A DNA stretch of 63,867 nt, filler included, from Klebsormidium nitens (lineage: Eukaryota; Plantae; Klebsormidiophyceae): the NCBI GenBank assembly GCA_000708835.1. It is 5 parts of 5 records of this genome, joined end to end, with 100 filler letters (N's around TTAATTAATTAA, not from the genome) between each part and the next. Parts side by side here need not be neighbours in the genome. Positions count along the whole stretch, not along the records: positions 1 to 14,890 come from DF238029.1; 4 more parts are not named here. One strand, written 5' to 3'. Positions 1 to 63,867 of this stretch are shown here, piece after piece. Each line of letters opens with the position of its first letter. Positions within the stretch are counted from its first letter, which is position 1. The position numbers and the translations under genes were made by a program. The notes under the pieces are model-generated. The model was given only the letters and a program-made list of their open reading frames with translations, ran no database searches and was not told the origin of the DNA.

Positions 1-700
1 ATTTTTGACGCACGTTCTTAGGTCGACCCCCTTTGATGACGTCAGCAGCCATTCCCCGCACTTTTGCTTGTGACTGATGGCGCGAAGGTGTCTGAGTGTC
101 CGAAGTTTTGACGCACGTTCTTAGGTCGACCCCCTTTGATGACGTCAGCAGCCACTCCCTGCACTTTTTCGTTTGTGACTGATGGTGCGACGGTGTCCAA
201 GCGTCCGAGTTTTTTAGGAGCGTTTTGAGGTCGACCCCCTTGGATGACGTCAGCAGCCATTCTATGCACTTTCGTCTGTGATTGATGGCGCGAACGTGTC
301 TGAGTGTCCGAGCTTTCGATGATCCTTTTGAGGTGGACCCTCTTTGATAACGTCAGCAGCCATTCCCTGCACTTTTCCTCTGTGATTGATGGCGCGAACG
401 TGTCCAAGTGTCCGAATTTTTCATGATCCTTTTGAGGTGGACCCCCTTTGATGACGTCAGCAGCCATTCCCTGCAATTTTCACTTGTAATTGATGGCGCG
501 AACGTGTCCAAGTGTCCAAGTTTTTGATGAGAATTTTCATGTCGACCCCTCTGGTGACGTCAGCAGTAGTTCCACCAATAATCCACTGTGATTGGCGGCG
601 CAAGGGTGTCCGAGTGTCCTAGTTTCCTGCTCGCCTTTCCCGTCGTTGCTTCGGGATGACGTCACCAACCATCCCCGACCAATTATCTGCTGCAACAAAT
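1..700 (+). repeat. Tandem array of ~103-bp degenerate units with a GATGACGTCAGCAGCCATTC core (left end cut by the window edge)
   Basis: TGACGTCA cores at 37, 140, 245, 348 (TAACGTCA variant), 452, 555 and 657, spaced 102-105 bp. Units also share GTCGACCCC and TGATGGCGCGAACGTGTC(C/T)GAGTGTCCGA. Confidence 0.95.
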
Positions 701-829
701 TATCACGCTCTTTTTGTCCTGACTGATGGAAACTAAGTTATTCATCATGAATTCTTTAAAACAGAAGGCTACTCAAGTCTTGAATTCGTCGAGAAGACTC
801 ACGTGCTTTTCGACCCGTTTCTCGTGCAG

Positions 830-1680
830 GGAATGGCAAAGGGGTCTGCAAGCAGATGCTCGAGACCACGCTGGGCAAATACTACGGCGGCATGTCCAAG
901 GACGCCGTGGTCAAGGCCCCCGGACAACGCCCGCCGTCCAAGGGCGCTGCCACGGGCTACCTCGCCGAGCTCCTGGGGAAAAGGGTGGCCGTAACGGACG
1001 AGACGAGTCCGGGGGAGCGCGTGGACCTTGGGCTCGTGCTAATGATGACCGGCGGGGGCAAGGTCACATCCCGGCTCCTCTACCAGAACAACGCCTCGTT
1101 CCGGTTCACCCACACGCCCTTCATCCAGACCAACTACGACCCCGAGATCCCCCCAACCCTGGCGAAGCAGCCCAACATCGAACGGCGCCTCATCGTGGTC
1201 CGCTTCCCAAACGAGTACGTGTCGGAAAACAAGTTCGACGAGACCAACCCCAGCCACAGGCACGTGGACGTTGGGCTGAAGGACCGGATGGAGACTCCAG
1301 CGGTCCGCGAAGAGTTCCTCACGTTTTTGGTCCAGGGCAGCCGGGCTTGGTACGAGGACCCCACGGTCTTGCGTCGGCACCCGCCGGCCGTCCAGGCGGC
1401 CGCGACGGCGTGGCTGCGCCGCGGAGACAAGCTGCAGACCTTCTTGCAGTCGGAGCACTGCGCGCACGACCTGGCGGACACGCCCGACAGCGCCAAGACC
1501 ATCACCTGGGAGGACGAGTTCTGGATGCGGTTCCAGCAGTTTGTGGCAGGGGTCAAGATCGCCAAGGAGGAGTTGGCGAGGCAGATGCGAGAGAAGGGCT
1601 TTGTGAGAACGAAGCGGGTTGGGCGTTTTGACGGGTCGTCCCAGCGGAGCTCCTGCTACGTAGGCTTCAAGTGCGAGTAG
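830..1680 (+). CDS. D5/P4-type superfamily 3 helicase, C-terminal part (Walker A remnant, Walker B, motif C, winged helix); probably a terminal exon or fragment
   Basis: The ORF 856-1680 frame extends upstream as (G)NGKGVCKQ, a Walker A remnant directly after a pyrimidine-rich CAG acceptor at 827-829. It also has VAVTDETS (Walker B), FIQTNYDP, IERRLIVVRFPNEYV and a C-terminal wHTH (LQTFLQ...GFVR...CYVGF). Confidence 0.85.
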
Positions 1681-2067
1681 GATTGATATCTATTGGCCCG
1701 ACGAGTCACTTGCTCGTTAATTAGACTTGGTTTGTTGGGTGAGGTTACAAAGTGGTCGGTCTTTGCCCCCTTCTGAAGAGCGCATAGATACTTCATCTTG
1801 TAACTTTATTGTTCTGCCTGATATTGTTAATGATGGTACAAGTCGGACCAATGTAATAGATTGACTTGAAGTGTACGAATCATCCACACTCATCCATGCT
1901 CGCAGTCCACGAATTAGAATGGTTTGGAGATGGCTTATAAACCTCATGAAGCTCGCAGTGCCAATCACTCAATCGACGAGATACTAAATGCATGTCAACG
2001 CGTGCTCAAATATGATAGATCATGATTGGGGCAAATGTCGAATGCCGGAATTGATGGCATGTAACTT

Positions 2068-2760
2068 GAAGTGTCCGAGTGTCCAAGCGTCCGAGCTTCT
2101 TAATCGAGTTTTCCGTGGTCAAGCGGGGATGACGTCAGCATTCGTACCACGTACCAAGTGACATCCGCGCAATGATGAAGGCATACCCTAATGTTCAACT
2201 CCGCGCAGCATAAGAGATGGGTAGAATGGCTGCTGACGTCATCCCAGCCCCGTCAGAGGATATTAGATTCAAAAGCTCGGACGCTCGGACGCTCGGACGC
2301 TCGGACACTTGTGTACGCCATCAATTACAGCAGAATTCTGGGCGGTTGAATGGCTGCTGACGTCATCCCAGCCCAGTTAGAGGATACTAAATGTAAAAGC
2401 TCGGACGCTCGGACGCTTGTGCAAAGAAGAATTCTGGGCGGAATGGCTGCTGACGTCATCGAGCGGGTTCGAGCTCAGAAGGTGCATCAAAAACTCGGAC
2501 ACTCGGACACGTTCGCCCTATCAACTACAGCGAAATTGTTGTCGGAATGCTTGCTGACGTCATTGAGAGGCTCCATGTCAAAAAGGTGCGTCAAAAATTC
2601 GGACACTCGGACACCTTCGCGCCATCAATCACAGTGGATTCTTGGTGGAATGGCTGCTGACGTCATGAAGAAGGTCCCACCTCGAAAGGTACGTCAAAAC
2701 TCGGACACTCGGACGCTTACAGTGCACGCCATTGATTGCAGCGGGAAAGTGGCCGGGATG
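2068..2760 (-). repeat. Second cluster of the same ~103-bp repeat family: one forward unit, then five reverse-complement units
   Basis: Forward GGGATGACGTCAGCA at 2126-2140. Inverted GAATGGCTGCTGACGTCAT cores at 2234, 2358, 2451, 2555 and 2658. The 8-bp subrepeat (GCTCGGAC)x4 is at 2275-2306. Confidence 0.92.
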
Positions 2761-2881
2761 GCCCATTTCCAATGGAGTGATTTAAGTCCAGATATGAATG
2801 ATTGATCGGTGCTATAGTACCCCAAGTGTTCATGGACTTAAGGAATCGTGGATTGCCATTTCATGATCATTCGGGTTCATC

Positions 2882-4328
2882 ATGGCAGTTCCTAGCGTAT
2901 CACCCGCCACACCCATGACGTCTTCAGCTTCTCCACAACTTTGGAAGGGAGATGGTGGTTGCTTCGTTTGCCTCGAGCGGCATGCAAACGAGTCGCAAAG
3001 CTGCGGCAAGAGCTTTGTATCAAAGCAAGCTTTGGAAGGCCACCGCAAGCGAACGGGGTGTGAGCCATGGAAGCTGCCAAGCGACCGCGCACCCTCCAAG
3101 TATCGCGGCATGGGGCCGGAAGCTGCTCGTCAATTGAAGCCGGTTAGCGACAGAGCGGCCGTGTCAAAGTACCGAACGACGCTTGAGGGGGAGCGGGCCG
3201 TCCACCGCGCGCGGCACATAGCCAAATACCGCCTCATGGCTTGCAGCGCCGTGCCCTCTCCCCCGATGCCCAAAGTACCCGCTTACGTGCGGCCACCCAT
3301 CTCGTGGCTCCTTGCAGATGCTGAGGTGTTCCCGTGGGAGCTCAAGGAGAAGTTCGACAGGGGCGAGATCGTGCTCAGCCACGCGACGTGGTCCCTGCGA
3401 TTTCATCCAGACAAGGTCCAGGTAGGGACTCAACCCGTTCGCCAGTGCAGCTTCGACTTCCATTTTGGGTCACCTGTGGTTAGGCTGCACCTGGCGGGCT
3501 AACGGATGGCCTGGGGGCCATAGGTACGCAGTGATAACTTTTGGGTATCTCTGCCTGTTTCTCGTACTTGATTTTGTCCATAGGTATGCAGTGATAACTT
3601 TTGGGTATCTCTGCCTGTTCTCGTCCTTCATTTTTTAAGTTGGTCTGGACCTAATCCTGCTGCTTGCCACAGGCACCCAGTGATAACTTTTGGGTATCTC
3701 TGTCCGCTTCTCATTTGATTGATGTATTCCGGCTTCGATTGTGTACTCAATTCGTGTACTTTCCTATTCAATCAAAGTACATAACCCAATAATCTAGTTG
3801 ATGGTGTACATTCCTCTGAAGAAGCTCTGCGTTCATCAATTGGATACACCCCGCTTCTAATGTTCGGGGTCCTCATCACAAGCAATGTACATCAATTGAT
3901 ATTCGTGTACATCATCCCTGATTGACTGCGGCATCATTTCCGAGCAGAGGAGGAGTGGGGAACATCTGCGACGATTCGTTGAACACTTCACGGGCTCTGC
4001 TGACGGCTTAGACCCGGAGCAAGCGAAGGCGTGCTACGCTACGGAGCTATTCGCCCCACTCAACGACGAGCGTTTCAAGCTCGGTCAGAGCGCTCAAAAG
4101 GCTGGTGGTATGTTGTGGAGAGCGTGGTTGTCAGTCGAATGTGCACTCATCGACGACTACTCCGAATATCTGGTCGAGTTTGAGGATTACTTAGCAAAGG
4201 TAAAGCAAGCGACCGAAGGGGTAGAACGGGCACGCGAGAGGTGGATTCGTGAGAGGCTAGAGGAAAAGTTCAAAAAGTCAAAGGCATATAGGAGATATAT
4301 GAACAATCGAAGTACCGAGCAGGAGTGA
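2882..4328 (+). CDS. Hypothetical protein with a C2H2/C2HC-like zinc finger; spliced model with exon 2882-3421, candidate microexons 3524-3544, 3584-3604, 3673-3693, and terminal exon 3948-4328
   Basis: Motif CGKSFVSKQALEGHRKRTGC. The CAG|GTAGGG donor at 3421/3422 and GCAG| acceptor at 3947 are both phase 0. The reading frame is open from 3948 into ORF 4110-4328. Confidence 0.5.
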
Positions 4329-4945
4329 TGAAGCGGCTATGTGCTATGGCACCTTGTGAATTTTCCTTGCGAACGATACCTCGAGCGTTTTCAATGGATG
4401 CAATCCTAGGTCACCGACCCCAGTCTCACTTTGCCATCATGTCCATGGATCGCTCTGTGCTCGAAAGCGCGCAATCATCAATCGTAAGAAGCTATCAACA
4501 GTTTGGATTGCTTGAAACCATTCTAGATACGGCGGCTCTTGGTGGCATGCGAGCTCTTACAGAGCCGTTCGACCTACGGCATATGACAAGAGCGCTCGTT
4601 CGGTCGCTCATCTCTGAGGGGTTCCACGCCTATTGGGATCGATCTGGCATTAACGGTCCGTACGCCGTCAAGGTGTCCTGGCGAACCGCTCTGAATAATG
4701 CAGCTCGAGCGCGACGTCGAGCGAGAAACTTGCGAATCTCAACGGCTCAGGCAAAGGAGCATGTTATGGCACTCGAGGTGTCTCCAAAAGATCGCACGAC
4801 GCCAAAGGCGGTTTCCCCGCCGTCCTCATGTCGTGCACCAAGCGTTGTGTGGGATGACGAGCCGGTTTTGGATCTTGAAATGATTGCAAATCGGGAAAAG
4901 GCTCGAGTTGCTCCCGAAGTTTCTGAAATGATGTCGCCCAGATAA
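4328..4945 (+). CDS. Hypothetical intronless protein (~205 aa)
   Basis: Long ORF whose ATG overlaps the upstream stop (TGATG at 4326-4330). No recognisable domain. Confidence 0.45.
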   Translation: MKRLCAMAPCEFSLRTIPRAFSMDAILGHRPQSHFAIMSMDRSVLESAQSSIVRSYQQFGLLETILDTAALGGMRALTEPFDLRHMTRALVRSLISEGFHAYWDRSGINGPYAVKVSWRTALNNAARARRRARNLRISTAQAKEHVMALEVSPKDRTTPKAVSPPSSCRAPSVVWDDEPVLDLEMIANREKARVAPEVSEMMSPR

Positions 4946-5212
4946 CATGAATGTGCCGAAATTGCCCATTTTGCAATTTCTGTACGACTTCAGTCACAGT
5001 ATCTGCGTTAGTATTATTTGTTAACAAAATGGAATGGCGATCTTGCTTTTTAGGCAGCTTCTACACGACCTCATAACCGTTTTCATTGTGAAAAGCTGCT
5101 ACGAACCTCCGTTTGATCCATTTGATTTTGAACAGTGATATTCATATTTTCTGGGCCTCGCAACTTTGGGGTGGTCGAAATTTTCTCGACATTATCCAGA
5201 TAACCAGAGAAG

Positions 5213-6268
5213 ATGCAAGATCCGGCTCAAAGCACACGGCATATAACTAGTGTAACTCAGGGTGAACGGCTGCTACGGACAATATTCGATGATGGCAGCC
5301 GAAAAGAGCTCACGGTTCAGCAGTATACAAAGCATGTTACGCGTCTGTTCCAAGGTTTCAAGAGGCAACAAGACTTCAACAACTTGGAATGGATCAGGGA
5401 TGCTGACGGGATCATCGAGTACTTTCAAGATACTTACCCCGAAAAGCTCTCCATGCAAGCCACTGGGATAACCCCTTTGCTCGTCGTGTGTAAAAAGCAA
5501 TTCTCCAATGACAAAAGGCTCTATGAGCGGTACTATGAAAGGTACACAGCGGTGCGCAAGCTCATGGATGAGTTGAAGCCACCCCCACAGTACTTAACGG
5601 AGCGCGAAGCCTCGAATTGGAAGACTTTGGACCAGATCAATGAACGCCGGGTGGAGTTGCAGAGGCACGTGAACCGAAAGATCTTGCACAAAAAGCCGGA
5701 AGAGTTGACCATCGAGGACAAGATCGTACTCATTCGCCATCTCATTTTGTCTCTGTACACTTATAGCCCGGCTCTCCGGAACGATTTCTCAGAGTGCCCG
5801 ATCATCCGCTTCGAGGACATCGGGTCCGCTGAGGCACGCGAGCTCATGTCCGGCTCCGGAAACTACATGTTGGAATACGAAAAGGGTCGGTTTCGGCTCG
5901 TTTTAAAGGACTTCAAAACGGTCAAACACCATCGCGAGACAAGCATCGACATGCCCCAGCGGTCCTGTAATGTGATTGCTGAAAGTCTCCAGGTGTTTCC
6001 ACGGAAGTATCTCTTGTCACGCATGAGGTCACCGGATCAGCCAATGAGCCGGAATTACCTGACCAAGTTCTGCTCGACCGGGCTCTTTAAGGATGCGGCC
6101 GTTGGCAGTTGCCTCTTACGAAAGATATGTGTCTCGAACGCCATGAAGGATGCCCCGAGTTTGCGAGAACGAGATGAATTGGCACAGCAGATGCTGCACA
6201 GTGCCTCTATTGCTCAGCGAGTCTATGAAAAGCACTATATGCCGGACGGAAGCAGAATCAAATTCTGA
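5213..6268 (+). CDS. Tyrosine recombinase/integrase of the type found in Polinton-like viruses, virophages and large DNA viruses
   Basis: 351-aa intronless ORF with catalytic residues in the expected order and spacing: PALRND (R), KDFKT (K), CLLRK (HxxR box with H->C), MLHS (H), RVYEK (Y). It also has NYML and PRKYLL...PMSRNYLT, which I recall as typical of this subfamily. Confidence 0.85.
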   Translation: MQDPAQSTRHITSVTQGERLLRTIFDDGSRKELTVQQYTKHVTRLFQGFKRQQDFNNLEWIRDADGIIEYFQDTYPEKLSMQATGITPLLVVCKKQFSNDKRLYERYYERYTAVRKLMDELKPPPQYLTEREASNWKTLDQINERRVELQRHVNRKILHKKPEELTIEDKIVLIRHLILSLYTYSPALRNDFSECPIIRFEDIGSAEARELMSGSGNYMLEYEKGRFRLVLKDFKTVKHHRETSIDMPQRSCNVIAESLQVFPRKYLLSRMRSPDQPMSRNYLTKFCSTGLFKDAAVGSCLLRKICVSNAMKDAPSLRERDELAQQMLHSASIAQRVYEKHYMPDGSRIKF

Positions 6269-6611
6269 GTATGATTGCTATTCACTCGATGTGCTCCCCA
6301 ATCTGGCAGGCGCTTCAAGATACTTCAATGCTCGTGAATGCGTTCAAAGTGAGTGGCCGCACATCAGTCTCGTCCAATGTGTCACTGGAGAGTGCCGTTT
6401 GAGGCACCTTAAAGCCGGCGTTTGCCAATCGGATCAGAGTTTGCTTATGCAGCTTTTTTGTGTTGCCCGAGAGGAGTCTTTTGTACGCTTTTTGCATAAG
6501 GATGGTCTCCCGATTTCGGATATAGTGGTTTCTAACGTTCATTGCATGCTGTGCGTGGTGCGATTTTTGATATGAACGGCTTGTTTCGCACACGCGACAG
6601 TGACATGATGG

Positions 6612-9530
6612 ATGGGTCTCAGTTTCAATCGAGAGACTCGTGTTTTGGACCTTAACGCCCTACAATTGAGCTTCGAAAGAAAGTCGTACGAGAACGCGGA
6701 TGCCGAGGCAGCGCGTTTCAATCGCACCAGTTTTCTTCTTGACAAGGGTATAGACACCATGGCCACACTCGCAGCTGCTGGACCCAGCGCCTCAGGACCC
6801 CAGCCCACCGTGACTCGAGGGTCCAGAGCCCAGGGCCCCAAGAGCATCAGAGACGAGATCCTACGGCTTCGCGATGCTGGCCTGTTTGCGGTACCGGTAC
6901 GCATGTTTTGGGATCACGGCAAGGATAAAAAGGATGATGAAGGGAGAATAGTCAGACCCGCAAGAGCCAAAAAAAGCTGCTCAGCATCCAAAGTGGGCGG
7001 AGATGACGACTCCAGAGACGTGGAAGACCGCTTTCAATCGCGTTATGGGCGAAGTTCCAGGCGCAAATGGGATTGCGATATTGACGGAGGCTAGCGGCAT
7101 CATGGGTATTGATATTGATGTCACCGGCGATAACGAGAAGAATCCAGGAACTGAACTTTGGGATCGAATGGTCGCCCTCCATGGAGAACCGGACACACTG
7201 AAGGCTAAAAGCGGATCGGGTGGATTCCATTATTACTTCAAGGCGGACTCGCCGGGCCTCAAATGCACACAGAACTTCTCGACAATGAAGGTCGACGGCA
7301 AAAAGTTTGCGATGGATGGTCGTGGCATTGGAGGGCTCATGTACGCGCAGCCGTCAAGCTACATTGATGGTCAAGGTAACCTTAAGACGTACATGTGGCT
7401 CAACGGCCCGCCAAGCTACGACGCGTGCAAACTCATGCCTCCATGGTTGATAGAGTTGGTAAATAACAGTAGCGGCGAGCGTGCGGAGGCAAGTGGCACT
7501 AAAAGCAAAGGGGGTTCGATTAGGGCGTCTGTGGTGGAGCTTGACCGCACCGATCCCTCATTGGCAAGCCAATCGACTGGTGAGTCTCACGAAAGATCAG
7601 GGGCAGTTGAAGAGGTGAGGGAACTGCTGAAGAAAAAATCAAAAGACGATACAGCACACTACGGGGGTTTGACGCTGCTGCCAGAAGGTAACCGTTCCTT
7701 CCAATTTCGAGTTGGCGGCCCAAGAGTGTGCTATCTGGGTCGGGATCACAATGGTTCAAACAACTTTACCGTGATCCAAGGCTGCACTGGAAACTTTCGG
7801 CAGGTGTTCTATCATTGTTTTGGCACTGCTTGTCAAGGTGACGATATACGGCTCCTTGGAGAGTTGAGCATCTCGGCCGCTCTGGAGGGGGTTTCGGCGG
7901 ACGAGTTTGGGATCCGAGACAAAAGAATTACCAGCGAGGGCAATCTGGAGGCACGATTGCCGGCGGCGTTCATGAGAGAGATGGTGTGCAGGAGCGATTT
8001 TGGGGCGGCATCGATCTTTGCCCGCTTGTTTCAGCACGATCGGCGGATTGTGTACGATGCAGGAAGCTTCTGGATATGGGACGGACGGTCATGGATTGCA
8101 CACGAGACGGAAGCAACGGTTAAGAGCGCGTTCATGTGTCACATGGGCAAGGTGAAGGCCTTTTGGGTGAAGCGTATTGCGGGTGAGGGTCGTGAAAAGG
8201 TTCTCGAGGCAGAGCGCGCACGAGACGCCAGCTTGGCAAAGCTCCACGATGCAAAGCAAGATGCTCGATCAAGGAGGAGCGCCGAGACGGCCATCCAGAG
8301 GGCATTCAAGGCCTTGGAGAGGGACGCGGATCATCTCGCAAAGTGGTTGGGACCGGACGTCGAATCATTGCCAATCGCAACTCGATGTCTCACTCCACTG
8401 CAATCTATGTTGAAGCTTGATGGTTTTGCAAAGAAGCTGAACGCAAGTCGAGACCATCTGAACACTACGTCGGGCGCAATTCATCTACCAACAGGCAAGC
8501 TCACACCACATCATCCGAGCAACATGCTATCTCGAGAGACGGATACGGAGTACGTCGGGCCCGACTATCCGTCACCGTTGATCAATGAATTCATGCTGCA
8601 GATTCAAACTCCGAAGATCATCAAGGTTCTCCAGATGACGCTCGGCTATGGCATCACTGGACATTCGAGGGAGAAGCAATTCATCATATGGCACGGGCCC
8701 TCCAACTCGGCCAAGACGAAACTTCTTGACCTTGTAAGAGCTGCCATTGGGGTATACTTTTGTACAATGGATCGCGATTGCGTGATCGGGGCTGGGGTGA
8801 GATCCGAGGGTGCTGCTACACCGCATCTTGTGAAGCTCGAGGGCGCACACATTGCCGGTCTAGAAGAGACAAAGCCAGAGGACGTGTACAATGGAGCCAA
8901 TGTCAAATCCATCTCTTCAGGAGAAGGAGCCATGAGCGTAAGGCAATTGGATAAGCCACCGATCGACATCAAATGCCGTTGTCTTCCAATCATTTGCACG
9001 AACTCGTTGCCCAAGTTTGACGTGAAAATTCGGGAACGCTGAAGAAGCTTCGGGTGTTTCCATTCAAGCGAGAGTTTGTTGAGAATCCGAAGCCAAATAC
9101 CAACCAACGTTTGATTGATTATCACCTTTACGAGAAGATCCAGAGCCCCGAATGGCGGAAGCAGATGCTTGCTTGGCTCGTGAGAGGGAGCATGGCGTAC
9201 TACGAACGAGGGAGTCTGCCACGGGTGGAAGAGCTGCCAGAAGACATGCAAAAGGCTCTCAACGGGTACATAGATACCAACGATCATCTTCAAAGCTTCA
9301 TCAATGATCATTGCATGATTGGAGATCCACAAATGGTTGTGCATGTGGATGTATTGAAGCAAGCATTCGAGACGTACGTAGGCAGGCGCGATCGTCCCAT
9401 GACCGTCACCGAGTTCAAGACGCTAATGGTTGGCGTGAAGGGCGTTTCGTTTGCAAAGCAGATCAAGATTCGACAACGTAACACGACTGGCTATCGAGGA
9501 ATTGCCCTCTTGGAATGCTATGAGGCCTAG
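6612..9530 (+). CDS. Bifunctional primase-polymerase (Prim-Pol/AEP) + Zn-binding domain + D5_N + SF3 helicase + wHTH; split by two single-base frameshifts (~6969-6975 and ~9024-9028)
   Basis: AEP motifs GIAILT...GIDIDV and KSGSGGFHYYF. Zn module CYLGRDH...YHCFGTAC. D5_N IVYDAGSFWIWDGRSW. Walker A-like GPSNSAKT (8695-8718), Walker B IAGLEET, and motif C IICTNSLP. The frames join as ...RA|KKAAQHPKWAEM and ...KFDV|NSGTLKKLRVFPF. The true start may be the ATG at 6760. Confidence 0.88.
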
Positions 9531-9590
9531 GAGGCATCTTTGCGTGAACCCAATGGCATATAATTTGTTGCTTGAGGGTCGGAGCAAGGG

Positions 9591-9933
9591 GGTAGGTAAG
9601 GTAGGTAAAAGGTAGGTGCCTCAAAAACGTGTGTTTTAGGGTCATACTATGGTATGATTATTATTAAGGTAGGTAGGTTGGTATATAATATATACTATAT
9701 AGCATGTGAAATTTGACACGGTAGATGAACAAAAAAGACATCATACAAGAAGACGAAAGGTGTCTACCCACCTACTTGACTACCTCAATAGCAAGTCTAC
9801 CGATCTTCCAACCCTTTTATTACCAATTGCTGATCGTCTACCACCCTTGTTGAGCCACCTACCAGCACAAAGCTCCGCAAAGTAAGGATCAAAAATCGCC
9901 CATATATCGTGTGCTATGTACAAGACACCTACC
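9591..9933. other. Candidate iteron-type replication origin: convergent pentamer clusters around an AT-rich core
   Basis: GGTAG on + at 9591, 9600, 9611, 9668, 9672 and 9720. CTACC on + at 9764, 9780, 9797, 9838, 9859 and 9929. AT-rich stretch TATATAATATATACTATATA at about 9682-9701. The functional call is inference. Confidence 0.4.
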
Positions 9934-12900
9934 CTATCTCTGCAATAGCCAAGCACGCGTTCCGCCCGTCCACACGGCCACCGCAATTGCAATGCTAAGC
10001 TTTCCGTCATCGACCCGCTTCAAAGAGCTATTGTACCCTCCGAGCAGCAAAGGCAGGATCACCATCAAGCTCTCAAGCCCCGAGTACCACCCCAGAGACC
10101 GGAACCCCTTGAGGAAGGAGTTGACCGACTCCACGGCGGACGTGTTCACCCAGTGCAAGGAGCTGTAGCTGTCCGGAGAATTCGTCGGGCCGCACTTGTG
10201 CACCTCCGAGCCGGCCTTTGAAAAGTGAAACCTGTTTATAAAAAGGTGCACATCAGTTTTCATGGCCACCATCACTTAGAGTACATACCTGATCATATTA
10301 TCTCAACAGTGTACATTAACCTGCAAATAGTGTACATTACCCCGCAAATAGTGTACATCACTCTGCAAACAATGTACATCACTCATAATTCCATCTAGAT
10401 TGAACACGGAATGTACACGAAATGTTGCACAACACACTGCAATGTAACCAGCATTTGTGGCTTTGCACAAGAGAGTCCACCGCAATCACCTCCCAGTGCT
10501 CACAAGCCATTCGAGCGTCATTGCAACATCAGACCAGTTGCCTACCTGTCAACCACGAAACGCACGTCTCTGAAGAACGCCGGCTCTCGCCGCATGGAGT
10601 AGTTGCGCAGCGCACATGCGTTGTCGTGCACCAGCACGTCGGGCAGGTCCTCTCGTCTCAGCCGCGTGAAGAGCACGACAAAGGCGTCCCTTGGGCTCTC
10701 GCCGCGTAGCATGATGTGGAAGCCGTAGATGATGCGATGCGGACAACAGAACACGAATGCTCCTCGAGTCCTCTTCGGCCGCTTGCTCCCACTCCCCTTC
10801 TTTCCCGAAAGCTTTCCGGCACCCTTGACGAGTCCGGGAACGTTCTCGGCGTCCCATTCGGTTACCGTCTTTCCCGTTGCGCATTTGAACTCCTCCGAGG
10901 TTCGGCTACGGCCGTCCGGATGCTCGAACGAGCTGTGCCACGGCACCCCCCGTCTCTGCTCCCAACCCGGAAGGGTGTAGCACGCCAACTCGTCTTGCTC
11001 CGCTCGAAAGCTGTGCTCGGTTTGCAGCGGGGGGCGCTCCTTTCCATTCTCGTCCCTCCCAAGTCGTTCCCTCAAAAGTATCCGCTCTGCCGCGCTCATC
11101 CGCCCCCACTGCTCGGGACTCGGCTCCAACCTCTCGACCCCTGGGAGCAGCTCGTTTGCCAGCCCTCGCACCTCCTCCAACTGCTGGCCCTCGTCGATGG
11201 TCAAGGGCCGCACTTTGCCCTCAAAGAGCAAAAAGACGGCTTGGTCGAACGGGTCGACCGCCTCGTGCACCCAGCCCCGCCGTCCCTCGGCCTCAAAACC
11301 CGTTGCACCCCGAGCAAAGAGAGCGAGGAGGTAGAGGTGGTAGAGCGTGCGCGTGAAGAAGGCCGGAAACGTGAGGCCCCCGTACGCGTCAAGGATGCGT
11401 CGCAAGATGGGCGCGTCCCTTGCCAAGTCCCGCCGGTCCTCGAGGGATGCGTCGCCGCCGAGCAGCAACCTCCGGACCACGTGCAACGCCCCGCTGCCAA
11501 TGAGGTCTTCGTCGGCGTCATGCGCGCCCAGAGAGTAGAGGAGCTCCGTCCACTCGCCGACCCAGTGCTCCCAAAGGTCTGGGCTCAACCCTCGCCTCTC
11601 AAAATCGGCTTGGACCCCGGTCAGCAACTCGAACACGGCCCGATTGCGATCGAGAACCATCGTTTGTTGTTCGTCTAGCATGCGCCGTCTGCCGTCTTCC
11701 GAAAGCGGCCCCTCCGCCTCCTCAGGACCCCCGAAGCGCTTTACGATCGTCGCGTCATCGTGGGCCAAACCGGCGAGGAGCGCTCCAAACTCCGCCCTTG
11801 ACAGCGGTTCCCCGACCTTCTCGTCCTTGGGACGGTGCCGCGACAGGCGCGCAATCGCCACTCGCAACTCGGGCTGCAACAGAAGCTTGCGCTTCATTCC
11901 GCCCCCCTCGAGGCCGGCTCCACAATAGTCGCGCCCCGAGATCGACCGCTTCTCGAGGAGCGCGCCGGACGCGTGCCGGCTCGGATGGGTGAACGTGCGG
12001 CGTGCGTCGAGCGAAGAGCTCCCCAGCCCCCCAGGCTTCTTCGCGCCGTCCGTGCTTGCCAACCCCACGATCCCATCGCAGAGGAGGATCTGCAGCCATC
12101 CAAGAAGGCTTTGTACATCATCAATAGATGTACACTAACGTCCAACCAATTGGTCACTACAGATGCCCTCGATCGTGTACATTAACATATATGTTGATAT
12201 ACACAATCACACGTCCAGATTCGTGTACATCATCACATATGATGAAGTGGGGGTATGGACGGCCACGCAATGTCTTTCACCTCTTGTGCTCCCAATGAAG
12301 AGCCATGGTTTGTGGAAGGAATGGGACAGCAAAGACGGCACGGACGCCAGAATCTCATGTCCAAGTTGCGCCAAAGTCCAGTGGGCCTCAAAACTCACCT
12401 TGGGATGAGGTCCGCACAACGAGCAGCAGTCTCGAAGGCCGAGGCCGACCAGCTTGAAGAAGTCGAGACTCGCACGGCGCCACGTCTCCTCGCTCAAGAC
12501 GGCAGCATCAGGCGACCATTGAAAGGCCGTCTGATGGGTCGCGAGCTCCGCCTTGAAGCTGTGCCCATGCTGCATCCCCCGCAAGAGCAGCTGAAGACTT
12601 TGTTGCACGAAGAGGGTCCGCCGGTTCCACGCGTACAGCCCAAGGTGCTCGCCGTCAAAGTGGATTGCGTGCGCCTCATCGAGGCATTGGCAGTGGTAGA
12701 TCCGCACCCGCACTCGCTGGCTCCATTGGGAGGCCGTCACGTCGGCCTCGGTCCACGCCTCTACCCAAGAACCGCCACACGCCGGCGACTCGAGGGGGCA
12801 GGGCGCGCTTAGGAGGCCCTTCTCCGACAGCTCGCGAAAGTGGCAATCCCTCAACTTGCTCACGGGAACGGGGCTGTCTAGCGAGGCCACCATGGGGTCG

Positions 12901-14335
12901 TGAACGGCGTGCGAGTCACTTGGCCGAGCGAGTTTGGGCCTTGTGACTTGGGCCGCTTCCGTGGTGAGCAGCTGGACGGGGGCTCGAACCCTCGAGGCCT
13001 TGCCGTGTGCACAACCCTCCCGCGCCAAGGACGCCACAGTGCAACTCGTGCACGCATCGACCCAACCTCTGATTGCCTCTTTCCCCCTCGCATCCGCTGG
13101 CGGTCGAGCGCCCCACCCTTCTTTCGGCGCCGGCTGAGAGCCTCGCTTGTGTGCCTCCCAGAAAGCCTTGTTGCGCCTCGCCCGTTTGCGAGGAGGCACG
13201 TGATCCTCCTCAGCCGCCTCCGCTCCCCTGGGCCTCGACTGCTCCTGGCATTCTTCACGTGTGCGGCGGCCTCGCCTTGCTCGCTTCCCTCCCCAAAGAG
13301 TCGATCATGCTGTCGACAAAAGCATGAGTCCCCCGCGCACGCCGCTCGCTCGTGGGGCCGCCGCTCCAGTAGCTCGATGAGGTACCGCTCCTCCTTCGAC
13401 AGCCCGTCATCATCTCTTTCTTGCGAGGGGGGTCCCACGGCGGGGGTTTTTCCAATCTTTGGCAACTCTCCGTTCCACGCCTCGAGCCAGTCCAGCGCAG
13501 CCTCCGACAGCGGCTCCAAGAGCCTCAGAACCATCTGGTCGGCAACTGGAAGGTCTCCCTCATTCCTCAGAGCTCCCTTTGCCGCCATGACGTGCGAGCA
13601 GTCGACGAGGCTTGGACACCCGTCGCGCTTCCCCTCGCAATACCAACCCCCCTTGCTGCTGCGAAAGACCATGCGCCTCTGAGGGCTTGGCGGTCTTTGG
13701 AGGTTGTCGGCCACCGCAAAGTAGCTCCCCGTCTCGTCGGAGCCAACCCGCTCCACCCTCGCCCCCCTGCCGAGCGACTCGTGGGTAGGAAGCTCCGCCG
13801 TCGAGGCCCAACTCTTGCTGAAGGCCGCCATCGCCAGCTTGTGGACGCAAGGCGCGTCGCCCATGAGCCGCCCCCGATCGCACGTACAGCAGAGCTCGCC
13901 GAGCGTGCTCCACCAGACCGTCTCTGGGAGCGCATGGATCTTGGATGGCTTCCCAAGCCCTTTTGGCCGGCCCTCCCCATTGTGATCCCATGCCGTCATG
14001 TAGAGCCTAAGCGGGGGGGATGCCGATCCCGTCGGCAAGAGGACGCGAACCGATTGCTCTGGAGCCGTCATCAGCACGAGGCAGCGCAACGCCTGCTCCT
14101 TGATGCCCCTCGCCAGAGGACTTGCTGCCCCCTGCAGCACAAGGTGGAAGCACCTCGTTCAGAAGGACCTCCTTGCCAATGTGAGGCAGCCGCAGGACGA
14201 TGGACCCCTTTGAATCAGTGTCTCTCGTTTCGAACAATCGAGACACCTTGTGGCCACACAACTCAGAGTCGTTGTGGAGCAACTTTAGCAGAACCTTGAA
14301 CTCTCTCCCATGTCGCTGTCGGCGACTCGCCCTTG
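9934..14335 (-). mobile_element. KDZ (Kyakuja-Dileera-Zisupton)-type DDE transposase gene with SWIM and CxC domains; spliced, with one apparent frameshift near 13200-13305; 5' end uncertain
   Basis: SWIM-like CTCDRGRLMGDAPCVH and a Cys-rich CxC region. Intron 12090-12398 joins CSLCGPHPK|ILLCDG (first D). Then FCCPHRIIYGF...GESP...VHDNAC (second D). Intron 10232-10545 joins VVDR|FHFSKAGSEVHKC. NTSAVESVNSFL supplies the E. Confidence 0.85.
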
Positions 14336-14464
14336 CTATATAGCACCGATGGCAGCGCGCGCGAGCTGAGCAGAATGAGATTGATGCACACATTTTTGTT
14401 GTGACTCTTATCAAGAAAAAGTGTTTGGGAGCTCACCTCAGTGCTCGTCTCCTCCACAGCTCCG

Positions 14465-14890
14465 AAAGTACTTACTTCCCGACACAGCATCCAGTAAATC
14501 GTCAATCCTGGGGATCGTACAACGATTCTTTACTGTAATGCTATTTAACGCTCTGTAATCGACACACAGTCGAAGTCCTCTGCCATTTGGCTTTGGAACA
14601 AAGAGCACAGGTGCACCGTACGGAGACGTAGAAGGCTCCAGAATTCCATCACTCAGGAATTTAGTGACCTGTTTTTCCAACTCGCGATATTCCAAAGGAG
14701 ATAACCGATACATCGACCTAAAAGAAGGTGGATGACCTGGCTCCGTAGGAATCGAATGCCCCTCAGATCTGACAGGTGGCAAACCAACCGGAAAAGGATC
14801 CTTGAACACGTCAGAATACTCAGTCAACATTCCAGCAACCCAAGAAATATCACTTCCTGGTGCTTGTTGAACAGACGGTTGCGCGAATTC
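14465..14890 (-). pseudogene. Ty3/gypsy reverse transcriptase N-terminal fragment, 3'-truncated and cut by the contig end
   Basis: YSDVF...LPP...YRLSPLEYRELEKQV...STSPYGAPVLFVPKP...LRLCVDYRALNSITVKN...PRIDDLLD; homology stops abruptly after SKYF. Confidence 0.93.
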
Positions 14891-14990
14891 NNNNNNNNNN
14901 NNNNNNNNNNNNNNNNNNNNNNNNNNNNNNNNNNTTAATTAATTAANNNNNNNNNNNNNNNNNNNNNNNNNNNNNNNNNNNNNNNNNNNN
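14891..14990. other. Artificial contig linker (44N-TTAATTAATTAA-44N)
   Basis: Identical 100-bp structure at all four joins; TTAATTAATTAA places stop codons in all six frames. Confidence 0.97.
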
Positions 14991-17900
14991 CGGGGTCGCC
15001 GGTGGCAGGCAGGTCGGCCGTGGTGACGCTGAGCGCCTGCCGCGGGGCTGCGCTCCAGGCGGGCGGCGCCGCCAGGCTCCCAGGCTCCTGCTTGGCGGCC
15101 AGCAGGCGGCACGTTGCGGCGGTGCGCGCCCCGGCGGGGCGGCCCCTCTCCCGCTTGCGCGTCGAGACCTCGTCCTCGCTGCCCCAGCCGCCGCTGCGCT
15201 GGCGCGCAAGGGGCCGCGGCTGCGTGGCGCTGCGCCGCTCCATCTCCTCGTCGATGGCCTGCATCGCCTTCCAGCGCTGCACCAGCTGCAGGTGCGGCGC
15301 CAGCTCGCCCGGCCCCTCTCCCGCCTTGCCCTCTGCGCCCGGCGCGCTTGACGCTGCGGCTGCAGGGGCGGGGGTGGCGCTGCGCGGCCCGTCCGCTTCC
15401 AGCCAGAGGAGCCAGCGGTCCGCCGGCTCGGGCTCGCCCACCGACTCGCCGGAGCCTTCCTGCATCAGGCCCTCCCAGTCGCCGGTCTGCGCCGGGTCCA
15501 CCTTGACGCGCGACGCCGCTTCGCTGCTCGGGGCGGCCTCGCCGCTCACCAGCGTGCTCGCCGAAGCTACTGGGTGCGCTGAGGGGTCGGGGCGGGCCGG
15601 TGGAGCTCGCGCGGCGGCGGCCCCTTGCAGGAGCCACAGGTGGTGCTCGGCCTGGATGCGCTGGTGCTCCTCCCAGCGCCACGTGTCCAGCTGGCGCAGC
15701 CGCAACAGGTCCGCATCAGCAGCGGCCTGCACGGAGGGGAGACGGCTCAGACGAAGAACCTCGGTCGAAGGGGAAAGGTTGGACTGGCACTGCAGGCCGG
15801 CAGCACAAGGGGTTGCACAAGGCTAATCTGCTAGCACACCCGTCACCAGGTGGAGATGAGGTGATTCCACGTGTATGCAGATAGGAGCAGCTCGACTGGG
15901 AGGAGGAGTCACATGGAGACCGAGTGTTTGTGAGAACGGGGCACCTGTGGGCTCTGAATGGTGGCCACAAAACGAGTCAACCAGGAGGGGAAGCCTGCAC
16001 GAGGCGTAAGCTCCCTTGCGCAGCTGGTTCTGCTCGGGCAGCAGCATCTCACGCGACATACCTGGGGTGGCAGCGGCACGGCCAATGGCCAGGGGGAAGG
16101 GACGGCGGGCGAGGGGAGGGCCATGGGCGGGGGGGACTGGGAGGGCCGCCCCAGCGCAGTGAGCGTGGACGAGGGGGCGGCGGACGTGGTCGGGCTCTGC
16201 AACGAGGAGAGGCGCACAGGCAAGGATGAGGCACGCGGCGGAGGGGGGACAGGGAGGGCACAGGAGTGGGCACCAGAGGCATTGGGGGTATATGCGGGAG
16301 GGGGTGGAGCAGGATGGGATGCTGGATAGAGGCGAGGCAGGGAGGCGCCACTGACCGGCTCCTGCGGCGCGGCCTGGGCGGTGCGCAGGGAGTGGATGAA
16401 GCGCTCCAGGACGTCGGGCTTGTCCTTCCACACCTTGCTGCCGCCGCGCAGCCGCTGCTCCAGCGTGTACTGCAAACAGATAGCAAGAGACGGGCCTGAG
16501 CCAGGGGGAGGGAGGGGGGCGGACTGTGGTCACCCAGGGGAACGATGGAGGCGGACTTTGCCAGGAACAAGCCAGACGTTTGGGCAGCTCACACCTGCTA
16601 AAGCTCGGACCTTGAGACAAATGGTTGTTGCTCCTATCCATCTCTGAGCTGGGCACATGAGGAGCACCGTGCACATGACCTGCTAGCATGATCGCAGGGC
16701 CCAATGCATGAGCTCGAGTACCTTGTGCATCTCCTCAACAGCCAATCATGTCGCTGCCCTACTGATCAGAACTGAGATCCTCAAAGTCAATGAGGATGAG
16801 CCAAGCCACACTTCTGACATCTGTTGCAGCATGTTGAAAGCCCTCAGCATAACCAAAAGACGAACTCTCCGCCTTCAGAAGAGCGGGCCAGTATCCCTCT
16901 TCGGCTANNNNNNNNNNNNNNNNNNNNNNNNNNNNNNNNNNNNNNNNNNNNNNNNNNNNNNNNNNNNNNNNNNNNNNNNNNNNNNNNNNNNNNNNNNNNN
17001 NNNNNNNNNNNNNNNNNNNNNNNNNNNNNNNNNNNNNNNNNNNNNNNNNNNNNNNNNNNNNNNNNNNNNNNNNNNNNNNNNNNNNNNNNNNNNNNNNNNN
17101 NNNNNNNNNNNNNNNNNNNNNNNNNNNNNNNNNNNNNNNNNNNNNNNNNNNNNNNNNNNNNNNNNNNNNNNNNNNNNNNNNNNNNNNNNNNNNNNNNNNN
17201 NNNNNNNNNNNNNNNNNNNNNNNNNNNNNNNNNNNNNNNNNNNNNNNNNNNNNNNNNNNNNNNNNNNNNNNNNNNNNNNNNNNNNNNNNNNNNNNNNNNN
17301 NNNNNNNNNNNNNNNNNNNNNNNNNNNNNNNNNNNNNNNNNNNNNNNNNNNNNNNNNNNNNNNNNNNNNNNNNNNNNNNNNNNNNNNNNNNNCAGAAGAG
17401 CGGGCCAGTATCCCTCTTCGGCTATCCCACCAGCCATGCCGCCTTGCCCTCACTGAGTGCACAGCTGCGTACCTTGCGCTTGCCGATGGCATTCCAGTGG
17501 TTCTTGATGGCATTGTCCGTCCGCCCTGGCAGCACCTTGGCAATTTGCGACCTGCACACACCCACACCCACCGCCACACTCAGCGCAGGAAGGCACAGCG
17601 GGGCAGCCGAGGGGCCCCCTGACACTGAGCAGGCAGGTTGTGCGGCTGGCAAGCAGGTAAGGCGTCCCGTAGGACATGCATGGAGGGATGGGGGGGCACT
17701 CACCACTTGGGGCCGTGCTGGGAGTAGGCGGCGGCCAGCTGCGCCTCCTCTTCGGCAGACCAGGGGTCCTGGCAGAGTGCAAAGGTCGAGGGATGAGACA
17801 CACTAGTCCATAGATGGAACAAAGCAGGGGAGGTCAGCGCGGCAGGATTGGATTAAGGAGTTTTTCCTAGTGGGCTGTAACGACAAGCGCATGCAGCATC

Positions 17901-18810
17901 GCATTGCCGCAACTCGAATCAGGCATTGTCTGTCAGGGCAGAGTGCATGGGAGGGAACAAGCCCACAACACGATTCAAACTTTACCAGAGGGCATGCATG
18001 AAGCAGCAAAAAAGCATCTCGCAATTGTGACAACAGGCTGGGCAGCAGGGAGACCGAGCCGGGACTGGCCTTCCAAGCACACAGTGAGGCTTGTCAGCGG
18101 GTGTGCGCTGACCTTGTTGACGTCGGGGGCGAGGTGGTTGTGCCAGCGCTCGCGGCACTGCTTGGCCACGCGGCCGGTCAGGTGCTGCGCCTTGGCCTTC
18201 CAGTTCTTGGCACCGCCCTGCGCCACCAGCCGCAGCAGCAGCGCGTCCTCCTCCTGCACCGCACCCCCGCACAGCGCACCGCGTCAGCACACGCACGCCG
18301 CAACTGCAGCTGTGCAGGCCAGACCACAGCAGGGACAATGGCACGGCAGCTACTCAACTCAGCGGCCTGTCCACAGCCCACTCCATGCTCCAGTAGCTGC
18401 CAGCTGGCATGCGTGCGTGCCCGCCGCCTCACCTGGCTCCACTGCCCCTTCACCTGAGGCTGGTATGCTGCCCCCCCCCACAGCGGCAGCCCCAGCTCCG
18501 GGGCGGGCCACGGCGGCAGCGGCCCTGCCGCCGCGTGCTGGCTCAGGTCCTGCCAGGGGCCCTTGTCCCCCTCGCGGAACTCGCGGGACTCGGGCGAGCA
18601 CGAGGTGGCCTCTCGGGGAGGGCCCCGGGGCCAGCCGCGTGGGAGGGGGGGCAGCGGGGGCACATTGGTGGGCCACTCGGGCAAGCTGGAGTGCGCGCCA
18701 GTGCTGGTGCACGCGCTGGCGGCGGGGTTGGACGAGGGGCAGCAGGGGGGCGCAGGTGACAGCACAGGCGGGACAGGCAGCGGGGACACGGGAGGCGGGG
18801 GAGGGGTCAT
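14991..18810 (-). CDS. Two-repeat (R2R3-like) MYB transcription factor, multi-exon, 3' end cut by the contig end
   Basis: Exons 18810-18433, 18253-18113, 17768-17704, 17551-17473, 16469-16356, 16196-16062 and 15726-14991. They give VKGQWSQ|[10 protein letters not shown]...NWK...[21 protein letters not shown]|DPWSAEEE...GPKW|[20 protein letters not shown] with canonical GT-AG sites. The start codon and downstream exons are less certain. Confidence 0.88.
16908..17392. other. Scaffold gap (485 N) flanked by an identical 32-mer
   Basis: CAGAAGAGCGGGCCAGTATCCCTCTTCGGCTA at 16876-16907 and 17393-17424. Confidence 0.9.
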
Positions 18811-21800
18811 GGTGGGACTCAGGGGACACTCCTGCAGCGGGCAATGGACGCGGGTGTCAGCAACAGGGGGAGACGGGGGATGCAAGACCACACACATCTC
18901 CACGTGATCCCATTTCCGCGTGCAGCCAAGGCTGCAAGTCTGCCCTCCGGAGGGGTGTTACTGCCCCCCAGCCTGGTGCACGGCTGCAAGGAGCCCCCGG
19001 GCACACGCGAGAGGGTCCACTTGTCCACTGCGCAGCACTCACCCTCAGTACATGGTCTTTCTCATGGCCGCATTGGAACTTTGCGCTATGAGGCTCCCTG
19101 AGCCAGCAACTGCACTGCACACGAGTGGCCACACGCAGCGTCCTGCTCCCTTCGCCTGCACGAAGTGTGCCACTAATGCCCCTAAGCTAGCGCGTGGCGC
19201 ACTGCTGCGTCATGTGCAACTTCACTGGTCTTGATATGTTCCGTGCTGTAGCTCTGCTACAATCTGCTACAGCTTCGAGAAAATCCAAATAAACCCACTG
19301 TGATTGACACAGATCTCTGTTCCAATTGTTCCTTGGGATGTTCCTTATCAACCTTCGGATCTAATTCCTGCATTGTACAGCCAGCTGGGCCCCAAAGCCC
19401 CCACCCCAGCTCCTTGGATGCAGGCGGTCAACACCTGAACCGTAGGCCGCGGTGCAATAGCAACACGTTAGCAGAAAGCATCCGCTGTGGTTAGGCCAGG
19501 GACACAGACTGCCGCATGTCTAAGCCACAAAGCAGCATCAATCCACCTGTAAGATAGCACCACTGTTGGAGCCTGCTCCAACCCAACCCTTGCCCCGACA
19601 CAAGCACCTACTACACACCTGCTAGAGTCTTGAAAGGCGGGTAGGACAATGGAAGCCTGTGGCTCTCAAACTCATCTCCTCATCAAACCTCCACTCTGAG
19701 AGCAATATCTGACAGATACTACGGTATGCACTCTGCCGTGGGCTCCCCCTATGAGCTGGCTCCTCCGCTGTTTCCGTGCCCAGTGGGCTCGCATCGGCAG
19801 CACATGCAGGCCAGGATTCGGCACACCAACACATCGTTCACGCGCTGGTTTCCGAATTAGGTAGTTCGTCATTTCATTCCCATTCAAAGCACTGGATCGC
19901 GGCGGAAAAGAAGGTGGAAGCCGGCTATATGCGGTTAGTAACATAACTCGAGTACGATACCCTGCATTCGCAAATAGCACGCGTAGGCAGTTCTGCGTTA
20001 ACCCACAGTTATGTCAGCCAGGATATATCCCTGTGAGTACGTTGTGATTTTCCACGTACAAGAAAATGAAATGCATGGTACGCGTGATCAAGGTGCCGCC
20101 ATCAGCTGCCCACTGCCCTGGCAACTCTCGTATGAGGCGTGACACGGCCCACGGGCTCGTGAGTCGTGACACCTTTGCCCGGACGATGGGTGGGCACTGG
20201 GGTAGGACTAGGTACCGGTACTTCCTACGGTAGGTGGTTAATATTGGGTCGCCTGGAGCACGGAGCGCTGTCGTTACGTTTCGGTTAGGTTTTCGGTTTT
20301 ATATGTGCCCGGGGAAGCTCGAATGTTCGGTCACACGCCCGTTATAACGGGCGCAAACTTCGATCCTTCAGGTGTCACGCGAAAATTCCCAATCATTCTG
20401 TCCGCTGCCCGTGCAGAGTGACTAGGTACCTACCTACCTATTACGGTAAAGTGGGCACGCAATTCTACCGTATACGCTATACGGTAGGTACATACCTACT
20501 ACATACCTATGCGTAGCGCAGGTGGCAGGTACCGTCGTATCCAGAGTCGCAATGGTGTACCGGTAGCAGTGGGAAAAATGATACCTAGGTACCGGTGTCA
20601 GCACCCGTGGCCCGTGGGAGGAGAAAATGGCCGAGTCGGACCATGGTAGGTATATTGTACGGTGGATGGACCATATTGGACCCCCTACAGTGCAGTATGC
20701 ACATAATATCTACGTTGCGCGCGCGCCTGTAAAGACTGCTAATACTCTCCTGGTCACCCGGTCGCTTGTCTTTGATGTACCTACTCATAGCCTCACGTCT
20801 GCGCCTCGGTGAGGATTCCGTTTTGGTCGGTCAACAGCAATAATAGGTACCGGCCTGCATGAACGATGCGGTATGATGCTCGCGGCAGCCCTCCGAAGCT
20901 CGCGCACTGATTGCCAGCCAACAATGAGAGGTAGTAGGGGGTCAAACATTGGCAGTGGGGGACCGGGGGTCCAGACTTCAGAGTCCACCGTCCACGACTC
21001 CACGCGTTCGGAGTCCTTCAGGCTTCCAAGTTCCAATGTCCATGCTTGCACGGTTTCAGGTTTTGTCAGACAGTAGTGCGACAGTGACGCGTCAGCAACT
21101 TGCGGGATAACCGATCTATTATGACACCTATTATTTGCTAAATGATATAGGTACCTGTACCTGGATACCGTGCACACAAGTACCGTAAAATGAATGCACT
21201 GCGCACTGAAACTTGAGTAAGGTACCGATGGGCACGAAGTTGAACGACTCACAGCTCAGGGCAGTCAGATTTTAAGAAGTTAATTTTACGGGTACGGTAC
21301 GTACAGGACCCTCGTACACGAACTCGGATCAGAAGTTCAAAACCTACGATTTGGAGGTTGAGTACGGTAGCGTTACGGTAGTTAGTGCTCCCAACAATGC
21401 CGTACGGTACGGTCGACTTTCAAGGTCGAAACTTCGAAAGCCCTGGGCGGCTGGGCCCGGGCGGCAGAGTGCCCCCCGGGCTAAACGCCGTAGGTACTGC
21501 CAAGTTTCTGGGCCACCATAACCTCGAGGCTACGATACGAGGTACCGTACTGCCATTGTTATTCGCCCCCCAAGCTCGCGAATAATTATTTTCAAAGTTT
21601 TTAACATTTCGCTCCGGCCAGGTGAATTTATTTTTATTTTCGTTATTGCAATTTTGCCTGCTAAAATAGCTGTTTTGGGCCCAGAAAATCCGGTTTATTC
21701 ATGTCAATCTTTCGCACCGGGCAGCAAATAATTTCTGGAAATTTTCGCCGAGGCTGAAAATAATTATTTTTAGGCGAATTCACAATGGGAGTACGGTAGG

Positions 21801-22536
21801 TGACTCCCGGCTGCATAGGACCTAGCGAAGGCGCAGCCCCGATGCTCAGAGGCAAGCCTCACGACAACGAGACGAGCCGTACACCGCTGTTCAATTATCA
21901 TCTAGATTCAAATCCCGAAGGAGTAGTGCCAAATTTTCGGGATACGAATCTCAATGACCGCCGTAATACCGTATGCTCCAGTGACCACTGGTCCCAGTGC
22001 CTACCCGTGCCTACCCGTGCCTACCGGTGCGACTGCAGAACTAAATATATGTCCCCGATCAGACTCAGAACACGGGCCCCGGGCCCCGGGGCCATGTAAA
22101 GTTTAAGTTGCGTACGGTTAAACAATGTAATAATGTTATAACACACTCGGTGGCAGACCTCTGACCGACTACAGTTTCCACTACCGGTATGTAGGTATAC
22201 GGTATACCTATTCAAAATCGGCAGGTTGCTCGGGAGAAGCAACAAAACGATAAACCTGGTATACGCGGGTAACTTGTTGCTTGACCCAATCGGTGCCACT
22301 GGCCAGGCTATCGAGTAACCTACCAGGCAGGAACTAGGTAGCACCTACCTGGTATGATGATGATATTACCTAGGTAGTACCTACCACTGTAGGTGGGCAC
22401 TGGGCAGAACAGTTGCAACTTGCAACTTGCGGCACGAATCTTCAAAAAGATCCAGGTGTCATCATTGCTCTGAAAATCAAAACTTGAGGTACTGCCAACC
22501 AATCACATCGCTGATAAAGATCGGGCGGCAGTTCAG

Positions 22537-22636
22537 NNNNNNNNNNNNNNNNNNNNNNNNNNNNNNNNNNNNNNNNNNNNTTAATTAATTAANNNNNNNN
22601 NNNNNNNNNNNNNNNNNNNNNNNNNNNNNNNNNNNN
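22537..22636. other. Artificial contig linker
   Basis: 44N-TTAATTAATTAA-44N. Confidence 0.97.
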
Positions 22637-22656
22637 TAAGTCTAATTTTCCAAAGT

Positions 22657-23039
22657 GGGCCTAGTTCCGACGCCGTCAAAGTTCCATGTCGGATTATCGG
22701 AACCGTGGAATGTGCTGCGTGGCCGACCGTCGGCGAATTTCAGCCTTCAGATTTGTAGACTTCGCAAGTATATTTTAACTAACTTCGGAGTTCGGCGCGC
22801 CGGAGTTTTCGGAGTCGGAATCACTGGCTACTAGCTAGGCTAGCTAGGCTAGGCTCGAGCCTAGGCCCTAGCTAGCCTAGTGTCAGTGGTCAGTGGCAGT
22901 GACTTCGGCCGAGTCAAATTCGATCGAAATTTAAACTCGGAACTCCGAAAATTAACGACGGCCGTAGACTCTGCCACGCGGCTAAAGCCACGGCTCGGAT
23001 GATCCGACGTGGAACTTTGACGGCGTCGGAACTAGGCCC
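22657..23039. mobile_element. MITE-like or fold-back element (~383 bp) with 42-bp terminal inverted repeats
   Basis: GGGCCTAGTTCCGACGCCGTCAAAGTTCCATGTCGGATTATC (22657-22698) matches the reverse complement at 22998-23039 with 2 mismatches. The centre is CTAG-rich and palindromic. No clear TSD. Confidence 0.6.
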
Positions 23040-23706
23040 CGAACTCACCAAGCTCAGATGCCTTATGTTGAAGTTGGACTTGGAGGTTTCAGGCATGTGA
23101 AAATATAATCTGGTTTTGGAGTCGGCAGGCTATATGTAACTCAGTTCGACGCAGGACGTTCGACAGTCCCTGGTGCAACTTATATTACAGATTTCGAAGT
23201 CCTTGTCATCGAGCGTTACATCGAGTTTTCAAAAAAATGGATCAGGAAATCCAATACCCTGGTAACGGAAATTGAGGCGAATACAAAGCTTGAAAGGCTT
23301 CCGTAGCTGAGCTCATTCACAGCAAAGCTCATTCACAGCAAAGGGGGATCGAGCCCTCCAGGTGGGCCTCCAGGGCCTGGCCGGCCTGCGCACATTAGAA
23401 TTTAGAATCTTCTTTAGGCAGTGCCTAATAGCGTGCTCAATGCTTTCCTCCCTGTAGCTGGCTTTTCCATGCCGGTGGTGGTCATTGATGCAGCGAATCA
23501 AACCGTCACCGAGGGGTGTGTCTTGTGTGAGCTCTTGGAGCGAGACGTGAAAAATGACAAGACTTGCTCGCTTTGAGTCAATCACAGAAAGCCCTCCTGA
23601 TGTCCGCAGGCCTAAGCAAGGAGGCTCCGCCGAAAGCGCTTCAATGGTGGCGTTGTGATTTAGTCCTCCAATTGTCGCGGTCCTCAGCAAAGCTCCACCT
23701 CCCGCT

Positions 23707-26700
23707 ATGCGACCCAACGGTGGTGCGCGCCGGGCAGGGCCCGTTCGCACCCCCTTCCAGCTGGTCTCTCTGGGGGACCTTTCCAAGCAGGGGCTTGCCC
23801 CCCGCGTTGAAAGTCTTGCGGTCAGCGTTGATTCCAAAGAGCTCGTCGCCAGCATATACATAGGCACTTCAGATGGGCAGGTGCTTTTGTTCTCCCTGGC
23901 CCTCCAGGGGGGTGGCTCCAGCAGGGCCGGCAGCCCCACCCCGAGCACCGCCCCCTCGCTGTCAAACCCCTCCACTCCCCAGTCGCTCTCCAGCGTCACG
24001 TCTGTTGAGGAACCTCCTTCCCCCGCTTTCCTTGTCGCCTCGCACAAACTGGGCAAAACCCCAGTGGACTCATTGTGCGAGCTGCCGGCGGCCAATCAGA
24101 TCGCAGCCTTGTGTGAGGGGCACGTCACGCTGCTCGGGAAGAAAGCCCTCGATGCCCCAGTGCACATGGCTGCGGTGCAGGGGGGGGCGCTAATGGCCTG
24201 CGATTTGAGCCCCCTTGAAGAGAGCGATGACCTGGGCTGGCTGAGAAGCATGCCAGGGGACGATCCAGAGGGGGGAGAGGCCGCACGGGTGGCGCTGAAG
24301 AGCCAAAGAAGGAAGGGACTGCAGCGCTTGTTTGGGGGGAAGCAGCGGGTGTCAGATTCTCGAACAGATGTTAGCTCAGATGATTCTCGACAGGACCCTG
24401 TTGAGATCAGAAAACTGCAGCGGTTGGTCGTGGGCACCCGTCGGAAGCTGCTTATCTTTGGGGTGCCTACGGAGCGGGATTCTGACCACCCGGTTGTTCT
24501 TTTGAGGGAAATTGTAACCCCTGAACCGGCGCTGCGGCTAGCGTGGTACGGCCCCACTATGATTTTGGGCACACGGGGGGGGTACGTCCTGATGGACTTG
24601 CGCAAAGGGGAGGGTGGCAATCTCCTCTTCTCCCTGCCAAGCGACTCGTCACGCCCCCCGCTTCTGAAACCCCTGACGAATGTCAACGGAGCCCCGGGCG
24701 AATTGGTCCTGTTTGCCGACAACCTGGGCATCGTCGTCAATCCAGGGGGGCAGCCCACAGGCGCTTCGTACCTTCTCAAAGCCCCCCCGGAAACGGTGGG
24801 CCACACGGCCAAGTATCTTCTGGCGGTTGCGGAGGGGCAGCTCGACGTTGTGCGCAGGAAAGGGGGGGTGATTGTGCAGAACCTGGCATTGGGGGGCAAG
24901 CGGGGGGCCGTTCTGGGGCCAAGTGTCGCGGCCGATGATTCAGGGGGCCGGTGCACGGTGGTTGCATCAAACGCCAGGCTATGGTGGGCACAGCCGACAC
25001 CGTTGGAGGAGCAGGCCAAGGAACTGCTGAGGCAAAGGGAGGTGGGCACCGAAACATTGCCTTCACAAGCTTTCTATGTTTCTCTGTACGTGACTTGTCA
25101 AGGTAAATCAGCTTTTTAGAATGCTTATATCGATTGCTGCTGTCATCTCTGCGGATTTGTCGTACACGCTGGTCGAAGAGGGCACCCATAGGCACTCAGC
25201 TCCTTAAAAATTGCATATTTTGAATTCGTCTATCATGACGCACTGACAATGACCTTGGTCGACATCTCTTCCTACCACCTCCTTGTCTCCCTCAAGTATC
25301 GACTGGGGAGTGAAAGCATTGCAAAAGATTGATAATGTTTGACGTTTAGAGACGTGAGCTTTCCTCAGCGTGGTCAGTTGTCCAAGCCATCAGAAGTTTG
25401 GCAAAGTTGTACCCTTCATTTGTCTCTACCCCTGATACTAACGGGTATTGATCTGTGTGAACCATCATCGATTCGCAAGGGAGCATAAGACAAAGTACTC
25501 ATGATCCCTTCGAGTTCTTCGATACATGAGCCTGCAAAGAGCGCTTGTATGTGCCACGTTTACCATCTTGTTAAGGCACGTTCCACCATACTTCGCCCAT
25601 CACATCCTGCTGGTCCTGAGTTTCTTGCCCTACTTGCAGATAGACGAGGGCGTTGCCCTGATTGAAGAGGCCGTTCCCGCTTCCTCCGACGCTTCCCTCC
25701 CCTCCCTCCTGGCCACCGTGCACGCTGAAGCGGGATTCATTCAATTCAACGAGCTGCACTTCGATTCGGCGATAGACCACTTTCTGCGATCCTCCACCTT
25801 CGAGGCCCCCGAATTGTTCCCTTTCTTCCCGACCTACACCGCCAAATGGCGCTCCATCGTGCCTCGAAAGCGCTACTGGGGCCTGCACCCGCCTCCCCAG
25901 GTACATACGTGATTTCAGACTTCCGGCTATCTACGGAAATGTCGTTCACCCTTTCCGAGCCACGTTTTGTGGCGTCCAGCCTGGCACTCCTCAATGCTTT
26001 GCAGATCCTGAATGTTTGCGAACTTGTTTTTGCGAAGCCAAGGGTTGTTACACGTCCCAACAAATGCGCACAGATCAGTGTCAAAGCTTGACCCCTCGTT
26101 CAAGCCACTGAACGGAGGCGCTGGTGTAGCTTAAGAAGCAAGAGAAGGCAGAATGAGTTCTCTGCTGAGTTACATAAAGGGCTTATTACGTTTTGCACCA
26201 TCTAGAAGGTTGTCTGAACTGCATTCTTAGACCTCTCCAGGCCATCAAGAAAGTGGTCGACAACGGGCTTTTCCAGCGGCAGAACACCCTCGGCAGGCTG
26301 CAGATCGGCCCCGACTCAGAGCCCACTACCGACCCGGCCGCACTCATCAAGGACGCCAAGCGGAGCGTCACCCGGTACCTCGCAACGGTCCGTTCCAGGC
26401 GGCAGCCCATTCCCACCCCCAGTGTGAATGCGCCCCCGGCAGCAAGCGCGGCGAAGACCTCACGCCGAGGCGTCAGCATGTTGACCCTCAATGAGCGCGG
26501 CTCCCAAGGGGCGGGTGTGAATGCGCCATTCGGCGGTGTGAACGCGCTTGAGGCGCAGGGGGTGGACACGCTGCTGGTGCGCCTGTACGCTGACGTCGGC
26601 GAGGTCGCGGCGCTCGAGGCGCTCGCTCGGGAAGCACATGCGTGCGTCCTGGACGAGGTCGAGGGGCCGCTGCGCGCGGCGGGCCGCTTCCACGCGCTCG

Positions 26701-29700
26701 CGCTGCTGCTCGAAACAGGGGGGCAGCTGAGCCGGGCCCTGAGTGTGTGGGAAGCTCTGGTTGAGGGGGGGGTCCAGGAAGCGGAGGCGCCTATGGGGGC
26801 TGTAGCGGAGGAAAAAGGACGTGCCTCGGAAGAAAGCGCTCGGAAAGAGGGGCCCGGGGAGGTCGTTGAGACGGGGGAAAGCAGTGCAACGGCTGAAGCC
26901 CTCAGGGAAGAAGAGGCGGGCGGTTTAGATGAGGAGGGCGACTTCGAAGGGCCGCGGCTGCTAGCGCAGGTCGCCTCCCTGAGCACTCGGGAGTTTGGCT
27001 CGTTCCGCTCGTCCTCGTTCCGGTCGACAGTCGGCAGCCCACGAGGAACGGAACCGATGAGCCCACGGCGCTCTTCTAGTCTGTTCTCGAGCGGCCGGGG
27101 AACCGGAGTGCGGGGGATCCCTCTGCGGAGTCGTTTGAGCGGGCAGGCGGCCGTGGGCGCGGAGAATGCGGCAAGGGTTTTAAAGCGAACGTCGGATATG
27201 GGGCTGGTTCTGGAGCACGGACGGTGGCTCGTTCGGCTGGATCCTGAGCTGGCGCTCGCCGCATTCACGGCAGAAGAGCGGGGGGCGCCGCTGCCAGCAG
27301 GTGGGCGCAAACGCGATTTTGAGTTCCTCGAACATTAGCCTTGTGAGGGGTATTTCTAAGAGGACTCTATGCGATGTAGAGATATAGCGTCTTCATAGGG
27401 AGTTGTTTCAGGTTCGATAGCCAGAGCACATGAGAGAACAGCGCTTCGAACTATCTATTCCGAGAACTGGAAGCCCGGACCTTCGCTCATGACACTCCTC
27501 GACCAAGCTCTTTGCTAATCACTCAACCTTGCCTTTGCGTGTATACTAGCGAGGCAGGAAGCTCGCAATTGTACATTCAATGCTGAAGGAACAACGCCGC
27601 AGTCTTTGGCGGCTTTTCAAGACGGCGTTGCAAAAAATGAACAGCTGCCAATAGCTTAACCTGGTTTGGTCCGCGATCGTGCAGACCAGGTGCTGGCGCT
27701 GCTGCGGCAGGAGGACGCGCGCATCTGGAGGGCGTATTTACACTGGGTCGTGGAGGAGCAGGGCACACAGGACAGCCGCCTCCACACCGAGCTCGCCATC
27801 GCGCTCGCGCAGGCCGCGCTGGCAAAGATGGCGGAGACAGGAACGGACGGAGCGGAGTCGAGCGAAACGGAATGGGGCAGAGTCGAGGGGTCTGAATCGG
27901 GAGTGGGTTTGGTAGACGATTTCAGGGAGGGCTTAACTGAAGATACGGGGGCCAGCGTCAGTGGGTCTCCAATCGGCGGCGGTAGGAAGTTCAAAAACGA
28001 CGATACAGAGGGCAACCGGGGAACGGAGTCCGAAGCCCGGGCAAGGGACGTGTCTCTCGAGCAGCTCAGCGGAAATGGTCGAGAGAAGAAGGTGACATCA
28101 GCAGGGGCCCAGAAGACGGTGGTGTCTGGTCGATCAGGGAGTGCAAAAGCGCGCGACGGCGTGGGGACGGTGTCGGACGTCCGGCGGCAGCTGCAGGCGT
28201 TTTTGGACGAGTCCGACAATTACGAGATCGGTGCCGTGCTGGATAAGATCCGGGGGTCGGAGCTGTGGCGGGAGCAGGTGGGCCGCTGATGCTCGTTGGC
28301 GATGGGCTACTCGACAGTCCAGTAGATCATTTGAAGCCGACTATTTTGAACATTCTTCATTTTTCCAGGCAAGAAGCGCCTTTAGGCAACCAGGGCTCCG
28401 TTTGAAGAAACGGTCGTCGCTTTTGAAAGGAAGCTTCAAAGGTGGCTGGCGGATCGCCCGACAGAATGAGTGCCTTTGCTTCCATTCGGCCAGGATCCAC
28501 ATCAAAACTTGAAAGGTACTCGCGAGTAGTTTTGAACCGCTCGGCGTCTCTGTCCTTTTCGCCGGTCCCGCCTCCTTCTGAATATTCTTTTCGGGTTCCG
28601 CTCCTTTGACCACCATCGATAAACGCTTTCCCTCCTTCCATGCAGGTGATACTGTACCGGCGGGGGGGTGACCACGTGGCAGCCCTGAAAGTGCTCGCGC
28701 TGTAAGACACCGCTCGCGACCCTCGAAGTGATGGTTGTGTAGACCACTTGACCACTTTGTGCCACTAGATTACTGCTCTAAACGGACTATTGCTCAACCA
28801 GCTTCCAGAACGTTCTTCTATGTTCATTACTGTTTCATCGCAGGACCCAATGATTGCCCACTTTGGGAAACTCAAGGAAATGGCCACTTAAAAGACTTTA
28901 CACCACCACCATTTATACGGAGGTTGAGTCATTACTGCCTTCCTCTCCTCACTTGCAGGAAGCTCGGAGATGTGGAAGGTGCAGAGCAGTACTGCGCACA
29001 TCACGGGGGGCCTGACTCGTATGCAAAGTGAGACGCTCCGCAAAACTCTAGCTTGTCGAGTTCTATGATTCCGAACCCTAACTTCTTGGGGAGATCATAG
29101 TTGGTGCCGACTTTGTTGCGAGGACCGAAGGCCAACTTCGCGTAGATACATTGGCATGCGCTCGAGCTATACGAGTCGCAGCTGATTTGAAGAAGGTCTT
29201 TCAAACGTCGTGTATTGTGGCTGGATTGAAATTCTTAACGGCCCACAAGGCGTTCTGCTTCATAGGTTTCTTATATAGCTCGCCTGCTGCTCGAAAGAGC
29301 AGGCATGCGGTCCGCCTTTTGACGGCTCCGGCAGTGCATGTTGGTCCCCGATGCTGCGGGTCAGGACATGGCCCAACCATTTTCCGCGGGATGTCGCCCT
29401 GCCTCCTAGAACCTGCACAGATCTTCATCTGCTCTAACTCAAATTGCAAGGTGATGCTCGCTGGATTCGCCTTTGCAGTGGAGACTGACCCTTTTGGCAC
29501 AGATTAGGGCGACCATGCTGGTTTTGTTGAACTGCGGTCAGTCGCCTGCTTGCGATTCAAATATCTTCTTTGCCTTGTCTCCCAGCCTCCTGGAGATGTA
29601 CCTGCACCCCGGCGACGGGCGGACACCGATGCACGCGGCCGCGGTGCGCCTGCTGCATTGCCACGGGGCCGCGCTGGACCCTCTAAAGGTTCTCGAGGTA

Positions 29701-31607
29701 AGCCCATGAGACCAGTGTCACTACTGGCGTCCTTGATGACCTGCGATGTGACCCTTCGGAACGGTTGATTGCTTCCCTGCTTTGCAAGAGGCATGTGTTC
29801 TTGAACAGGTTGGTGTTGACTGTGTGAAAGTTGTTGAGACACGAGCCGTTCATTTGTAAGAGTGATTGGCATATGAACCAATGCATCCTGCATACCCCTG
29901 AGCAATCTTCTAAAATAACATCTGAAACATCTGGAATACCTGCCTAAAAATATTTTGGAGCAGATAGAGAATGCACTTGAAGTACGGTCTTCCTTACGCC
30001 TGGTTGACTTTTTACATGGCGCTTATTTACCCTGCTGGCCTGCAGGCCCTCCCTCCGGACATGCCACTGGCGGCGGCGGCGGAGACTATTGCGCGGCTGC
30101 TCCGGGAGAGAGTGCACCGGCACCGTCAGGGACAGGTGCGCCCCAATTACCCGACTGCTCACAATATGAGAAAAAGAGGGCCAACCGCTTTACGGCCCTT
30201 CATACAGGGCACCTCAGCGTTTTCATTCGCTCTTCTTGATGACCAAGTTTGGGGTGTAATTCCTGGGTGCTCTTACAAGGGCGCCAATTAAAGGGGAGAA
30301 GCAGGGACGAACAATCCACGATGTCTGCAAGCAACTCCTCTCTTTGCCCATCATCGGTGAACAGGTGGGCTAAAATTGCTCACGAACAACTATTCATCAA
30401 CTGGCGCTAGGGTACCACGAAAAGGCGACGATTTTCGGCTTGTCTGTTCGAAGGAAGCCTTCCTCATCTCCCTTTTGCCCCTTCTCAGATCTTTTGCAAA
30501 GATGGTATCCACTTGTTAGGGCCTCCATCGAATGATCCACTTTGCGCGACCAAACGGCGTTCTAGCACAAACTCACCAGCTCGTTCTCATAGTCGACGCC
30601 TCTTCTCATTGAAAAGGATCTGCGTGCAGTGGGAAAGGCTTTGCTGACGTTCCTGCGGCGTCAGGCTGACGAAGTCGGCTTCCCTTTCCCGCAGATCGTG
30701 CACCACCTGACGCGCAAGGCCAATTTCGACGCGCGACTTGCGCGCGTGCAGGAGCGGGTGCGGTGCGTGGAGCTGACCGACGAGCGCGCGTGCTGGGCGT
30801 GCCACGCGCGCATCGGGACCAAGCTGTGCGCGCTCTACCCCAACAATGTCCTCGTCTGCTACAAGGTGCGCGCGCACGTCATGGTTAAGCAGATTGTTTG
30901 CTCTAACGTGTCCCTGAAGAGATGACTGCATCAATCTTGCGTTCCCTCATGAAGGCCGTCGTGGTGTGAGGGTTCGGCAGAGGATATGAGGTCAGTGGAG
31001 AAGCCACTTGCCTCAATCCAGATTTCAAATCCCCTGGCGGCTATGGCCTAGCCTGCCCGTGGCTAAAGGTTCGGAGGGGATCTTGAATCGACTCGGTCGC
31101 GAGATAGTTTTCATTCCTGGCGCAGCCTGACTTCGCCATTTTGTCGAACGTTCTTGTCCTGATTTGTGGGAGGCTATCTTTCATCTCCACCAGCATGTTT
31201 TTTGCGTGGTTTTTGGTGAGCATTCTGATGACCTGGGCGTTTTATCGTCACCGCACGCACCATTGTCTGTACCTTGCATTTCGTCAACTTTTCCGGCATC
31301 CGCCTCGACCGATTGCTGTCGGTGCGCTATCTCCACACAATTGACGCAATTTCTGACCCAAGTCGAGTGAAGCTACGGTTCACGCTCTCCTAAAGTAGTA
31401 GGAAAACCGGACCCCACAGGACGCATCTGCAGATGTTGACCGGACCTCTGTTTGAAGCGGCACGGGCTTTGTCCTCCTTCGTTGGCAAATCTATTACGAT
31501 CGAAGAACTCAAGTGGTCTTCCGCCCGTGCAGTGTTTACGGAAGGCCGGGGAGCACGTGTGCCCTGTGACGGGCACCGACTTCAGGGTGATGAACGAGGA
31601 GAGATGA
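23707..31607 (+). CDS. VPS3: Vacuolar protein sorting VPS3 / TGFBRAP1-like CORVET subunit (CNH, clathrin-repeat and C-terminal Zn-finger domains), 10 exons, ~1270 aa
   Basis: Phase-consistent exons: 23707-25041, 25640-25900, 26241-27300, 27685-28277, 28646-28701, 28959-29027, 29586-29697, 30046-30135, 30695-30865, 31533-31607. Motifs IYIGTSDG, PRKRYWGLHPPP, VVDNGL and CWACHARIGTKLCALYPNNVLVCYK|CLRKAGEHVCPVTGTDF match plant VPS3 as I recall it. Confidence 0.88.
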
Positions 31608-33086
31608 CACGTTTGCAAAGCTCGCAGGCATCTCTTGCTCACAGGACCGCAGTGGTGTTGGAACCTTGGGGTTCGTTTTGAGACCCGAGCGCTTTGGATG
31701 CAAGCCACAATCCACGGCTTCGGCGGCCTTGATCGGTCTCACGTTGTCACCCTTTACTTTTTGCCCATATATGGCCCATATAGGCTGGGCAGCGCAGCCT
31801 ATGGGTCATATCTTGGAAGGCGATGGCCCAGTGGTGACCCGCACATGTTTGTATGCACATGATCATTCTTTCACAGCATCAATGCACCATCATAACCCGG
31901 CGCCGACGGGCCTGACGTCCACTGGCACAGCCGGCTTGCCGCGTTGCTGTACATGTACTGGCGGCAAATACGTCGTCGGATAAGCGCGAGTCACCGATCG
32001 CTTTCAATGGGTACTTTTAGAGGTACGTGGATCGTGCAAACGTACACGCTCATATACGTCATGTGGGATCGCGGCCGCACGAGGGAAGCCATGAGAGTGA
32101 TTGGAAATCGAAGCGATTGTTTATAAGTCGATCACCGGGGCTGAGTCACTACATAAGATCGATTTTACGCATACTACATCATTGGTTCTGCATCCGACAA
32201 TTCTATGACGCGATGAGCTTGTATACAATTAGCTCTTCAATCGATATGCACAGAGTAGCCGCCACGTTAGCGTTAAGCTTCATGCGACGCATGCGCGTAC
32301 GTGTACGTCACAGTGCCTAGTTACTGCGCGCACATGTACATGGATGATTGATTGCGAGTGAAAATTGCTCACTTATGCAATGATCCGACTACACATTGAG
32401 ATGCATTCAATGGTACTTGGCTCGTCGGAATATAAGCGCATGGGCCAGCGGGACTCGACATGATCGAGTCCATGCCGGACCTATAGTCACACATTTGTTG
32501 GATCTTAGAGGTGCTGCAGGTGCAGTGACAATGCATTAACATCAAGTCAGTAAGTTCACTTTCCGGCGGCCGTGGCCCTTATGAAGTCTCTACTGCTACG
32601 TTCAACGCGTTAGTCTTTTAAGTTATTGGGAAAGCGTTCGTCAAGTCTCGCAGCCGGACGCTTGCAAAATCTTCGACTTGCGCACGGTTCCACGGTTGCA
32701 TGTTCCTCTCAGATCTGGGGCCTCAAACGCGGAGATCGGGCCGACGACGTCGTAAGTTCTAGTTTCTCTCAAGTCCCAGTTTCAAGCTCAACTCAAGTCA
32801 AGACAGATGGACGTCTTCCAAGCCCTTATCGGAAGCTCTCAGTGTGGAGCGATCTCGAGCTCATGGGGGCCTACCACTAGGTTCCCGTGCAAGATATGGT
32901 ACAACGATAAATATCGGCAAACTATGCACTCAGTCTTCTTGGTGGGCTGCTCGCAATCGCAGGCCCATGCACCACTCACTACTTAGCCTCTCTCCCACGG
33001 CTTAGGAGATCCACTTGCTGCTCACCACGGTCAAAATCGCTACAGCTGTTTACTCGCCTGTACACTGAGTCACTGGCGTGCCTCAC

Positions 33087-36000
33087 CTATCGGGGCTTGC
33101 GCTTGAACGGAAAAGTCCAGCAGCCGCAAGCCTTACTGCTGTCTGGACAACCTCTGGATCCCGGCGTTTCGAGCTCCTCAATTGCACTGTTCAAAGTCGC
33201 CAAAATGGAGGCGAAGTCCGGCCGTTTGCTCGGGTTTGCGTGCCAGCATGCCTGAATCAGGCTCTTGACGGGTGCCGGGCAATCTGGTGGGATCATTGGC
33301 CGTCGATGCTGCGAAAGGAAGGGAGGTGGTGAGTATCTGTCAACTTTCTTCGTTCTGTGCTTCTTGAAACATGCAAGTGACATCGTGTGCTCCGTCAACA
33401 TCTGACCACGGGTACTGAGAAAGACCCTTGCTTATGATCAGGTTCGAGGGCCTCAGACTTGCTGAAAGGAAGGACCCACGAACACATCTGGATGTACATC
33501 TAGACGTGCACATGTTGGTTGAGGGGCGGTGTGTACTATTTTCTTCATGCAAGAAAAGCTTTAGGCTGACCTTGTTCACAACTGCAAACGCTGCTTGGAC
33601 AGCGTTGAGCCCCGCAAACGGGAGCTCCCCCGTCAGCGTCTCCCAGAGGACCAGGCCGAAGCTGTACACGTCAGCTGACCGGTCGTAGGGCCGGTGTCCA
33701 ATCACCTGCCAGATGTGAAAGCAAGATCTTCAAGGATGAACGAATAGAATTCTAGAACCAACTTGCTAATTTTTTCTATGACACACTATGTGCCAAACGT
33801 TGCCAAAGGTTGGGAGTGTAAGCCATCAGTTTCCCCGGTTCGGCTTTTTAGTGATTTCTGAGACGTAGCTGCACTCCTGAACCAGCCATGTGTTTAATAT
33901 CAGTTGAAACCAAACCCAACAGCTTTCCACCATAACAGCAGAGATCGCAAAACCTTGAAGGTCCTTGAAAGAGACGTTTCGCCACTGAAGATCGTTGTAG
34001 CCCAGCTACTGATAGAAACCCACCTCTGGCGCCATGTATCTGTAGGTGCCCGTCTCCGAGGTCATGTCCGAGGGCTCCCCCTCCATGCGCGCAATCCCAA
34101 AGTCGGTCAGCTTCACTGTCCCGTCCTCTCCAATAACCATATTCTCCGACTTGCAGTCCCGGTGCAAGATCCCTAAAGAATGCAGGTACCCCAGCCCGCA
34201 GGCAATGTCTCGCGCCATCCGAAGCCTCTCTAGATAAGGCGGAGGCTCGAAGGCCTTTTGACGCTCTAAGTAGTTCCTAAGCGATCCTTCCGGGAGGTAC
34301 TCTGTGACGTGCAGTTGGAGGGGAGGCTGGTCGTAGGCTCCTAGAAACTGCATGCAAGCAAGAGCTGTTTGCAAGGGAGGCTGTGTCCACAATCTGCACT
34401 GTTGACCTTCGAATGTACGTGCTAGTTTCCTGGATTATGGAAGGGGCAATCAGAAGAAACTACAGAGTATCCAGACTTGGAATTTGTACAATTTAATACC
34501 GTTGACAGCTGTATACAGATTTCTTTATGGATAGAAAAAACTGATTTTTTAGTTATGCGCAGAAGCAGACGCAGGGGGGCGTAAAGCGAACAACTGCATC
34601 CAAATGGAATGGCTTTGCTCCTTCATTGACTGTCCGTCTTTTCATTGACTGTCCGCTCTTACTAAACCGCAATCCCAAAGGCGCCGTAGACTTCTGATCT
34701 CTTCTTTAATGCCGCTAGCATCAAGACAGAGCACTACAGTTGCCTTGGGGGAGCGAAGAGCCACGTTTTCAACAAGTGTGGAGCAAAGAGCCACTAACAG
34801 AGCTGTTGCCCCCTGCTTCGCTCCAATCTCCTTCGGGCAGTGGCTCTTTGCTCCCCGCAGCAAAGAGCAGCGGTGGCGCAGGCGCTAGTCGGTGCATCCG
34901 AAAAGGGATAGAAATCATCTAGCCCCAACAGTTCAAGAGCTAAGAGAAGCAGAGTAAGGGTTCAAGGTCTTCAAGCAGGGGCGCTCACCTTGACAATGTT
35001 TGGGTGTTGCAACCGAGAAAGAAACCCAACTTCCTGCTGAAAGGTGGGATGGCCGATGCAAGCCGCTGTTTGCTTGAAAACCTTGACAGCCACCTCCTGT
35101 AGTATCACATATGCAGCCAGGTGAGTACAGTCACCACAGAAGAAAGAAAAGGCGTCTTTGCTGGCAGAGGTGGATGGGGCAGAAAGAGTTTCCACAATGT
35201 GATTAGCGGATGGTTGCCCTAACCTAGCGGTCATAAGCATGTTGACATACAGCATGAGGCTGGTGGTTGTTGGTATGGGCAAGTGGCACAAGACTTGATG
35301 ATCGTACTTGAACTGTTGTGAACCCATGCCAGGGTTTTAGAAATGCATGGGCCAGCAAAAACCCATGACCACATGCCTGCCACTGTTGAAAGCCTCTTAT
35401 CTAGGAAGCAAGAATACAGCACCAAACCCTGTAGCCCACCTGCATTTTCGAAAGGAGAGCACAAGGCCCTCGAGGAAGTGCTCAACTCTCAAGCAACACC
35501 GAAAAGTGGCCACTTCCTACCTGACCACAATAAGTTCCATAGTATATCCTTCCCGCCGACCCTACCGCAACCACCGCTCCTAGGATAAGGTCCGGTATGC
35601 TAACGGAATGAGGCTGCACGCTTTGAGCAACCCCATCATCTTTTGACTCTCTTTCGCTAATAGGCTCTTGGGAAGAAGGGGACCGTTCCTTGAGGACACT
35701 CAGCTCTTCAAGATCAATGTGGCGGAGGTGCTTCCTGGGCTGCAAAACGTGAAGAGCTGGTAAGAACCTTGGATCTCAATTAAGTTGATTCTAATGGTTG
35801 TTGCTTGGTTTGTTGCAGAGTATCAAAGGAGACGCAGGGTGCCTCTTACATGACTGCCTTTCCTTTGCAACATAATGAGAGGTGTGCAAGGGCATGCGTA
35901 AACAGCAGCGACACAACAGCAGACCGCACTTACTTTAATACTTGAGAACGTAGCCCCCAATTGTGCCAAAAGCTCCTCCAGAAACACCCGCTCTCCAACC

Positions 36001-36278
36001 TGTTGCATCCTCCTGCTGTGACTGCCAGGATTCGAACTGCATGATTGTAGCTCGCTATCGCCATCTCGTGCAATTGTGCTTCGCTCGCTGCTTCCTGCAA
36101 CATTCCAATGTGATGCGGACAATATGTTTGAGCTAGCCAACCCTGTGCAGCCGACGCAGCCGCCGGACCGGCCCGCAGAATTGTCCTCAGAGCTGCCTGC
36201 AGAACAGACCACCAAATCGTCCTTGCTGACTCGCCCTGGATCCCGGTTGTCTCGTGTGCTCGGAAGTCCTGCCGCCAT
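33087..36278 (-). CDS. Raf-like (STY/group C MAPKKK-like) Ser/Thr/Tyr protein kinase, 6 exons, ~450 aa
   Basis: Exons 36278-35934, 35739-35521, 35096-34989, 34347-34024, 33705-33571 and 33308-33087. Motifs [41 protein letters not shown] and [12 protein letters not shown]. Confidence 0.93.
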
Positions 36279-37217
36279 AACTTTCCGCGGCTACATCCAG
36301 CTGCTCTCCAGCAATTGCTGCAGCGCTGCCAGCCTGGGTTGAACACGGATCATCCAGCGAAAGGCCATTGGCCAAAGCGTCTGTACTCTATGCGCGCTTC
36401 AAAGATTCAAAGGTGGCGAATCCCAGGCCATCATTGACACTGACAGTGAGTTTCCGACATGGTGATCTCAAGCTGGGCGCCCGGCGCTCGTCGCTTACAA
36501 GTTACAAAGGGCACATGACGGCATCAAACCGAAAAGTGTGGATCCATCATCCGACACAAACGATTTGTGTCGGATTCAAAGTAACACCACCAAAAGTCAA
36601 CCCCTGTATTGTGCCCGGTGCCCACCAGTTCCAGGGCGCAGTCGACACTGACCAGATTGTCTTCCTAATTTTGAATTTTACGACTTTTGGTGCGTCGTTG
36701 CAGGTCTCGATCCGACTCTCGATACCTAGGTAGGTATGTTACAGGCAATGCCCCGGCAGCGCACCTCCATATTTATGTCTGGCTAACTAATACTTCTGAT
36801 ATCGAGCCCGGGACACCAGCTCTAGCACCCGACCCCGAGGCTCTGTTCGTAAGACCGTACAGCGAGTCAACGCGTGAGGGCATGCTTTGCGGGACGTCAT
36901 CCTGGATTATTCACAGAGCTCCACGTGACGACTGCTTGACGGCATCGATGAAACCCAGTGTCAACGATCGACGGTCAATGTCATGATCAACTCGTCAAAG
37001 CCATATCAAAGCAGAACGCCTTACAACCGTCGGTTGGTTGCGACTGGATCCACGGTTCACTTTCATTTAATTTTTAGGGTTTCAGCTTTGGTGGCATGCG
37101 CTCCTTCGGAGTCCTCATGCAGTACGCAATACTTTCGAGCGAGCAGGGGACAACGAGCCCGTTCAGTCTTTTGCCCTGCAACTTGCAAGAAGCTTTGCTG
37201 AGCCGCTAAGGAAGGAT

Positions 37218-40200
37218 ATGGCTGCCCACATTGTTGAGAAGGCACACGCCCGGGTGGGGTTTCTTGGAAATCCAAGTGACGGATATTTCGGCAAGACAAT
37301 CTCTTTTCTTCTGCAGAATTTCAGTGCGACCGTGAGATTGGAACCCTCAGACACCTTGAGATTTGTTCCTTCGCTGGAGCACGATCCACAAGAGTTTCTT
37401 TCGCTTGAAGCGTTGGTGAGCTTTCCTTTACACCACTACTTTCCCTCCTTGCTTCTAAAGAGTTTTGCCGACGGTCAAGTGATCTATGAAAGGGACCCTC
37501 TTCCAAACTCCTTATACAAACAAAGCAAAATTTCAATGTAGCTCTGCTAGTACATTTCGACGCCTGTAGGCCTGAAGATAAGACATCGTGGCACAAGTTG
37601 TGTAGGCAGCTCAGTGTGTTTGCAGTTACAGTGTACAGAGCTTAGCTGCAATTGGTGCAGCTTGATCAAGATTGGCTTTTATCGACTGACTTTGAGGAAT
37701 GCAAAGAACCCCATGGCAGCTGGTGGTGTGATCCAATCGTTGCAGCCATTTTTTTTTACAAGAACAGTTGAAAGTAGGACGTAACTTGGTGGTGAGCTTG
37801 ACCTCCATGTAACCACTTTCGAGCGTTGCGTGTTGACCATGGCACCATCTACTGTTGCCTGATGCCAATTCTCTCTGGTGCTTGTCGCGAGGACAGGCTG
37901 TCCGAGCTCGAACAGAAGGATACTATGGTGGTATACGCCTGCTGATGGCCATATGTGCCAGGTTCCATCAGTACTGCAGCGAGAAGCATATCAACCTGCC
38001 TCCTAAGGGCAACTTCACTCTTGCTTATGATACAAACATCCCCAGGCAGGTAAGCAAGCACCAGCATTACGTTATTGAGATCTGTCCTTGGCAATTGACC
38101 ACACATCTGCACCTCCCAGTTGCGCAGACCAATAGCAGATGACATGCACTTTGGCGGACTGTTAAATACTCGGCAATTACTTTGCAGTATGAGTAAGATG
38201 ACTCCTGAAGGAACAGATTGTCTGGAAAGAGATAAGCATAACTTCCGTCAGATATCTGTACTTGGCAGCTGCACCTTCCAGTTGCAGTCCAATGGCTATT
38301 GACATGCTTTGAGCAAGCGCCTCGTTTTCGAGGACCGTTTGCAAAGTCGGTTCCAGCCAATCTAAGTTGCACTATGGGTAGTTGACTAATAGATGGACCT
38401 ATGGTCTGTAAGGCACCTATAGCGGAGATGAATGATTGCGAGGTAGATGCTGCTTTCTTTGCAGGCGGGTCTATCAGGTTCAAGTGCGATCATCTGTGCC
38501 ACCCTGAGCTGCTTGATGAGATTCTACGAAGTAGAGGACCGCATCCCATGGGATGATCGCCCCAGTCTCATCCTGAGCGCCGAGGCGGACCTTGGCATCA
38601 CCGCTGGGCTGCAGGACAGGGTCATCCAGGTAAAGTTGCTGTCAAGATTCTGGAAAGCTGCCTGATGCCTCTATGCAATGTGTTATTGCCTCGCGTCATT
38701 CAGCTGTAATACCTAGTTTGCACCAATCTGGATGGTCCGTGGGAACGTCCATCCGATATGTGACTTCCAAGCTGCTTTACTTACTGCACAGTATTGGGGT
38801 CTGATCCATCATTCCCATGATACTCATTCTTTGTGCTCGAGTCTCCCAACCCAAGCTCGTCTCACGCTGTTTCCTCTTGCCTTTCCTGCAGGTTTATGGC
38901 GGCCTGGTATACATGGTAAATCCCAATTCTAAAGTGACTTGACTATTGCAGGGGTGTCGAAGGAACTTCCTGGGTCTGTGCATCAAGACTTAGCGTGATC
39001 GCAGCTTCCCTGTTCATGATGGGCTCTTACATCTTGTGCTTTTCGAGTTCCCAGCTGGCCAGAAATGCGAGATTCTAAAGATTCCATCCAATTGGTAACA
39101 AACCGTTATACATCCCCGCTGCTTGAGGGCACGTGCTTTGGAAAAATGTTCAATGTGGTCCTGAGAACCAAACTTCCCTCCATAGGCCACGTGCTCTACC
39201 ATTTCAGGACTTTGAGCGAGAGCATCTTGCGAAGACTGGGAATGGAATCTACACGCCTTTAGACCCGGCTCTTTTACCAGCGCTTCAACTCATCTACGCT
39301 CGTAACCCCAGCGACTCTGGTAAGGTGAGGCTCCAACGATGGCTGTTGCTCACAGATCTTGAAATCCACGAATCGAATATACTTTGCTTGGACGAAGACC
39401 TCTGCACATGTACCGGTGGGAAGCTTCCTCAGAGAGAGACAGAGCTGATTTGAACACGTTTGAATGACGCTTAGGGCAGTGACAAATTCTGAATCAATCG
39501 CCTGATGTAGCTTAGGGCGCTGACCTTCTGCAGATAAGCGGCAGCAAGGATGGCACGAGGCAGAAGACCTGCACACGGGGCGTATTGATTCCGTTACCCG
39601 ATGAGGGCTGACGGGAACTGTATTGCAAGAGCAGGAGTTCGATCTTTGTGCACTCGAATCTCTGAATTCCAATACGGGATTTTAGCTCGTGCGACACCAT
39701 TGCCCCTGAGCAGGTGTCGCACAGGTGGCAGGATTTGCCCGATGCTCCATCGAGCAGCATACTGCGTCCCTTAATGGTCAAATTCCCCTTCCAGGGCATT
39801 CCCAAGGCCACCCTACTCTCACAAATTCGGTGTTTCCGGACATGGATCGCACCCATCGCAGAACAAGTTTGGGCCCGCAACTAACTTTGGAAGAGATGAG
39901 CGTGCTTTAAGGATTCGCAACACAACGCTTGTTTCTGACAGGTGCACAGTACGGTCAAGAAAAGGTGGCTGGAAGGTGACCTTGGGATCCGGACCGCAAT
40001 GGAAGAAGTCGCATCGATTGCGGAGGAAGGAAGAGAAGCATTGGAGAAGGGCGACCATAAGGCGATTGCTGAGCTTATGAATCGAAACTTCGATCTACGG
40101 AGGTGAATTCATAGAACCCGTGCTTGCCAGACGCATGATGAACAAAACTCTCGGCTCTCACGCTTCGAACTCTCGACGCGCAAAAAGCTCAGCCTTTTCC

Positions 40201-40836
40201 TTCGACTACAACCCCGCCACTTGTGAGCATGATGACCGATTCTTTCTCTGGATTGACTACAGCTAAGGTGTCTTACTTTTATGAACCACAAAGAACAGAT
40301 ATTCGCTGTCGAGTGTGATATTTCGTGTTGCTTGTCTCCAATGACACCTTTCCGAAAAGACAAGTTGTATGCGCTGCCTGGTACTCAAAGCTTTTCTCTC
40401 CGCCTGACGCTTCAGCTCGCTGTCAGGAGGAAAGAAGCACGAAACTGGTCATTCCTCACAGGCGGTAGATCGGTCCGCATCTTGATCGTCGCGGGGTCAA
40501 AATGCCCAGTGGACGAGTGGATAGCATTTTGAAACGTCCTGCGCTTTTCCTTTCAGGCAAATGTTTGGAGATGAGGCTTTAGGCGCGATGAACATCGACA
40601 TGGTGATGACAGCCCGGTCGGTTGGAGCAGCAGCCAAGTTCACGGGCAGCGGAGGGGCGGTCGTGGCGTTTTGCCCGCAAGGTTCGGATCAAGTGAAAAG
40701 GCTGTCAGAAGCATGTGACAAGAAGGGCTTTACTATGGCACCAATCCAGGTGGCCCCTTCGAACGTCCAGGGCGATAACGTCGTTGCAATGGGGGAAGTT
40801 TGCAAGAGCTTCGTGGATCGAGACACTGGTGCTTGA
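37218..40836 (+). CDS. GLCAK: Glucuronokinase (GHMP kinase family), 7 exons, 365 aa
   Basis: Exons 37218-37415, 37897-38049, 38465-38629, 38892-38915, 39208-39324, 39942-40102 and 40557-40836. Motifs [35 protein letters not shown]|[20 protein letters not shown]|[15 protein letters not shown]|VHSTV and AKFTGSGGA. Confidence 0.95.
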
Positions 40837-41639
40837 GAAGAACTCTGATGGCTGACATCCTTCTTCAGAACCATTCTATCTTGGATCGAGGGAAAGCGGA
40901 CACCGTGTCGCAAATCATGTACCTTTCGTGACCAGAGAGGTCCGATCACAATCCACTGACGCAGATGCACTGCTATCGTCACGCGCGCGTCAGCTAAGCT
41001 CAGCTATTCATACCGGAACCAAGTGTCGGGCAAGTTACATAACAGATTTTGGATCGATCGCGCCCGATCCAGGTACGTATTGCTGTGATCTATTCAAATG
41101 ATCATTCGGTACATGCAATAGTATGTGTCATTTGGGCGCGTCGGGACTTCATAGGAGGTATGAGACTCGAGAGATATAGCCAGTCCGGGTTTTATAGCAC
41201 ACCTTGAATCGTGTGTACGGGCAACCTCATGGTGCATTTAATCATGGCATTCGAGGGCAACGGTGCATGATTCGAACATGCATGGGCACTTGATGCAGAT
41301 CTAATGATCATGCCGGCCACGTTGCATTGAGTGCCAGGCTGAGCCTGTGATCGACTCACATATGCTTTTAAGTCAAAAAACCATCATGTGATCGCGAATT
41401 CAAGTGATTGGCAGCCCAGGCGCATGCGGGGCGGCACAATGTTGCCATGCGTGCCTCACTGACTTCAACAAGTCATCATCGAGCGCAAAGTTGTTTTGCA
41501 AACACACTGAGGAACACAAAACCGCAGGCTTAACGCGGCTCCACGTTGAATAGTTGCCACTTTGATTCACCAGCGTCACCTTCGCGGCGTCCATTTGATT
41601 GACAAGTATTCTTTGCCATATGTACAATCATGATCGGGG

Positions 41640-45287
<3,648 letters not shown>

Positions 45288-45982
45288 GGTCGCGGTTGCT
45301 GGAAACGCCTCCAGGTCTACCACAATGATATCTGTTGGTTCTCCATTGCCTGCCGCCGCCTGATTGGCATGCAAAGGCAAAGCTTTCTGCAAAGGTTTAT
45401 TCCGCGTTGCAGCAGGCTTTCCTCTTAGCTAGTGAGAATTAGGGTTCGGCCATTCCGGCGCTGGTGCGGAGCTCCGCTCAGAGTCGTAGGCGCAGCGGCA
45501 TAAAGAAATTCCGCAAAGAAGGCAAGCTCATCGCACCGTCCAAAGTATACCACGTGAAACGATCTACGATGAAGCATTGCCAGAGGCGCTTTTCAAATGT
45601 CTCCCGCAGATGCTTGCTGGCGTCGCTCGGGAACTGCGAATTAGTTGCCAAACTTTGAGGTCGGTGGAGGACGCTCCACAAGTAGCTTCTGAGTGCTTCT
45701 CGACGAATCGAACCGTCGATTGCTTGAGGATCCTCACATCTACCGCCGATCGATACTATAGTAATAGTAACACCCAACCCTAATCTGGATTCCCCGAGGG
45801 AAAGAGGCACGACCTGTCAAGTTCCTTGCGACAACGGTGCTGAACTGTTACCAAGGCGTGGGAATGGTTCCTTTACGTGCTGGTAATGGCTTCCCCTTCA
45901 AATTCTAAAATTCAAAACGGGTTCAAGTTCTCCTGGACCTCAGAAGCAGCCGCGCTAGCTACGGTACACGCCCCTGACTGGC

Positions 45983-48900
45983 ATGGCAACAGGAGGTCTC
46001 GTCCCCAACGCTCCTGGAGGGGTTGGGGGTTCCACAGCAGAAGCAGCTGCTAAGCTGGATGCTAATGACAGGAAACGTTCTGGGGATGACACATTTGAGG
46101 GAGACGTAGAAAGGCGGGTGAGGCCCAAGGTGAATTTGCCTCTGGGGTCTCCAGACCAGGGGCTGGAAGAAGCAGATGGGGAGTCTCAGGAGGAGCTGGA
46201 CACGCGGCTGAGGGCCCTCGTGGAAGTTGCTTCTCAGCGCAAGGGCGACGTAAGTGTGCGGAGACTTGCTTTCTGCTGCAAGGTCAAGCGTGTCATCTCA
46301 TGTCTCACTTCTCATATGCTGCTAAATGTACCTGCGTCGAATATTTGCATTTCACTTATTTTACCGTGTGTTCTTTTGCAGAGCCCGCTTCCCGAGCCCC
46401 CCCGCAGCCTCTTCCAGGGCGCTCTCCCCATCCCTTATGGGTCAGCAGCCCCGCCTGCCCCGGCATCTTTGAGTCAACCCACCCAAGAAGCGCTTGGGCT
46501 GGGCAGAACAGGGGAGTACGGGGGAGCTCAACCTGCAAGGGCCTCAGGAGGAGATAACTTGGCCGACGGCTCCTGGTCAGGCCCCCCGGATGGGCCGCAC
46601 AGGCTGGCTGCTGCGGGCCAGCCTCTTCTTCCTCGGGAGCATGTTTTACCGCAGCAGCTGCTTCACCCTGAGCTGCACTCAGAACAGCCGCACGCCCTTC
46701 GGGCGACAGACTCTCTGAGTGCAGAAGAAGGCGTCCCGATGGAGCGCACAGAGCAGTTCGGCGAGGGGGAAGATGGGGAGGGGGGCATGCAGATGGAGGA
46801 GGAGGCGGAGCACGGGTTTGGGCCCTCGCACGGGTTTGGGGCCCATCCCGAGCAAATGTATGGGGAGTATGCAGAGCACGGGCAGTATGTGGTGCACCAG
46901 CAGTATGCTACTGAGGAGGCGCAGCAGCTGGCAGAGCACGCAGGTTAGGCATCCGCATCTGAGACTGGATTGACAAGCCATGTGGAGTTTCTAAGTCACA
47001 TCCTGATGGGACTTCAGGCACATAATGTAGGGATGCAGGCTAGGGACAAAGTGAGTGATGGCTTGTTGTTGCCCCTTCTGTGGACCAACATCCACAAATG
47101 TGGATAGTTGTTCGAGTACGTCTGGCTCTTGCAGTGTAATCACCCGGCCCGGGGGCAGGTGTTGGAGTAGGAGTGAAAGATTGTGCCAATGTGCATACAA
47201 GTTTCAATCACTCTTCTTAGCTCCTCTCGCTCTCAAATCCAGAATGAAAAGCTCACTTCGTCTATTGTGCCTGAAACCATAACACGAAGAGGCCTTTTAT
47301 GGCTGCCCCCTGCACGTCTGATCCACCCTCCTCCGCAGATTGCTCAGACCGGGTTATGTGCTGTGTAGTGCAATGTTCTTTCCAAAGCACCGGTTGTCCC
47401 CTACTGCCCTTGCGGCTTGGACCTTCGCTTCTTTAACTTGAAGTCCTGAAACCCCTTTTTTTGTGTGTTCTGTTGATGACCACTGCATGGGTCCACGTTC
47501 TTATTGGTGTCAACTTGCCCCTAACCCCGGTACTTAACCCCTGGTTTAATGTGCCCCAGGTTTTGGAGGGGGCCACATGGAGCAGGAGGAGGACGAGGGC
47601 GCGCTGGCTGCGTTGGACCTGGTGGAGGTAGGTTTCCCGCGCAGCAGCGTGGAGGAGCTGCAGACGCTGCCGCAGCACGACCTCATCACGCGTGTGCTCG
47701 ACCTTGAGGAGCGCATCTCTGCCGTCGTGCGCGAGAAGCAGCTCGAGGCCGCCGCGCGCCAGGAGGCCGAGGACAACGCCGCACGCTACGCAGGTGCGCT
47801 GCAGGCTGTCCTTTGCCCTTCAAAAGAGCCCTTGTTGAACATTCAAGTGGCATCTCAGCAATAGAAGGGTGGCGCTTGTTGTTGCTGACTTGTTTTGCAA
47901 AGCTGCTGCGGTTCACTAAAACCTTTCAGTGAGGTCCAGGGTCTTGCACATTGTTTGCTGGAAACTGGTTAAAGCTCGGCAAGAACCAGTCATCGACAAC
48001 TCAAGAGCTACACCTCTCTTCTCTTGGCTTGTTCCCTGGTCATGATCCGACGCTGATAGGGAGATCTGCCACCACCGGGGGCGAAAGAGTTTGATCCGAT
48101 TGTCACACCATATACTGAATGCATCTGATACAAAGCTTGCCCATAAATATACCTTTCTTCGCACTAAACCTCGTTTCCTTTTTCTCCAGAGGAGAGCCAG
48201 CAGCTGCGGCAGGTGGTGCGCGAGAAGAACGGCTACAAGAAGGGCGTGCTCCAGGAGATGGCGGCCCTGGAAGCGCCCCCGCCGGGCCACGCGCAGATTG
48301 CGGGCCGCTTCACCATCACAAGGGAGAGTTCGCCAGGGGGGGGCCTGCGCTTGGAAAAGGGCAACAAGGGCAAGAGCAAATCTCACTCCCCAGTCAAGGA
48401 GAAGTGGAAGGCTGAGTGGAAGAAGGCCGCTTCTCGTAGTCAGTACGTTCCTTCTGCCAGCCAGATGGGAGGGGAGGAGTACGGGGATGCGGGCGTAGAG
48501 GGGCTGAGGCAGCCTGAGAGAGTGAAGGGCATCCGGAGCAGGAAGGTGGGGCCAGCGCAGGCAACACCCGCGAGCAAGCTGCTGGCGATCCTGGGGGCGG
48601 AGCCTGATACGGGGCCGCAAGGTGGGGCGCCTATTTCTCTCAAATTGGTTTCGAAATGTGACAAACTTGGTTGGACTGATACGTGAGTGAAGCAGATAGG
48701 GTCTTCAGGTCCGTTCGAAGCGCTTTGTGCCGTTCCCACACAAGAGGTGTCCCCATGAGATACGTTTCAGGGGGTCGTTCGGAGTTGTTGTTTTAGTGCC
48801 ACAACTTCGTCATTTGAGTTGGTTCGTGCAAGTGTTTCTGACGGGAATCATAATGACTCGGGAAATTGAGCGCTGTATTTTCCCGGACTTTTTGAGGCAC

Positions 48901-50115
48901 ACCAGTGCTCTTTCAACTGTGCGGGCCTAAGCTAGCTGTACTTAAAGACAACACGCACCTTTGATATCTTTCGATCGACGAATGCAAGCCTGCCTAAAGA
49001 TTGCTTTTTTGCTTGAGAGCGCCTTTCAGGCTCTCTTGTCTCACTCCCAATAGATAATATGCAATGAATCTTTTTTGCAGGTCACGGGCCCTCAACCGTT
49101 TCAGTCTGAGCGTCCGCCGTTTGTCCTCTTTCCCTCCCGTCAACCGACACCCACCCTTCCTCTGTCGTGTCGAATTCGCCAGGATCTTCTTATCCACTCC
49201 GTTTGCCCCGCTTCCCACAGATGACGACGAGGACGAGGATGACAACGACGACCGCAGCGACGAGGAGTATGTGGCACCACCCTCCCCAGCGCCGCGGCCA
49301 ATTGCGCCTGCGGGCCCCTCCCCAGCACGCACGTCGCGCGCCGAGTCGACGGTGGGCCTGGAGGACCTGAGCGAGTTTCTGCGCACGTGCTGCCAGGCGA
49401 AGCAGACGGGCCACATGACGCTGCACCGCGTGCTCTGGTACACCTACCTCGCGTGGCGCCAAAAGATCGCCTCGCCGCGCCCCTCCGTCTCCAGCGGCGG
49501 CGTCGGCCTCAGCCAGTGCATGCAGAAGCTCGGGCACCGGGAACGGCTGTTCACGCGCGAAATTCAGGTGGGTGGGCTGGAGTGCGCAAAGCGTTTCGTT
49601 GTTCAGATTTGCCCACAAAGAGTTGTTTCGTAGGCTTTGCCGTATCCTTTGTTGGGGGTCGGCAGCTATCGGCCTGCTGTTTCGTTGCGACCTCCTTTCT
49701 TGGAGGAGACAAGGCTGTGTTAGCCTTCGAAAGTCGGAGCTGTCGTTTCTGAGAAAGTCTTGCAGACGAAGTACTGGGTTACTTACATGAATCAACAGGT
49801 TTTGCAGGCTTGTCAGATTGCATCAAACACCAAGTTCATAAAAGCAAGTTCCGTTGCTAAACAGAAGGTCTCTCCGACGTCGTGCAGGCCAAGAAGGCTG
49901 GGTGCAAGGGCTACGAGGGCGGCGGCAAGTACTGGATGGGCCTGGTGGTGCTGGACAAGGCGCTGGTAAAGACGGGCCGCCAATGGCTCGCTAAGGCCAA
50001 GCGCACGGGCGGCAGCAACCGGGTCACCTTCTCCCGGGACTCTGCCTCAATAAAAGTCAAAGCCAGCGAGCCTGCCGACGAAGAGGACAATGACGAAGAT
50101 GCTGCAGAAGTATAG
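45983..50115 (+). CDS. Hypothetical protein (~689 aa): low-complexity N-terminus, coiled coil, and C-terminal RFX/D5-like winged-helix domain; 6 exons
   Basis: Phase-consistent exons: 45983-46249, 46382-46943, 47560-47793, 48190-48621, 49221-49567, 49888-50115. C-terminal segment LSEFLRTCC...LWYTYLAW...LSQCMQKLG...GKYWMGLVVL. Confidence 0.75.
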
Positions 50116-50906
50116 GCTAATTGGCCTTTGCGTCGTCGGGGTTTAGTGGACATGTCCGGTGGGACCCTATCCTCAGTAAAGAGGATGGGTGTATAGTCGT
50201 ATCAGTGATTGAAAAGGTGGGCTTGGCGGCTTGTTGGAGGGACGGCAGAAGAACGGCCGCGAGTTTTGCAGGCATGATGCGCTGCCGTTCCTCCAATAGA
50301 GTCAGGAAGTCAAGGATCGTTTTGCCCGTTGTTTTAGCAACGTAGTTTAGAAAACTATATCCTTTGCAAGGTCCTGACGAGAAGGGCCTTGAGACGAGGT
50401 TCCTTGTGGCCGAAGTCCCGTCTAGTTTGGTTCAAAGTTACCGTTGTCTCCATATTTGCTGCTTCGTCCCGTGTAAGGAGGCATGAGGGCGCTTACATAT
50501 CGATGTTTCAGCTCTTGTGGTTCTCTGTGGAAGCGCTGCAGCCCTTGTATGTTTTTTAAGGGAGGAAGAGGTACGAAGTTACAATGCTCACTCGTCCAGA
50601 GCTTCCGTCGAGAACAATTTGAGGCAGCTAGGTTAGCTGCAGTGACGCGACAAACAACGGGCTTAGTTTTGCTATACAATCAAAGCGTACAAATGCAGAT
50701 GATTGCATGCACATGTGACCATGTACGCATGAGTTATATGCAAATACGCAATAACATTCGAGCCGTGCACATGATGCATAACCAAGCCGGATTGACCATA
50801 TGTATAATTCTCATTTCCGCTGCGCATTACCCGGTGACGTACTGCGCGGTCGTGAATCTTTGTTTCCGCAGGCGGGGCTGCCGGTTGCCGCTTTTGCTCG
50901 GGCCGC

Positions 50907-51630
50907 CATAGCGTTCTAGAAGTAGCTTGGGGACATGCCCCTAACTCAGCCCGGTTGCTTGATGGAGAAGTGGTCAGGGAATTTGGATGAGATTCGTTTG
51001 CAGGATAAGGTTCGGAAGCAGTGTTGGGGGCGGCCGAGCTCCGAACCCAAGCACTGGGGAACAAAATAGCACCCGACCACTGTACCGACCAGCAATGCAT
51101 ATAGCAAATAGACTCAGAGCCTACCGTCGGTAAACTTTTTACTGTGCCGTTCGCGACCGGCCTACCTCAAATCACAGCCAACAAATTGAATCGATACCGG
51201 CCTCTACGAGTCATCGCGCGTTGGTCTACAAATTGCGTGTCAACGTCAAATCATATTAACATAGACCGCAGAGGCTGAACTCCGCGACCGTACGGTACCG
51301 GTTTTCGGTCTGACAGGTTTAGACCGCAGATATACTTGGCGGGCTTTCCGCGCGACGTGTGGCACAAATTTGATATCATGCTCGTGCGGCTGTACGGTCC
51401 TTGCACACTGTGCACGTGCAGCCACACTGTGCACGCTCAGACCGTTTTTGCCCGCGATTGACACTAGTTCTTCACTCCAGCTTGGCTGAGGCACATTTTG
51501 ACCGTCGATGAAGATCTGGACGGCCAAAACAGCCTTATCCTGCACCGAGATCAATTTTGAGATCTGCAGTGGTGGCTTCTACGGCCTCCAAGTTAGGGGC
51601 ATGTCCGCACGCTCCTTCTAGAACGCTATG
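50907..51630. mobile_element. MITE-like or fold-back element (~720 bp) with long imperfect terminal inverted repeats
   Basis: CATAGCGTTCTAGAAGTAGCTTGGGGACATGCCCCTAAC (50907-50945) matches the reverse complement at 51592-51630 with 3 mismatches in 39 bp. An inner pair TGCAGGATAAGG (~50998) / CCTTATCCTGCA (~51534) extends the symmetry. Confidence 0.6.
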
Positions 51631-51890
51631 CGCCCTAGCTAGATCCATGGAGCTACTGATTATTGAGGCAGAGCTCTCGGCATGCATTATTCAGGCCAGC
51701 AATATATTCCGAATGTGCTCGACCATTTCAGGCGCCTGCCTGCTCGTGAGCGGCCCGCATGCTAACCGAACTTCTGCGCACTTGAAGGCCTGACTGCTGG
51801 TTTTATCTTGGTACTGTCCTGGGACCTCCTATCCTATCACTCATATGTACACGTGGGGACTCCAAACACATAGCTAGGTTGTTTCGTCAT

Positions 51891-51990
51891 NNNNNNNNNN
51901 NNNNNNNNNNNNNNNNNNNNNNNNNNNNNNNNNNTTAATTAATTAANNNNNNNNNNNNNNNNNNNNNNNNNNNNNNNNNNNNNNNNNNNN
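51891..51990. other. Artificial contig linker
   Basis: 44N-TTAATTAATTAA-44N. Confidence 0.97.
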
Positions 51991-53189
51991 GTTACAATTC
52001 TAGTAACATCGATAGCTGAAAAGTGCAGTAATTACACAGAGACGTGACACGTCCATCGGGCTGTAAAATCTGAGATTAATCCTGATTCCTCAGTCTTGGA
52101 TTGGGGTCGTCGGATTATGATGACGTAAGCTAACTACTCGAGATCGTTGATTCGTTTGTTCTTGCTAATTATATCTGCGATCTACAATTGGAAGGTTGGG
52201 TGCACAAACACCAGATGGATTTACGGGTGTACAAGGGGAGAATTCAACCCGCAAGTCCTGCAACGCGGCGCGTAAATATAAAGATGTATTAAAAAGTACC
52301 CAACATTTTTCCAATTAGAGGGTCTGTAATATGTATACAGCGGTAGTTTTGCACCGGTCGAGGACAAATCATCGATTGAAAATGGCCCGTCTTTCCCGGA
52401 GCTAATGATTGACTTGTAATGTACATTCGTGGGATGTACCAACTGTACTTGGTACCGGGGTAGAATAACATGGGATCTGCGCTATAACGATACCAGGCGG
52501 GTCGCCGGATCTAGATTTGGGCCGTTCTGATAGCGCATTGGCTCCGGTATTCATGGCTCTTGGAAGTCGCGATCGGGACATCGGACGGTGACAGTCTAGC
52601 GGTGTCCAATTGAGCGGCGTCATGCTGACGCAATCATGACAATGGCGGCCAAGCTTAGCGAGCTCTCTCCTTGGACCTAGGTTGCTAGGACCTAGCGGCG
52701 CTCCTCATGGTGACCAAGATACATGTAATTGAAACATTGTAGGTTGTAATGAATTCAATTTGCAAGCTGTAGAAACTTTCCTCAACCCCACTGACATGCT
52801 CATTTACCCCTTTCTACCCCTTGTACCAAGGCTGGGAAGTGTATCGTATGGTTTTCGGAAGCGCGAGGAGCTCTTTATTCAGCCCGTGCAGCTAGCTTTC
52901 AGCAGGTTTGGATGCCTTCAGAGAGCATTTTACATGCATTGTAGCAGCTGACAGATGAGTAAGGCATAGAATTCTCACACAAAAAGGTAGCTCTGAGCTT
53001 CGTGATGGTGTGGTCGTGGTGCCACAGCTTGAGCTTCCATGGCTTCCGCAGCCATGGCACCAGCTCAGAGTCGCAACATTCAGCTGGTCCCGCTGAGGGT
53101 TTCGACTTGCGGTCGACGCATAGTCTGTTGTTGAGTAAGTCGTAATGGGCCGTTAGAAACTACGGTATTCCCATATTCGTCCGAATTTT

Positions 53190-53880
53190 TCCTCCCATTA
53201 TTCCGCGGAATATAAGGAGGGAACCGTATTACATATATTACACGGTTTACGGTTGTTTCCTCTTCCTCCCTTTTCTCCGCGGAATATAAGGAGGGAACCG
53301 AAACGGAAGAATCCCGGTTTTGTGACTTAGAATTCTTCAGCTTTTCTTTCAGGGGCATACTACCCCGATTTCGGCCTTCCTCTTCCTCCCTTTTCTCCGC
53401 GGAATATAAGGAGGGAATTGAAACGGAAGAATCCCGGTTTTGTGACTTAGATTTGCAGTTTTCGTGAGGGCTATACTAGCCAAAATTCGCCCTTCCTCCT
53501 CCTCACTTCTCTCGCCGAATTTTCGGAGGAAACGGAAAGCTACAGTTGCGACGGTTTTATGACTTCAAATTTTATGTGCTGTTTCCTGGAGGGGTATACT
53601 ACCCTAATTTCGGCCTTCCTCCTCCTCACTTCTCTTGCCGAATTTTCGGAGGAAACGGAAAGGGAGGAACGACGGTTTTATGACTTCAAATTTTATGTGC
53701 TGTTTCATGGAGGGGTATACTACCCTAATTTCGGCCGTCCTCCTCCCCTTTTTTCTCGCCGAATTTTCGGAGGGAACGGAAAGGAAGGAACGACGGTTTT
53801 ATGACTTAGAATTTATTTTGCAGTTTCCTGGAGGGGTATACTACCCAGAATTCGGCCTTCCTCCTCCTCCTTTTTTTCGC
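53190..53880 (+). repeat. Tandem repeat, ~121-bp units, about 5-6 copies
   Basis: The unit GGGGTATACTACCC.AATTTCGGCCTTCCTCCTCCTC...GGAAACGGAA...CGGTTTT.TGACTT recurs near 53370, 53486, 53609, 53730 and 53851. Confidence 0.92.
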
Positions 53881-54420
53881 CGAAAAGAATGAGGAACCCG
53901 AAATGAGGAGGGAAATGAGGAGGAGGAAGGGCCGAACAACCCTGTATATGGAGAAAAAAGCATAAAATTACAAAGTAAAAAAACAAATCAGGATTTCGGG
54001 GTCCCTTTAGGTGGGTTTTCAACCGTTCCTCCTCCTCCTTTTTTTCGCCGAAAAAAACAAGGAACCCGAAATGAGGAGGAAAATGAGGAGGAGGAAGGGC
54101 CGAACAGCCCTGTATACGGAGAAAAAAACATAATAAATACAAAATAAAAAAACAAATCAGGATTTCGGGGTCCCTTTAGGTGGGTTTTCAACCCTTCCTC
54201 CTCCTCCTTTCTCTCGCCGAAAAAAGGGAGGAGGAGGAAGGGCCGAACAGCCCTGTATATGGGAGAAAAATACATAAAAATACAAAATATAAATAAAAAT
54301 CGTAATTTCGGGGTCCTTTATACAGGTTTTCAAGTTTCAACTCTTCCTCCTCCTCCTTACTCTCGCCGAGAAAAGGGAGGAACCCGAAAAGGAGGAGGAT
54401 GTTTTATGCAGCAATTGAAC
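53881..54420 (+). repeat. Tandem repeat, ~144-168-bp units, about 3 copies, containing the inverted core of the preceding array
   Basis: GAGGAGGAGGAAGGGCCGAACA.CCCTGTATA recurs near 53920, 54088 and 54232, with shared GATTTCGGGGTCCCTTTAGGTGGGTTTTCAAC. Confidence 0.9.
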
Positions 54421-57400
54421 AAATGCTATTATAAAATCAGAGAAAATGACGTAATCCAGCGGGGGGTCGAGGGGGCGTAGGTCCTCTTTTTCGTTTACCT
54501 CCTCCTAGTTCCACAGACTCGGACGACTCCAAAAATACCGTGTTTTCAGATACCTCCTTTTTTTCGGCGAATTCGTCCTTCTGACGAAAGAAAGCGAGGA
54601 AAAAGAAAATGGCCGAAAATCAAAATTCCGCGGAATCCACAAATGGAAGGACGAAAGGAGGAAACCGAAAAAGAGACCAACTTTTGTAGATTTTCGCTGC
54701 TCATTACGACTTCGTGCTGTTACACATTATATAGACCCCTTCTTCTTCGAGAGTCATCGACCTGATCGACGGTATCGAGGCCCCAGCAGATTTGATCGGA
54801 ACGGTTCCGCTATGACTTTCGCGGTTTTGTCTGGCAGGTTCAGATTCGGCTTAGCCCACCTGTACATACCTACTATCGTCGTTTGGGTACATCCGAGCTT
54901 CACAATCTACCAGCGCCCAGTTTTGCGACTCGGTATCCACTGTTTCGCTTCACCGGTGCTAGGCGCCGGGTAGATTGCAGAAGTCGCCACCATTTTTGGC
55001 ATGCCATTTTCAGCCGTCTTCTTCCGTTCGGATGGCAACATTGTGATGTTCAGTCGAAGTTCCGTTGCGCGGAATTGCGAAATATAGTTGACAATGGCGA
55101 AAGTCGTAGAGATGACTTCAGAGATTCAGAACTCATGCTGTACGGTACGACGTCGCGTTCGTACAAGTGTTCCCGGGGCAGAACATACAGTAGGGAAGCC
55201 TGTACGATCGCGGCGCATACGCAAAGCTGTACCATTTCGAGTCTTGACCCACCTTTTCACAGGCTAGTTATATGAAGTTCCGGGTACTCCGACATCGTCG
55301 CGACGGTCGGGCCAACAGATGCGCAACAACATTGCAACAGCGTTGCAACATTGTTGTGTTACCCCGAAAAGTGACTACCTTCATAATTCGTCTACCGGAG
55401 TTACGGCGGCCGCGCGCGTATCTGGTGCCGCAAGTCAGACGTCATTTCCAACCTTCTGGGGCCAAGTCGATCGGCGGAATTCCGGCTGGCGTGGGCGACT
55501 TTGGCATAGCTTCTGTAGGTAATTCCGGCCTGCCGACTTCGGCCGGAATGAGCACATACATCTTTACTTCAGCCAGACTGTACGGTATAGCCTAGCGCTG
55601 TTGGCAGGCTACGGTTGGACGTCTTAGCTTCAAGAGTAAGTTCGTCATGTGACATTTCTGATCTTCAAGGCGTGGCATGCAACTTTCGGCGTGCCGGAAA
55701 CAGAGCTAATTAAGAAAGCAATCAAAGAGAAGCACAGTTCATAGACATAAGACCGAGTGACGCTAGTGACTGTTTCTATTTTGTTAGTGATCAGCGAGTC
55801 CCGGGACCACAAAAGAGAAAGACCTTCGACTTTTAAGACATTAGTTTAGGAGCGATCACTTAAGCAAGGCGCCTCGTTTTCGACAGCCACGATCTCTCTT
55901 GTTCATATCGACCACAGTCACCATGTGTTGTATATCCCGCGCCGCTTTCATGTCACCCTCAGCTTAGTACATCATTGGGGTAGTTTGTTGCTAGTGAGTT
56001 GCACTGTGTATATCGCCGCCGTCGCGCCGCAGTCATGAGTAGTTCTTTTTTGAGAGGGGAGCTTTCTGGTTCCGTCGACGGGATATGTATTCCCGCTAAG
56101 TCTTCGTCCTCACACGAGCTTAGATGTTTCCAGTGAGAGCCGCGCATCTATATTGACAACGTCTGGGGCACTTACCTGCTTACTTCAAGGATTTCAGCTT
56201 ATGGAGTTTTGAGCAACCATATGGGAGTCCAGTACATCTTTTGGAGCTGATTTGGAGCTGCCCTTCAAGCTTGGGAGTCTTATGTGGTATACCCTTGAGT
56301 GGATTTCGTATATATCCTGAGTGGGGAGAAAGGGACGAGAGCGGCACATCCGGGGGTACTTCTTATGCATGTGCAGGTTAGTATGTTGACCTTCTCTTCT
56401 GATGGATGTTGCTTTGTAAGCTTCAATGGGGCTGCCAAGTGTCTTTCTTGACCACAAAAGGCTGTTTTGAGCTAAGTTCTAGACCTGGGTGGTTTTCGAG
56501 ACAAGATGTCTTCTGTAGTTTATTGCCAGGTGTCACTCAAGCTCATCCACATCAAGAGCAGTCAATGTTGCTGTGGGGCTTCAAGGAGTCTTTCTTTCTC
56601 ATGAGAATCAAAGGAAGATGTTAGCTTTAAAAATTGGAAGGCAGAATTCTGAATTGGGGGCTGCTTAATTTGCTCGGAGTTTTACATTATACTTCAGAGC
56701 TTCTTGTTGTACCTGAACCCTTCTCTTGGTTAATCTCAGCTATGAAGGACTCCTTCTAGAGTTCTTTTCTTCTAGCTTCTGAATGTGCATGAGTCTTTTG
56801 AGTGAAGGATGGGACCACACTGGTTTGTATGAGTTGCCGGTTTTGAGCGAGGCTCCGTTGAGCTACAAATCTTGAGCTGCAAAATGTTGGGGAGGCATTT
56901 TTGCTGCATGTCACATGCTTGAGAGTCGAGACTTTGCTTGAGAGAGTCGATTGAGTTGCTTGTCTGGTTTCTAAGGGGAGCTAGAATTCTGGTTTGAGTG
57001 TCTGCCTGCTCGCGTAGACGACCAGAATTCTGATTTGGGCGGCGCACGAGGCGCTTGACCCAAGTCCCTCTTACGTTAAGGTTGGGTGAGCTTGAGGTTT
57101 TTAATGGTTCCTCATCGAGTTGGGGGCTAACCTGAAGCTTGTCCAGGAGTGCACTGTGCATGAGGTGCGGTGATGCTTCCACTGTTTCGGGCCGGTTACT
57201 TGTTGAGCTGAATTGGTGCTACTTGAGCTGGAATTACGTGCCTGTTTTGTCGAATTTGGTGATACGTCGTCCTCTTAAATGCTTCTGACTGCATAGCTAT
57301 GCCTGGCTGCCGCTGCACTTTCCTCCCATCAGGAAAGACATGTCCAAGTGCTGTGAATTTGATACAAGTGCTGGAGATTGATCCCCGTGCTGCTTCTGAT

Positions 57401-57469
57401 CTTACAAAGTATCGACTTTGGGTTGCTATCCTAACTCAACGCCAGCGCATGCGTCATCAGTAATTCAAA

Positions 57470-59785
57470 ATGGGGACAGAAGAGAAGGGTCTTCCTGAGA
57501 TTAGCAGTGAACCGGAGATGTCTGAAAGGGAGCTTGCTGCACATAGGAGAATTGATGAGCTGAACCGTAAAGAGAAAGAGCTTGAGCTTCGAGAACGTCA
57601 GCTGCATGAGGTTTTGCAGGAGAATCTTCGCCTTGAGCAGTCTTTGCATGAGCTTCAGGAAAAGGAAGCTATGGTAGGTCCGGTTGATTCTTCTCGTCAT
57701 GCTGTAAATACCTCCCTGCCACAAGAAGACTTCCAGGAACGTCTAATGGCTGTGTTAGAGCAGCAAACAGCGAAACAGTTGACGCAGTTTGGTGACAGTT
57801 TACGCTCTGAGTTGCTGCATCTTCCTGGAAGTGACGTTTCAGGCAAACCGACTTCTACTTCGCCGCCTGCGGAGGGTGTCTTCCGATTTGGTACTTCTGG
57901 TGCTTCTCAAATGCTTGGTGTATCGGAGCCTTCTTCAAATGTTGCCGCTGTTTCCCCGGTATCCATTCTACGGAATGTTCACAATCAGACTCCTACGTTC
58001 TCACCTAGGGTCTTTGCTGGTTTACCACGTCGTCAGGTGTCACAATTGCAACCCGATGGTGATTCTGCTGGTCTTAATGCGGGAATTCCTTCAAGCTTCT
58101 GTACTTCGTCAGCCGGGCTTGTGTCACAGCCCTTTCTCGGTCCAAATCAGTCTTCGTTGCTGTCGTCAGCTATGGCTTACGGGCAGTCTGCTGGTCCTAC
58201 TTTGACTACTGGAGTTCAGCAAAATGGTTTTGCAGGTCAGAATCCGTTCGTTTCGTCCAACCCGTTTGCAGTTGCAAACCCGGATTTCAGTCAGTCGTCA
58301 TCAGGCTTTGCTGCTCCAAACCAGGCACCACCTTCTCAAGCTGTTTCTACTGCTTATGCTGCACTAACACCAGTGCCTATCTTTCCGTCTCAGAGTTCCG
58401 GGTCTCCTAACTTGCAGTACTTGCCTACTTTTGATGGTACACGGAAAGGTTTGACCGCGGTGTCTTGGTTGACTGATCTTGAGCAGGTCCGGATCTTGTA
58501 CAATCTTCACGATCAGAGAATGACTCCTCTTGCACGTCTGCGTTGTATCGGCAAGGCACGTGACTGGGCCGAAATTCAGCCGGAGAATCAATCTTGGTCT
58601 GAGTTCAAAGCCGCTTTTCTTCTTGAGTATGGGGAGAAGAATCAAGACAAGCTGTTTTTGGAGATGCTTAACCACACCCAGGATGAATCTTCTGTTGGTG
58701 AGTATGCCACTGCCATGCAGCGATACTTCCGTCAATTGTCGAGCGTACTTCCAGACAAGCAGAAAGAGTACTTTATTCGCAATCTCAAGATGGGTCTTCG
58801 TGAGAGTGTCTTTGCTGCTGATCCTAAAACTCTGGTTCAAGCAATTGAGATTGCCCATCGCGCTGAGGATATGTATGCTGCACTGCCCGGAAAGCAGGAA
58901 GAGGCGGGGACCGAAATCCGTAAGCTTCGAAAGCAAGTTGAACTTCTCTCTGTTCAGAGAAAAGCTGCAAGTCCTTCTAAGGTTCGCATGCTTCAGCGTC
59001 CTGCGCCTGGTCCTATGCCTACTGCAGCGCAAAATGCTGGTCCTCGCAATGACGTTCCGAACAATGGAGGCTTTGGAATCCGGTGTCTTGCTTGCAATTC
59101 GCCCGATCATGTTGTAAAAGACTGCCGAGAACCCCCTAAGTATCCGTTCTACTCCTGTTGTAACTTCTGGCGTTGTCATCGTGATGAGTGCCCTGAGTTG
59201 GGAAAGATGCAAGCAACCCATGCCCAGAATTTCCTTGGTGCAGTTCCGCCTCATTCTTCTTCTCACTTTCTTGAGGCCGATGAGGTTGACTCCGTTGCTT
59301 CTGATGATGATTGTCCTCCCGTGGAGTTATTCGCAGGCAGTGGGGATGAATCTGATGCTTCGTCCGAGTCTTCTGGCTATGAGAGTTCAGATACGGAGTC
59401 TTTGGATTCGGATCAGGAGATCTTTGCTGGTAAAAGAAGGCGTGAGCCGGAGTCAAGGCGTGATGCTGAGGCTCCCGGTGCTTCTAAAGCTCAAAAGTGT
59501 GATGCACATAAGCTTCCTCGTAAGCGTGAGCCTGTAAAACCTGTACTTCATCCCCTTTCTCCTGAGGAAAAGTTAAAGCGGAAAGCTGCGCGCGAGCGCA
59601 ACCGTGAGGTGAATCGTGAAACAAATCTGGGTATCATCCGTTCTCTACTGAAGGGTGTTCAACAAGATATTGCTGCGCATCGGAACCTTAAGCACTTCCG
59701 GACTGATTTGCATCATTACATTGACAAGCTTCTGTTTCATAATCGCGAGGAAAAGAAAGCTGTCCGTCCGCCTCAAGTAGAATAG
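57470..59785 (+). mobile_element. gag: Ty3/gypsy-type LTR retrotransposon Gag (coiled coil, retrotransposon gag domain, CCHC zinc knuckle), 771 aa
   Basis: LPTFDG...VSWL...GKARDW...SWSEFKAAFL...TQDESSVGEY...FIRNLKMGLRESV...PKTLVQAIEIA, then CLACNSPDHVVKDC. Confidence 0.9.
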
Positions 59786-59985
59786 GCAATTCCGCCGGGT
59801 GCTTCGCTTGCGGTTGACGCCTCCACTCCGTCTGACAACATGCCAAAACCTTCCGACTCTCGTTATCTTCACTTTGAAGTCGAGACTGAGTCCGGTACTT
59901 CTGGTAGGGAGCGGCCTGATGCTCCACCTTTTCCTCTTCGGACTGAAATCTATGCCGACATTGAAGGTGTTCGTGTTACCTTAGA
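59786..59985 (+). pseudogene. Start of pol (pre-protease region) in frame with gag, truncated before the catalytic DxG
   Basis: The frame stays open after TAG: AIPPGAS...PFPLRTEIYADIEGVRVT. The sequence then loses homology exactly where (A)LxDSGA is expected. Confidence 0.55.
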
Positions 59986-60294
59986 AATCGCCTTGCTCGG
60001 AAACATGCTAGCTAGGTGCATGATGCAGATAGGTCATTAATGCATAACAATGATGCAGACTGGCTGGTTGGTCATATCATCAAACAAGCCCACGGGAAGC
60101 CCACCTAATCAAAAGTTCATCAAAAGCATTCACCAACATTTTGATAGTTGAAGCGGGTCGGTCGGCGCGCAATGAAAACAGAAAACAGTGGGTCAAGCAC
60201 TTGGTGGCCGCAAGGCGGCGCACACAAGCGGATTCTTCCTATCTCTTCCAGGAAAGAATGTTCAATTTCTTCTTGTCTCTTCCCTTTTGATCTT

Positions 60295-60394
60295 NNNNNN
60301 NNNNNNNNNNNNNNNNNNNNNNNNNNNNNNNNNNNNNNTTAATTAATTAANNNNNNNNNNNNNNNNNNNNNNNNNNNNNNNNNNNNNNNNNNNN
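60295..60394. other. Artificial contig linker
   Basis: 44N-TTAATTAATTAA-44N. Confidence 0.97.
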
Positions 60395-60447
60395 AGCCAC
60401 GCAGTGCGTCATTAAGACGTAACCACCGCCGTTTCGCTAACCCGCAG

Positions 60448-62058
60448 GTCAACGAAATCCTGTCGAGAACGAGGTTAGGCTTAACCAGTCGTAATCGTTA
60501 CACCTGTGTTTGAAGGCAATCACGGACTTGTACTTGTGGTTTGAAGTGCCCAGTTCTTGTCCAGGTGGCAACGCGACCTGGCCGTCGCTCACCTGAAAAG
60601 GATGAGCGCCTTCAGAGGCGAGGCCGACGTCAAAAAGCGGGCGAGTGCGGATCAGACGGCTTATGACACCGGAGTCAACACCTTGAATATCACGTCACGG
60701 CTGATGCCAACCTACAAAGACTTTGAGCTCCTTGGTGTTGCCAAGCCCGCGAGACGTGAGTGACGCCTCCGGCATGCCGCCCGGGAGGACTTTTTGCACT
60801 CTTGCGTCCGTTCGATTCCCTGCCTGCTTGATTTTGATCTCGCCCGTGACATTCTACCCTTACGGATTAACCCATTTTTTGTTTCCGTTCTCGTCCATAG
60901 TCAACAAGCGGTGGCGATCCTTCCGGGCGTGGATGAGTTTCCGACCTCCGTGGACGCCAGCAGTCGTCCCAACACTGCTGGATCGGAACAATACGCCAAT
61001 CACTGAGCCTCTGAGCACCTTCTTCAAGGAGTTGCCGGAGCAGATTGGGTTCTTCATGCTCCGTGACGTGAGGCAGTGGGATGTTAGGAGGGTCGCGGCG
61101 TTCGCGCAGGCGGTGAAAAAGTGAAAGGCGGCTTGGCCTCACGCTCTTGACCACCGAGTAAGCCGGTTCTGTCTCAAAACAGTCTGTTTTTCCTTTGCGG
61201 TTGTATTTTTCACATCTAGGTTTATTTTGAGCGCCTAGGTGTAGTGATTCGTGCGATGTCTCTGGTTTGCTGCTTCATTGTGAGTTGGTTGATTTCACGG
61301 TATTCGTTAGCTCTTCATGTCTTGGAACTTTTTTCACGGCATGGATTTACAAAGGACCAATGACGCTTCTTCTACCATCGGTCCAATCGGATGCTCTATC
61401 GAGATAGCGGTGGGATCTGCTTCCAACAACTGGACTGGCTTGGGACGGGTGCTCTGCATTTTCGAAACTTGCAAAGCTTTGTGTTTGCATCTCTTCGCAA
61501 TTTCTCACTTCCCTTTTGCGGTATCCAGGTCTACGTCAGTTACTCCGTCTACACCGCCCCGATGGAAGAGAACGAGAGATCGAATACACACTCCGCTCGA
61601 GCAACTCCATCTTTCTCCAAGCGACCCGTCTTCAACGATGTCGTATTGAACGCGATCTTGCCAGGGGCGGGAAGGGCAAAGGCCGGGGGTAAGGAAGGCG
61701 GCGTCGGTGGGTCTGAATGGTTTGGTGCGGAAAGCTGCTGATGCTCTTCCGCATCAAGTTACGGAAGTACGACGCAGGGCTGGCAGAGACCGAGGGTCCA
61801 GTTGGTGCCCGATACGTTTCTCTCCCTTGTGCCTTTGTCCGCTGGTATGACCCACTGCCAAAATTGTTCGATGCGTCGGGGTGTAAGTACTACAGGTGGA
61901 AAGCGAGAAGCAATCAGCCCCGTGTCTCAGTTGTGTTTGCCACGACGCTTAGAGAAGTCGTACAGATGCTCCCTGTTCCCAGAGATCAAAATCCAGAGGA
62001 TCTTTCGGAAACACGGCTGTACAAAAGGAACACTTGGCTCCGAAAATTGACGCTCTAG
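60448..62058 (+). pseudogene. 3' part of a spliced Plavaka/CACTA(EnSpm)-like transposase gene, with an apparent frameshift near 61715-61735
   Basis: Candidate exons near 60448-60474, 60566-60756, 60901-61110 and 61530-62058. The C-terminal pattern THSARATPSF..RP.FNDVV...GKLLMLFRI...CAFVRWYD...SGC...V.F...LREVVQMLP...NTW resembles these transposases; the match is from memory. Confidence 0.45.
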
Positions 62059-62956
62059 CAAGCGTCGTAATTGAGTACGTAGATGGCGCACTAAGTAGCG
62101 TGAGTTTGTACTTTGAAATATAGGGACAGAGGCACATGTACATTGTACAGAGGAACATATACACACGGTGATACCATTACATGAAGCTGCTCCGGAAACG
62201 GTTTCTCGGCAGTGGAAGGCCCCGGAGGTATTGCATGCCAGTTTCTCGGCAGCTGGCATGGACAGGACTCCACCTTATCGACACGTCTCCTCTGCAAAGA
62301 ACGGCTGCCAGTAATTCTCTTTCATGGCCTAAACCTCAAGCTTGTACCTGTTGATCGCTTGCAATCTTGGTATGTAGCCGAGTTGGGCAGGCCGTAAGTT
62401 GCACGGGCGTGATGCCGATGCGCATGTCCGCCATATGCAGCTGCCACGGCTGGCATAGCTGGTCTGTGAGAGTAATTAAGAAATTGGGCGCGAGAACCAG
62501 GACCTTGAATGAAGGATCTTGACTCTTTGCCGCACAGGCACATGCTTTCCATGAAAAGCATCAAACGCCAGTGCTCAATGATTCACATGAAGAAACAGTG
62601 TTGCTAAGCATGTGAGCAGAAAGCGCTTCGATCTGAATGGAGGTATGAATTGAGCATCAATTGCATGAGGTAACTGTATCATGGAGTCGGACGTGGAGGC
62701 AAAAGCTATACTAGGAACATGGACCCGCATGAACACAAAACGCTGGCTGCAACTAGCTGGCCACGATCGTTAGGTATAGAGACCAGGACCATCCATATTA
62801 AGAATGCTATCGCGGAACTTGAAGGCTACAAATGGTTCAGATCATGCTCCTAGATTCTGAGGCTAGTGTTTCACAATTCCGAAATGCATACTGACACGCG
62901 CTTTTCACCCTCCTCGAGCAGTGATGGTGATTGTTTGCGTATCTGAAAATTTTCAA

Positions 62957-63867
62957 TCAAAGAAGCACTTCATCGAACCCATACTTCCAAGCATAAAAAG
63001 TCTCCTTCACTAATATGCTGGCAAGGTAATGATGAACTCCATCTTCCTTCGCTGATACTTTGCCCGGAAGTAACTCTATTGCTTCCTGTTCAATGATCTG
63101 AGGCTCCATCTGTTCGAACCTCAGACTTTGGACCGCTCCGCTCACATTGAAAGAGCCGCAAAGCTGTACGACTTGGCAGCCGTGTACGAGGTGGCTGCGC
63201 TTGATGATGAAGCCTGCATTGGTCTTGAGAATGGTCAAACCTGGGACTACAAACACTACGCCAGAGCTGGAAGCTGCTTCCGAATGCAGGGTGCAACCAT
63301 AAGCAACGTCTGATGTGGCTAGACTCCTCATTGACCACTTTCTTGCCGCACAATGACTGGCACCTAGCATAGAAACCCCGGTCTTCTTCACCAGCACCTC
63401 TTTGACCGTCCCGTCGGGGCCCACAACGCGTGTCAGACGGGTTTGCAACCTCCAGGGCCTGGCAGTTGCTGAGCCTTGACCAGCGCGGATGACGTCTCCA
63501 AGCAGGCCCAGAAAGTTACCACCTTCATCATCCGCTGAGTAGAGGGGAGGGAAACTACCAACCCCTCGCGGCATCCTGCCGCTGGCCAATATTCTCTTGG
63601 TGAGCTCAGTGACCTCAAAGCTAAGCATTGCGTTGCCTTCAGCGCACAGTTCCTTGTGGCCCCCATCTCCCCAATCTACTCTTTGGCATGCAACACTGCA
63701 GTAGCGGACTTTCTGGCATCCTGTACATATGCGAAGCTCCGTTTGGGGCACCTGCTTCTTGGCGCACTTGAGATTGCTGCAGCGCCCTGCCCAGGATTCA
63801 TGCCATCCTAGCTCTTGCTCAGCTTGAAAGCTTATCCCAAACGGATATGGTTCTGGCCAGGGGCTAC
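62957..63867 (-). CDS. MYND-type zinc finger protein, 5' end open to the window edge
   Basis: The frame is open upstream of 63751 and gives CSNLKC...CTGCQKVRYCSVACQRVDW...HKELC, a complete MYND pattern. No intron is evident. Confidence 0.85.
   Translation of the reverse strand, partial: SPWPEPYPFGISFQAEQELGWHESWAGRCSNLKCAKKQVPQTELRICTGCQKVRYCSVACQRVDWGDGGHKELCAEGNAMLSFEVTELTKRILASGRMPRGVGSFPPLYSADDEGGNFLGLLGDVIRAGQGSATARPWRLQTRLTRVVGPDGTVKEVLVKKTGVSMLGASHCAARKWSMRSLATSDVAYGCTLHSEAASSSGVVFVVPGLTILKTNAGFIIKRSHLVHGCQVVQLCGSFNVSGAVQSLRFEQMEPQIIEQEAIELLPGKVSAKEDGVHHYLASILVKETFYAWKYGFDEVLL

Follow-up and report, generated by a model that had tools for sequence, protein, structure and literature searches.

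An intact virus-type tyrosine recombinase beside a primase-helicase pseudogene and a candidate iteron origin in Klebsormidium nitens, a possible remnant of a Polinton-like virus

An intact tyrosine recombinase gene, a co-oriented primase-helicase pseudogene and an array of facing pentamers, which is likely the replication origin of the module, lie side by side on a 14,890-bp scaffold (DF238029.1) of Klebsormidium nitens. In our assessment there is about an even chance that this locus is a remnant of a Polinton-like virus (PLV) integrated into the genome of a Klebsormidium-type alga, namely the viral end that serves replication and integration. The window, i.e. the whole stretch of DNA that was analysed, comprises 63,867 nt of joined scaffolds, of which the scaffold above is the module's own.

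Results

Organization of the locus

The features of the module and its surroundings are listed in Table 1. On the left side, the zinc-finger ORF and ORF A possibly constitute one spliced gene, whose putative intron is TGTACA-rich in the style of the introns of the KDZ gene, and the stop of ORF A overlaps the start of ORF B, for which an Atlas search gave no usable match. On the right side, the putative last exon of the KDZ gene stops directly at the border of the array. The scaffold is also dense with unrelated elements, including a second D5 fragment, 104-bp repeats, KDZ and Ty3 sequences. An Rfam search of positions 1-14890 gave no match, and no AAAATTGA promoter was found near the module. 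Sequencing run X5 had zero cover over 4447-8892, which says nothing on expression.

Table 1. Features of the module and its neighbours, in window coordinates.
Feature	Position	Strand	Remarks
Left neighbour	2882..4328	+	C2H2 zinc-finger ORF (2882-3502) and ORF A (about 3948-4328)
ORF B	4328..4945	+	205 aa; depth indicates repetition in the genome; no family; element membership uncertain
Tyrosine recombinase, intact, PLV/virophage-type	5213..6268	+	351 aa; core-binding domain and catalytic residues
Small basic ORF between recombinase and primase-helicase	6315..6542	-	75 aa; no family match
Primase-helicase pseudogene	6759..9530	+	three pieces (6759-about 6974; 6952-9024; 9021-9530); Prim-Pol/Zn/D5_N/SF3/winged helix
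Prim-Pol	about 6997-7446	+	within primase-helicase pseudogene
Zn motif	7729-7833	+	within primase-helicase pseudogene
D5_N	about 8008-8604	+	within primase-helicase pseudogene
SF3 Walker A; Walker B	8695; 8857	+	within primase-helicase pseudogene
Predicted winged helix	about 9285-9510	+	C-terminal end of primase-helicase
Candidate replication origin array	9591..9933	.	six GGTAG sites facing six downstream CTACC sites; AT-rich core, about 9641-9745
Right neighbour, outside module: KDZ-type transposase gene	9934..14071	-	CxC4 match, E 2.5e-4

In regard to the borders of the module, no att cores or direct repeats, element ends or empty site were found around it. A terminal inverted repeat was not detected either, as matches between 2800-5250 and 9520-10000 do not exceed 11 bp; the flanks are occupied by other elements and an end may have been lost. 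A back-joint from 10337 to 3905 was considered as a circle junction and rejected as a repeat artefact, since 23 letters at the joint are foreign and the joint is embedded in TGTACA repeats.

The recombinase

The first-pass annotation described an intronless recombinase of viral type with a near-intact catalytic set, and the ORF is indeed intronless and unbroken and retains five of the six catalytic residues. All 18 aligned distant relatives share R189, K235, R303 and H329, and 17 of them share Y338. The exception is the histidine of the HxxR motif, whose position is held by C300 here and by S, N, T, W, G or C in all 18 relatives, so the replacement is family-wide. The identity as a tyrosine recombinase follows from the weak Phage_integrase matches of its relatives, from its ESM Atlas clusters (0.97-0.98), of which the nearest are viral, and from the N-terminal domain, whose best VIA rows (Z 9.3-7.5) belong almost exclusively to the tyrosine-recombinase family. 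The protein itself gave no match in Pfam, in a profile search of the PDB or among phages. A Foldseek search of its model against the PDB, in which the catalytic half has pLDDT under 50, gave none at E 0.001, Cre and Xer being the highest-ranked entries; the best Foldseek matches of the model include proteins of Pyramimonas orientalis virus, Tetraselmis virus 1 and Harvfovirus. We infer that the recombinase is OLV11-like, a label taken from papers rather than from alignment to OLV11. The enzyme would presumably catalyse recombination.

The primase-helicase

The adjacent gene has the proposed Prim-Pol/Zn/D5-SF3 domains and orientation, but it is disrupted by two frameshifts, one in an A-run at 6968-6974 and the other near 9021-9027. 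Assembly errors were rejected as their cause, because contigs from runs X1 and X2, which may represent the source sample, span both breaks with 0 differences and 0 gaps. A programmed shift at the A-run is unlikely, given that the related proteins P0186 and P0183 read both places in one frame. This copy is therefore a pseudogene from which no full replicase can be made, and the self-replication suggested initially does not apply to it.

The replicase is also a mosaic of domains, as its Prim-Pol is 71% identical to P0186 vs 40% to P0182, while its SF3 domain is 33% identical to P0186 vs 65-74% to P0182/P0183. Domain mosaicism has been reported for polisuvirus replicases. Among proteins of solved structure, the replicase matches ASFV C962R best, and the fold of its C-terminal end resembles RFX winged helices as well as ASFV PrimPol (E 6.6e-4). 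Primases of phages and plasmids are only 22-30% identical to the replicase, and a GTDB scan with the primase found no close relative.

The facing repeat array

The array is the strongest feature of the locus and confirms the iteron-like segment proposed directly downstream of the replicase gene. GGTAG occurs at 9591, 9600, 9611, 9668, 9672 and 9720, followed by CTACC at 9764, 9780, 9797, 9838, 9859 and 9929. These 12 sites compare with at most 8 for the best 5-mer in 500 shuffles; the polarity score is 12, whereas shuffles yield 5 at most, and none of 200 shuffled sequences attains the level of the array. Overlapping windows of the array rank first and second of 606, and the 60-bp windows in which the scaffold has its lowest GC content (25%) fall inside it. 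Its likely role as the origin of the module is suggested by the layout, in which the array adjoins the 3′ side of a gene ending in a predicted winged helix, the domain predicted to bind it. A stable hairpin was considered and rejected (z -1.06). GGTAG and CTACC also cluster at 20.2-22.4 kb, in mixed orientation and in helicase-free DNA. Of six stretches inspected downstream of large genes in viral loci, primase-like or otherwise (L004, L007, L008, L009, L010 and L016), none contains a comparable array.

Gene families in Klebsormidium

The recombinase and the primase-helicase both belong to multicopy families of Klebsormidium type, and their named relatives are K. nitens proteins. The recombinases are found on 32 JGI contigs distinct by size and form one clade (FastTree support 100). 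The two genes could have proven never to co-occur elsewhere, but four of the ten JGI primase-family proteins lie on a contig identical in bp to that of a recombinase relative (47072, 12487, 23917 and 26126). At least two such coincidences of contig size arose in 0 of 200,000 null trials, and the gene pair thus appears to be linked elsewhere. The remaining six primase relatives and 28 of the 32 recombinase contigs had no match, and an identical contig size shows neither adjacency nor absence of a capsid. Three distant JGI primases (P0190, P0193 and P0194), one distant recombinase (P0032) and every non-JGI row were set aside before this count. Proteins of 217-381 aa lay outside the primase searches; a search for shorter pieces, covering only 30-216 aa, yielded 1 protein.

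In paralog contigs, one joint (6228-6394) connects the end of the recombinase with the small-ORF stretch and another (6734-6878) connects the latter with the start of the primase, so that the order recombinase, small ORF, primase is kept in them. In gene model P0044, a recombinase piece is combined with a different helicase of DUF5906 type. Summed depth over the recombinase, which is not a copy number, amounted to 274 and 196 in X1 vs 13-17 for self contigs, and suggests that recombinase copies outnumber the seven capsid loci of this species. In depth bins, the array is near single-copy (22.5) vs 215 for the adjoining KDZ gene.

Viral relatives and the search for capsid genes

No capsid, ATPase or polB was matched, as noted in the first-pass annotation, nor was a penton, including in the 5.2 kb on the recombinase side, but the "contig" to which this applied is only the one 14,890-bp scaffold within the joined window. 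The capsid search of the window used 213 IMG/VR ORFs as queries, including virophage and putative PLV capsids, without the cluster-86 capsid. Searches for a minor capsid protein and an A32 packaging ATPase, confined to the scaffold and of limited sensitivity, found neither, and no giant-virus core gene is present on it. Seven loci with a capsid gene of cluster 86 (PgVV group) are published for K. nitens (PMC10120064 supplement), and none of their contigs measures 14,890 bp.

IMG/VR relatives of the recombinase comprise 21 loci. A Pfam virophage major capsid was found in the fetched flank of 5 of them, with 68 of the 213 ORFs covered by the scan. In 4 loci (L007, L008, L016 and L020), a primase-helicase in the same orientation lies at most 1 kb away, and L007 and L008 have both. 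Putative PLV capsids in 8 of the 21 loci, picked by eye and unconfirmed, are excluded from these counts. It had been foreseen that capsid genes in the same unit elsewhere would indicate a fragmentary viral insertion; the same adjacent gene pair does occur in the capsid-coding virophage contigs L007 and L008, but these lie outside the Klebsormidium clade. As identity between the viral relatives and the proteins of the window is only about 20-25% and these relatives fall outside this clade, they do not show what surrounds its members. Locus scans with the close recombinase family in viral contigs, with the recombinase in metagenome contigs and with the primase in viral contigs gave nothing.

Discussion

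Several explanations of the locus can be considered. A fragmentary PLV seems slightly likelier than a capsid-less unit, because the same gene pair occurs in virophages, because the published end module of PLVs consists of repeats, primase-helicase and recombinase in this order (PMC11296320), and because PgVV-group capsid loci exist in K. nitens. In addition, recombinases pair with AEP/PolA replicases across polisuviruses (10.64898/2026.10.13.758929), among the information-processing genes of PgVV-like PLVs the one for the recombinase is the most frequent, and capsid-less PLV fragments are common in another protist. According to the PLV reading, transposons would surround the stranded end of such a virus, which retains an intact recombinase, a primase-helicase with two frameshifts and the array as its predicted origin, and the capsid half may once have lain on the recombinase side. 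Recombinase might still be supplied by this copy, and copying of the locus would depend on a replicase from another copy. Alternatively, an escaped PLV end module could have founded a capsid-less, self-replicating integrative family whose members would leave the genome as circles, multiply from an origin of their own and integrate again, either alone or with the aid of a helper virus; we regard this as possible but at somewhat lower odds. Size-matched contigs for 4 of 10 primase relatives, the conserved gene order in paralog contigs, the single recombinase clade on 32 contigs, the P0044 fusion and the capsid-free scaffold are consistent with such a family, and module autonomy has been proposed, as speculative, in 10.64898/2026.10.13.758929. 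However, contig size leaves most relatives unmatched and proves neither adjacency nor lack of capsid, the ends, att cores and empty site were not found, the back-joint provides no circle junction of this copy, and K. nitens does have PLV capsids. Equally tentative is the wider proposal that Klebsormidium harbours capsid-free elements composed of a recombinase, a swappable Prim-Pol/D5 replicase and a SaPI-type iteron origin recognized by a winged helix, autonomous or hitchhiking on PLVs or giant viruses, as a eukaryotic counterpart of PICI/P4 satellites.

An insertion from Nucleocytoviricota, viruses that carry recombinases and extra AEP-SF3 genes, could also have left such a fragment. Several giant-virus inserts in K. 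nitens (PMC5294986), the Foldseek matches to giant-virus proteins and the kinship of the replicase to ASFV C962R point in this direction, yet the scaffold holds KDZ and Ty3 transposons as neighbours instead of giant-virus core genes, and a compact gene pair with an array suits small elements, so we find this origin unlikely. The same low probability is assigned to the module as cargo of a KDZ-type giant transposon, with the array as a KDZ subterminal repeat. The module does lie between the KDZ gene and a zinc-finger gene with a similar TGTACA-rich putative intron, and the Plavaka-flanked, recombinase-rich giant repeats of Amoebidium (PMC11244446) offer a precedent; on the other hand, the difference in depth between array and KDZ bins, the position, symmetry and AT core of the array, which suit an origin, and the fact that no KDZ terminal repeats are defined speak against it. 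Chance neighbourhood in repeat debris, conceivable on a scaffold so crowded with unrelated elements, is very improbable, being largely refuted by the contig-size linkage, and the bridging paralog contigs and the same pairing in viruses also argue against it.

How replication starts in AEP-SF3 PLVs, and whether replication modules move without a capsid, which is speculative, are open questions (10.64898/2026.10.13.758929). Here, a concrete 340-bp candidate origin and the domain predicted to bind it are available in an alga that can be cultured and that stands close to the base of the land plants. If the capsid-less reading is true, it would represent a new class of eukaryotic mobile element; if false, a decayed provirus end with an informative origin. 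No account of the Klebsormidium family or of PLV iteron origins was found in the literature, and the supplements of 10.1101/2022.07.28.501842 and 10.64898/2026.10.13.758929 may already map Klebsormidium PLVs.

Among known systems, the end module of PLVs and virophages (PgVV-group PLVs, Gezel-14T, CBEV_PLV1, AHEV_PLV2; PMC11296320, PMC4642659) resembles the locus in several respects: the tyrosine recombinase is the neighbour of an AEP/D5-SF3 primase-helicase, repeats lie beyond the helicase, the replicase domains are mosaic, and the host lineage has PgVV-group capsids. The locus differs in its broken replicase, in having no capsid, penton, ATPase or terminal inverted repeat, and in the short pentamers facing each other around an AT core in place of a long inverted repeat. 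Transpovirons are small capsid-less replicons tied to giant viruses, but they are described with pPolB plus DDE, in contrast to Prim-Pol/D5-SF3 and a tyrosine recombinase here. An SF1 helicase is another replicase type of transpovirons. In Crypton elements, a Crypton-type recombinase is the sole gene, and the terminal direct repeats are short. The Plavaka giant repeats of Amoebidium, compared by description, resemble the locus in that tyrosine-recombinase genes with few introns adjoin a transposase from the Kyakuja/Dileera/Zisupton/Plavaka group, and differ in that the available part of the account (PMC11244446) mentions no primase-helicase or origin.

The analogy with SaPI/P4-like modules of integrase, primase/helicase and origin, proposed at the outset, is borne out at the level of layout only. 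P4 alpha-ori1 has the same kind of primase/helicase-origin layout as SaPI. Unlike these, the locus has a eukaryotic host and an integrase of a eukaryotic-virus clade, and no repressor, excisionase or packaging-interference genes were detected by PHROGs or NCBIfam. Nevertheless, the pri-rep-ori region of SaPI/PICI (SaPI5 PriRep5, PDB 7ola; PMC9371898) likewise combines a tyrosine integrase with a fused primase-SF3 helicase ending in a winged helix, and just downstream its origin has 6-12 penta- or hexanucleotide iterons, half on each side of an AT-rich centre and opposed in orientation, as in the array described here.

Recombinase and primase-helicase

The first-pass annotation had described a tyrosine recombinase with an essentially intact catalytic set beside a co-oriented Prim-Pol/Zn/D5-SF3 gene. 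The recombinase ORF is intronless, with R189, K235, R303 and H329 identical throughout an alignment of 18 distant relatives and Y338 in 17/18, but the His of HxxR is replaced by C300, a position holding His in 0/18 relatives, and the description stands apart from this residue. The protein had no match in Pfam, and Phage_integrase matched weakly in two of the 18 aligned relatives. Its N-terminal domain can be aligned to core-binding domains of recombinases, while the catalytic half of the predicted structure is of poor quality. Its Atlas neighbours are viral clusters (0.97-0.98), and its BFVD matches are giant-virus proteins, one a Harvfovirus integrase. Relatives at 50-81% identity numbered 28 (of 1,482 candidates), with 765 at E <= 0.001 in the 50% library, and an 87-row FastTree placed the 14 Klebsormidium-type rows in a single clade.

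The replicase meets Pfam thresholds for Prim-Pol and D5_N, and it retains its Zn and Walker motifs; the best solved relatives are ASFV C962R, SaPI5-type 7ola and poxvirus D5. K. nitens KFL_010800030 (NCBI name) is 99% identical to its main piece. The annotated domains are there, but in a dead gene, broken twice, with both breaks spanned by run contigs with 0 differences (possibly from the source sample). The last piece carries a predicted winged helix, whose model matches ASFV PrimPol and RFX, and the replicase is a mosaic, its domain identities crossing over between relatives.

Features of the window and its scaffolds
Feature	Position	Strand	Remarks
104-bp repeat arrays	20-566 and 2429-2714		mutually opposite orientation; flank second D5/SF3 helicase
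Second D5/SF3 helicase, 5'-truncated	about 826-1680		29-33% identical to main primase's relatives; GC3 0.89
Putative intron in zinc-finger gene left of module	3777-3907		TGTACA-rich style as in KDZ putative introns
Recombinase	5213-6268	+	uninterrupted ORF, 351 aa
Primase-helicase	6759-9530	+	start near 6759; breaks at A-run 6968-6974 and near 9021-9027
Facing array	9591-9933		six GGTAG facing six CTACC; 0 sites on wrong side
KDZ-type transposase gene (CxC4)	9934-14071	-	multicopy, apparently intron-containing; putative introns 10281-10412 and 12112-12225, TGTACA-rich
Ty3-type reverse-transcriptase-like fragment	14438-14830	-	by eye; depth 84,421 in run X1
Spacers	14891-14990, 22537-22636, 51891-51990, 60295-60394		N44-TTAATTAATTAA-N44; between separate scaffolds
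Non-coding segment	20200-22400		GGTAG/CTACC-rich, mixed orientation; GTGCCTACCC tandem at 21997-22030
Tandem arrays	53257-54381		units of 121, 168, 143 bp; CCTTCCTCCTCCTC core common to all
Ty3-type gag gene	57470-59785	+	Ty3_capsid and Retrotrans_gag matches

Scaffold setting

The spacers separate the scaffolds, and neighbours on either side of one are therefore unlinked; as the first spacer begins at 14,891, statements about the "contig" extend over 14.9 kb. Besides the module, this scaffold holds the second D5 fragment amid the 104-bp repeat arrays, the KDZ-type gene and the Ty3-like fragment. In run X5, guessed to be RNA from another sample, the listed contigs with 83-87% paralogs of the second D5 and the 104-bp repeat each had a depth of about 90-1,300, and one bin totalled 5,484 vs 1-23 over the KDZ gene. 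The second D5 with its repeats may be a D5 element that is strongly expressed or present in many copies.

Origin of the module

The reported absence of a capsid holds for these 14.9 kb: 213 viral ORFs gave no match to the window beyond recombinase and primase, the sole exception being a weak match of 48 residues within the KDZ gene. PLVs have a capsid whereas none was found on the module's scaffold, so on capsid content the module does not pass for a PLV there. Distant recombinase relatives occur at 21 IMG/VR loci, of which 5 carry a Pfam virophage capsid and 4 an adjoining co-oriented primase-helicase; one virophage contig (L007) has the recombinase followed by Prim-Pol/D5, and capsid genes too. 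On L007, a ribonucleotide reductase small chain lies near the recombinase (7854-8819). Transpovirons carry an SF1 helicase.

We consider a stranded PLV end the most likely reading, at about even chances, given the PLV capsids of the host, a replicase that is dead and the failure to find element ends. Seven PgVV-group capsid loci of K. nitens are listed in the PNAS survey, none on a contig of the scaffold's length, 14,890 bp (PMC10120064), the PLV end module is ordered repeats, primase-helicase, recombinase (PMC11296320), and Halocafeteria has PLV fragments without capsid (10.64898/2026.07.28.741278). A mobile family without capsid is a less probable alternative, favoured by recombinase copies apparently in excess and by the capsid genes missing beside the recombinase; autonomous movement of such modules has been proposed, and termed speculative, in 10.64898/2026.10.13.758929. 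Summed contig depth in run X1, a rough guide only, was 274 and 196 for the recombinase, 33-117 for the primase, 22.5 for the array and 13-17 for self contigs.

That the two genes are neighbours by chance is very improbable. The end of the recombinase is bridged to the small ORF by paralog contigs, as is this ORF to the start of the primase, and one K. nitens gene model fuses a recombinase piece with a DUF5906 helicase. Among JGI proteins, 4/10 primase relatives lie on a contig equal in exact bp to one of 32 recombinase contigs (null, 200,000 trials: one match in 744, at least two in none), from which we infer the same contig, adjacency not being implied; in one of the four pairs the recombinase partner (P0203) shares only 27% identity with that of the window. 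Derivation from a giant virus, and carriage as cargo of the KDZ-type element, both appear unlikely to us.

Candidate origin and comparison with known satellites

The facing array exceeds all shuffles, even with the best motif freely chosen, and the most AT-rich 60-mers of the scaffold fall inside it. Three observations speak against an origin. Comparable arrays were absent from the viral stretches tested and from the DNA behind the second D5 fragment; GGTAG/CTACC also cluster, unpolarised, at 20.2-22.4 kb, where no helicase or recombinase homology was found, and the last stop of the KDZ gene adjoins the array. On L007, a switch from G-rich to C-rich directly behind the primase-helicase (14233-14520) may mark an origin. 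As a lead, the candidate origin is clean and can be tested.

SaPI origins, as described in PMC9371898, have 6-12 penta- or hexanucleotide iterons directly 3' of rep, half per side of an AT-rich centre and oppositely oriented; a C-terminal winged helix binds them. The facing pentamers and AT-rich core behind a gene with a predicted winged helix resemble this arrangement. Of the proposed eukaryotic analogue of PICI/P4 satellites, the likeness in working is what survives, satellite status being unproven: the module is not a member of the SaPI/P4 family, and by analogy it may work like their integrase-replicase-origin unit.
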